Positions 1 to 64,000 of a stretch of 64,000 bases of DNA are shown piece after piece; position 1 is the stretch's first letter, and each line of letters begins with the position of its first letter. Under the pieces are notes generated by a model. The model did no database searches and was not told where the DNA came from. It worked only from the letters and a program-made list of their open reading frames with translations. The stretch is from Haliotis rubra (taxonomy: Eukaryota): the NCBI RefSeq assembly GCF_003918875.1, contig NW_025767635.1, positions 1,302,001-1,366,000 of the forward strand, given 5' to 3'. A program made the position numbers and the translations under genes.

Positions 1-4
1 ATGA

Positions 5-137
5 CACATCATATATATATATATATATCTGTATACACACCCATACTCCTGTCTGCATCCACCCCTACACATCAGATGTATATATATATATCTGTATACA
101 CACCCATACTCCTGTCTGCATCCACCCCTACACATCA
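5..137. repeat. Tandem duplication, ~63-bp unit x2 with (TA)n, at the window edge
   Basis: tatatctgtatacacacccatactcctgtctgcatccacccctacacatcag occurs twice. Confidence 0.85.
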
Positions 138-988
138 GGTATATGTTTCTCTATATATCTGTTTTTCACCAAAGTTACCAAGTTATGCATGGCTAACTAA
201 GTCCCCCTGTACCGAGTCCTTGATGTCATTCATGTCAAAACAGTAGTTCCTGTTTGAAAACACAATCAATAAGTTAATAATCCGATTTCCTCTGAAAATA
301 ATGTACGAGGAAAAGAAAAGAGTCAGCGATTTGATGGGACATAATTTATTTTTAGCCAATGAGAACCCTTGCTCTTTTAAGTGCGGGGCAGGTTAAGGCC
401 AAGGTCATCAATGGTGAACGGGCACGACACAATTCAGTTTGCGATGAATAAATGTATGTAAACTCATGACAGTGAAGATGTAAGTGTCTCCGAAAGAATG
501 GCGACAAGCGCCATCAGTTCAACATGTTTTGGTGCATGTCGTTTGTGTAAACTGTGAAATAAACAAGAAAATGGGTGAGTTACCGCTACAAATTCTGAGC
601 AGGGATTTTGGCTCAGAATCGAGAAATCACGATTTTTCGAGCTTCTGAAGACCCTAGCTCCCAAAGTACTGCTTCGATATTTGTGCTGTATGTCTCATTT
701 TGTAGGTAAATCTATTGGCTTGAAAGGTGTGCATACTTTAAATGGGATAAATACAGTGAGTATTGTTGAATTCGCCCTGAAACGAACCTGGTGTGTTGAC
801 CGCGTTACATCCCTTTCCTTTTATATAGTGATAAGACCCCATCAGTGACAGTATATACCTTGATGGCAGTTTTTAGCGTTACAAGCCCCTGTGATTTCAA
901 ACACAAACTGTTACATCAATATGAAATAGAAACACATTCTGAATATGTGAAACACATACTAAAACAGAACACCAGATTACAATATTGA

Positions 989-1358
989 TACAATATAGAA
1001 CAAACTTTATGGATAACAACTTCTTTTTATTACCGTTGTCAAACATAATGGAACATGAAGAAGGGGAAGTGTAAGTGTGAGAACATACAGTCGTTTTCGA
1101 TACAGATTCTTGTACCGTTGTCAAGCATAATGAAACATGAAGAAGGGGGAAGTGTATATATACTGGATGTAACAATGTAACAAAGAAAACAACATAATTA
1201 ACATAATTGGCTAGGCAGAAAGCTGATGAAGCCAGAGAGTAGCCAAAGGACAGGCGTGGAAGCCAATGATGTTTATACAGCAGAGTTTATACTGTATCGA
1301 AACGTCGCACTCACGAATAAAAAGAAGTTGTTATCCATAAAGTTTGTTCTATATTGTA
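989..1358. mobile_element. Penelope-like element 3'-end fragment (minus) with an inverted copy of its terminus; 43-bp perfect inverted repeat
   Basis: 989-1031 is the exact reverse complement of 1316-1358. The reverse complement of ~1145-1240 resembles the 3' UTR of the PLE at 26300-26397 (ctggcttc..agct..ctgc.tagccaat; tgtt..cagtatatata..tacacttcc). ttatggataacaacttcttt is shared with 25295. Confidence 0.55.
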
Positions 1359-1435
1359 CTTCCCAACTTCTAAAATGCCACTCAAAGAAGGAAATATTGA
1401 TACAGAACGAGTGTACGAGCTTCTACTGCAACGTA

Positions 1436-2936
1436 TACTGAACCACAAAAGAAATGTCGTTTTTCAAAACCAAATGCAAAATTTTGTTCTTGCAAGGTGG
1501 TGTTTTTATTATGATTGTACCGTTTTTGTTTACATGTTTTGCAATCCAAATTGACAGTCATTACTAACATCAGTATGTTTTCTGATGAAAAACGACCAAA
1601 CACACCGGAAAAGGCAGACATGGTAAAAGGTTCCGTATGACATTCGTAGAAATGAAAATGCATGTGCATACTGTGGCAACCCTACCAATGAAAGCGAGTC
1701 CCAATCTCACCTGAAATCATATTTGTTTTGACACAACCACCATGCCACGACTTACGAGAGATCAGAGGAACCACGTCTTGGGACGATTGCAAGCACGGAG
1801 GGTAGCCAATCATTTTAATGTTCATGTTAGGACAATCTACCGACTGCAGGAGCGGTATCAGGTCACTAACAGCAGCCAAGACCATCCATGTAGCGGGTGA
1901 CATTCAGTAACATCGCAACGTAAACACCGACACCGACAGATTGGGTGCCACCATCTTCATGATCACTTCCCCAGAACGACGGAAACCGCACGCCATACTA
2001 TTTGGACTCACAAAAGACCCATCAGTGCCGATTCAGTGCGTCGACGTTTGCACGGAAGAAACCACTGCTGTCACAGATCCTATCGTAGTCCTGTCCTCAC
2101 CGCTCATCACTGCTGAAACACACTCAATGGGCAACTCAGCATCAAATTTGGCGTTATCGACAGTGGAGAACTGTGCTTTTATCTCATGAAAGACAATATT
2201 GTGTTTCGACAGTCGATGGCAGAGTGAGAGTATGGTGAAGGTGTGGGGAACTGTTTTCCAATGAGTGTATTGTTGAAAGAGACTCGTGGGGTGGTCCAAG
2301 CATCATAGTGTGGGGTGCAATCGGTCTGAAGCAGTTAGTTGACTCTGAGGTGTTCCAGAATCTTGGTCCAGGATGAGTAATTGACATGACAGCTGCTCGC
2401 TATATTGACTAAGTCATAAGACCACACGTTGTACCACATTTTGGACGTTACAGAAACCACATCTTCCAGCAAGACAACGGTCGTGCCCACATTGCTAGAG
2501 CAACAATGTACTTCCTAAGACAACGTGGCATCCAAACCCTACAATAGCCTGCACTCAGTCCAGATTGAAGTCCAATAGAACACCTTTGGGACGAGACTCA
2601 AAGAAAGACTGAACTGCGACTGGACTCGATCAGGCATTTCTCAGAGAATGGACTCAAATGCCTCATCAACTGGCTTATTCATTCCATGTACAGACGATGC
2701 AATGCTTTCATCGATGCCCATGGAGGCCACACACGAAACTGACTTTGGGGTACCTTAATGGTGCCATTTTGGGTGATTTTGTTTGTGTGAACTCTAAATG
2801 AGATCCCCGAAAATGTGCTAACCATAATTGTCAAGTTTGAACATAGCCCTTCGTTTTTTTATTGCTGATTAGAGTGAATTAAAGTGTGTGCTTTAAGAAA
2901 CCAGTATCAGTGCGACATTTCTTTTGTGGTTCAGTA
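1436..2936 (+). mobile_element. Full-length but decayed Tc1-family DNA transposon (1501 bp)
   Basis: 24-bp TIRs tactgaaccacaaaagaaatgtcg / cgacatttcttttgtggttcagta; TA TSDs at 1434-35 and 2937-38. Confidence 0.92.
1742..2742 (+). pseudogene. Tc1 (DD34E-type) transposase pseudogene
   Basis: Begins MPRLTRDQR; motifs GGPSIIVWGAI, FQQDNGRAH, SPD*SPIEHLWD and terminal GGHTRN*; multiple stops and frameshifts. Confidence 0.9.
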
Positions 2937-3321
2937 TAGTTAATACAATAAACCTGGCAGCATAGAAACTGTAGTGTCATTGGTGAACATACCACTTTAA
3001 ACGTGACAGCTTTTTGTTTGTTACATAGACCGATGTTTTATGTACCTTCAGCTAAGACACTAGTCCTATATTTAGTATCCCAGCAAAAACACAAGTCCTA
3101 TATTTAGTATCCCAGCTAAGACACTAGTCCTATATTTAGTATCCCAGCTAAGACACTAGTTCTATCCACTCTAAGAAACGAGTTCTATATTAGTATCCAT
3201 GCTACTGGATGGTCCTACAATTAGTATCCTCGCTAAGGTACTAGTCCCATGTTTAGGATCCCATCTTAGACACTAGTCCTATCTTCAGTATTCCAGCTAA
3301 GACACTAGTCCTATATTTAGT

Positions 3322-3747
3322 GCGGAAAATTGTGGGGAAAATTGTAAAACACAGCTCTCGCATTCTTTTTTACAATTTTGAATTCCTTCCATTAGGTCGT
3401 CGTCTGCGCATGCCAATAGCTAGAACAAACAGGTTCTGTCATTCTTTTGTACCAGCCAGTACTCATTATTTTAACAACAGTTAATCTTAAATATTTATAT
3501 TCACCAAAACATCTTACCATCATGTATACCATTTCACACCGCTACGTTTTTTACCTCAACATTTCAGTTCATCATATCCTACTCCTCACCGGTTTTAGTG
3601 CTCTCATCTATTTATTTGTTTACTATCTCAGTGCTTACTGAAATGTGATATGTTGCAATTCCTTGTTTTGTTCTGTCTTATGTGTTTCACGTTGTAACCA
3701 AAATTTCCTTAGGGATAATAAAGTATTATCTTATCTCTCTTATCTTA
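3322..3747 (+). mobile_element. 5'-truncated Rex1/Babar-type LINE 3' end
   Basis: Translates as KIVGKIVKHSSRILFYNFEFLPLGRRLRMPIARTNRFCHSFVPAS, matching the Rex/Babar C-terminal LPSGRR..RTNR..SF.P motif; followed by a 3' UTR with aataaa and a (tatct)n tail. Confidence 0.75.
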
Positions 3748-3780
3748 GTATCTGTGCTAAGACACTAAGTCCTATGTTTA

Positions 3781-4887
3781 AAGTAAGACGAGAAATGTTT
3801 GGAAAATGCTTTTCGGCTTCAATATCAATAGGATGATAAAAGCACATATATGATACACGTACGACTTTACCTAGTTGGATATTAAAGCTCAGATGAAAAA
3901 ATGCACTTGAGGGGTGACTTCACAGGAGGAAATTTTGACGTTTTAACAACATTCGTAAATATTCTAAGTACAAACTGTAGTTTTGAAATACAGACTATAA
4001 TTATTCATATAGCCTCAACTAATTAAATTACATAAATGATTGTAAAAAGTTTTGGTTTATTAACATCTATACATGAAAAAGATGGAACTATAGTAGTAGT
4101 TATGTTTAAAATAATTACTTTAAAAAATCTTAATTCAAATCGCATAGATAATCTTGTTCACCTATAGAAGTTTCACTTCGTGTATGAGCATTGAACTGGC
4201 AACATGCGACTTGATATCTCTGCAGAACAATTAATTTCAAAATTATATCAGTATTTCATACTGGAGAAACAAAGGGGGAAAGCTCTCGTCAGCTATGACA
4301 GGGTTTACTATAGAATGTGTAAAGCCCTTAATTTGACATATAGTCAGGTTTACAAAGTTGTAAACAAATCAGTTACCTCAGGGGTCGTGTCAAAATCAAA
4401 ACCAGGTAGGAAACACAAACTGGATAGCTTTGATAAGGGTGTCATACGCAATGCAGTTTATAACTGTATGAAGGCAAAATCCCACCGATGTGTGCTAAAA
4501 TACAAGATGAGAACAAAAATACAATGAACGTCCTGTTGTATATTTCAGCTAGAGTCCTCCACCTGCAGTGATACTGGCACTTGATATTTTGAGACGGTCC
4601 CTGACATGCACTGCCTGTGCGTTACATAATGCTGTCACCCTGTCTGCCTGCCAGGTGGGTCACAGTATCATTTGTTTCTTAGAAGTGTTTCTACCATTGA
4701 AGATTTTCTAAGTTTTTCGATATTTTACGAGTAATCATTATCATTAGGGAATGGTACATCATGATTACTCATATGCCATATTAGGTCGAGGTGGTATGAA
4801 TGATTATATATGAGTTTTGAATCTGAAATATCAACCATTATCAAATAATTGCCAAAAAGCATTTTCCAAGCATTTCTGGCCTTACTT
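3781..4887 (+). mobile_element. Internally deleted IS630/Tc1/mariner-superfamily DNA transposon
   Basis: ~37-bp imperfect TIRs (aagtaagacgagaaatgtttggaaaatgcttttcggc / gccaaaaagcattttccaagcatttctggccttactt); TA TSD inside the minisatellite. Confidence 0.8.
4204..4527 (+). pseudogene. Truncated N-terminal DNA-binding region of a DDE transposase
   Basis: 107-aa ORF inside the TIR element; YQYFILEK..RVYYRMCKAL..KPGRKHKLDSFDKGVIRNAV resembles transposase HTH plus GRxR-like linker; no catalytic domain. Confidence 0.55.
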
Positions 4888-4941
4888 TAGTATCCTCGCC
4901 AAGACGCTAGTCCTATATTTAGTATCCCACCTAAGGTACTA

Positions 4942-5994
4942 AAGTACTGTCGGAAATAGAAAAAAACTATTTTCTCATTTATCTCTACAATTTATGTAGT
5001 TGATATGTGAAAATATGAAATATCTGTTAAACTAAGTTCGGCATTACTACAGTCTCAGTGGTAGAGAGAAAGGAAATGGAGAAAATGGACTTTACTGAAG
5101 GTAAATTAGTGCAGAAATGAGCAATGCAGGTTTTTTTAAGTCCAAAAAGACTTATTTGGAACAGACAATGGCTTTATGCAAATTAGTGTGCGACGATATT
5201 GTATTACAAAGGACACTTTTTAAATGCCCAATTTGAAATTAGACGTAGATTCATTATAAACGAAAGCTGACGTAGAAAATAATAACTTTTATGCTGAAAC
5301 TATTAAGGATGTAGCTACCATGCAGTCTCACTGTCACTATAAAAAGAAACAGATAGGAGGGGGTCATCTCAAAATCAAAACCTGGGGTCGGGCTGGGGGA
5401 TAGAGATATCAGCTAAGATAAGATAATCCTTTAGGGCAATTATACTGGGGAGGTACACGGCACGTCATAACAATTTACAAATAATATCCAGTCCTATCAA
5501 TCTTCGGGTGACAATGCGGGTGGTCATGCCACCTATATACTACAATGCGTTTCTATGGTTTTCGGGTATCATACTCTTTTACATATCTCAACATAAACGT
5601 TATGAAAGAAAGACACGTAAGATCTTAATCAATAGATGAGGCATAGTCAACACACATGAAAAAGCTCAAAATATCTTTGAGATGATCCGTTGTACCTGTA
5701 GGCAGCACGTGCATTTCATGCCAGGTGAGTCGACGGTCCGTTGTCATACCTGGCTGTTGACCTAATTGCCATCTATAGTCTGATCTATTGTTTTCAGCGG
5801 CTATTCGTATTTTTTCTAAGTTTTGCCCGATTTTACGAGTAAGCATGCTTTTCTTGATATCGTATTACGCATCCCACTGAACGCCAAGTTAGGCCGAAGT
5901 GGGCTATTTCGGCATATGCTATTTGCAATTGCGTAAATTTAAGGGATACAGAGTAACAGTCTAAAAACAATTTTTTCTATTTCCAACAGTACTA
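4942..5994. mobile_element. Non-autonomous TA-targeting DNA transposon related to 3781-4887
   Basis: TIRs agtactgtcggaaatagaaaaaa / ttttttctatttccaacagtact; TA TSD at 4940-41 and 5995-96; shares internal motifs tcaaaatcaaaacc.gg, ttttctaagtttt..attttacgagtaa and ttagg.cga.gtgg with its neighbour. Confidence 0.8.
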
Positions 5995-6020
5995 TAGTCC
6001 TATATTTAGTATCCCAGCTA

Positions 6021-6105
6021 AGAATCTGTACTTTACTGGGAAAGTGCAATCCCAAATATAACATGTGTTACATTTGACCACTTTCTAAATGGCATTGTAT
6101 ATTCA
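6021..6105 (+). mobile_element. 3' fragment of the tRNA-Leu-like SINE family seen at 47520-47863
   Basis: agaatctgtactttact..gaaagtg.aatcccaaatataacatgtgttacatttgaccactttctaaatggcattg matches both arms of that element. Confidence 0.85.
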
Positions 6106-6466
6106 AAAAGTATTTTTCATTTTCCAAAACCCAGGTGATTAGATACTTGTGACAGGAATGTGTCCGCCTATGCTTGGTGATATTTGTATCAAAACAAACC
6201 AGTAGGCAACCAACTAATTATCAACAAGTATTGATTTGAAGAATGCATTGTTTTGAAAATAGGTGAGCCTGTCACCATGACTGGATGAAAAGTTGTCTAC
6301 GTTCTCAGTATTATACTGTATATGTGACGACTTGATGTAAACACATAAAGAAATGATGACAAAATGATAACAATGTTTTCAAAGGGTAACATCAAAGTCA
6401 TCAGATCGCCAGTATAATGTTACTAAACACTGTGGTAAGAGTTCCTCCTGTTCCCCCATCCCAAAT

Positions 6467-7934
6467 AATATTTAGGAGATAAACGTACTGTGTTTGGAAA
6501 ATAGATGAATGTTAGACCGAATTGATAGTCTCTAAATTTCATTTGAAGCCGAACGCATAGTGTGAGGTTTCAAATGATTAATTTAGAGACTATCAATTCG
6601 GTTTAACATTCATCTAATTTCCAAACACAGTATGTTTATCTCCATTCTACCATAACCGATTTAACATCGAACTTCCTCGTCCTGCGGAAGACACAGCATA
6701 ATCCGGCATGGGATGAGAGACGAATTGAACTCGTCTGTGAAGGGAGTGGTAGGTTCCGTTCGAAATTTTTACCATTGCAACATAAAAAATATTCGGTCCA
6801 AAGAAAACAAACTACTGTTTATTCAATGCAATAAAGTAACACCTAAGAGCTTGGTTTTTATAATCATAACTCCACACGACCGAAACCAGCCTATTGTTTT
6901 GTGTGCCGTGTTACTGTACCCCATTGGCCACACTATAATGGAATCGTCTGACCTACTTATTTTCTTGGAAGTAGACAGTTATACAACAGTTTGAAATGGT
7001 GGACGAGCCAGTGTTTACATTTTGCGAAAGGTTGAAATTCGAAGTGACTGTGGAAAATACTTGACTGACTGTCGAACCTGAACCCAGCAGAATCGAAGAA
7101 TAGATCCTTTTCTGATTGACCTATGACCTGTAACTCACCAAAGACTGTTGATTTTTATGACCGGCGAGTGTCTATCATGATTTCACGTACGTGCCTCCAC
7201 CCGGCATGCGACTAAAGAGTGACAGTGCTGCTTTGTGTACATGCGACTAACTTTTAGATTTCTTGGAACATTGTTCTCATCATTGGGACTGGATTGTGGC
7301 CAAGCTTTTCAAAGTGTACGAACATAGCAGTGACAGCTTTGCGGGAAGGTGGCAGAGAGCGGAATTCTCATGGTTCAGTTTTTGACATTTTGAACGATGC
7401 AACGGGACATGATGGAGTATGAGTGGCAAATTTTGTGTTTCGCCTGACCGTTATCTTGTGAATTTCCTATTCTAAACGGAAACAAATATACTATTTACCA
7501 GGTAGGTAAATGTAAATTTGCCGCACAAATAGGGATAGATAGCGATGTATTTTTACAAGGTTTTCTGATTTACATGTTTGATAATGTTTGTTTATGTTTG
7601 GGGCTGTGTATTGTAATTGAGTTTGAGTTAATAAATATGATAGTGAGGTTCCTTAATAATTGTGAGGTTCCCTAATAATTGTGGAGGAGAAATGGTATAA
7701 TTGTATTTTTCGAGTTTTAATAAATGTTTCATCAGCATTTCCATCACGTCGAACTGTTGTGTTGATATTAGTCATGTTGGTGGCCAAGCTGAAGTAGTGC
7801 GGCAGTGTTGTATACGTGCGCAGTGAAGCGCTGTGAAATCAGACGCATTTTCAATCCTAATTGATACCGTCTGATTTTATGGATTGACCAATCAATTTCG
7901 AGCATTTCACGTAGCCATGGTAGAATTATAAATA
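6467..7934 (-). mobile_element. Crypton-like (tyrosine recombinase) element remnant with a terminal hairpin
   Basis: ~170-bp hairpin at 6475-6643; attctacca (6644) is inverted at tggtagaat (7918). Minus strand ~7330-7090 gives frameshifted KLGHN..MMRTM..SRMYT..STVTLL..GVEAR..IM..GHKNQQSLVSY, resembling the YR catalytic His/Tyr region. Confidence 0.6.
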
Positions 7935-9197
7935 TACTAAAATTTATTAACAAAACTTAACACAACAATTACTAGAGAACTCACAAAATGACTAAATGTC
8001 CAAAATTTACGTTTGGGTTAGGTTTAGGGTTAGGTTAATTTAGAGTTTGGTTTAGGGTTGGGGGAACGGAAGGAACTCGTTCCAAAACTGTTCTGTCTGG
8101 ACGCTGATTCATAGTCACTGGATGATGACGAGGAAATTCCGTCCGTTTTTTGTTCTCAACTCGCAACGAAACAACACAACACAACAGGTGGCAAGACGAG
8201 ATAAGAGAAGTGTCGGCAAGTGCTGCCTCCTACCCAGTGCTCATCTTCCCACTGATACAAACATACAGGTACTTGGATCAAACCTGCATCTTTGGCTACC
8301 CCCTATCTCCTCACCTGTTAACACCAGGGACGATGTGTTTTTTCAGCGCGCACCTGTAGCCGGAAATAACCTGAAGCAGGAACAGTAACTCTCGTCGCTT
8401 TGTTTTTATTTACATTCTTTGTGACGTACAGTGGAATAGGTAAAACATCTCACCATTAACACCATGTCTGCACAGAAATGTACCTCAATTCTCCAATATA
8501 TATAACGTCTCATGTATATTTCACCATGTGGTAAAAGTGCCGGGTTAAAAACGGTTAAAATGTTTAAGCATCCATGTGATACAGAGATGTGTTAATGACT
8601 GAATGTTTTCAAACAATCACCCCAGGCTCCCTGCTGCATTGTTGACGTAGTACAATATGGCACTGTTTGCGAAAATCCTAATGTAATGACGTCATGTATC
8701 AGCAATGACTTGGCGCGACTGGTTACGTCATACTTGTCCTCTAATTGCTTCAAGTCGTGATTTTCAACATTAGTTTACATCTCGGCATACAGAGTGCACA
8801 GTAAAGAGATTATTTCGTGTGTGTTTGTTAACAGTGTTTCAGTTTGAGACGTCTATAACAGTATTTGAAGGGACGTCACGTGTGTATTATAAGCCAGTTA
8901 ATAAGGGAACATTCAACAGTATTTCTGTCCAAATCATCAGCGACGTGCAAACAGGTCAATTGCGATGTAACCGCGGTAAAACCCGTCCTTTATTGTGAGC
9001 ATGCCACGAAATCAAAAATGTCATTCACACCCACGACACTGTTCGTCTCTGCTGGTGTCCTTTACGCCAAGAGTCACAAACTGAAGGAAGTAGCAAATGA
9101 AGCGCACGTAAAATATATATGTATATTTTTTATCGCTTTTACACAAAGTACACTCTGACTTCCAAAATAAGCTTGGCCACAGCAAGACGAACGCGTA

Positions 9198-9386
9198 GTC
9201 TCTGAATATATATAATTTTGATAGAAACAAACAATTCAAATAAATCGAAAAGGAGCCCCAGTTAGAAGAAGGGTGATTCAGAACCCGAATCTTAGGAAAT
9301 ATAGATTTGCTTCATATATAGTGCTTTAGCATCGCAGAAAGGGCTCGGCGGATGGGAAAATAATGTGGTTCAGAGACTGTGAGACT
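9198..9386 (+). repeat. ~190-bp dispersed repeat with agtct...agact termini, copy 1
   Basis: Homologous to 15020-15222 (agtctctgaatatatataattttgatag ... taatgtggttcag.gactgtgagac). Confidence 0.75.
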
Positions 9387-9526
9387 GCTAATTATCCGGT
9401 GTCTTAAGTCTCCTCGTGTTCGGAAATAAAAGTGAATATTTGGTTGTGAAATCTATCACAGCACGAACAACAGCAATGTGTTACTCTCCTTAACCAGCGA
9501 TACATCCAGCTAGTTATAGTTGACGC

Positions 9527-10482
9527 TGTTTACTGTATGCCCCAAAGATATATCTCTGGTCGTGTTTACTGTATGCCCCAAAGATATATCTCTGGTCGGG
9601 TTTACTGTATGCCCCAAAGATATATCTCTGGTCGTGTTTACTGTATGCCCCAAAGATATATCTGTGGTAGTGTTTACTGTATGCCCCAAAGGTATATCTG
9701 TGGTAGTGTTTACTGTATGCCCCAAAGGTATATCTGTGGTCGTGTTTACTGTATGCCCCAAAGATATATCTCTGGTCGTGTTTACTGTATGCCCCAAAGA
9801 TATATCTCTGGTAGTGTTTACTGTATGCCCCAAAGATATATCTCTGGTCGTGTTTACTGTATGCCCCAAAGATATATCTGTGGTGTTTCTGTGATATTTA
9901 CTGTATGCCCCAAAGATATATCTCTGGTCGTGTTTACTGTATGCCCCAAAGATATATCTGGTCTGTGTTTACTGTATGCCCCAAAGATATATCTGTGGTC
10001 GTGTTTACTGTATGCCCCAAAGATATATCTGTGGTCGTGTTTTACTGTATATACCTGTGGTCGTGTTTACTGTATGCCCCAAAGATATATCTGTGGTAGT
10101 GTTTACTGTATGCCCCAAAGATATATCTGTGGTAGTGCTTTATCTCTGTATGCCCCAAAGATATATCTGTGGTAGTGTTTACTAGTGCTTTCTGTATGCC
10201 CAAAGGTATATCTGTGGTAGTGTTTACTGTATGCCCCAAAGATATATCTGTGGTAGTGTTTACTGTATGCCCCAAAGATATATTTCTGGTCGTGTTTACT
10301 GTATGCCCCAAAGATATATCTCTGGTCGTGTTTACTGTATGCCCCAAAGATATATCTGTGGTAGTGTTTACTGTATGCCCCAAAGATATATCTGTGGTAG
10401 TGTTTACTGTATGTCCCAAAGGTATATCTGTGGTCGTGTTTACTGTATGCTTGCGTGACTTATTCGTGGTAGTGTTTACTGG
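9527..10482. repeat. 36-bp minisatellite (gtgtttactgtatgccccaaagatatatctctggtc)
   Basis: ~26 tandem units. Confidence 0.95.
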
Positions 10483-10584
10483 ACGCGGCAATGATATCTA
10501 TACTATTTCTGACGATATAACTTACGATATCATTTACCAGATATATATTTGAGTGACAGGTCGATGTTATGTAGAGTGTACTTG

Positions 10585-11147
10585 GCTGACTACAGGTAGG
10601 TGTGATGTAGCAGGGCTGACTACAGGTCAGTGTGATGTAACAGGGCCGACTACAGGTAGGTGTGATGTAGCACCGCTGACTATAGGTCGGTGTGGTGTAG
10701 CAGGGCCGACTACAGTTAAGTGTGATATAGCAGGGCCGACTTCAGGTCGCTGTGATGTAGCAGGGCCGACTACAGGTAGGTGTGATGTAGCAGGGCTGAC
10801 TACAGGTCGGTGTGATGTAGCAGGGCCGACTACAGGTCGGTGTGATGTAGCAGGGCCGACTACAGGTCGGTGTGATGTAGCAGGGCCGACTACAGGTCGG
10901 TCGTATGTAGCAGGACCGACTACAGGTCGGTGTGATGTAGCAGGGCCGACTACAGGTCGGTGTGATGTAGCAGGGCCGACTACAGGTCGGTCGTATGTAG
11001 CAGGACCGACTACAGGTCGGTGTGATGTAGCAGGGCCGACTACAGGTCGGTGTGATGTAGGAGGGCCGACTACAGGTCAGTGTGATGTAGCAGGGCCGAC
11101 TACAGATCAGTGTGATGTAGCAGGACCGACTACAGGTCGGTGTGATA
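10585..11147. repeat. 30-bp minisatellite (gtcggtgtgatgtagcagggccgactacag)
   Basis: ~19 tandem units. Confidence 0.95.
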
Positions 11148-11335
11148 CCGGTCGCATGTTCCTGACAGAAGTCACCATGATTATGCTCCCGTGTTATCAG
11201 CATCACATCCGGTTCCTTGGGTTTCGTAGTATATGTTTAAGACATGTATCAATTTCGGCTATCCACAGGTTGAAAATAGGCTTTTTAGAGATGTGGAAAG
11301 GGAAGGTTGAAAATTAGGTACTGTGTTTGTGAATT

Positions 11336-11506
11336 GGGGAGGTGGGGTAGCCTAGTGATTAAAGCGTTCGCTCGTCACACCGAAGACTCTAGTCGATTCC
11401 CCACATGGGTACAAAGTGTGAAGCGAAGTGTGAAGAATTTCTGGTGTCCCCCGCTGGAATATTGCTAAAGGTGGCGTAAGACTGAACGCACTCACTCACT
11501 CACTCA
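11336..11506 (+). mobile_element. tRNA-derived SINE with an (actc)n tail (family A)
   Basis: A-box tagcctagtg, degenerate B-box gtcgattcc, core tttctggtgtcccc and tail cactcactcactc; further copies at 22995, 31221, 40784, 57650 and 57995. Confidence 0.9.
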
Positions 11507-11859
11507 ATCGTACGCCCTGTCAAAACTGGAATACTGTTAATTTCACCTACTTACAAGCATCAGAAGGCACACAATGAAGAAATATATTCCAGTAATATTC
11601 ACACTTTTAATTATATGTACATATATGACACCATCAAGTTGGTACTCTACAGAAAAGTGCCAAGCTTAGAGCATAAGACTGTAGGCTATAGCATGTTCTA
11701 GAGCCACGAGTTAAAACTTCTCGAAGCTTTAATTACAGGCACTGAATTTGAGACTTTTCCTCTGCCACCCATTATAACACTTCTCCCTGGATATCTCGAG
11801 ACATGTTTTATAGCCACCTCGTGGTCATCAATACTGAGGAGACATTCACTTCCCTGATC

Positions 11860-12030
11860 ATCTCACTTCCGCTTCCGACTCCCCGTCTATCTCACTTCCG
11901 CTTCCGACTCCCCGTCTATCTCGCTTCCGCCTCCGACTCCCCGTTAATCCCAATTCCGCTTCCGACTCCCCGTCTCTCTCACTTCCGCCTACGACTCCCC
12001 GTCTATCTCACTTCCGTCTCCGACTTCCCG
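11860..12030. repeat. 29-bp minisatellite (cacttccgcttccgactccccgtctatct)
   Basis: ~6 tandem units. Confidence 0.9.
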
Positions 12031-12533
12031 TGTATCTCACCTCGAGTTTTGACACAACATTCATCTTACTTCCGTATTTGACACCCTTGTCAAATCACTT
12101 CTGGGGTCGACAGTGCACATATACAAACACAAGGAACACTTGTGCGTGGAGCTCCGCACAGACACAGCGAACGTTTGTATCTAGAGCTCCATACACTATA
12201 ATGATACACACACAACGAGCACTTGTGTGTCCCGCATCCTTCACTGATGCTGTCTTCATTAATAGGGGAGTCATATCGTCTTTCAATGAAACGCAAAAAC
12301 AAATAACAACAGTACCTGATAGCATTAAAGTTGAATCAGTAGTCAATATTTGGCCGTGTCCAACTTCTTACATCACTAGCACCACCGTTAAACACAAACA
12401 CTATTCTGTCTATGCTACTCTGTACGTGGCCAAATACTAACAGGTCCCAACCCCGTCCATCTTCAAGCGACGGTGTACGGGTCAGTAGCGGGAAGCGAAA
12501 TATGAAATGATAAAAGAAACGTATCTTAGTGCG

Positions 12534-15500
12534 TTATTCACTGACTAAAGAATTCATATGTCGCTGTTTTGACGTTTTGTTTTGTTGTCCGTTTTTAACA
12601 ATATCTGGGAAGTGGTTCTGATCGGCTGGTGCGGAGCCGCGCAGGAGCCAGGACATGACCAAGTCTTGGGATTTACACTCTCCAGGAAGCCGGGGGCGCT
12701 TGTGCGCCACATCTGAGGATGGTTTGGTGGTAAGACTTTCATGTTGCTTTGTTTCAAAGTTATATTTGTGAACACTTTGTCTCACTGTTTTGTCTCTGAT
12801 AGTCCTGGAACTATGACCAAGGTGAACAGGAACCTTGCCACCATGATGGTTTGTTGAGTAAACCAGATCCTGTCGTCTGCTCTGTTTGGAATGCATGAGA
12901 CAAGGTGACGCGCGGATTTGAGGCAAAATATAGGAAGAGTCAGCCTTCAGGAAGTTGGCTCGAGCAACCTGGCTGATGACGTCATTGGAATCCTCGTTAG
13001 GATCAGTGCCATGATCCATCGCACTGAAACATAAGAAGACAAACATTGAACTGAAACATAAGAAGACAAACATTGAACTGAAACATAAGAAGACAAACAT
13101 TGAACTGAAACATACCAAGACAAACATTGAACTGAAACATAAGAAGACAAACATTGAACTGAAACATAAGAAGACAAACATTGAACTGAAACATACCAAG
13201 ACAAACATTGAACTGAAATATAAGAAGACAAACATTGAACTGAAACATACCAAGACAAACATTGAACTGAAACATACCTTTTTATTACGGACATAGTCCG
13301 TAACTTGAAGAACATCATCTGCTGTGTACTAGTATCCGTTATACACTAGTTAGACACACAGCGATTCTCAATCAATCTTGCGTGTTATATTACCATGGTA
13401 TACATCGTTATGTGGACTGGGGTCTCAAACTGAAGATGTTTTGTTCCATCAGGACCATGCACACGTCTACAAGTCTCTTGTTGCCCTGACGCCAAGGCGT
13501 TACTGTGTGTTGGAACTCACTGGACATCCTCCCTATTTACCCAAATCTGAAGGCAGAACTGTCTTGCAGGAACAATGTTAACGACATGTCTGCTGTAGAG
13601 GCCTTTTACAATCACCTTTGTAGACACTCCAGTATCGTTCGCAGAAGTGGGTGGACACTGGAGGAGATTTGGAAATACAGAGAGCCACCACCTAAAACGA
13701 CGCAGTGCATCATAGTCACCCCTCGTACAGTGATTCCGTACAATACAAGCAACAACGGATGTTATGCCGAGACCACAGCCAGTATCTGTGAACAGCACTC
13801 TGTTCTGTACATCTTCACGCAGTATGTACCACCCACTTTCTGTAGACCATCAGTTTACACCCAGGGTATACCAACCACTTTCTGTAGACTATCAGGCGAC
13901 ACGCAGTATATACCAACCACTTTCTGTGGACCATCTGACTACACGCTGTATATACCAACCACTTTCTGTAGACCATCAGGCTACACGAAGTATATACCAA
14001 CCACTTTCTGTAGACCATCAGGCTACACGCTGTACATACCAACCACTTTCTGTAGACTATCAGACTACACGCAGTATATACCAACCACCTTCTGTAGACC
14101 ATCAGGCTACACGAAGTATATACCAACCACTTTCTTTACCAACTATCAGGACTCAGACACGCTGTACATACCAACCACTTTCTGTAGACTATCAGGCTAC
14201 ACGCAGTACATACCAACCACTTTCTGTAGACCATCAGGCTACACGCTGTATATACCAACCACTTTCTGTAGACCATCAGGCTACACGAAGTATATACCAA
14301 CCACTTTCTGTAGACCATCAGGCTACACGCTGTACATACCAACCACTTTCTGTAGACTATCAGACTATCAGGCTACACGCAGTATATACCAACCACCTTC
14401 TGTAGACCATCAGGCTACACGAAGTATATACCAACCACTTTCTGTAGACTATCAGGCTACACGCTGTACATACCAACCACTTTCTGTAGACTATCAGGCT
14501 ACACGCAGTACATACCAACCACTTTCTGTAGACCATCAGGCTACACGCAGGATATACCAACCACTTTCTGTAGACTATCAGACTACACGCAGTACATACC
14601 AACCACTTTCTGTAGACCATCAGGCTACACGCAGGATATACCAACCACTTTCTGTTGACTATCAGACTACACGCAGTATATACCAACCACTTTCTGTAGA
14701 CTATCAGGCTACACGCAGTACATACCAACCACTTTCTGTAGACTATCAGGCTACACGTAATTTGAAACAACTGCCTTCATTTCATAATTGTTACCGCAGT
14801 CATTGTTTATCGGTTGATCGATCATACAATCTTATAATCTAATTTCTTCAATACCCCGACTTATCGATATGTAATCAATTACAGCTTGTATCGGACTACG
14901 ATCTACAGCGGCACACGCCCGGGACTCCGCCAGCCAGTCAGCGAGCACCTTGTGTTGTATGGAGGCGCTGACAGAAGTTGCTGTTGGACTGTCGCTTCCA
15001 GTCAGCTAGACTAAGGCTTAGTCTCTGAATATATATAATTTTGATAGTAACAAACAAGCCCATTTATATTGAAAAGGAGCCCTAGGGAGACCAGAGATTC
15101 AGAACCTGAAGGAAACCTGAGGAAATCTAGACTTGCTTTATTTAGGGCTTTAGCACTGCAGAGAGGGCTTGGCAGTAGGGAAGTAGGGAAATTAATGTGG
15201 TTCAGGGACTGTGAGACAGACTACCAGTCAGCGAGCACCTTGTGTTGTATGGCTGTAGGAGGCGCTGACAGAAGTTGCTGTTCGACTATTCGCTACCAGT
15301 TAGCCTCAGTTCCCAGAGAACAAAAGCTTAAGCTTAGACACGTGGATTCATAGATTGAGAAAGAGAACATTAGATCTGTTAGCGGTATTCATTACTGTTG
15401 ACACACGAGCTACCTTATCTGCTGGACATTGTGTTACTAATAGGGTTAACAGCCAATATAGCATGTAACTTCTTATACATGTTTTCATCATCGTGGAACA

Positions 15501-18500
15501 TATCATGTAGAGTCTGGACAAGACTGTCTGTGTTATATGTGATATGAATGAACCGGATACTAGTATATGACATTGCCCTGTTGTCCATACACGCACGAAC
15601 ACACTGCAAACTCAATCAGTGTTCTGCTTGAAGGATAAATCTCCAATACCACATTCCAAAGCTAGGACAAAAAAGTCAAATCGTTTTGGGGCGCAAGCAG
15701 AACAATGGGGGATAATAAAATTAAGGACAGTTGAAGTAGACGGTCGCCGTGCGTTATGTGAGGGTGATATAAGTGTATATACACAACCAACCTGCCATAT
15801 AACTGCAGCTAGGGCGCCGTCAGGTTGTCAGCTGTTACTGCAGACGTACGCCAAGATACTGGGTTGTTAATCACAGTTCGCATATCTAGGTACTGGGTGG
15901 TTAATCCCAGTTCGCATATACATGTATAGGTGCTGGGTGGTTAATCCCAGTTCGCATATACATGTATAGGTGCTGGGTGGTTAATCCCAGTTCGCATATA
16001 CATGTATAGGTGCTGGGTGGTTAATCCCAGTTCGCATATACATGTATAGGTGCTGGGTGGTTAATCCCAGTTCGCATATACATGTATAGGTGCTGGGTGG
16101 TTAATCCCAGTTCGCATATACATGTATAGGTCCTGGGTGGTTAATACCAGTACGCATATTCATGTATAGGTGCTGGGTGGTTAATCCCAGTTCGCATATA
16201 CATGTATAGGTGCTGGGTGGTTAATCCCAGTTCGCATATACATGTATAGGTGCAGGGTGGTTAATCCCAGTTCGCATATACTAGTACATGAATAGGTGCT
16301 GGGTGGTTAATCCCAGTTCGCATATACATGTATAGGTGCTGGGTGGTTAATCCCAGTTCGCATATACATGTATAGGTGCTGGGTGGTTAATCCCAGTTCG
16401 CATATACATGTATAGGTGCAGGGTGGTTAATCCCAGTTCGCATATACTAGTACATGAATAGGTGCTGGGTGGTTAATCCCAGTTCGCATATACATGTATA
16501 GGTGCTGGGTGGTTAATCCCAGTTCGCATATACATGTATAGGTGCTGGGTGGTTAATCCCAGTTCTCATATACATGTATAGGTGCTGGGTGGTTAATCCC
16601 AGTTCGCATATACATGTATAGGTGCTGGGTGGTTAATACCAGTACGCATATTCATATATAGGTGCTGGGTGGTTAATCCCAGTTCGCATATACATGTATA
16701 GGTGCTGGGTGGTTAATCCCAGTTCGCATATACATGTATAGGTGCTGGGTGGTTAATCCCAGTTCGCATATACATGTATAGGTGCTGGGTGGTTAATCCC
16801 CAGTTCGCATATATACATGTATAGGTCCTGGGTGGTTAATACCAGTACGCATATTCATGTATAGGTGCTGGGTGGTTAATCCCAGTTCGCATATACATGT
16901 ATAGGTGCTGGGTGGTTAATCCCAGTTCGCATATACATGTATAGGTGCAGGGTGGTTAATCCCAGTTCGCATATACTAGTACATGAATAGGTGCTGGGTG
17001 GTTAATCCCAGTTCGCATATACATGTATAGGTGCTGGGTGGTGGTTAATCCCAGTTCGCATATACATGTATAGGTGCTGGGTGGTTAATCCCAGTTCGCA
17101 TATACATGTATAGGTGCAGGGTGGTTAATCCCAGTTCGCATATACTAGTACATGAATAGGTGCTGGGTGGTTAATCCCAGTTCGCATATACATGTATAGG
17201 TGCTGGGTGGTTAATCCCAGTTCGCATATACATGTATAGGTGCTGGGTGGTTAATCCCAGTTCTCATTCGCATGTATAGGTGCTGGGTGGTTAATCCCAG
17301 TTCGCATATACATGTATAGGTGCTGGGTGGTTAATCCCAGTTCGCATATACATGTATAGGTGCAGGGTGGTTAATCCCAGTTCGCATATACATGTATAGG
17401 TGCTGGGTGGTTAATACCAGTACGCATATTCATGTATAGGTGCTGGGTGGTTGTGCCCAGGGGGCGTGCCTGGGCTGTGTTTCATAAGTTTGATAAAGTG
17501 CCTGTATGACTCCAACGTGTAAACAGTTTAACATCAAACCATCAAACCCCCGCAGTGTTGGTTCTAGTTCAGCTCGCTTGTGTCGTTATAACATTGTCGG
17601 ATGAAATATAACTATTTTTGCAGTGCCAAGTGTCAAGTTGTGAAGACTTCAAAGGATCTACGTTCATGGCACAAAGACCTTCAAGAAGTGATGAAGTTCA
17701 AACGTGGAACCTGTGGGTTATGTCCCTTTGTGTGTTGTTTAACACACATATGCTTTGAGGTGTTATAACATAATGCAATGTTGTACATACAAAGCTCGGG
17801 CTAAACTGGTTATACCACAGAGAGTAGTTGGGTTATGTATACTATACGACTGTATAACATAGCATAATGGAACAATACATGGGCTGAATATGTAAACTGG
17901 AATAATCAACACACAATTGAAATCAGTTCGTCGTGTTTATGAAATAGTGTATAGGAACAAACCTACCTTGTTTTACAACGATGGCAGACATGAAAACCCG
18001 TGCTCCTTCACAGGGCGTTTCACGACTGACTAGATCCGAACAACGGCCAAACAAATACTCCAGGCACTACGGCAATACACTTTCATAAACCGTGTTGTGT
18101 AAACACACATATTCACATCGCCACACGCTGCCTGGGGAAATCGATATATATATCCTTTTGTTTTTCAAACGAGATTTAGTTCAAATAGGTTGACTGAAGA
18201 CACACAATTCACCCAACACCTTTGTCTCACTAATGTAGTTTCTGCCTTTTTGACAACATTTGATGTGTGTGAACATAAGCGGGGCTTGTACGCCTCCTCA
18301 AGCCTGTCACACAACCCATAAGGTGGGTTAGCACTGCTGATACCAGCTTGTAGTGTAGTACTCCAGTACTCGCCTGTGTCCAGTATTCCGGTGTCCAGTA
18401 TCCACATACTTATTATGAGCACAGTATTCCAATACTTATCTGTGTGAAGTATTTCAGTACTTATGTATGTCCAGTAATCCAATACTTATCTGTGTCTAAT

Positions 18501-21500
18501 ATTCCGGTACTTATATGTGTCCAGTATTCCGGTACTTATTTATATGTGTCAAGTATTCCGGTACTTATCTGTGTCCAGTATTCCTAGTACTTATCTGTGC
18601 CCAGTATTCCAGTATTCCAGTACTTATCTGTGTCCAGTATTCAGTACTTATCTGTCCAGTATTCCAGTATTCCGTATCTGTGCCCAGTATTCCAGTACTT
18701 ATTATCTGTGTCCAGTATTTCAGTACTTATCTGTGTGTCAGTATTCCGGTATCTGTTATCTGTGTCCAGTATTCCAGTACTTTATCTGTGTCAAGTATTC
18801 CAGTAGTATTTCCAGTATTCCAGTACTTATCTGTGTCCAGTATTCCAGTACTTATCTGTGTCCAGTATTTCGGTACTAATCTGTGTCCAGTATTCCAGTA
18901 TTCCGGTACTTATCTGTGTCCAGTATTCCAGTACTTATCTGTGTCCAGTATTCCGGTACTTATCTGTGTCCAGTATTCCGGTACTTATCTGTGTCCAGTA
19001 TTTCGGTACTTATCTGTGTCCAGTATTCCAGTACTTATCTGTGTCCAGTATTCCAGTACTAATCTGTGTCCAGTTATCTAATCTGTGTGTATCCGGTCAG
19101 TATTCCGGTACTTATCTGTGTCCAGTATTCCGGTACTAATCTGTGTCCAGTATTCCAGTACTTATCTGTGTCCAGTATTTCGGTACTTATCTGTGTCCAG
19201 TATTCCGGTACTAATCTGTGTCCAGTATTCCGGTACTAATCTGTGTCCAGTATTCAGTATTGTGTCCAGTACTTATCTGTGTCCAGTATTCCGGTATCTG
19301 GTACTAATATCTGTGTCCAGTATCTGTTTCCTGTACTATTATTCTGTATTCTGTGTCCAGTATTCCGGTACTTATCTGTGTCCAGTATTCCTGTACTAAT
19401 CTGTGTCCAGTATTCCGGTACTAATCTGTGTCCAGTATTCCGGTACTTATCTGTGTCCAGTATTCCGGTACTAATCTGTGTCCAGTATTCCGGTACTAAT
19501 CTGTGTCCAGTATTCCGGTACTAATCTGTGTCCAGTATTCCGGTACTAATCTGTGTCCAGTATTCCGGTACTAATTTTTGTCCAGTATTCCAGTTCTTGT
19601 CATATTACATGACTGCAGGTATATAGGCACCGTGGATGAACACCTGGTGTCATGTACACCCATTAGGAACTGTATGTCCCTGGGTGCTGCAGCCAGAGCG
19701 ATGTTCCTGGTTGCTGGTATGCTGCTTTAGGTCATGTGACGGTTTGAGTATTTAGCTGGAGCTCTGTCCAGGCTAGCGGAGGTAAATAGGAGTTTACATC
19801 AAAACAGCAACACAATCTTGGTACGTAGACAGAATGTCATATGATGCGAGTGTCATCAATATTTTAACCTGTTGAAATTACAAGTGGGAGCAGGTTATTT
19901 GATACTCTGATATATTTGAATCAATTCAGTGGACCTGGAGAAGCAGCTCAAGTGAGTCCAGACTTACCTGCCTGTACCCCCTTCCTCTTCATCGGGGGGC
20001 CCATGGGGGCCGTCTCGGGGGGCCTCGTCAGGCCGATACATCCCTACACGTCCTCCTTGCTGTTCAAACTACGTCAAACGCTCATGGTACAGAAAGGGCA
20101 AGTGTTCACCCCGCGCTGTATTGTCGTTTGCTTTACGCAAGGATTAGATTTGTAATTTCGACAAGCCTATTCAACGAGTTACGAGGTTGAAGGCAAGCTC
20201 GCATATTTTCCGCCTCTGTGATTATTGCCTATGTAACAGTTTGGTAAACAGTCACCGACGATAATCCACCAGGTCGGCAGGCGAGCAGACGGTAGGTTCC
20301 TTTCTACCAGGGGCCATTTCAAAAGTGTTATAGGGCAGTGACACGAATTCGACAACCCGTTATGGGATATTGTGACCTTCTGGATTGTGGATTCTATTGT
20401 AGATGGAGCATGACAGCCTTAGATCCCTTAGATTGATGGATACTTTGACACCTGTTCCCAGCATGACAGCCTTAGATCCATTAGCCCGATGGATACTTTG
20501 ACACCTGTTCCTGGCATGACAGCCTTAGATCCATTAGCCCGATGGATACTTTGACACCTGAGTTCAGAGCATGACAGACTTAGATCCATTAGCCTGATGG
20601 ATACTTTGAAACCTGTTCCCAGCATGACAGCCTTAGATCCATTAGCCCAATGGATACTTTTTTCCCAGCATGACACCTTAGATGTTCAGAGCATGACACC
20701 TGTGTTCAGAGCATGACAGGCTTAGATCCATTAGCCTGATGGATACTTTGACACCTGTTCCCAGCATGACAGCCTTAGATCCATTAGCCCGATGGATACT
20801 TTGACACCTGTTCCCAGCATGACAACCTTAGATCCATTAACCCAATGGATACTTTGACACCTGTTCCCAGCATGACAGCCTTAGATCCATTAGCCTGATG
20901 GATACTTTGACACCTGTTCCCAGCATGACAACCTTAGATCCATTAGCCTGATGGATACTTTGACACCTGTTCCCAGCATGACAGGCTTAGATCCATTAGC
21001 CTGATGGATACATTAACACCTGTTCCCAGCATGAGAGCCTTAGATCCATTAGCCTGATGGATGCTTGACACCTGTTCCCAGCATGACAGCCTTAGATCCA
21101 TTAGCCTGATGGATACTTTGACACCTGTTCCTAGCATGACAGTTTTAGATCCATTAGCCTGATGGATACTTTGACACCTGTTCAGAGCATGACAGCCTTA
21201 GATCCATTAGCCCGATGGATACTTTGACACCTGTTCCCAGCATGACAACCTTAGATCCATTAACCCGATGGATACTTTGACACCTGTTCCCAGCATGACA
21301 GCCTTAGATCCATTAGCCTGATGGATACTTTGACACCTGTTCCCAGCATGACAACCTTAGATCCATTAGCCTGATGGATACTTTGACACCTGTTCCCAGC
21401 ATGACAGGCTTAGATCCATTAGCCTGATGGATGCTTGACACCTGTTCCCAGCATGACAGCCTTAGATCCATTAGCCTGATGGATGCTTTGACACCTGTTC

Positions 21501-24500
21501 CCAGCATGACAGCCTTAGATCCATTAGCCTGATGGATACTTTGACACCTGTTCCTAGCATGACAGTTTTAGATCCATTAGCCTGATGGATACTTTGACAC
21601 CTGTTCAGAGCATGACAGGCTTAGATCCATTAGCCTGATGGATACTTTGACACCTGTTCAGAGCATGACAGCCTTAAATCCATTAGCCTGATGGATACTT
21701 TGACACCTGTTCCCAGCATGACAGCCTTAGATCCATTAGCCTGATGGATACTTTGACACCTGTTCAGAGCATGACAGGCTTAGATCCATTAGCCTGATGG
21801 ATACTTTGACACCTGTTCCCAGCATGACAGCCTTAGATCCGTCACTGAACACCGATTCAAGAAACGATCCCCTGGTTAGGTTATGTCAGTCAAATCATTT
21901 ATCAAATCTTATCGATATTAAATAGAACGACTGTTATAGAACCCTAAATGAGTTCTGGCAAAATGACTTGTATCATTTATCCAGAATTATGAATACATGT
22001 ACATTAAAAAATTATATTAGTAAATTAATGCCTTGCGTCATGTTCCTGCAAGCCCTGTGGATAGTTTGGATATCTATGACATGAACTAAAGTGGAAGACT
22101 GTAATGACACTTGAAGGGGAGAGTTAAAAACTATGAAAGGTTACATTCGCTTGTCACTTGTGAAACTGTATAAACCAGAAGTAGAAGTCATTTTATTCAC
22201 TGTCGAGCTGTATAAACTAGAAGTAGAAGTCATCTCAATTGCTGTCCACATATATCAACCTTGTTGGTGATGGTCGCTCAGTACAGGACGTCTGGCGACC
22301 CCACTTGCGTTGTGCCCGGTAGGGTCTACTTAATCCATTCCGGACTGTTCTCGTAGAGACCCTACGAAATGGTAACCAGTGGTGCCTCAGTCCACTGCTT
22401 GAGGCGAATGGTTGTTGTAGAGTGAACCTCAATAGTACCCTGTCGTCACGATTTGACGTCACCCTGGGACGTCCCTCGTTGGTTTCCCTGTAGTTTAGAC
22501 CAAACGACTGACAACCGTGTTGTGGACATTCATTGCCCGACCAGTTGCTTTAAAGGATATACCGGAGTTATGCATACCAATAATTTGTCATCTCTGGCCA
22601 TCTGATAATATTCTTCGTAAGTCACAGAAAACATGATTGAACACTGTAACCCATGCCATTCAAATGCCGACATGTGGCATGTACACAAACTGCACCTGAG
22701 TAATTCTGGACATGCGCCACAGGATGTGTCTGGGAGACACATTCCACCAAGTAGACTTGCAATCATTTCTTAAATGAACATTGTTATCATATGTGTCGAA
22801 CATTGTTATCATATGTGTCGAACATTGTTATCATATGTGTCATCATACACAAGCTGAACTTCAACATAGTTAGCGGCCAACACATTTATAGGGGTGCTTA
22901 ACATTTCTCCAGGTGTACATATGTGTCGTAATGGGTGATGCAGTTGGTTAACTCGTGACCTGAACGCTAATGATAGTATCAATTTTCAAAATCCATGATT
23001 GATTGATTGATTGAGTAAATGAGTGAGTGGTCATCGGCGTGACGAGCGAACGCTTTAACCACTTGGCTACCCCACCGCCCCGAATCCATGTATGTATGCA
23101 TTGGTGATACAAATACTATTATATATTGCATTGGTGATACAAATACTATAATATATATCTCTACAACTGTAGTAATATGTAAAGCTACATTCCCGTGCAG
23201 GAAGCAACTTGGCGCGATGCCTGCCCACGTGGGTGTACGGGGGTCACCACTGTGATAAGACCACGTGGACCGAGGTGGTTGGACAGGACCAAACCCTAGC
23301 CTACCCCGGCATCGCAGCCAACAGTGTACAGTATGCCTGTCAACATTCACTAGTCTCCAACCCGATAGAGACAAATCGATGTGGGCAGGGTCCGACAGAT
23401 AGACAGACGCTAATGACATGGGGACATATACACTTGTCGACCGTCAGATCTGTTGATTTAGTTTAGCAGATGATTATAAATGCCATCGTGTTTTAGTTTA
23501 TGGATGGGTTATATATTTTTGACATTTGATCTAGTGTCTAATTATTTTGTTTGTTTTTTTAAAGTTGTACTGACTAGGCACAAAGTATTTTTTCTACAAA
23601 ATGATAACATATAAAACTGATATTTAATGGTTTAATCAACACCAGATGATGTCAACAGATTCAGACTTATATAACACGTTAAACGAGGAGACATTTAGTG
23701 GGTCAACATTTCTCTCCGTCATACCCATCACCGTTAGAGAACGCGTCGTACTGAGAGCCCGTCTGTAGCACTGGTAATGTGCCCAAGAGCACAGGCAGTC
23801 TGTAGCACTGGCAAATGTGCCCAAGAACACAGGCAGTCTGTGACACTGGTACATGTGCCCAAGAGCACGGGCAGTCTGTAGCACTGGTAAATATGCCCAA
23901 GAGCACAGGCAGTCTGTGACACTGGTAAATGTGCCCAAGAGCACGGGGAGTATGTAGCACTGGTACATGTGCCCTATAGCACACCATGCAGGTAGCAAAA
24001 GCAGTGTAAGTCCCCATGGTCCCTAGTATGGTGATCTACCCTCAGTTGTTGGCGATCTATAGCCCATTTTTATTCTGTATTGTCCTAATTTAAAATCCAG
24101 TTTTAAAGAGAGAAGCTAGTTTTATTTCTTGATGCTGTGGTATTCTAGTCGATTTTACTGTCCTTCGATGACAGGTTTGTATAATTTACATGTATTTATG
24201 GTGTATTCTAAACTTGTTTTAGTCACATGGGATATGGCTGACATACTGCTGATGTGACTTGAAACTTTAACTCTCACTCACTCACCCTATAGCACAGGCA
24301 GTCGTTAGTACGGGTAGATGTGCCCTATGTGTCTGTACTACGGGTAGATATAGCACAGGCAGTCGTTAGTACGGGTAGATGTGCCCCTAGTACGGGTAGT
24401 ACAGACAGTCGTTAGTACGGGTAGATGTGCCCTACTTTGACAGGCAGTCGTTAGTACGGGTAGATGTGCCCTATAGCACAGACAGTCTGTAGTACGGGTA

Positions 24501-24962
24501 GATGTATCCTCTAGCACAGACAGTCTGTAGTACGGGTAGATGTGCCCAATAGTGCAGACAGTCTATAATAAGGGTAGATGTGCCCTTTAGTACAGACAGT
24601 CTGTAGTACGGGTAGATGTGCCCTCTGGTACAGACGGTCTATAATACAGATAGATGTGCCCAATAGCACAGACGGGTCTGCAGTACGGGTAGATGTGCCC
24701 TCTGGTACAGACGGTCTATAAGACGGGTAGATGTGCCCAATAGCACAGACAGTCTGCAGTACGGGTAGATGTGCCCTCTGGTACAGACGGTCTATAATAC
24801 AGATAGATGTGCCCAATAGCACAGACAGCCTGTAGTACGGGTAGATGTGCCCTTTAGCACAGGCAGTCTGTAGTACCTGTGCCCTTTCGTGGCATGCTCG
24901 TATACAGAACGAGACAAAGTCGGGCGTCCAGACAGGCCGTGTTACCAGTGTGATTTCAGTGA
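12534..24962 (-). CDS. Putative 3' exons of an uncharacterised gene: 24962-24877, 20068-19968, 13023-12534; 5' part unresolved
   Basis: Canonical AG/GT sites (cctcttcag|..cacag|gtac; gacgtag|..gcag|gtaagt; tgtttcag|). Phases join 1-0-2 into an open frame: TEITLVTRPVWTPDFVSFCIRACHERAQ-FEQQGGRVGMYRPDEAPRDGPHGPPDEEEGGTG-SAMDHG...NSLVSE*. No recognisable domain. Confidence 0.5.
13024..13275 (-). repeat. 27-bp minisatellite made of repeated splice-acceptor sequence (ttcaatgtttgtcttcttatgtttcag on minus)
   Basis: ~9 units ending exactly at the putative exon start 13023. Confidence 0.9.
13430..13682 (+). mobile_element. Mariner transposase C-terminal remnant
   Basis: VLFHQDHAHVYKSLVALT..CVLELTGHPPY..PNLKAELS..NDMSAVEAF resembles mariner HQDNA..HPPYSPDL..LFPNLK. 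Confidence 0.7.
13816..14757. repeat. 42-bp minisatellite (tataccaaccactttctgtagaccatcaggctacacgcagta)
   Basis: ~22 tandem units. Confidence 0.95.
15020..15222 (+). repeat. ~200-bp dispersed repeat with agtct...agact termini, copy 2
   Basis: Homologous to 9198-9386; sits between two copies of a ~75-bp direct repeat (14933-15006, 15224-15304). Confidence 0.75.
15858..17452. repeat. 40-bp minisatellite (ggtgctgggtggttaatcccagttcgcatatacatgtata)
   Basis: ~39 highly homogeneous units. Confidence 0.96.
18374..19594. repeat. 25-bp minisatellite (ctgtgtccagtattccggtacttat)
   Basis: Tandem units with many internal indels. Confidence 0.93.
20408..21841. repeat. 53-bp minisatellite (ccattagcctgatggatactttgacacctgttcccagcatgacagccttagat)
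   Basis: ~27 tandem units. Confidence 0.95.
22300..22917 (-). mobile_element. Tc1-family transposon 5' fragment
   Basis: Minus-strand GRPRVTSNRDDRVLLR..QPFASS..VSTRTVRNGL is the Tc1 GRPR/HTH region; candidate terminus TA|cacctggagaaatgttaagcacccc at ~22917. Confidence 0.7.
22998..23080 (-). mobile_element. tRNA-SINE family A, internally deleted copy
   Basis: Reverse complement ggggcggtggggtagccaagtggttaaagcgttcgctcgtcacgccga followed by a cactcactc/(atca)n tail. Confidence 0.75.
23757..23980. repeat. 38-bp minisatellite, diverged relative of 24285-24886
   Basis: gtctgtagcactggtaaatgtgcccaagagcacaggca x~6. Confidence 0.88.
24285..24886. repeat. 38-bp minisatellite (gtagtacgggtagatgtgccctatagcacagacagtct)
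   Basis: ~15 units; the right end coincides with the putative minus-strand donor at 24876. Confidence 0.9.
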
Positions 24963-25294
24963 CTGAAGAGGCAATGTACAATTAGGACTCAAACGTGTTT
25001 GCTTTATCCAATTCTACTATCGTGTAGCCCTTGCCTTTCTCCACAGCATAGCCATTTAGTTGGCTGCTTCAATGACCCTTTTAGAAGTACTGTGTTGTGG
25101 TGATGTTTGAATGTTGTACACGTGTTGCGCGCCTTCACTACAGCTTGGAGGGACGCGATATGAGGAGTTATGGGCTAGGGTGACAAGTGGGTGCAAGATA
25201 TGAAGGTAGTTAATACAGCACCAAATACGGTTACAGGAATGTGTGTGTGTGGGGATGGGGGTGGGGGTGTCTGGGTGTCTGTTATAATTGTAAG

Positions 25295-26397
25295 TTATGG
25301 ATAACAACTTCTTTATTTAAACTGCACCCTTCAAACCGTCCTGCTGGTACCGCAAAGTGGATGACACCTTCGTCATCCTCCAACCTCAGCAAGATCCAAA
25401 GCAGCTCCTCGCCCATCTCAACAGCCAACATCCCGCATCAAATTCACCATCGAAACAGAGCAGAACAACCAACTACCTTTCCTTGATGTCCTTGTGTCCC
25501 GCACCTCTTGCAACCAACTCCAGACCTCCGTGTACAGAAAACCTACTCATACGGAACAATACATCCACTACAACTCCAACCACCCCCTAAAGTCAAGACC
25601 AAAGCGTCATCTCTACATTGACCAGAAGAGCCAAAACATCTGCTCAACGAACCTACAGGAAGAAATTGAACACCTGAGGAAAGTCTTTGTAGAACGCAAC
25701 CACTACCCACCTGAAATAGTCAACAGAACCATCGAAGCAACGCTTTCACCTCCTGCCAAAGATCTAAACCAGAATCAGCCCCATCAAGATATCCATTCCT
25801 ACATTGGTAAACCATCACACCAAATCAGCCGACTCCTGAAACAACAGGCAGGCATAGACACAACCTTCTCTAGCGTCCTCCAGCCTCAACAACCTCCTCC
25901 ATGCCAATGGAAGAAAACAACCCACCGTCAACAACAACAACCCGAAATGTGTTATTTACAAAATAAACTGTGATTGTGGACAATGCTACATAGGTGAAAC
26001 ATCCCGATCAACCCCGGGTCAAAGAACACCTGTTGCTAATTCCGACACCAAGTCGCTACCTCTGTTGCTCAAATTCCGATCACCAGAGTGGTCCGACATC
26101 ACCATTCTCGCCAGCAACCAAACGGACTTCACTAAACGCAAGCTCACAGAAGCCATTCATCTCAAACGCCACAAGCCCACCATCAACCGTGGACCAGGAT
26201 ACATTCCATCCATGATCTCCTCCACCAAGCCCAATCTATTGTATAAACATTCACTAAATGTTTAGGCATCTCATTGTAACTAGCTCATTCACTATCCACT
26301 CACTGGCTTCCAGCTTACTGCTTAGCCAATCATGGCCATCAACCTTTGTGTTGTTTCATTGTTATATACAGTATATATATGCAGCGTCTACACTTCC
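25295..26397 (+). mobile_element. 5'-truncated Penelope-like retroelement (RT C-terminus plus GIY-YIG endonuclease), frameshifted
   Basis: WYRKVDDTFVI..LNSQHP.IKFTIETEQNNQLPFLDVLV..TSVYRKPTHTEQYIHYNSNHP (PLE RT/thumb) and VIYKINCDCGQCYIGET..RVKEH..RKLTEAIHL (GIY-YIG). Confidence 0.9.
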
Positions 26398-26548
26398 ATG
26401 TATCAAAGTATGTACAAGAAGTTGGTATACGAAATAGAGGACTAAATAAAGTACAAAAAGCACATCTAAAATGTACCAAACAATGTACTAAAAAAGAAGA
26501 TTTTAAAGAAGGGGATTTGACCGAGCGAAAGAGTATGTTGAAATGGGG

Positions 26549-27556
26549 CTGTGACCACTGACTGTCCACGTGCCTCGTGGTGTGACCACTGACTGTCCAC
26601 GTGCCTCGTGGTGTGACCACTGACTGTCCACGTGCCTCGTGGTGTGACCACTGACTGTCCACGTGCCTCGTGGTGTGACCACTGACTGTCCACGTGCCTC
26701 GTGGTGTGACCACTGACTGTCCACGTGCCTCGTGGTGTGACCACTGACTGTCCACGTCCCTCGTGGTGTGACCACTGACTGTCCACGTGCCTCGTGGTGT
26801 GACCACTGACTGTCCACGTGCCTCGTGGGTGACCACTGACTGACCCTCGTGGTGTGACCACTGACTGTCCACGTACCTCGTGGTGTGACCACTGACTGTC
26901 CACGTGCCTCGTGGTGTGACCACTGACTGTCCACGTACCTCGTGGTGCGACCACTGACTGTCCACGTGCCTCGTGGTGTGACCACTGACTGTCCACGTAC
27001 CTCGTGGTGTGACCACTGACTGTCCACGTGCCTCGTGGTGTGACCACTGACTGTCCACGTGCCTCGTAGTGTGACCACTGACTGTCCACGTACCTCGTGG
27101 TTTGACCACTGACTGTCCACGTCCACGCCTCGTGGTGTGACCACTGACTGTCACGTGCCTCCTCGTGGTGTGACCACTGACTGTCCACGTGTCTCATGGT
27201 GTGACCACTGACTGTCCACGTGCCTCGTGGTGTGACCACTGACTGTCCACGTGCCTCGTGGTGTGACCACTGACTGTCCACGTACCTCGTGGTGTGACCA
27301 CTGACTGTCCACGTACCTCGTGGTGTGACCACTGACTGTCCACGTACCTCGTGGTGTGACCACTGACTGTCCACGTACCTCGTGGTGTGACCACTGACTG
27401 TCCACGTACCTCGTAGTTTGACCACTGACTGTCCACGTACCTCGTGGTGTGACCACTGACTGTCCACGTGCCTCGTAGTGTGACCACTGACTGTCCACGT
27501 ACCTCGTGGTTTGACCACTGACTGTCCACGTGCCTCATGGAGTGACCATTGACTGA
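26549..27556. repeat. 31-bp minisatellite (gtgaccactgactgtccacgtgcctcgtggt)
   Basis: ~32 tandem units. Confidence 0.95.
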
Positions 27557-27866
27557 CTCAGGATGTACACAGCCACTGTGATGCATCATACTGATATCAA
27601 CACTTGTATCACTCTCTATATCTCACGCGCCTCTGTAATGTACATGAAATATTCACCGAATGAGAAGTACCCTGAAATATCGTTACAAACAATAATGAAG
27701 TTGTAATCCATCAAGATCTCCATCCACGAGAACATCCGAGACTCAAAGGACACGCTCCATGAAACCCTTTCTTGATGTCAGTTACCGGGCTATTTCTTAA
27801 ATCCTTCTATATGTGGCTTAAAATCAATCTCACCCTTCGTGAAGATCTTCAGCTGAATTTACCTAC

Positions 27867-28220
27867 CTGAACACTCTCGGTCTGTGCACCCCTAATAGTC
27901 TATAACCATTCTCCCGGGGGTGGTGTCTGGCCCAGTCAAGCGAGGGTAGGGGCCGAGGCCGGGGGTAGGTACCGGCGGTCCTCTGTGTACCATGGTGGTG
28001 TCTCTGCAGAGTCAGGTCGATGGTCGTGGGAGTTCTGGTCAGGTCCTGGAACAAGTCCTCAGGGATGATGATGTATCTCTCCGAGAGCGGGCCGGCGTTC
28101 CGGTCCTGACACCGCCTCATCATGTCCTGTGATACCAATATTCGCGTTGAGTACTGACTGCTCCAAGGGGTCTCCGAAGATGCTTACCTTGACGATAGCT
28201 ATGTTGTACTGTTTTTGAAC
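27867..28220 (-). other. GC-rich exon-like segment, possibly upstream in the minus-strand gene
   Basis: Bounded by tgtgcag| and ttcag|gtaggt; contains the 91-aa ORF 27863-28138, but no frame is open over the whole segment. Confidence 0.3.
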
Positions 28221-29829
28221 CTGCACATATACAGACAGACAATGTATATTGAAATACTAATATTAAACGTGGACTGATAACGTCTCTCGCCCAGCCACAG
28301 TCTGTTCGTGTGTAAGTCTTCTATCTAACGAGAGCCTGTTGGTGTCTAGTAAGAACATCTTTGTCCTGTCGACGGCGTGTTGATGTCTACCAAGGACGTC
28401 TTTGTCCTATCGACATGCTATTGGTGTCTAGCAAGAACGTCTATTTCCCAGCGACAGCCTGTTAATGTCTGATGTCAACTATGACGTAACAGAGGTGATA
28501 GCAATTTCTGACCCTGCACTATGTTGATGTTGCTGGATGCTGGTTGCGTAGAATATGGAGATCAATTATTTGGTTTAGCTAACGGTCAATAAAGGTTCAC
28601 GCATGTGACAATTATACTCTGTACGATATGCATTCAGAGGGATTGTGTCGTTCCTCGTCACTGAGCAATGTGTTGCTGACCTGCACAGTTTTATCACAGT
28701 GAATTATGGCAGCTGTCAGTGAAACCATAACACGGCTTTATCAAACACTCGAATACCCTCACTTTCCTTGAATACCATCCAATAAAACACGCTCCGTTCG
28801 TAGCACACACTCCATCAATCATTGCATCAAGTCAACGGCTGCAGCCCGGAAGTAAGTTTTCATATATCACGGAACACTATTTATATGATGTAAAACACCG
28901 CCATCTCCCGACCATACCTTTACCCTTGTTTATGTAAAGGCTTACAATGGCTGCTCGTTAGATGACGTCTCTTTCTGTATACATCCAACATCGTCCACAG
29001 CCCTTGCACGTGGATAGATTATATCTCACATCGTCCACAGCCCTAGCAGGAGAGTAGTTCCCATCTCACATCGTCCACAGCCCTATGCATGTTAGCCTAC
29101 AGGTCTGCCATCGTTGCTACCCCGGGCATACTCTGGTTTAATGCCTCACTAATCTATGGGTAATGGTTTCGCCGATACTGTCGCTTGTGTGCAATTCTTC
29201 CAAGTATCAATACCTGTTGATCGATACATATTACCTCCCCTGCGTCATAACAAGTTTCCCAGGAGAGGGAGCATGCCACCCCTTTAATACCCGTACTCAT
29301 TCTCTCCAACCCAACCAACTCCACTCCGTTTCATTACAGGAATTAATCCCCCCATGAGCATGAGTATTTCAGCCGGAGAACATGGCCACTGGGCAAAGTT
29401 AGCGTGAGAAAGTTGTATTTTGTGTTCCTTTCTAAAACCTGTCGCAACGGGATGTAGAGCGTCCAAAGGTGTCACTTAAATCATTAGTAAAGAAGACGAG
29501 GCTTACCTCCATATTCCGACTTGTTTTACTTATCTTATGAAACCATATAACATGATAACATGGACCTGCCAGAATATCGCCATGATCATTGTGAAAACAA
29601 CCTACTGGGGGACCAACACTGACCACACGGTGTGCGGCGTACAAACACCGTGCTCAGGTTGCTGTATACCGCTCGGCAGCTGTCAACGAAGAAGACGTTG
29701 GGCAGTTATTGATATTATAATCTTCCAATTATATAATAATGCATCCTCGCTTGTCACCAACAGCAACGTCACCAACATCAGAGGAACTGCGGCTCAAGTG
29801 CACACAATATGTGTTGTCTTCTCAGTGCA

Positions 29830-31104
29830 TCTAGTGTTTCAGTGTTCCTACAGTCCCAATATACCCAGTGTTCCAGTGTTCCTACAGTCCCAATATACCT
29901 AGTGTTCCAGTGTACCTACAGTCCGAATGTGCCTAGTGTTCGTGTTCCTACAGTCCCAATATACCTAGTGTTCCAGTGTACCTACAGTCCCAATATACCT
30001 AGTGTTCCCAATATACCAGTGTTCCTACAGTCCCAATATACCTAGTGTTCCAGTGTAGTCCCAATATATCTAGTGTACAGTCCCAATATACCTAGTGTTC
30101 CAGTGTTCCTACAGTCCCAATATACCTAGTGTTCCAGTGTACCTACAGTCCCAATATACCTAGTGTTCCAGTGTACCTACAGTCCCAATATACCTAGTGT
30201 TCCAGTGTACCTACAGTCCCAATATACCTAGTGTTCCAGTGTACCTACAGTCCCAATATACCTAGTGTTCCAGTGTACCTACAGTCCCAATATACCTCCA
30301 GTGTTCCAGTGTACCTACAGTCCCAATATACCTAGTGTTCCAGTGTACCTACAGTCCAAATATACCTAGTGTTCCAGAGTCCATTGTACCCAGTTCCTAC
30401 AGTCCCAATATACCTAGTGTTCCAGTGTACCTACAGTCCCAATATACCTAGTGTTCCAGTGTACCTACAGTACCTACAGTCCCAATATACCTAGTGTTCC
30501 AGTGTTCCTACAGTCCCAATATACCTAGTGTGTTCCAGTGTACCTACAGTCCCAATATACCCCAGTGTGTCCCAATATACCTAGTGTTCCTACAGTCCCA
30601 ATATACCTAGTCCCAATATGTGTTCCTACAGTCCCAATATACCTAGTGTTCCAGTGTACCTACAGTCCCAATATACCTAGTGTTCCAGTGTACCTACAGT
30701 CCCAATATCCCAATATACCTAGTGTGTTCCAGTGTTCCAGTGTTCAGTGTTACCTACAGTCCCAATATACCTAGTGTTCCAGTGTACCTACAGTCCCAAT
30801 ATACCTAGTGTTCCAGTGTACCTACAGTCCCAATATACCTAGTGTTCCAGTGTACCTACAGTCCCAATATACCCAGTGTTCCTACAGTCCCAATATACCT
30901 AGTGTTCCAGTGTACCTACAGTCCCAATATACCTAGTGTTCCAGTGTACCTACAGTCCCAATATACCTAGTGTTTCAGTGTACCTACAGTCCCTATATAC
31001 CTATTGTTCCCCAGTCCCAATATACCTAGTGTTTCAGTGTACCTACAGTCCCAATATACCTAGTGTTCCAGTGTTCCTACAGTCCCTATATACCTAGTGT
31101 TCCT
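29830..31104. repeat. 34-bp minisatellite (cctacagtcccaatatacctagtgttccagtgta)
   Basis: Tandem units, locally scrambled. Confidence 0.94.
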
Positions 31105-31220
31105 ATGTGCACACACTGGGAATGACTTAAGAAATGAATTGTAACCAAAACACATAAAGAAAGAGCTGCAGTGGTGGATGGTTGTGATGCTGGTCTGAAA
31201 AACTCTCCAATAGAAGTGTT

Positions 31221-31383
31221 GGGCGGTGGGGTAGCCTAGTGGTGAAAGCATTGGCTCGTCACGCCGAAGACCCGGGTTCGATCCCCCACATGGGTACAAT
31301 GTGTGAATTGCTGGTGTCCCCCGCTGTGATGTTGCTTGAATGTCGCTAAAAGTGGCGTAAAAACCAAACTCACTCACTCACTC
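31221..31383 (+). mobile_element. tRNA-SINE family A
   Basis: gggcggtggggtagcctagtgg...gggttcgatcccc...ggcgtaaaaaccaaactcactcactcactc; ccaatag on both flanks may be a TSD remnant. Confidence 0.9.
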
Positions 31384-32000
31384 CAATAGTGGTGACCTTC
31401 GCTCACACTTCCAGCAGTTGGGGTGCCTGTCTTGGAGGGCAGATACCCGGTTTTACTCCGGGTTGAGGGTGGGCCATATCCCACGTATGGGCTGTATCCC
31501 AGGTATCGGTTGTTCCCTGCATGTTAAATTCTAGAGGGTATTTGCAGCAAGGGTTGTGTAAGAAACCTTCAGCATAATGCAGGTAATATTTTCATAACTT
31601 CCCCAGCTGATGAGAATCACAAGCCAGTGTCAGGGTATCAGTGTCATTATGAATGAAGAGACGGCAGAATATATCGCGTGTTCTATGACAATTATACAGC
31701 GCATCTAGGAAGGACAGCCTGTGGGTGTAATTGTGGAGGTCTGTAAACCTAGTATTTTAACTTGTGTATTGACAAATGTTACAAACGAAACCCCTTTCCC
31801 GTATCATGATATCTCCTGAATGATGCAGGGGGCCTCAGTGTCGACTGGCGCGGATTAAGGAGAATGTCATGAAGGTATGTGAGTCATACTACAAGGCTGA
31901 TGCAGGGTATACTCATGCCGAGGTAACTACGTGCACGCTCATCCCCTGATAGTCTCTTGATTCCACTAGATAACCTGTAACTGAGTGTGATACACCTGGA

Positions 32001-32797
32001 GGCTGACCCAGCCAGTGTGATTAATGTCATACAATTACAGGCTGACCCAGACAGTGTTATTAATGTCATACCAGCCGGCAGTGATTAATGTCATACAATT
32101 ACAGGCTGACCCCAGCCATTAATGTCAATTACAGGCTGACCCAGCCAGTGTTATTAATGTCATACAATTACAGACTGACCCAGACAGTGTTATTAATGTC
32201 ATACAATTACAGGCTGACCCAGCCAGTGTTATTAATGTCATACAATTACAGGCTGACCCAGACAGTGTTATTAATGTCATACAATTACAGGCTGACCCAG
32301 ACAGTGTTATTAATGTCATACAATTACAGGCTGACCCAGCCAGTGTTATTAATGTCATACAATTACAGGCTGACCCAGCCAGTGACAGTGTTATTAATGA
32401 TTAATGTCATATTAAATTACAGGCTGACCCAGCCAGTGTGTCATACAATTAAGGTCATACAATTACAGGCTGACCCAGCCAGTGTGATTAATGTCATACA
32501 ATTACAGGCTGACCCAGTGACCCAGTGTTATTAATGTCATACAATTACAGGCTGACCCTGGCCAGTGTTATTAATGTCATACAATTACAGGCTGAGTCAG
32601 TGACCCAGTCTATTAATGTCATACAATTACAGGCTGACCCAGTCATCCACAGTGTTATTAATTACAGTGTGTTATTAATGACATACCATTACAGGCTGAC
32701 CCAGTACAGTGTTATTAATGTCATACAATACAGTACAGGCTGACCCAGCCAGTGTTATTAATGCTCATACAATTACAGGCTGACCCAGTCAGTGTTA
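32001..32797. repeat. 39-bp minisatellite (caattacaggctgacccagccagtgttattaatgtcata)
   Basis: Tandem units, locally scrambled. Confidence 0.93.
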
Positions 32798-32841
32798 TAT
32801 AGTACTATCGACTGACACATAACGGTTACTTATGTAATGAA

Positions 32842-33903
32842 ACTGTAGGTCCACACAGTGAAGGCTACTACTGTAACACTGTAGGTGCACACAGTGAAGG
32901 CTACTACTGTAATACTGTGTAGGTCCACTGTAATACAGTGAAGGCTACTACTGTAATACTGTAGGTCCACACAGTGAAGGCTGTAACAATGTGGGTCCCA
33001 CAGTGAAGGCTACTACACACAGTGCATAACACTTTGTACACTGTAGGTCCACACAGTGAAGGCTACTACTGTGGCTGAACACTGTAGGCTACTGCTGTGG
33101 CTGGCGGTAGCCAGGTCCACACGGTGAAGGCTACTGCCAGCAATACTGTGGGTCCACGCACAGTGAAGGCTACTACTGTAACACTGTAGGCCACCCAGTG
33201 AGGCTACTACTGTAACGCGGTGGGAGGCTACTGCACACAGGTGTGAAGGCTACTACTGTAACACTGTAGGTCACACAGTGAAGGCTACCACACAGTGAAG
33301 GCTACTACTGTAACACTGTAGGTCCCACACAGTGAAGGCTACTACTGTAACACTGTAGGTCCACACAGTGAAGGCTACTACTGTAACACGGTCCACACAG
33401 GCTACTGTAACTGTAGGGTTCTGTAGGTCCACACAGTGAAGGCTACTACTGTAACACTGTAGGTCCACACAGTGTAACACAGTGTAGGTCCACACAGTGA
33501 AGGCTACTACTGTAACACTGTAGGTCCACACAGTGAAGGTACTACTACTAACACTGTAGGTCCACACAGTGAAGGCTACTACTGTAACACTGTAGGTCCA
33601 CACAGTGAAGGCTAACACTGTAGGTCCACTGCACAGTGAAGGCTACTACTACTGTAATACTGTAGGTCCACACAGTGAAGGCTACTACTGTAACACTGTA
33701 GGTCCACACAGTGAAGGCTACTACTGTAACACTGTAGGTCCACACAGTGAAGGCTACTACTGTAACACTGTAGGTCCACACAGTGAAGGCTACTACTCTA
33801 ACACTGTAGGTCCACACAGTGAAGGCTACTACTGTAACACTGTAGGTCCACACAGTGAAGGCTACTACTGTAACAGTGTAGGTTCACACAGTGAAGGCTA
33901 CTA
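32842..33903. repeat. 36-bp minisatellite (actgtaggtccacacagtgaaggctactactgtaac); last unit resumes at 37368
   Basis: Tandem units; ctacTA|MITE|TActgaaatactgtagg. Confidence 0.93.
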
Positions 33904-34387
33904 CAGTCGAGCACCGTTGTCTCGATATTCATGGGACCAAGAAAAAACATCGAGTTATCCGAACTTCGAGACATCCGACCAGGGCATATCGTCACATATC
34001 ACTATGAAAGAAATCAAAACGCTTCTCAGTATGTTATGATTCGAAACTATAATCCGTTATCAGTAGTGTTTAGTCGTAACAGTGAGTACTTCCTAATTAT
34101 TTCCTTCTTAATTAATCCTAATTAAATAACAAACAAGTGACACCTTCAACTCAATTAGCCCTAATTAGTTTACACTACCGCATCCCTTTGATTATGCCGC
34201 ACCGTGTGGAAACGTGTGGAAACAACCTCAGTTCAGAGGGATACTTGCCCATGAAAGGTAGGTGAAGATCGAGCTTCTTTGCAAATATCGAGTTAAAAGG
34301 GTAATTTTGCTTGTTGGGACCATGAAATTATATCGAGATATCCGAAATATCGAGACAACCGTATCGAGTTAAAAGAGCTTGAATAAT

Positions 34388-35477
34388 TATTAACACGGAA
34401 AAACTAGACAAAGTTTTATAAATACTTTATAACGATATGCGTTATTGAAAACTGGAAATATTACAGACTAACCGACTACGTTCCTCAATCTTACATTGAT
34501 AACGAGCATCGGACATAATCCGGGAACAGTATCTCTAAAGCTTATAGAACCAAGGTGCATTACGTTTATCTGTCTTTACGGCTGTTTGTATTCCACGTTG
34601 GTCAAATCACGTGTGTGCCACATATACCTTCGTGGCATACTCGCGACTGGCCATCGATGCTTCGGTCCAACTAAATGACATAATCTCACGTTCACAATAA
34701 CAACGTTATCGTAAGTTTTATCTGTAAACGCGATTATTTGCGATAGCTAGAATAGATATATATTACGGGTGACAGTCACAAATGAGGGGTGGCTGTCTAG
34801 TAAATTCACTCAGGTGTGTAACTTTACTTTCTTCTAGTTCGAGAAGTCTTTACCATTTCTGTTCTGTGTTAACTTAATCTTATTGGGCATCTCTTTACTA
34901 TTTGTTACCCTTGGCACAATCGTTAGGTTTATGTGGAACGAGGCATTCCTTAGTATGTGTCTCATATCTTCTGTATTACAGTGTAGGATTGTTTATTTAA
35001 TACTGATTGACCCTACAGTGACTATTATAGAATGTTTATAACATGGTGTGTCGGAAATTTTAACTATTGTATTACGTTGTGCATGAATACTATATGCTGC
35101 TTGGGACCGTTACAGAATGTAGATTGTATGAACCCCAACTGGGGTGATGTGTAGAGTTCTGAACTATTGTTGTGTACATTAGAATATGTATCGCGATTAA
35201 TGTGTACATTAGAATATGTATCGCGATTAATGTAGTATGTGTCGTGTATAACGAATCTACATGTGATGTTTATGTACTTTGATATCTGATTGCATTCTGA
35301 TCATGTTCTAATAATTAATTGTAAACTATGCTATTATTGACTGATTATGTAAAATCGTTCAGTGACTGCTGTGTAATAAACTCCTTGTTTATTTACTCAG
35401 ATGTTGTGTTGTGTGTGGGTTGGTATGGGCAGACCTATTGCCAAGCGAGCTGATTCCCCAAAACTCGCGTTTTAATA
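34388..35477 (+). repeat. Putative 5' LTR (~1090 bp)
   Basis: Short inverted termini tattaacacg...cgcgttttaata; aataaa at ~35375; immediately followed by a PBS-like sequence and the gag ATG. Confidence 0.7.
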
Positions 35478-35479
35478 GG

Positions 35480-35490
35480 TGGCGGAGAAT
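35480..35490 (+). promoter_or_regulatory. Primer-binding-site-like motif (tRNA-Ala-like)
   Basis: tggcggagaat, 2 nt after the LTR end; one mismatch to tggtggagaat, the complement of a tRNA-Ala 3' end. Confidence 0.55.
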
Positions 35491-35503
35491 CAAAAATCGA
35501 CCT

Positions 35504-36824
35504 ATGGCTACATACCAACCCACAAACTACAACACTAGGAGCCGGACACCGACCTCCGACCCCCGCCGACGAATACAGCGGCCTTGGCGAACCACTGGAG
35601 GACCTTACAACCATAGCTTCGGGCCCAAACACAGACAGCGTTAATCCTCCAGTCACTATCAACGAGGACAGGATTGCGTCGGGCCCAAACACTGAGGGGT
35701 CATCCTTCAGCCGTGCGACAAGACACACAGTCTCCCAATATGGCATACGTGAGTGATCTGGTGCCAAAATTCAACGGTACAGGCAACGCCCGACAATGGC
35801 TGAAGAAAATGAATTGTTTTTCGACAGTATCAATCACTCACAGATTCCGTCTACTTGAACCTCCTGCCGTTGTACGTAGACGGACCCGCTGCTACCTGGC
35901 TGGACTCGCTTCATCCAGCCCCAACAACCGCAGCCCAATTCGAAGCCGTCTTCACTCGTAGGTTCAACGACGTATCCTCACAGACGGCTTTCCTGTCCGC
36001 CCGCCAAAACGACACCGAGTCCCGGGTCTGCCTTCATTGAACGTGTGCACGAGATGAAAGCTGGCCTCCAGATCCCTGAGACCCTCCTTGTTCAAGTCAT
36101 TATCAATGGCTTGCAGCCTCCTTTGAAGGGATTAGTCATTCCCCATGATCCACAATCACTAGAGACATTATCACTTCAGGTAAGACTGGCTGAAGCTGCT
36201 CTTCAAGCCACCCAGGATGCCACCCCATCCATATCATCCGGGACATATCCTGGGGTTGACAACGATCAACTGGCCACCATCGCTGCTCTGTTGACAACAC
36301 AACAGCAGCAACTTGACAAGTTGACTGCTCAGATGGCCCACGATCTCCTGAGGCAGAATGTCAACACATATGTCAACCGTGATCAGTCCCACCAGCCCGG
36401 AGTCAACACACGTCGTTCTGCCCAGCCTCTGCAGCAACAACAACGGCAGCAACAACAACGGCAACAACAACAACAACAACAACAGAGGAACAACAACAGA
36501 CAAACCTCAGGTAATTGCCGGGGTTGTGGTAACGACTGCAGGTCTAGAGTTTCATGTCCATCCTCTAATCAGCAATGTAGCTATTGCAGTGGGTTACATC
36601 ACTTTGCTAGGGTATGTCGCCTTCGATTGAATCAGCAATATGGCTTTGCGCCTGCTGGTAGGCTCTGGCCTATGAGCAGGCACACCTTAAGAGCCCCGAG
36701 GGGTAGAAACACGTCAAAATCTTCTCTCAGTAGGCATACCAGTACCTCGAAATCATCGAGTTTGTCCCATCAATCACAGATTAAGTTAACACACAATAGA
36801 AATGGTAAAGACTTCTCGAACTAG
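35504..36824 (+). pseudogene. gag: Gypsy-type Gag (capsid, poly-Q linker, zinc knuckle) with 2-3 frameshifts
   Basis: VPKFNGTGNARQWL, LLPLYVDGPAATWLDSL, FTRRF, RQNDTES..FIERV, IINGLQPPLK, and CRGCG..CPSSNQQCSYCSGLHHFARVC (CX2CX4HX4C); the last frame ends inside the inverted repeat. Confidence 0.85.
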
Positions 36825-37671
36825 AAGAAAGTAAAGTTACACACCTGAGTGAATTTACTAGACAGCCACCCCCCTCATTTGTGACTGTCACCCGTAATAT
36901 ATATCTATTCTAGCTATCGCAAATAATCGCGTTTACAGATAAAACTTACGATAACGTTGTTATTGTGAACGTGAGATTATGTCATTTAGTTGGACCGAAG
37001 CATCGATGGCCAGTCGCGAGTATGCCACGAAGGTATATGTGGCACACACGTGATTTGACCAACGTGGAATACAAACAGCCGTAAAGACAGATAAACGTAA
37101 TGCACCTTGGTTCTATAAGCTTTAGAGATACTGTTCCCGGATTATGTCCGATGCTCGTTATCAATGTAAGATTGAGGAACGTAGTCGGTTAGTCTGTAAT
37201 ATTTCCAGTTTTCAATAACGCATATCGTAAAGTATTTATAAAACTTTGTCTAGTTTTTCCGTGTTAATATAATGATAAATTATGAAGGATTTTGCCAGGA
37301 CCGAGATGTTATATCGAGACAACCGAGATATAGAGTTATCAGAGTTCGACACAACGCTGCTCGACAGTACTGAAATACTGTAGGCTGACACACTCACTGT
37401 TACCTATTTGGCTCCAAGTTGTTACTAATTAATAGTGTACCAATGCCTTTCAACCATTTCAATCCCAGAAGCCTCAATAGCCATTGTCGCTACGCCATTG
37501 AGCACCCCCTCCACGTCGTGCAGCGTTCAATGTGGCTCCCCTCGCCCCACTTTAGAAAGGTACAACTTCGTTATTTTGTTTATCCCACAACCATGGAGGA
37601 GTTTACTATGCAACAGCGGACAACAGGCTGGTCACATGACTGAACGATATCGATCAGTTCCACACGCGACG

Positions 37672-40250
37672 ATGGCTGCTTCCTACTGTCAAGTGAGTTC
37701 AATTTTCCGTATCATGTGATCATCCCCTTTACATGCTTAATGAAACCATGTAATAACAGGCCTTATCTCACGCGGTGGAGAGTTTGGGTCGTCTGCTGTG
37801 GGTATGTCGTCTGCTGTTGAGTAGTTCCATACGAAGTACAAGTGAGACAGAAAGTGATCGTTCGGGAGATTTGGTTGCTAATGTAAACAATGCTTGACGA
37901 ATGTGGAAATAGGGCCGTGAAAGAAACCAGTGACAGTTGACATGCTGGCTGTGCTCATTTAAAGCCGATTTCTTGTGCAATACATCGTGAACACACCAGA
38001 CATTGTTCTCGTGCACCAACAACATTGTGATAGAACACTAAATACGACGGCAGTACTTAACGGAGGACTGCGGCACACTACAGCGCAGTTGTCTCCCTTG
38101 TATTATAATACGTACATCCCTATAGTCACATTTTCTGGAAACCTTTTCCCACTTCTTTGAGAGGCGTTTACAAGCTGGGGTACTAAAAGGACAGGAATAT
38201 ATGGATGAACATCTTCTATATTACAATAGGAGTCACGTGCTTGCAAACGGCAAAAGAGCCTACCTTAACGCGTAGCTTCTATTGAAATACATAAGATGTT
38301 CACCTATACATTTTCTAATACTTCTAATCTAGTTGCAACTTCTGTTAAACCGTGAGACTTTTCTGTGTGAGGTTATAAATGTTGCATGTAAATATCTACT
38401 GGGAGGAATACTTCAAGAGGACATGTCCTCAACCGAAACACTGGTCCTGAACACCACGACAAAATAACGTTTCTACCCCAAGTTTTCCTGAAGGAGTTTA
38501 GTCCGTGATCAGGGCCCCGTTCAATGAAGCAATGCATCATATAACGAACTGGGTTTCGACTCTAGGGCAAACGTTTGCTCAGTAATCTATCTTTCATTAT
38601 ATATATATATATATAACTTCAGGGTACAATCCGAGGGACGGACCCCGCCTCCTTCAACTCGGAGGATGCCGCAGACCGTCTCCGCAAGGCCATGAAGGGA
38701 CTGGGTGAGATATATCCCATATACTGAAGAGACTGGGTGAGATATATCCCATATACTGAAGGGACTGGGTGAGATATATCCCATATACTGAAGGGACTGG
38801 GTGTGATATATTCCATATACTGAAGGGACTGGGTGAGATATATTCTATATACTGAATGGACTGGGTGAGATATATTCCACATACTGAAGGGACTGGGTGA
38901 GATATATCCCATATACTGAAGAGACTGGGTGAGATATATCCCATATACTGAAGGGACTGGGTGAGATATATTCCATATACTGAAGGGACTGGGTGAGATA
39001 TATTCCATATACTGAAGGGACTGGGTGAGATATATCCCATATACTGAAGGGACTGGGTGAGATATATTCTATATACTGAAGGGACTGGGTGTGATATATT
39101 CCATATACTGAAGGGACTGGGTGAGATATATCCCATATACTGAAGGGACTGGGTGAGATATATTCCATATACTGAAGGGACTGGGTGAGATATATCCCAT
39201 ATACTGAAGGGACTGGGTGAGATATATTCTATATACTGAAGGGACTGGGTGAGATATATTCCATATACTGAAGGGACTGGGTGAGATATATTCCATATAC
39301 TGAAGGGAATGGGGGAGATATATCCCATATACTGAAGGGACTGGGTGAGATATATTCCATACACTGAAGGGACTCGGTGAGATATATCCCATATACTGAA
39401 GGGACTGGGTGAGATATGTTCCATATACTGAAGGGACTGGGTGAGATATATTCCACATACTGAAGGGACTGGGTGAGATATATCCCAGATACTGAAGAGA
39501 CTGGATGAGATATATCCCATATACTGAAGGGACTGGGTGAGATATATCCCATATACTGAAGGGACTGGGTGAGATATATCCCATATACTGAAGGGACTGG
39601 GTGAGATATATCCCATATACTGAAGGGACTGGGTGAGATATATCCCATATACTGAAGGGACTGGGTGAGATATATCCCATATTCTGAAGGGACTGGGTGA
39701 GATATATCCTATATACTGAAGGGACTGGGTGAGATATATCCCCATGTACTGAAGAGACTGGGTGAGATATATCCCATATACTGAAGGGACTGGGTGAGAT
39801 ATATCCCATATACTGAAGGGACTGGGTGAGATATATCCCATATACTGAAGGGACTGGGTGAGATATATCCCATATACTGAAGAGACTGGATGAGATATAT
39901 CCCATATACTGAAGGGACTGGGTGAGATATATTCCATATACTGAAGGGACTGGGTGAGATATATCCCATATACTGAAGGGACTGGGTGAGATATATTCCA
40001 TATACTGAAGGGACTGGGTGAGATATATTCCATATACTGAAGGGACTGGGTGAGATATATCCCATATACTGAAGGGACTGGGTAAGATTTATCCCATACA
40101 CTGAAAGGTCTCTCTAATCCTATAATACATACATGTACATATACAAACACTGATTTTGAAATGCATGCAATACTCAACATCACAAAGTAAAAAACAATCG
40201 TACGTACTCAACATTACACACACATCGCACGCACACACAGACACACACTG

Positions 40251-40289
<39 letters not shown>

Positions 40290-43200
40290 GCAAACACACA
40301 AGCATGAACATCCCACACGGGCGCACCGATATACGTGTATATGGCTATACATGCACTTAATACGAATCGGACGCCAAGTGAAGGTGTACACAGAGTTACT
40401 GATATATGGCATACAGTTCCCGGACCCTTCTCTCCGGCTGCATTGTCACCTGTATGTATGGAGACGCGCTTGTTGCAGGCACAGACGAGCACCAGATCAT
40501 CCGGGTTCTCACGGAGCACACCAACGCCCAGCGGCAGGAGATCAAGGACAAGTACAAGACGTGTTTCGGCAGGGTATGTGGCTTGTCTAGGCGGACGTAC
40601 AGATACAGGGCAAAGAACCTACACGTCAAATGTGCACAAATATAACTCACTAAAAGCTTGTGTCGTATAGGATTCAAACATATGCCCACACATCCCTGCA
40701 AGTGTTTAGGCTAACCTTTTCACATTTGTAGAGTGTATTGTCTGCGAATATAAGGTATTCGCTGCAACAGTTTTCTATTTTCTGGAGGGGCGGTGGGATA
40801 GCCTAGTGGATAAAACGTTCACGTCACGCCGAAGACCCGGGTTCAATTCCCATGGGTACAATGTGTGAAGGCCATTTCTGGTGTACCCGCGTGATAGTGC
40901 TCGAATATTGCTAAAAGCTGCGTAAAACTAAACTCACTCACTCTATTTTCTAAAGGATCTCATTGAAGACCTAAAGAGTGAGCTGGCGGGTCACTTCGAG
41001 TCCCTCTGCCTCTACCTGTTGATGCCGGCGAGGTACTTCGATGCCTTCTGTCTGAAGAACGCCATGAAGGTATGTGAACAGCGGACTGTTTAACAAATAC
41101 CAATGTGTTGAAGGAACCCCATGTTACTCATACCTGAGTATGATTGTGTTGTTTCAGAGACTCGGCACCAAAGAGTCTCACATCATCGACATCCTGGTGT
41201 CCAGGTCCAACATGGAGATCCAGGACATAAAGACTGTCTACAAAGGTGAGCAGACAAGATAGAAAGGAGTGTAGGAACAGACTGTCTGTAACCTTGAACA
41301 TACGATAAAGACTGTTAGTCTGAATGGCGTGTACTACCTGGGGAGATATGTATTACAGTGTGTACAAGAAGTTCGTTTGTCTTCATCACGTAAATGCCAT
41401 CTCCACTGTTTCCCAGAGTTGTTCCAGTCCGACCTGGAAGAGGACATCAAGTCGGAGGTGTCAGGTGACTTCCAGCGCGTGCTGGTTGGTCTCGTGCAGG
41501 GCAGGAGATCGGAGGAGCAGACGGTTGATGACGACGCCGCCAAGGCCGACATGAGGGAGGTGTATAACGTGAGTATCAACTTCTCAAGGCCGACACGAGG
41601 GAGGTGTAGAAAGTGAGTATCAACTCGTCAAGGTCGACATGAGGGAGGTGTATAAAGTATCAACTTGTCAAGGCCGACATGGGGAGGTGTATAAAGTGAG
41701 TATCATCTTGTCAAGGCCGACATGACGGAGATGTGTAAAGTGAGTATCATCTTGTCAAGGCCGACATGAGGGAGGTGTATAAAGTGAGTATCATCTTGTC
41801 AAGGCCGACATGGGGAGGTGTATAAAGTGAGTATCATCTTGTCAAGGCCGACATTAGGGAGGTGTAAGTATCAACTTGTCAAGGCCGACATGGGGAGGTG
41901 TATAAAGTGAGTATCATCTTGTCAAGGCCGACATAAGGGAGGTGTAAGAAGTATCAACTTGTCAAGGCCGACATTAGGGAGGTGTATAAAGTGAGTATCA
42001 TCTTGTCAAGGCCGACATGAGGGAGGTGTATAAAGTGAGTATCAACTTGTCAAGGCCGACATGAGGGAGGTGTATAAAGTGAGTATCAACTTGTCAAGGC
42101 CGACGTGAGGGAGGTGTATAAAGTGAGTATCAACTTGTCAAGGCCGACACGAGGAAGGTGTACAACGTATCAACCTGTCATGGTCGACATGAGGGAGGTG
42201 TATAAAGTGAGTATCATCTTGTCAAGGCCGACATTAGGGAGGTGTATAAAGTGAGTATCAACTTGTCAAGGCCTGTTGCATGACGTGAGGACCTGTTTGT
42301 CATGTCCCAGAGACAATCTCATTCCCTGTGGTACCAAAGGCCGATGTACCTTGATACTCGCAGTTGAAATCCTGAAATTTCACCACGTTATGAAAATATA
42401 TAATTCAGCAATACCGTTGTAGGTGCAGAAGACTTATCACAAACCAGTTAAAGTTTCAGTTAATAAATTATTTACATATATTACATGAAATGTCAACATA
42501 CATCTGTGTACCTCTCTCTGGTACAAGGGATAAAACTCATCGACCGCTTCAACAAACAGAACCAAGGTTCAGACTTCAAACCTAAGCTGAACTTGTGTGT
42601 TTTACGATGTAGGTATGTATGCATGCTGTACCTTGGTATAAAGCCGCTTCATGTTCGATGTTCGCAGGGAGGTGAGGGACTGAGATTCGCCACGGACGAG
42701 GATGTCTTCAACAAGGTGCTCGTGACCCGCAGCATCCCTCATCTTAGGAAGGTGTTTGAGCTCTACAAGGAGTACGCCAGCAAGGATATAGAGGGCGCCA
42801 TTATCGGCGAGATGAGTGGAGATACACAGAAAGCTTTCCTGGCAATAGGTGAGTCAATACACATTCCTAGATCACCACACACACACATACAGACAGACAG
42901 ATATACATACACTATATTTACGTACAAGTCAATAATGCCCGAGTTCGGCCAAACGCTACTTTGAGCAGTAGTTCAGTTGTATCAGGGGTCACGTGGGAGG
43001 AAAGCATTAAGTGATGTATGTCTCGGATGTTTACCAGGTGGAAGAGCAATGTTGACAAACCTAGAAACTAATCAGGGCGAACAAGGGACTGAACTCATGA
43101 TCATAGATTCCTGAAACACATAAGGGATACAACTCTAGCACCTTTATTATTGCAATGAACGTGTTTCTCTTCGACTCTCTAATCCAACAATCTTTACTTC

Positions 43201-43996
43201 CAGTTTATTACGTGAAGGACCCCTTAAAGTTCTTCGCCAAATGTCTGTTTGAGAGTATGGACGGAGTGGGAACCGATGACGAACGCCTGATGCAGTTGGT
43301 GGTGTCCCACTCTGAGGTATGTGGGGGTAGGGAGTGCGAGGTGAGGGACACCGGGTGTTTCAGCAGTATCACAAATACCTGTCAATATTAGAGGAGCTTA
43401 AGAAAAACAAATGATAGCACGAACAACGATGTTCCTTGTCAGAGAGACCCGGTCCTCACTGGGTTGTACAGTACACATGACATACGGAGGACCTGGGACA
43501 GACCCACAAATTGAGACTAGTCAGGCCAACTCGCTGTCCTCTTTTTTTATCAATATCTTTCAAAGCATGCATTAGGTTACTGGCAACATTTAGAATTGGA
43601 TCGAAAATGACTCCAGGTGATGATATGTTGAAGGATGCATTAGGATGAGACGATAATAGTCAGGCCACCAACCAGTTAGGGGGCACACATTGTGTGACTT
43701 GGTAAACAGAGTCATCATACGCCGACCATGTGATCATTGAATTGTCTGTTCAGATTCGACTATTTACGGATCGCCCCCATACAGTTGCCATATTAATCAG
43801 TGCAGTGTTAACAAACAATACACGTTGACAGGTGGACCTCCAGGACGTGGCGGATGTCTACCAGAAGGAGTACAAGGCAACCCTGGCAGAACACATCCGG
43901 AAGGACACCTCAGGCGACTACCGCAAGCTGCTCCTGCAGCTGACGCAGGGCGGGGAAAGCCAGGGAGTCGCCGGACAAAAGAAGGAGTCAAGTTGA
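37672..43996 (+). CDS. Annexin, 336 aa; exons 37672-37692, 38623-38704, 40479-40573, 40956-41069, 41158-41245, 41417-41568, 42668-42848, 43204-43316, 43832-43996
   Basis: Four annexin repeats (LRKAMKGLGTDE, NAMKRLGTKE, GEGLRFATDE, ESMDGVGTDD; DLKSELAG, DIKSEVSGDF, GEMSGD, KDTSGDYRKLLL). All introns are GT-AG with consistent phases; total 1011 nt. The first 21-nt exon (MAASYCQ) is less certain. Confidence 0.95.
38693..40107 (+). repeat. 32-bp minisatellite made of the annexin exon-2 end plus 5' splice site (tgaagggactgg|gtgagatatatcccatatac)
   Basis: ~44 units filling most of intron 2; the first unit overlaps the coding exon. Confidence 0.96.
40216..40300. repeat. (CA)n-rich microsatellite
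   Basis: cacacacaca run at ~40259-40286. Confidence 0.85.
40784..40941 (+). mobile_element. tRNA-SINE family A with a 10-bp TSD, inserted in the annexin intron-3 pyrimidine tract
   Basis: TSD tctattttct at 40774-83 and 40942-51; acceptor AG at 40954-55. Confidence 0.92.
41541..42272 (+). repeat. 44-bp minisatellite made of the annexin exon-6 end plus 5' splice site (caaggccgacatgagggaggtgtataaa|gtgagtatcaacttgt)
   Basis: ~17 units; the first unit is the last 28 coding nt plus 16 intron nt. Confidence 0.95.
43590..43824 (+). mobile_element. Degraded SINE family B copy ending at the last annexin acceptor
   Basis: Similar to 62988-63230 (ttagaattgg, gacttggt, gaattgtctg, tatttac.ga.cgcc, aacaaac tail). 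Confidence 0.6.
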
Positions 43997-44678
43997 AGTC
44001 AGGATCACACTTCATCATTTCATGCTCCGACACCTGGTGCCATTCTGTCACATGGACGATGTGTTTGCCAGACACTAGAGAGACAGAAGCAGGATATTGA
44101 AGGGCCGGTGTCTCTTGGTTCCAGTCACCTATATCTCATATGTAACATGTAGAGTACACAAATTAGTGACACAACATACACTTGCCTCCTATCTTATGTT
44201 CCAGGGTATATCTCAGCCATGACTAACAGGAGCATTTTGTGGCAGCTCAGTTACCACAGATGTGCCCAGGTATTCTGACAGCCATTGACTTGATGCAATT
44301 AATCCTTTCATTATTAACAAATATTTCTGAAAATTAAAAAACCCACTTCCACCTATGATCCTCTTCCTTCTGGCTTCAGTACCAGGCTATGGTTGAGGCC
44401 ACCACTCATGTTGTGCGATCCTGTTACACTCACTATTGTGGTGAAGATCTCAAGGAACACACACCATGAAGTACATGCCTGCAATACGACCACGTCAGAC
44501 TTAATAGTAGGTCTACATATGAAAATCTTCAAGTCAGTAGGTTTACTTGATGTTGCCTTGCATTTCCATGACAGTTTCATAGTTATTCAGGAGGTTAGCA
44601 ATGCTCGTAATTTCTCGTTTGTACTTGTGACATATACTGGACATGAATTCAATACTCCCATTACATTGCCACTGACCT

Positions 44679-45133
44679 CACAGCACACAACACTACACAC
44701 CACCACACACACACCACCACTACACTACACACACCACTACACACACAACACACCACTACACAGCACACAACACCACTACACAGCACACAACACTACACAG
44801 CACAGCACACCACTACACAGCACACAGCACACCACTAATCAGCACACTACACAGCACACAACACTACACAGCACTAATGAGCACAACACCACCACACAAC
44901 ACACCACTACACAGCACACAACACTACACAGCACACAGCACACACCACTACACAGCACAGCACTACACAGCACAACACTACACAGCACACAACACACCAC
45001 TACACAGCACAGCACAGCACCACCACCACAACACAACACTACACAGCACAGCACACAACACTTCACACAACACTACACAGCACAGCACACACCACACACA
45101 CACACTACACAGCACAGCACACAACACTACACA
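44679..45133. repeat. Low-complexity CA-rich repeat (cacacaacactacacag variants)
   Basis: Degenerate acac/acta/acag pentamer-type repeats. Confidence 0.9.
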
Positions 45134-45768
45134 TCATCCCTCAGGGGCACTTATCTCATAACAATAACAGCAGGAAATAAGGGGTCCTTGGAACATAACT
45201 TACAAACTAACTGAAGAAATAGGGTTGTTTTTTGTACAGCACTATTAATGCATGGTCAATAATATCTTCAGTTCAAATATTAACTACAAGTAGAACAAGC
45301 TTACTGGCAGTGCTTGCTGGTATTACAAGGGAAGTAACTCTTGGACTTGTCAGCATCTCCAAGCTTTTGATATTTTTGCATTCTTATTTGTATTTCAGCC
45401 AATGATGTCATGGTCAAACTCACCCAATTACTAAACCTGTAGTTGTGACAATAGTCAGAGGAATGTCCTTGCAGGATAGGGCAACACTTGCAATAAAACA
45501 TGCAATGCTGTGTAGCACATTTCTACCTTATTCTAACACAATTTGTAGCAACTTTACTTATTACTGTTCTGTAAGAAATAAAACGTTTAAGCCGGACAAC
45601 TTGCTTCACCGTCTCGTGTATTACAGCAGCCATGTTGAAGGAGTCAGTGTGGCAATGTATGGATGTTAGATCTGGGAACAGTATTTGTTGTTTAATAAAT
45701 GTTGGCACTGAAAGCCTCAAGAGAGTGGTATAGACTCACATGTTCTTGTTTCCATCCGCCTTGTCATA

Positions 45769-46587
45769 CATCAGCCACTGGAGATCTATTCCCACCTCAA
45801 CATCAGTCACATCTATTCCCCACCTCAACATCAGAGAGATCTATTCCCACCTCAACATCAGTCACTGGAGATCTATTCCCACCTCAACATCAGCCACTGG
45901 AGATCTATTCCCACCTCAACATCAGTCACTGGAGATCTATTCCCACCTCAACTCTGGAATCATCAGTCACTGCCATTGGAGATCTATTCCCACCTCAACA
46001 TCAGCCACTGGAGATCTATTCCCACCTCAACATCAGCCACTGGAGATCTATTCCCACCTCAACATCAGTCACTGGAGATCTATTCCCACCTCAACATCAG
46101 CCACTGGAGATCTATTCCCACCTCAACATCAGCCACTGGAGATCTATTCCCACCTCAACATCAGTCACTGGAGATCTATTCCCACCTCAACATCAGCCAC
46201 TGGAGATCTATTCCCACCTCAACATCAGCCACTGGAGATCTATTCCCACCTCAACATCAGCCACTGGAGATCTATTCCCACCTCAACATCAGCCATTCCC
46301 ACCTCCATCAGCCACTGGAGATCTATTCACCTCAACATCACTGGAGATCTATTCCCACCCCACCTGGAATCATCACCTCACTGGAGATCTATTCCCACCT
46401 CAACATCAGTCCACTGGAGATCTATTCCCACCTCAACATCAGCCACTGGAGATCTATTCCCACCTCAACATCAGTCACTGGAGATCTATTCCCACCTCAA
46501 CATCAGCTCACTGGAGATCTATTCCCACCTCAACATCAGTCACTGGAGATCTATTCCCACCTCAACATCAGCCACTGGAGATCTATT
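45769..46587. repeat. 32-bp minisatellite (actggagatctattcccacctcaacatcagcc)
   Basis: ~25 tandem units. Confidence 0.95.
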
Positions 46588-47519
46588 CTCTGGGAAGCCA
46601 TGTATCATATATTTACTTTAAGGCGATGGAAATTCTTATCACTGCATCTGACCAACGACATGATTCATAACAATTACATGTGTAAATTCAAGGTTGAACT
46701 TGAAGTCATATACAATTACAACCTAAACATGACATGAAGAAAAGTCGTCAAATCCCGTTTGACTGAGCCGAGTACACTTGCCCAAAGCGATCTCTGTGCT
46801 ATGATGATCACAACTCCAATATCCTAACACAGACTTACGACAGTTCTAGCAGTTAGATCACATGTCATACAATAAAACTTCTCCTGGAATGGGAAGACTC
46901 AACACTGGTTATATTACACAACAATGGTTTTATATGTTTGTGTGCATGGATGCATGTGCATGGTGTTTCTGTCATAACATGCCTTTGGGTGTGGGTGAGT
47001 GAGTGGGTGATGGAGCTGACAGTGTGTGGCATCGGCAACATCTCGGCCTTGAAGCAGAGGGAGCACATCCACACAGCAAGGCAAACATGCATCATAAAGC
47101 AAACCATACAAAGGAAAAATACATATTTAATAATGAACTTGTATATACTCTGTAAACAAATATGACTAAGACAAGATAGATCAACATAAGTACCCAGTCA
47201 GTTGATAAGTGTGCGCTCTATGTTCATTGTCAGCTAACTGGAGACAATACTACCCAACAGTCCGAAAATGCTACCTGGTACCCACTGACTGCTGGATGGA
47301 CAGGGTCATTTCTCTAACTTGCCTGAAGAGACAACACATGCGCTATATGGACTGAAGTACAAGAAGCTGGACTGAAGCAGCCGAACACAGTCAGCCTTCA
47401 TACTACTCTACCCTGTCTGAGGTGTACACAGCCATCTGCTGCATCACCTGATCAGGCAACAACAATTTCCTTTATATATACAAAACATAGAACTGGGTGT
47501 TGATATGTAGAACGTATGT

Positions 47520-47863
47520 CTGAAATACACAATGCCATTTTAGAAAGTGGTCAAATGTAACATATATTTTATTTGGGATTACACTTTCTTAGTAAAGTAG
47601 ATTCTAGTACTTTTTGGGTTGAGCCCCATCCGGGATTCGAACCCACACCCTCAGAGTCAGGCACCTAATCGCCAGCACACAAAGTCAGAAGCTTAGACCG
47701 TGGAAGCTGCGGTGGCTGAGCGGTCTAGGCGTCTGACTTTGTGTGCTGGCGATTAGGCGCCTGACTCTGAGGGTGTGGGTTCGAATCCCGGATGGGGCTC
47801 AACCCAAAAAGTACTAGAATCTGTACTTTACTAAGAAAGTGTAATCCCAAATATAACATGTGT
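47520..47863. mobile_element. Head-to-head pair of tRNA-Leu-like SINEs inside one 12-bp TSD
   Basis: 47520-47700 (minus) mirrors ~47720-47863 (plus); A-box tggctgagcgg and B-box ggttcgaatcc; tagaacgtatgt at 47508-19 and 47864-75. Confidence 0.88.
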
Positions 47864-48137
47864 TAGAACGTATGTATTTTTATGTTCTGATCACATACAA
47901 TCAGTCTGGTCAACCTGAGAATTAGCCGGTTAGGGCTGTGTTGTCATAATTCAGGGCAACTTGTAGTGAAACCTATAATCATGGCATGTTGAATGTCCTC
48001 ACACAGTGGCAAGCGGGCAACGGGAACTGTTGAATAATATATCATAAAAGAAGTGATCAATCTATTATAATTCACAGTGTCCATTTATTGAAGTCTCGTC
48101 CCCAAAAGACAACAGCTGCAGGCCATGGAGGACGAGA

Positions 48138-49729
48138 TCAAACTGACAACTTCGTGAGATAATTTTTGAGCAAGTCCATAGCTTTTCCACGATGGGAAAT
48201 AGTGTGCTTGACACTTTTGTCCATTTCAGCATATGTCTTATCAAAGCCATCTGGCTGGAAACATGGATCCCATCCGAAGTCTGTTGAGCCACGTGGAGCC
48301 ACAATGGAGCCAGGGCACCTCCCATCAAATATGTGTATGTCTGAACCTTCCTGCCCGGATGAGTACGCGAATACACACTGAGCGTATCCTGTTTTGTCCT
48401 CAAACCCTGCCAGCATCTTGTGCAGACCTGAGGAAGACAAAGAAGATGGACGGATGGATACAACATTAGGTCTCAGTTGAAAGGTATCAACAGAACGTCA
48501 CCATGTAGAGGCATGAATGTTGAGGTTCACACAATGGTACTGTCGACGATGTCCACATTTACTACCCCTCATTTTGGGCATATTGGCTACTGCATTGTCT
48601 TCTTCAACGTTATACCCAACTGGAACCTTTTACTTTGCAGAAAGCTATGGAGTATGTCATGTGGTACTATGCAGGGATGGAAATAACTCTAAAATTGCTA
48701 GTGTACTCCGGTACAGTGGCACGTATAAAATCACTTGCCCTGAAATTTTTTCCACTATACCGTCTGTTTTCTTGTTGATTTTTTAAATAAACAACATAAT
48801 TAACATTGGAAAGTCAACTGGACACTGGTACAGTGTGATATACAAATTTGCTTGCCTGACAGAAAAAAACACTGGACTCGGACGTCGGGCAATGGGTTAT
48901 TTCCACCCCTGCTATGTGCCAAATAGTTCTGCATATATTTTCAAGCTCACACCTGATGAACAGGCTTCACTGACATCAGCTAACATGGAGGATGCACATT
49001 CTTTATTCTTTACATCATACGATTGTTTTATCACTTATCACCTTCTGGTCCCACACTCTTTAGGAACCATTTGACATATGGTCCTGGGAGACCACCAAGG
49101 GCATTAAAACAAAGGCTTGTATCTTCCACAATGACTGGTCCCTTGATGTGTTCCGCAGCTTACACTTAGCTCGAGCAATTTCCTCCGGAGTTCCCTGATA
49201 CTCGGGCAAGTCAATGTCCTGACTCTTCACCTAAAACAGGAAGACTGTCTGGGTAAGGGTGAGTTTGGTGAAAGTCAAATATGACAATGGTCAATAACAC
49301 ATTAACACTTACTGACTTAGCCGAAACCCATTAGTAGGGACAGAATAAGGGTCATAATCAGGACATCTCTAGCACTGAAACCCATGAGAAGTGAATCCTG
49401 ACATAGAAAAGGGACACAACTTTGTTCATATAAAGTGAATATGTTTTCTATCATCAGGTTTTGATGCTGAAAGTAATCTCTACCATACCTGCAGTAGGAT
49501 AGCCTCACAGTGACATTCAGTGTCATTACGTCAAAAGTCCAGATCTCAGCCCTGGTCCAGCTCTATCTGGTTTGTCTGCCAAGAACGCTAGTTACTGGTG
49601 ATCATGCTCCTCATTACATGCAGTGTCATACCAGATGCTAACCTTATGTGGAAAGTCAGGGCCAAGAATTTGTACAATTTCTTCCAGCTTCTTCTTGTTT
49701 CCTGTGACAAGGACGATCTGTCGGGCCAT
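48138..49729 (-). CDS. ITPA: Inosine triphosphate pyrophosphatase; exons 49729-49643, 49230-49042, 48427-48138; apparent frameshift near 49160
   Basis: Ham1-family motifs [56 protein letters not shown] and ISHRGKA; GT-AG introns. Confidence 0.95.
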
Positions 49730-52099
49730 CTTCTTCATCCACTGACACTGAGGACATGAACAAGAACTCCCTACACCTACAGAATATTGGATAGATACAT
49801 CCGCCATGGATTGTACTGATATTGCAGTGTGTGTCAGGGGGGGATAATTTGTTGTCATGAAACTCAAAGTAAGCAGAAAAATTACTCCTGCTTTCATATG
49901 ATGGTATGATGTTTTGATTAAAAATTAAACCTTAAAAACTGAATATCAAAGCAATTCGCTAATATCAAATATTGAGCATGAACACCTGGAATTGGAGTGA
50001 GTGAGTTAAAAATATACTCACATTGGAAGAAAATTTATATCGAGTGTAAACCTCTTCCGTGTCCATCGGGAACACATTTAAAAAATATGTAGTTTTATTT
50101 TTAATTAACCTTGTAAACTTTAACACATACATAGACACACCTAAAACTCCTGTTTCGCGAGCGGATAACAAATAAGGCGAAAATAACTCAGAAACCGTTA
50201 CTAAGGAAGGCGTCTGTGCACCTTTCTAAAGTTTTCTTAAAAATATCAATCACGAATATGACGGAAGGTATGCATTTTGTATTCTAGCTCAAATGCTCGG
50301 TTCACTAATGATTAAAGGTCACATGCAACGTAAAACACAACTTTGCAGATTTTGATACCTTTCCGTATGGAAGTGCAGATACAAATCATCAAAATGCAAT
50401 TCAACTTATAAAGTTGAAAAATAACGCGATGAAAAAACTCCTGCGAAATCGGAGTTCAAACGATTCACTAAATTCACACCAGCACTTAGGGTGAAAAGTG
50501 GTTTCAACAGCTGTGCTGTGCTGCGCTCACAGCGTATGAGCAGTAAATTGGTCCGTGCAGCTTGGAAGCGGGATGTCCGGATTTAATATAAAGTCGTGAG
50601 CAGGAGTAGTCTAATCAAAACAAATAGTAAATAATCTACTCATTACAGAAAAGAACCTTGTAAGGATCTAGATCTACTCAGCTATGTGTCAACAAGTGAG
50701 GCGTTCGACATTTCAAGACTGAGAACCTTTGCTGGCGGTGAATACTCGGTGAAGGCTTTGATGTGAGCTATTTTTCTAATGTTTTGTTGATATTCACAGG
50801 CGTGAGCTGTTTATATGTTATGACAGTAGATTACCGATTAACTCTTTATATAATTTCATTTGTCTATTTCACCACACGTTCTTCTTACCGAGTCACTTTC
50901 TCAGTTCGATACTCAAAAGCAATGTCATTATTTAGCGTTGACAGAATTTCTAACTGTGATATAGATATGTCGTTGTCACAGGCAAAACTCAGTGTCTGTT
51001 TTATTGACACCTATGTGTTTGCCTGCCTGTCTGCTAATGACAAAAAATTCAATACACAACTTCGATTACTGACCACATGCAATTTGAACTTAACACCTAT
51101 CAGGCTATACACCATAAACAAAACGCATTGATTTATGGCCCGAGTTCGGTCTCTGTCACATTATGTAATTACACAGACAGGCAGGTGTGATACATGTTAT
51201 GATGTCTATTGATTGCAAAATGTTATACACAAAAATGAGCATGTATTTACAAAACCCAACATATCTATATACATACACACAATGAGCCGTGAGGGATCAG
51301 CAAATGAACCAGCCAATGAAATCCTCGTTACACTTGAGTGCACACCCATCCGCCCTGACTGGGTTGAGTATCCCGGGTGCTTCGTTTCGAGGGAGATAAA
51401 CCCAACTACAAAATATTGCACTTTTGATTTGCGATTGTATGCTCATAATTTTGTTTATATGTTTTTTCATAATCAGCAATGTATACAAGCAAGTCCGGAT
51501 AGATTGACAGCCTACCTTTAGAATATAGCACCACAAACTTTAAAAATATGTCATAATACCCTCTTACTTAATGTAATGTGATTTTGTTCGAAAGCACGTT
51601 CTCGAAACAATGCCCTATGACGCCTCCATGGCAACATGGTTGTCTAGCTCAGCGAGTGCATATAAGCTCTGCTCACTGGTGTTTCATCTCTTCGAGCTAT
51701 GTCATTGCATAAGCCTAACAATGTTGAGAGTTTCCAGTAGTTGTAAACCGGCGGATGCACAATTTTTTGCAAGCACCAGTTTGAAATATATTTTTTTTCC
51801 ACTAATACGCTCATATTTATTTGTATTATGGGGTGCTGAGGTGTTATGTTTTGTATATTATTGTATTAAACGAGAATGGGTTACACCGGTCTATTTTATA
51901 TATATTCCATTATTCGCAAGTTTGTTCAATGTAATTATTTAAATTATGTAAATATATTTTATATTTCGGTTTGTAAGTAACTATTAAGTCTAAATGATTT
52001 ACCAATGTGAACTGACATACATATACATATTTTTCATTCAGTAATTTGCACCATTACATAGAAAAGTTTTTTATTAGTATTATATTTTTTGAAGCGGTA

Positions 52100-52697
52100 A
52101 TAATGTATTACACTGGACACGTTAGTCATGTTTGTGCCGGTTCGGTCAATGCATTCTATTTATTAGTATTATTTCAAGGGGTTAGGGTTAGGGGGTTAGG
52201 GTTAGGGTTAGGGTTAGGGTTAGGGTTAAGGTTAGGGTTAGGGTTAGGGTTAGGGCTTAGGGCTGAGGGTTTAGGGTTAGGGACCTAATCCAATATCTAG
52301 TAGGTACATGTCCAGTGTAGTACGTGAGTACCATTTGTTGTTTTTCCTTTTGCATTTTAATACTGCAGGTTCGGCCAATCCATTCTATTTATTAGGATTA
52401 TTTCAAGGAGTTAGGGTTTGGGTTAGGGCTGAGGGTTTAGGGACCGGGACCTTATCCAATATAGTAGGTACATGTCTGGTGTAATACGTGAGTACCATTT
52501 GTTGTTTTTCCTTTTGCATTTTAATACTGCAGGTTCGGCAAATCCATTCTATTTATAAGGATTATTTCAAGGAGTTAGGGTTTGGGTTAGGGCTGAGGGT
52601 TTAGGGTTAGGGACCGGGACCTTATCCAATATAGTAGGTACATGTCCGGTGTAATACGTGAGTACCATTTGTTGTTTTTCCTTTTGCATTTTAATAC
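52100..52697. repeat. MITE-like unit containing (TTAGGG)n, followed by two ~170-bp partial tandem copies
   Basis: gtattacactggaca ... tgtccagtgtagtac inverted flanks; ~17 telomere-type hexamers at 52178-52283; units recur at ~52330-52500 and 52500-52697. Confidence 0.8.
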
Positions 52698-53302
52698 TTT
52701 TTTTCACACAAAAACGGGAAACTAAAAACGTCAAAAGTACACTATGAAATGGTTTAATGTAGAAATTTTGGGCTAATGGAAATTGGCCTGGAATTTGAAC
52801 TCAAGCCTCTTTCACACGCAACATTTGTTCAGTAATGATTCGAAGGCTAACTCACCCTCGTGCTGTCACTACACATGCTCATGTCTCCCTCGTTCCTTAG
52901 TGCGATCCACATTATCCTTACAGTGTTCCCTACATCACTTTTCTGTCACAAAATCACCGATTTATATAAAAGCGCGTCATTCATGCATGCACCATGAAAT
53001 CTACATCTGACGCCTGACGTCAACAACCCTTTTCAGTTTGAGGCATCTCGGCTCATTCCACGCCACACACTATCTTGTAGATTACGGAATGGGACGAGTG
53101 TGCCAAATGGCATCGGGTCCATTCTTGTAGATTACGGAATGGGACGAGTAATATGTGCCAAATGGCAATTGTCTGTAGATTAAAATCACAAGACGCCAAG
53201 TCTACCCGTAACCTTTGTAATTGTCCGTGTCCTATTCGACTCTTTCCGTTCATTTCCGTGACGTCACAAGAATGACTCGATAAATTTGCACATTGTGCAA
53301 CA

Positions 53303-53375
53303 GTGTGGACGTAGCTCAGTCGGTTAACTGTCGAGCTAACAATCCGAAGGTCGCGGGTTCACGTCCGACGGGTTC
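53303..53375 (+). other. Degenerate tRNA-like sequence (SINE head or tRNA pseudogene)
   Basis: gtagctcagtcggtt A-box and gggttcacgtcc B-box; acceptor stem does not pair. Confidence 0.5.
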
Positions 53376-56300
53376 TCACAAACTGGTTGCTTGTCTTAAT
53401 GACACATGACCTACGGCAGAGATCGTCCTCACGAGAAGTTTGTGGTGCTGTAATCTAAAGGTGACATAAAATAGATTTTATGAAAATTCGTTTTCTTCAG
53501 ACTTTTAAATCTCTTTCTTCATTATTCATAATTGGATTTAATATGAAACACTCTACCTTACATTGATAAGTGATTTTGGAAAATTATCTGGCCCTAATAC
53601 ACTTCCATACTTCGGATCTCCAGCTGGATGTTATGCGCATCAGTTGCTGCGCAGAATTGCAGGACAGCAAGCGATGTCGTCAGAACGCCGGTAAGGTCAA
53701 CCGTATGGCATAATGCAATGTTAGAATCCTATAGTCATCAATAAAACTTATATTTCTAGGTAAATATGATGCATACCAGCATGTTTAGTCACATAAACCA
53801 CAAAAAATACGAAATGTTAGTTGCCGTGTTGCGATCGATGTGCTTAGGTGCGCGGAATTACCGGACGGCATTGTATTATATCCCAACACGAGCTGAATGC
53901 GACATTCTGGTGATTTCGACGATTGCATTGCACGCGCTATATAGGGGGAGTACATATACGATCGGAGTGCACAAACAGTTTCACTGGTAGGGCGGGTGCC
54001 CAGTCGCTGTCGTGAAAAGTTTTACTGACAATGGAAATCGGGAAGTAAAGTTATATAAAAAGCAAACAAACATCAATATTATATACCCGAGATCGTTAAT
54101 ACCACTTCAGATACAAAATCAGTTGCCTTTATAACCAAAAATAGCAGGCGAAAATTCAGTTAAGATCAGTTAGACAGGCAACATATAAATGGGAAGCCAC
54201 GTGATCACAACACTCCCTTGCAGTGCGGAGCAAAAAGTATGGCTCATCGTCGAAAACCCATACAAAATACCTGGATGTTACGAGCGGCAACAGTTTCGCC
54301 GATACGATGTCATCAACGCTATTTTTGTAGGGAACACTTGTTATTTTTGTGTGAAATAAATGAATACATCCTTTATCACTCAAGGTTAGTAAAAGAAAAA
54401 CTTTAAATGATATTACAGATAAAAAATACCCTTGTGTCATGTAAGTTCGATCACTTAAGAACTGTCGCTGAATTTTCAAAGTTATATTCATATAATCTTA
54501 TTTTCAAATCTCTTACCTCTAAACTTGTTTATTTATGTCAAACATTTAACAAATCCAGGTATTTTTACTGCGGTATGGCTGCCCTCTCACTGTCAACACA
54601 AGTGACCCAGAAAAATACGTCACACAAGTTTGATCATATGATTGGCTGGCTTGTCGCGTAAACAGGATGACTTATATGGACGATCTCAAATTCAGAGTTA
54701 GAGCAGACCCAAGTAATTTTATGGTATTTATGTCCATGAAACGTTCATTTTATGTTTCAATACTTCTAAAAACGATGAAAAGTCACAAATATTCAGCTTA
54801 AATACAAGTATTATGCAGGGAGTTATTCTTCAGGCTCATCGTGACGGGCACCAAACCTCGGAATGTCGACAAACACCACGAACTGGCTTGCAGAAACGTA
54901 AATGTGTTCTGTGCTGACACGTAGGGTGGGTACATTGTGCCCAGGTTGTATTTATCAATGAGGCAATAGCTCAAACCTCATCAGGCACAAATTGACCGAA
55001 ATTCTCAAAAGGCATTAAGTTTTCTATAAGAAATGGCCCTTACTTGTTTCCAATGTTTTAAATTTTGACAAGGATATCACATGTCTGGACATGTCATAGC
55101 CGAGAGCCGCGATGCGGTCCTATACAGTCAAGACATGACCCTGCATCACGGCCGAGAACACCACCTTCATAAATCCTATTCAGATTCTAGTGGCCGATTA
55201 CCCCTCGTATTTTCTTGAGATTTTTAAAATATATTTCCTGTGGGTTTTTGACTGAAAAGTCAATATCGATGTACTCCCAGATAATTTCCCTATACATACA
55301 CGTAACTGTCATATTTTGGTGATCATACATTTAGATATTAATGGGCCTGAAACCCGTTGAGTTCTTGTTTCAACGATAGCGAGCTGACATGTTGACATGT
55401 TGTGCGCATGCGCCAAATTTCTATAGTCCGTATCGGAGGACCCTCTTCATTAGCGGTAGGCAATACTCTCTCTCACCTCCCGTTTTGCGCGCTCGTGATT
55501 TGGGTGAATCACACTTAATGTATATTATATTTATCTGCTTTTTGTCATAATTTACAGATTTTCCTCGCAGAGAGGATTCCATTCATATCTCTACAAAAAG
55601 ATATGTCCATGGGATCTAGCAGATTTATTAATGTACAACGTAGTGCACAGGACACTTAAGGGGGCACGATCTTGTCACTTTCACTCTCCGGGACCACTAT
55701 TTTTCCAGTTCAACGCCTGGCCGAGAATTTCAAGTATTCTCCAAATTTTCTTTTCTGTGTTGTTAAAAAAGATCCAAGCAGACTTTAGTTTAAGATTAGA
55801 ATGTTATTAGTTATTACAGTCATAAATTACATTTCGCTGGACAATATGAATGTTTGAAGTTAATCTATTGTAAATTATTGTTAAACATGCGGGGTAGACA
55901 TAGCTGTACAATATAGTCTGGTTATGTAAAACAAGGTCACAAATTTGTTGTATTCACAGACTGTGTATGAGATATATTTTTCTGAAAGATATAGATTTCA
56001 GGAGGTGTGTTTTAGTTCGGTAGTATTATGGAGATACTCTTTTGTGTAGACGTAATGTTTGTTGCAAGGTATATCAAATTCAGACGTCATTACATTTTTC
56101 TTTAAATCCAAAAATGAGGCGATTCTATTCTACATTTAGTTTAGTACCGGATTTATTTTCTATCTATTTTATAAGGTTGTGGCTCAATAGTTTTACCTGT
56201 GTACATTCAAATAACAAATGAATGACATTTTCAGTTTAAGCATTGCAGAAAGAATACATAGAATATGCTACAATTTTATATTGGAACATGTTTTTATCTG

Positions 56301-56849
56301 CTTCAGCATTCTATGAACAGTATGGTGTTGGAATTATCTTAACTTTGTCTTATACGTTGTTCTTAACGGTAAATAGTTTTCCATCCAATTATATTTCGAT
56401 ATTTCTGTATAAATATCATTTTGCCATTGTTATTGACTATGTTTTCCTTTAATGCAATATCCTTTAGACTGCAGCATAGATTAATCTGCATACTTTTCCC
56501 TCCATGTATATATAAAGTTCTGAGGTTACATGGATCGAATGGTTCTTCCAATATGCTATCCAATGGTACAGAATCTGAGATTCTTTCCATAGAATTTTTA
56601 TAGATTTGATAAGATCTGTATGTTCTCAAAGAAAAATACTTTAGAGGATATATTAGTACAACAGAATGTTTCACTTTAGGAAAGTTATTAATATATTTTT
56701 AAATGTATATACACACATATTTATTAGGAATTATTCTGGTTATGAAATTTGTATTATATCTATTTATTGACAAAGGCGTTTAATGATTCACTAGGTGGCA
56801 CATAGACGATCTTGTCACTGGTGCCTTTAACGATATGGAATTCGAATTT

Positions 56850-57478
56850 GTTTTGGGTTTCCATGGAAACGATTCCGACTTAGTCTCAAAAGGGAGGGTC
56901 GGGTTTCTTTTCCGGAGCACAACTGAAAAACTTCTTAATATCTTTCAGCAAAACTTGGCAGATATATGAGGCAGATGCCTTTTGCTATTTGGCAGATGTT
57001 TGGCATATTTTTCCCGATTTCCATGGAAACGATTTTGACTTAGTCAGAAAAGGGTGGGGTGATCCTTTCTCGAGCAATACTCAAGAACCGTTCAATATTT
57101 TGCACCAAAACCTGGTAGAAATATATGAAACAGTACCTTAAGTGGTGCCTTTGCTATTTGCAGATTTTGTGATTTATTATTTTCTCGGTTTCTATGGAAA
57201 CGATTGGTGGCTTAGTCCCAAAAGGGAGGGGTGAGCTTTTTTCGAGCACAACTTGAAAAGCATTCAGTATCTTTCAAAAGAACTTGGCAGATATATTAGG
57301 CAAATTTTGAAATGGTGCCTTTTGCCATTTACAGATTTTTGGCATTTATGTTACTCATGATTTGCAAGGGATTTGGACTTAGTCTTTAAAAAATAAAGCT
57401 GGACTTTAAGTAACTGTCAGATGATTTGTTCTTTCAAATATGTGGGGCCGGGGATATGTCATCTTCTGATGACTCTTG
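56850..57478 (+). mobile_element. Helentron-associated (HINE-type) element 3' part with ~160-170-bp internal tandem units
   Basis: Repeats ttccatggaaacgat..ttagtc..caaaacttggcagata..gtgccttttgc; terminal hairpin gtcatc-ttct-gatgac. Confidence 0.6.
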
Positions 57479-57994
57479 CTTATAATATACACGACGTAAT
57501 CACTATATTCAGTATATATATATTGCCAATAATCCCATGACATGATATTAAACTGTTCACTTTATTTCTGCAAGAACTATACCAAAAAAACGTAAAAACC
57601 CATGACATGTCCTCCTTTTGACCAATCGCTCAAGCATCCCTCTGACAGTTCATTTCTGGTGTCCCCGCCGTGAAAGGGTATTTTTAAGTTCACTCACTCA
57701 CTCACCTTCTTCGTATAATTATGAAGAAAATAGCCACATGATAATGAACAATCAGAAGCCAGATCCGGGCATAATATTCGAGCATAAATATTACATTTGA
57801 TTTTTGCAAAACAGGTGCTTCGCAGTAAGATGTACACAGTAAGATACATGGTAAACTATCCAATTGTTTATCTATCCAGGACATTATTCAAATGGTGAGC
57901 GAAATTAAACAGTGAGTTGAGATTATAGTCACATATCTTGTGTGGCAATATTTTAGCCATATCGTGACTAAAACAATTCATTTATCACTCCCTC

Positions 57995-58070
57995 CATTTC
58001 TGGTGTCCCTCGCCGTGATATTGCTTGAATATTGCTAAAAGTGGCGTAAAACAATACACACTCACTTCAT
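57995..58070 (+). mobile_element. tRNA-SINE family A 3' fragment (another at 57650-57704)
   Basis: catttctggtgtccctcgccgtgatattgcttgaatattgctaaaagtggcgtaaaac. Confidence 0.8.
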
Positions 58071-61000
58071 CTCCATCCATCAGATTACCTAAACCGAGAT
58101 TTTATACCTTGAACGGAAATTAGGTGAGATATATACTAAACAACATACAGATGTTATCTTTCTCCGGGGTTGCCAAATATGCACAACATGCAACTAATGT
58201 GGTGTCGTATTTTCAGTAATTTCATTACATTTGAAAATAAGGCTCGATCTGTTGATAATGATGAAACGTAAGTCAAAATACATCTCCAAAATCAGGCGAG
58301 TTTAGGAATCTAAGAACTAATTTCTAGGTAGATAGCACCATCCATTTAGCTGTTACCTCCTTTCTCATGAGCGATTTCCTAATTCATTATAATTTGTGAT
58401 ACTACCAAAACGTATCCGGTTACAATGTGGATTTTTGTATTGAAACAGATTGGCTCATCGTGTATATGTTTGTTTGTGTGTGTGCGTGCGCATGCGTGTG
58501 TCCTCTCTGTTGTCGCTTGACGTCAGAGGAAAATCAACTTTCGTCAACAAGCCATTTTTCACATTGAACGTAGAAAGTTATACATAAGCATACATAAGCA
58601 ATTTCATATATTGTTATGTCGTTCAGATATCACGAAGTATTTTATTCGCACAAAGTTTCATTAAAGATTCTAAATAAAGAAATCATCACGTTGTAAACGG
58701 AGACATTTACTGCTTTTCAACGCATAATAAAATTGCGGACAACCTTTAACAAAGTCTACTTTCCAAATTACCTGTGTATTTGTGCTCCAAATTTACATCA
58801 TCGGATAGGAAATTTAATACTCTACATATCTGTGTTATAGCCGTAGCTAGAAGCAGTGCATCACTAACGCAATTCTCGCTCAACGTTCATTTTTCAGAAC
58901 TTCAGAGAAAATAAACCTCTGCTTCCTGGGGGTTAAGTGTCCTGTGCACTACGTTGTACATTAATAAATCTGCTAGATCCCATGGACATATCTTTTTGTA
59001 GAGATATGAATGGAATCCTCTCTGCAAGGAAAATCTGTAAATTATGACAAAAAGCAGATAAATATAATATACATTAAGTGTGATTCACCCAAATCACGAG
59101 CGCGCGAAACGGGAGGTGAGAGAGAGTATTGCCTACCGCTAATGAAGAACGTCCTCCGATACGGACTATAGAAATTTGGCGCATGCGCACAACATGTCAA
59201 CATGTCAGCTCGCTATTGTTGAAACAAGAACTCAACGGGTTTCAGGCCCATTAATATCTAAATGTATGATCACCAAAATATGACAGTTACGTGTATGTAT
59301 AGGGAAATTATCTGGGAGTACATCGATATTGACTTTTCAGTCAAAAACCCACAGGAAATATATTTTAAAAATCTCAAGAAAATACGAGGGGTAATCGGCC
59401 ACTAGAATCTGAATAGGATTTATGAAGGTGGTGTTCTCGGCCGTGATGCAGGGTCATGTCTTGACTGTATAGGACCGCATCGCGGCTCTCGGCTAGACAT
59501 GTCACAATTAGACCAGCAACGTAAACAAACAGAAGACAGGTGTGCTGTCAATTTACAACATGTGAAATAAATATTGTTTACATTTTATTTGAGCTGATAA
59601 AGTTACATTATTGATCTAGGGTTAAAAAGTAGTTGTTTGCTGAATATGAGCTATAACTTACGTTTGGTAACTTGACACGAAACAGTTTCCGGTCCAAACG
59701 AATGAAAGCGGTGTCACCAGAAGATCAAAGCTGCAGATATCGCGTAAGTTATCGCTACGTATCGCAACAATTACCATTCAAAATGGGTGATCGAAGTTAC
59801 ATGTCGATCGAAGTTGTATGACTTGACGATATGTTTTTGTCTTACATCGTCGAAAACCCCTGACAACGGCATATGTCATGAATAAGTGATAATTGTGTTT
59901 TAATTATGTTTGATTTTTTTTTTGTTTCATGTGACCTTTAACCGGGACCATTAACCGTCTTCAGGAGAAAGTAATTATCGAACCCTGTTAACTTACGTAG
60001 GACTCAACGATGTTCTTCCTACATGCACGACAAACACGCCGTTGTGTCTTATTTACGTTTCCCGCAAAATTATCTGCCCTTGGTGGAGCGGATACTGAAA
60101 ACGTTTCGTATTTTGTCAAACAAAATGATACTCTTATTGCACATGAGTTATTCAAATATTAATACATTGTATGGCTCCATTATATCGCAAACGAATTGAT
60201 TAATCTATCTAGAAATATTCTTAGGAGAAAATTCGCACCAAAGTTATTAGCTTTATATGGCCACAACCATCTTCCGGTGAGAAGATGTTGCGTATGCGAA
60301 GAGAAAGCTAGCAATAATAAAGATTTCCCCGTGAAATATTCATGCACGATGTCCCGCCACAGGGCTGTGCGTGGCATGAACCTAGATGATGGTAAGTATC
60401 ACTTGTGAAGGATGGCGTACCTCTGTTATTCGATCTGACGATTCCAAACATGCTGGCTACGGCAGAAAGGAACTTGCCGCGACATTAGATCTACATTTAA
60501 CCAGACGATGTTGTATTCAGATTTCATCATCTATAGTCGGAACTTTCGAGAGAAAATCACATTTGCATTTGTCAAACGTGTCACGATACTACACTTGGAG
60601 CTTACTTTTCAGCGTTTATTGACATATAATGTGATGATAAATCAACTGAATTCAGGCCTGAAGTAGCAGCCAAAAAAAGAAGGAAAACACCAACTTATGT
60701 TCCTCAAGCGGACACCATTTATTTATTCTTAATTAGAAATTGTCATTTGATCAGGTCATGTTTACGAAAAGCAGCGACCTTGCTAATTATGCCTAGTATA
60801 TGTGTATCATCAGATCATATGATTTGACATATCTTAATTTTTCGAATGGCAGTGCCCTCTTGAGCTGAAATAAAGGGTGTTGCTTCACACAGACATTGTA
60901 AATTCTTGAATGATGACTTGTGTTTAGAATGAAATGATCAGATGTAAGTTAGTGACATGTTTTACAATTGTTCATGTGATAATTAAGACAACGGAGGAGA

Positions 61001-61080
61001 ACTACAGCAGTAAGTGTGAATACACAACTGAAACATGTTTTCTTCACTCGCCTGGGTTACACAAATGACATGTGTTTTAG

Positions 61081-62092
61081 ATATTGTCAAGTCATACAAC
61101 TTCGATCGACATGTAACTTTGATCACCCATTTTGAATGGCAATTGTCGTGATACGTAGCGATAACTTACGATATCTGCAGCTTTGATCTTCTGGTGACAC
61201 CGCTATCATTCGTTTGGACCGAAAAATGTTTCGTGTCAAGTTACCAAACGTAAGTTATAGCTCATATTCAGCAAACAACTACTTTTTAGCCCTAGATCAA
61301 TAATGTAACTTTATCAGCTCAAATAAAATGTAAACAATGTTTATTTCACATGTTGTAAATTGACAGCACACCTGTCTTCTGTTTGTTTACGTTGCTGGTC
61401 TAATTGTGACATGTCCAGACATGTGATATCCTTGTCAAAATTTAAAACATTGGAAACAAGTAAGGGCCATTTCTTATAGAAAACTTAATGCCTTTTGAGA
61501 ATTTCGGTCAATTTGTACCTGATGAGGTTTGAGCTATTGCCTCATTGATAAATACAACCTGGGCACAATGTACCCACCCTACGTGTCAGCACAGAACACA
61601 TTTACGTTTCTGCAAGCCAGTTCGTGGTGTTTGTCGACATTCCGAGGTTTGGTGCCCGTCACGATGAGCCTGAAGAATAACTCCCTGCATAATACTTGTA
61701 TTTAAGCTGAATATTTGTGACTTTTCATCGTTTTTAGAAGTATTGAAACATAAAATGAACGTTTCATGGACATAAATACCATAAAATTACTTGGGTCTGC
61801 TCTAACTCTGAATTTGACACAAGAGATCGTCCATATAAGTCATCCTGTTTACGCCACAAGTCAGCCAATCATATGATCGAACTTGTGTGACGTAATTTTC
61901 TGGGTCTCTTGTGTTGACAGAGGGCAGCCATGCTGCGATTGTGAAAAGCAGTAAAAATACCTGGATTTGTTAAATGTTTGACATAAATAAACAAGTTTAG
62001 AGGTAAGAGATTTGAAAATAAGATTATATGAATAAACTTTGAAAATTCAGCGACAGTTCTTAAGTGTTCGAACTTACATGACACAAGGGTAT
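61081..62092 (-). mobile_element. ~1.0-kb repeat arm (right), uninterrupted
   Basis: Inverted copy of 54426-59832 without the Academ-like insert; TA at both ends. Confidence 0.88.
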
Positions 62093-62180
62093 ATAGTAAA
62101 AGCTGCAGCTAAGATGCTCAATATTTGAATGGATTCTTTCTGATGAATTAACTGTTTTATCTGATCAGTGCTTCAAAATT

Positions 62181-62752
62181 TGACCACCTTTGTCTCGATA
62201 TTCATGGGAGCAAGAAAAAAATCGAGTTATCCGAACTTCGAACCAGGGCATATCATCACATATCAGTATGAAAGGAAACAAATTAACGTTTTATGTGATT
62301 CTCAGTATGTTTTGATTCGAAACTATAATCCGTTATCAGTAGTGTTTAGTCGTAACAGTGAGCACTTCCTGATTAATTCCTTCTTAATAAATCCTAATTT
62401 ATTAGTAATTAAATAACAAACAAGTGACACCTTCAACTCAATTAGCCTCAATTAGTTTACACTACCGCATCCCTTTGATTCATGCCGCACCGTGTGGAAA
62501 CGTGTGGAAACAACCTCAGTTCAGAGGGGTATTTGTCCATGAAAGGTAGGTGAATATCGAGTTTCTTTGCAAATATCGAGTTAAAAGGGTAATTTTGCTT
62601 GTTGGGACCATGAAATTATATCGAGATATCCGAAATATCGAGACATCCGTATTGAGTTAAAAGAGCTTGAATAATGATAAATTATGAAGGATTTTGCCGG
62701 GACCGAGATGTTACATCGAGTTATCAGAGTTCGACACAACAGTGCTCGACTG
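62181..62752 (+). mobile_element. Uninterrupted copy of the 33904 MITE
   Basis: Colinear with 33904-34387 plus 37274-37367; ends agtgctcgactg|TA. Confidence 0.92.
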
Positions 62753-62987
62753 TATTGGGTGTTGTTGTCAACCAAATAACTGGTAGACAGGTGTAAATGT
62801 GCGTACAGATGATAGCTATTTCCAACTTAATTTAAAAGAAAATGCACACAGTAATCTTTACATCTGCATATAAAACAATACAAAAAAGAAAAAAAAGTAT
62901 CTAAACGTAAATCCATCATGTCTAGTGATAATTGTTCTCAAATTTCATTTTCATCACTAAAGTTTGTTATCAGCTGCTTGTTCACCT

Positions 62988-63230
62988 GACCTGTGAAAAT
63001 CTGGGTTAGAATTGGTCATCAGCATCCCAGTCCAGTAATAGGTGACTAACAGGGTCAGGTGGTCAGGATTGCTGACTTGGTCGACACATGTCATCGTATC
63101 CCAATTACGTAGATCAATGTTCATGCTGTTGATCACCTGAATTGTCTGATCTAGATGCCATTATTTACAGACCGCCATCATATAACTGGAAAATATCTGA
63201 ATAAACAATGTTAAATAACAAACAAACAAA
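62988..63230 (+). mobile_element. SINE family B
   Basis: gacctgtgaaaatctgggttagaattgg...ggtggtcagg..gctgacttgg...tatttacagaccgcc...(aaca)n tail; homologue at 43590. Confidence 0.75.
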
Positions 63231-63419
63231 ATTTGAAGTCTCTGAATGACTAATGTATTTACTATTTGTTTTACTGTGTATAAGATGATGTTTACCAATA
63301 GGTTCACATTAGACTTGTATGCATTAATCAACAACAAAAACACCTGCTAGTTTGGCTTGGGCTCTTCAGTGAAAATCCTTAGTTCTGATAGAAGGCTTCT
63401 CATTCTTTGATCATCTGTT

Positions 63420-63880
63420 AATTACCCCCTGCAACGCGTTTTGTGGGGTGTGTGTGTGTGTGGGTGTGTGTGTGTGTATTAAAATGCACTCCATGCGTCC
63501 GTGCACATTTGTCTTTTCCAGAGCTGAACTTTTAAACCGTTCAATATTTCTTCACCAAACATGGCACATAGATAGGTCTGGTGGTATACTGGTGCCTTTT
63601 GGTAGTTTTGATTTCTGATTATTATATTTTTTTGCGTTTCCATGGCAACAATTTTGACTTTGACTGGAATAGGTGCTCTTTTCCAGGTCAAAACTTTAAA
63701 ACCGTCCAATATTTCTTTACCAAACTTCTCACATAGATAGGTCTGGTGGTGAACTGGTGCCTTTTGGTAGTTTTGGATTTCTGAATAAAATATCTTTGCA
63801 TTTCCATGCCAACAAGTTTGTCTTAGACTGAATCTGGTGGTAGTGGTTTCTGGAACAGAACTTTTAAGACCTTTCAATAC
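63420..63880 (+). mobile_element. Helentron-associated (HINE-type) element 5' part
   Basis: Start ttacccc..gcaacgcgttttgtgggg, then a (TG)n microsatellite, then ~165-bp tandem units related to 56850-57478. Confidence 0.6.
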
Positions 63881-64000
63881 TCTCCTTCCACTTTTCTATA
63901 TACACACCAAAACATTTGACATAATCATAACTCGTAGACATATTCATGAAGAGTATTTTGCCATTGCTGGGGATATTGATGACTTTGTCTTCTTGTTGTT

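Follow-up and report, generated by a model that had tools for sequence, protein, structure and literature searches.

A single-copy Ty3/gypsy insertion with a U3 terminus at both ends in Haliotis rubra, and further units of this kind in its family

The DNA studied here is a 64,000-nt stretch of Haliotis rubra (the window; assembly GCF_003918875.1, contig NW_025767635.1, positions 1,302,001–1,366,000 of the forward strand). Positions 34388–37269 of this window form a single 2,882-bp unit composed of an LTR, a PBS, a gag region and then the reverse complement of LTR bases 1–493. Very probably, this unit is a young copy that arose when integrase inserted, as a one-off event, an aberrant cDNA with two U3 ends. 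Comparison with the rest of the assembly shows that at least nine further accidents of this kind evidently occurred in the family, independently of one another.

RESULTS

Architecture of the unit

The complete LTR of 1,090 bp is located on the plus strand at 34388–35477, and its first 493 bases (34388–34880, plus strand) form the left inverted arm, as delimited by alignment of the two arms. The PBS, TGGCGGAGAATC, lies 2 nt 3ʹ of the LTR on the plus strand (35480–35491). The gag region (35504–36785, plus strand) starts with an ATG at 35504, carries a CX2CX4HX4C (CCHC) knuckle at 36576–36617, is 96–98.5% identical in DNA to the gag of two-LTR copies and stops where the protease would start. It is broken into three frames, a feature absent from the earlier note, with open reading frames at 35674–35961, 35855–36040, and 36045–36824, and the Pfam Retrotrans_gag model scored below threshold on it (18.2 bits), compared with 26.9 bits, above threshold, on the gag of the two-LTR copy L031. 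The right inverted arm, the reverse complement of LTR 1–493, occupies 36778–37269 on the minus strand and ends at the exact U3 terminus. No pol, PPT, or second direct LTR is present in the unit. An earlier note on this DNA had described an LTR-like block at 34388–35477, a PBS-like motif after it, a Gypsy-type gag with a CCHC knuckle and an inverted LTR copy of about 490 bp with two substitutions and two short indels; all four descriptions hold, and the LTR limits are now fixed by many other copies and their target-site duplications (TSDs).

Between the two arms, three blocks of 42, 358, and 95 nt align without gaps, with identities of 100%, 100%, and 98%. In the global alignment, they differ by two substitutions (34861 and 34864) and two short indels (2–3 nt at 34429–34431 and GG at about 34785). 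With 2 substitutions in 493 bp, the arms are closer to each other than to any further LTR of the genome, the nearest of which is 96% identical. The LTR itself is a mosaic, in which bases 1–493 are nearest to "A-type" LTRs and bases 814–1090 are nearest to autonomous "T-type" copies, so that the unit is T-type from R/U5 through gag and A-type in U3.

Target site and inner junction

The unit is flanked by TAAT at 34384–34387 and by a matching TAAT at 37270–37273. The host repeat has a paralogous, uninterrupted copy (62475–62754, 96% identical) that reads through one TAAT (62672–62675) and serves as a proxy for the empty site; the 4-bp TSD proposed in the earlier note is therefore real. Short Logan contigs from four public runs join 34382 to 37269, a skip of 2886 that equals the unit plus one TSD. 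These contigs are uninterrupted host-repeat copies; they come from two studies and three samples other than that of the assembly. Short as they are, none of them spans the inner junction at 36778–36785, which does not count against it. With a 4-bp TSD and an exact U3 terminus on each side, the alignments show that the unit evidently entered the genome as one piece.

At the inner junction lies an 8-bp microhomology, AGATTAAG (36778–36785), common to the gag-side donor and to positions 486–493 of the inverted LTR. The junction is asymmetric, with unit position 2398 joined to position 493. When the junction (36700–36860) was matched against the 1.38-Gb assembly, on which all genome-wide copy counts were made, the only full-length match was the window itself; the remaining matches were confined to query bases 1–86 or began at base 79, and no second copy of the gag/inverted-U3 junction was found in the assembly. 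The junctions of L039 and L050, the two other inverted-end units subjected to this search, were also single-copy. As the window junction is present once in the assembly, the unit is a one-off product and not a member of a gag-only family with terminal inverted repeats (TIRs). The window locus is a dead, single-copy accident that has not multiplied since insertion.

Parent family

Judged by its domains, the family is a chromovirus-like Ty3/gypsy element. The earlier note had called for a parent with direct LTRs and pol, and two-LTR copies do exist, among which L031 carries pol and shows the Pfam domains gag, RVP/gag-asp, RVT_1, RT_RNaseH, rve, and Chromo in order. The family pol contains rve and Integrase_H2C2, and a domain search found no recombinase domain in it. 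Normal copies have two direct LTRs and 4-bp TSDs. The window unit shares with Ty3/gypsy elements a PBS adjoining the 5ʹ LTR, the CCHC knuckle in gag and a TSD in the 4–5-bp range, and it departs from them in having one full LTR plus the inverted LTR 1–493 in place of two direct LTRs. The U3 and U5 tips of the family share about 10 of their 12 terminal bases (TATTAACACGG vs. TATTAAAACGCG); the tips read TATTAA in the window unit and TGTTAA in some copies.

Recurrence of two-U3-end units

We found at least nine further independent U3-U3 units of 223–6,168 bp, whose junctions and flanks are all different, giving at least 10 with the window unit, and one U5-U5 unit. These counts are lower bounds, based on 100 of 165 U3-terminus matches to a sequence pattern; L033, whose left arm keeps only the 12 terminal bases, was missed by the terminus pattern and was found by BLAST. 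Perfect in-register 4-bp TSDs flank seven of the 10 units, namely the window unit, L033 (1,123 bp, TTAG), L039 (634 bp, CTAT), L045 (5,289 bp, TGTG), L051 (6,168 bp, ATAC), L057 (2,393 bp, CTTG), and L058 (2,140 bp, GTAA); with a chance of 0.5% each, the probability of this is about 7e-15. The TSD is imperfect or offset in the other three: L038 (1,024 bp, GTATA), L040 (1,142 bp, GTAG/GTAA), and L050 (223 bp, GTAC/GTAG).

Within units, the arms are 97.7–100% identical, except for the short, older arms of L040 (88%). Junction microhomologies measure 8 bp in the window and 7, 8, 5, and about 14–16 bp in other units. The two halves of L045 differ in type, one being autonomous and the other non-autonomous ("Y"), and meet at a junction with a 5-bp filler and no microhomology. 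All halves, read from the tip inward, are collinear plus-strand sequence. The shorter half is no longer than LTR plus PBS in nine of the 10 units, and the right arm of L057 ends exactly after the 12-nt PBS, with the same 12 nt as in the window. Under random breakage of an 8-kb cDNA, at least eight of 10 such short halves would be expected with a probability of about 5e-4, although better survival of small units than of long ones may inflate this signature. U3-U3 units outnumber U5-U5 units by about 10:1 among the termini listed.

Contig C2411 carries, as a pair, what looks like a second LTR-gag-inverted-U3 unit, with a junction unlike that of the window. The two members have identical flanks and an identical TSD, and removing from the longer copy what lies between its two direct U3 copies gives the shorter one. 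Since flanks and TSD are shared, the pair is a segmental duplication rather than the result of transposition, and we rejected it as proof of a transposing LTR-gag-inverted-U3 family.

DISCUSSION

Proposed origin

How the two-U3-end cDNA was made is a separate matter, and we give pairing or fold-back of plus strands about an even chance of being the specific step. Inside the particle, two plus-strand DNAs, both starting at U3 base 1, would pair by microhomology at their 3ʹ ends. One partner would be a plus strand that had run past the PBS to the end of gag, and the other a 493-nt nascent plus-strand strong-stop DNA; alternatively, a single plus strand might fold back onto its own U3. Reverse transcriptase would then extend each strand on the other up to its 5ʹ end. 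The blunt, double-stranded product would end in U3 at both tips, and integrase would insert it with the usual 4-bp duplication. Such pairing would require displaced, single-stranded plus strands. Because the shorter half is almost always within LTR plus PBS, and once exactly so, the units point to plus-strand strong-stop DNA. Two U3 tips would be acceptable to the integrase because the U3 and U5 tips share most of their terminal bases. The mosaic window LTR and the two-element unit L045 probably reflect co-packaging of unlike RNAs; strand transfer between RNAs packaged together is an established source of mosaic LTRs (PMC6894440). Autointegration was considered and rejected, as it would put an LTR terminus at the junction, but positions 2398 and 493 are not termini. 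That the same 4 bp were hit twice independently, with a later deletion, is implausible for 10 loci with varied TSDs and was rejected as well.

Alternative explanations

Plus-strand pairing has its main competitor, in our view an unlikely one, in the joining of two separate double-stranded cDNAs or fragments that contribute one U3 tip each, either by tail-to-tail host ligation before integration or by bimolecular concerted integration followed by microhomology-mediated repair. In vitro, the two ends that an integrase inserts can come from separate donor molecules. The final structure expected is identical, 5–8 bp of microhomology is compatible with alternative end joining, and L045, uniting two different elements through a 5-bp filler, looks equally like host end joining; Ty1 integrase is also reported to be able to insert unrelated DNA fragments in vivo (PMC2939329). 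However, random breakage predicts neither a half limited to LTR plus PBS nor an arm ending exactly at the PBS, and it is left unexplained why U3-U3 units outnumber U5-U5 units roughly 10:1, unless right ends are systematically unfinished.

The earlier note had offered two alternatives, a one-off fold-back or strand-switch reverse transcript with two U3 ends, and, also in its title, a TIR-type derivative belonging to an undescribed gag-only inverted-LTR family. The single-copy junction, for which that note had proposed matching against the genome, favors the one-off event, as do the TSD and the 8-bp microhomology. A non-autonomous, TIR-like gag-only family mobilized in trans by the integrase or particles of the parent family would account for the clean TIR-like termini with their 4-bp TSD, and Ginger elements illustrate TIR-bounded DNA movable by Gypsy-type integrases (PMC2836005). 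Nevertheless, this idea, to which we give very little credence, is already largely refuted: the junctions of the window, L039, and L050 are single-copy and all 10 units differ in their internal junction, the window gag is frame-broken, and the apparent second unit on C2411 is a duplicated pair with a different junction. We consider it just as improbable that a normal element, or two elements in antisense nested or adjacent arrangement, was reshaped after insertion by deletion or inversion. Antisense self-nested LTR insertions are documented for EVD in Arabidopsis (PMC11624286) and deletions at microhomology are common, but an exact U3 terminus abuts the second TSD copy, so the rearrangement would have had to break exactly where element and host meet, or those 4 bp would have had to be hit again, and this at 10 separate loci; moreover, the window arms are each other's closest relatives. 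Least credible of all is an assembly artefact that created the inverted arm or the inner junction. The family is repetitive and no public contig spans the inner junction, but a misjoin would not give a perfect TSD at the exact inverted U3 terminus and would favor a symmetric fold-back over the asymmetric 2398–493 junction, nor would it recur, with proper TSDs, at nine other loci on different contigs.

Comparison with known systems

In the literature searched, we found no description of TSD-flanked insertions of LTR elements with inverted ends. Olsen and Swanstrom (J Virol, 1985) reportedly found inverted LTR sequences in defective avian retrovirus DNA. Avian and murine integrases accept U3-U3 mini-donors in vitro. 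A guppy foamy-like ERV is said in passing to have an "inverted LTR" (PMC5210030). The complex insertions of Sabot and Schulman 2007 resemble the window unit in abnormal strand transfer, integration as one unit, TSDs, and near-identical outer repeats, but they have a direct LTR-internal-LTR-internal-LTR order with one U3 and one U5 tip (PMC1950507); the window unit, in contrast, is inverted, lacks a third LTR and has U3 at both tips, the switch presumably having been onto a same-sense strand. Inverted forms are not mentioned in that paper, in which the word "inverted" occurs 0 times.

The 5ʹ-inverted L1 copies produced by twin priming, in which two DNA strands share one template by priming or by pairing, are likewise recurrent by-products with an inverted segment in one TSD-flanked insertion and microhomology at the junction (PMC2912911). 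L1 differs in using target-primed reverse transcription at the chromosome, whereas the window molecule was presumably complete before insertion by a DDE integrase, and its inversion makes both tips identical. In retroviral strong-stop self-priming, the 3ʹ end of strong-stop DNA also pairs with a same-sense strand and is extended by reverse transcriptase, but this is an in vitro, dead-end product of HIV-1 minus-strand strong-stop DNA that is suppressed by nucleocapsid (PMC6088434); in the Haliotis rubra family, plus-strand products dominate and are integrated into the germ line.

Ginger1 and Ginger2 are TIR-bounded, have 4-bp TSDs and Gypsy-LTR-like tips and are moved by a Gypsy-type integrase, but they encode their own integrase-like transposase and form multi-copy families with TIRs of about 40–270 bp (PMC2836005). 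Window-type units are single-copy and without transposase, and between the arms of the window unit there is nothing but LTR, PBS, and broken gag; the window unit has the 4-bp TSD, with arms of 493 bp and tips reading TATTAA rather than TGTNR. DIRS elements are also retroelements with inverted terminal repeats and use a tyrosine recombinase in place of a DDE integrase (PMC3950715). They typically make no TSD. In the family studied here, the integrase is of the rve type and carries a chromodomain, normal copies have direct LTRs, and 4-bp TSDs flank the insertions. Mu killer-type inverted duplications and LTR hairpins share the inverted partial transposon copy and the potential for hairpin or antisense RNA against their own family, but arise via rearrangement or nested insertion (PMC11624286).

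RNA output and implications

Transcription probably starts near LTR position 814. The left arm (LTR 1–493) would then lie upstream of where the element begins its own transcript, and therefore a hairpin RNA would need read-through from outside. The earlier suggestion that the transcript could fold into long dsRNA thus calls for a qualification, as it would apply to read-through RNA. The element's own transcript would instead carry antisense U3. In each two-U3 unit, an LTR promoter has antisense U3 downstream of it, which could plausibly seed small-RNA silencing of the family.

The family integrase, as the insertions themselves attest, apparently does insert two-left-end DNA in a living genome. 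The units would thereby be in vivo evidence, at the level of a genome, that two compatible tips suffice for a Gypsy-type integrase and do not have to be one U3 and one U5. Their junctions may also record the intermediates that go wrong in replication, which would be plus-strand strong-stop DNA. They also suggest how an LTR retrotransposon could give rise, in one step, to a TIR-bounded unit with integrase-recognized ends, which bears on the origin of Ginger-type transposons. Should the class prove general, such units would escape LTR-finding software that requires direct repeats, and counts of "solo" or fragmentary LTRs would be inflated by them. We tentatively propose, with somewhat less than even confidence, that insertions with two U3 ends, and rarely with two U5 ends, are a regular, undescribed by-product of LTR-retrotransposon replication, formed from paired or folded-back plus strands and inserted by the element's own integrase. 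If this is true, such units would make up about a tenth or more of the recognizable U3 termini in the family, would correspond, among LTR elements, to the twin-priming inversions of L1, and would supply both integrase-compatible TIR-bounded DNA for Ginger-type transposons and antisense or hairpin triggers of silencing.

Structure and target site of the window unit

The unit at 34388-37269 is bounded by a near-perfect inverted repeat, in which 34388-34880 pairs with 36778-37269 (three ungapped blocks, of 42 and 358 nt at 100% identity and of 95 nt at 98%); in a global alignment, the arms differ by two substitutions (34861 and 34864) and two short indels. Between the arms lie the remainder of the 1,090-bp LTR (34388-35477), a 12-nt PBS-like TGGCGGAGAATC two bases past the LTR end (35480-35491), a gag starting at 35504 and broken across three reading frames, and a CCHC-type knuckle of the form CX2CX4HX4C (36576-36617). 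TAAT stands on either side of the unit, which lies within a dispersed host repeat, and a second copy of that repeat (62475-62754, 96% identical, 28 kb downstream) runs uninterrupted through one TAAT (62672-62675). In short contigs of four public runs, 34382 is joined to 37269, skipping the unit and one TSD copy. The observation in the earlier note, namely inverted arms with these differences, the LTR-PBS-gag order, the TAAT flanks and the single TAAT near 62669, was thus confirmed in every detail.

In each of the four runs, k-mer depth was very high over the host repeat around the insertion (34188-34387 and 37270-37469, compared with 62475-62754). We also observed, ~450 bp before the insertion, a 36-bp tandem array (33504-33943, ~12 copies, 83-100% identical), the unit of which has a weak match past the insertion at 37368-37403.

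The retrotransposon family

L031, a family copy with two direct LTRs that serves here purely for coordinates, has ORFs that successively match Retrotrans_gag, aspartic protease, RVT_1, RT_RNaseH, rve/Integrase_H2C2 and Chromo, so that the family architecture is Ty3/gypsy and chromovirus-like. Normal copies and solo LTRs carry 4-bp TSDs (e.g., TAAG, ATAT, ATAT, TATT, GCTG and ATAC). Compared with the reverse-complemented U5 tip TATTAAAACGCG, the U3 tip TATTAACACGG has the same base at ~10 of 12 positions, indicating that integrase meets nearly one sequence at either end.

The window LTR combines two types as a mosaic. Over positions 1-493, its identity to A-type LTRs is 95-97.5%, with nothing alignable in L031, and unit positions 814-2398 (putative R/U5, PBS and gag) are 96-99% identical to the autonomous T-type copies. 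This is the pattern that would be expected of first-strand transfer between two unlike co-packaged RNAs, a process from which mosaic LTRs are known (PMC6894440). Within the T-type LTR, a 51-bp sequence occurs twice in direct orientation (at 424-474 and 983-1033 of the L031 element). Two direct-orientation deletion derivatives of the family were also found, L054 (696-7196, LTR position 154 joined to gag position 1725) and L056 (1829-3281, LTR plus 260 bp joined to LTR 994-1106); at their flanks, 3/4 bases agree, and they form the same-orientation counterpart of the inverted units.

A non-autonomous 'Y' family has at least 10 copies, including L034 (1911-5313), L035 (1879-5202), L036 (1821-5123), L037 (1882-5432) and the right half of L045. 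At its left end, LTR 1-428 leads into ~80 bp of diverged U5-like sequence, followed by a PBS-like TGGCGGGGGACC and then a gag-like start, and its right end is a full LTR of 1,088 bp. The segment missing on the left (429-1013) has splice-site-like borders in the right LTR (CAG|GTAAGA ... TTTTACTCAG|G). Since left and right U3 are 97.4-99.8% identical within a copy and 92-95% between copies, and TSDs differ from copy to copy, the asymmetry must be restored with every transposition, something beyond the reach of canonical LTR replication.

The window junction is single-copy

When the 1.38-Gb assembly was searched with a 161-bp query over the gag/inverted-LTR junction, the only full-length match was the window, which is C2745:1302001-1366000 in that assembly, and no second copy was found. 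The other matches stop at base 86 on the gag side, running on into protease, or start at base 79 on the LTR side; the 8-bp overlap, AGATTAAG, occurs at the gag end and, as reverse complement, at LTR 486-493. An apparent second unit of LTR, gag and inverted U3 was present twice on contig C2411, as L045 (2872500-2882000) and L049 (2927400-2936400). As the two have flanks and the TSD TGTG in common, they represent a segmental duplication, and their junction is unlike that of the window unit. They are ~55 kb apart and 97% identical including flanks, L049 lacks a ~2.2-kb segment between two direct U3 copies, and both adjoin long arrays of a 36-bp satellite. Thus, of the two alternatives raised earlier, a one-off aberrant reverse transcript is supported, and a gag-only inverted-LTR family, that is, a new TIR-type family, is not. 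The window locus itself is a dead, single-copy accident.

Inverted-end units recur in the genome

Searches of the assembly with the U3 terminus (165 matches, units being drawn from the 100 listed), its T-type variant (54 matches, all listed), the window arm and the whole LTR yielded at least nine more units of independent origin, each with inverted U3 termini at its two ends. These were L033 (C2631:90806-91928, 1,123 bp, TSD TTAG), L038 (C1391:794094-795117, 1,024 bp, GTATA, 5 bp or offset by 1), L039 (C2159:924415-925048, 634 bp, CTAT), L040 (C2178:2449007-2450148, 1,142 bp, GTAG/GTAA), L045 (C2411:2874217-2879505, 5,289 bp, TGTG), L050 (C1535:488560-488782, 223 bp, GTAC/GTAG), L051 (C511:25102-31269, 6,168 bp, ATAC), L057 (C2502:369057-371449, 2,393 bp, CTTG) and L058 (C1269:1228012-1230151, 2,140 bp, GTAA). 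With the window unit included, 7/10 units have a perfect in-register 4-bp TSD, compared with a chance of 0.5% per pair from flank composition (P ~7e-15). The two arms of a unit share 97.7-100% identity (88% in L040), and the junction differs from unit to unit, those of L039 and L050 being single-copy. Four inverted U3-U3 units account for 8 of the ~44 T-type U3 termini listed. Both arms of L057 (1558-2117 and 3384-3950) have a short LTR form without the ~508 bp between the 51-bp repeats.

The U5 terminus gave 139 matches, and the 100 listed included one U5-U5 unit, L055 (C2614:25026-25379, L055 2027-2380; 354 bp) with a perfect TSD, AACA. Its interior is pieced together from LTR 922-1090 (reverse complement), 598-690 and 1052-1090. 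In many inverted-end units, TG just precedes and CA just follows the duplication (e.g., TG-TTAG-CA, TG-CTTG-CA, TG-GTAA-CA and TG-AACA-CA), which may point to a weakly palindromic preference of the integrase for its target.

Junctions and half lengths

Junction microhomology was 8 bp in the window unit, 7 bp in L038 (TGGAATA), 8 bp in L051 (CTGCCCAT), 5 bp in L050 (AACTT) and ~14-16 bp in L039, there via a short inverted repeat inside the LTR; in L045, a 5-bp filler takes its place. From the tip inward, each half of every unit is collinear plus-strand sequence (U3, R, U5, PBS and internal). The halves reach element positions 2398 and 493 in the window unit, 200 and 28 in L050, 529 and 125 in L039, 799 and 224 in L038, 992 and 552 in L033, 1068 and about 60 in L040, 945 and 877 (plus a second switch) in L058, 2365 and LTR + PBS in L057, 5102 and 1063 in L051, and 2711 and a nearly complete 'Y' element in L045. 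The shorter half was no longer than LTR + PBS in 9/10 units, and that of L057 stops exactly after the 12-nt PBS, the length of finished plus-strand strong-stop DNA. If an 8-kb cDNA broke at random, at least 8/10 shorter halves this short would have P ~5e-4, and both halves within the LTR, as in five units (six with L058), would be far rarer; survival bias toward short inserts weakens these values but leaves the exact PBS endpoint of L057 untouched.

Origin of the inverted-end units

Molecules with two identical tips were integrated in one step, repeatedly, and with microhomology at the inner junction. We propose that two plus-strand DNAs that both start with base 1 of U3 would pair via their 3' ends; they might come from the two genomes of one particle or from polypurine-tract re-initiation displacing an earlier strand, or else a single plus strand might fold back on itself. 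Reverse transcriptase would extend either strand up to the 5' end of the other, and the product, a blunt duplex that has a U3 tip at either end, would be inserted by integrase with the usual 4-bp stagger. Minus-strand DNAs would give the rare U5-U5 unit in the corresponding way. In vitro, strong-stop DNA is known to prime itself, a dead-end reaction suppressed by nucleocapsid (PMC6088434).

As the main rival explanation, the host would have joined the ends of two cDNA fragments, either ahead of a bimolecular integration or following it; this would yield an identical end product and fits L045 but predicts neither the strong-stop-length signature nor the strong U3 bias. Other explanations were set aside. 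Post-insertion rearrangement of the window unit conflicts with the exact U3 terminus abutting the TSD and with arms that are mutual closest relatives; autointegration would involve an LTR terminus at the junction, but element position 2398 joins 493, neither of them a terminus. Double hits into one 4-bp site are implausible at ten loci with varied TSDs, and misassembly is at odds with a perfect TSD at the exact inverted U3 terminus, repeated at other loci on different contigs.

The nearest described cases are the template-switch 'complex' insertions of Triticeae (PMC1950507), which likewise involve aberrant strand transfer followed by one integration with a TSD, but in direct rather than inverted arrangement; among non-LTR elements, L1 twin priming is a functional analogue (PMC2912911). 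DIRS elements have inverted repeats but use a tyrosine recombinase (PMC3950715). Ginger elements have TIRs and 4-bp TSDs and are moved by a Gypsy-type integrase, but they encode this enzyme themselves and occur as families (PMC2836005). One guppy ERV with an 'inverted LTR' is mentioned in passing (PMC5210030), and no account of TSD-flanked inverted-end LTR insertions was found in the literature searched, where older virology is thinly covered, so priority is not firm. The interest of the window unit lies in the recurrent class to which it belongs and in the replication-intermediate signature borne by that class.
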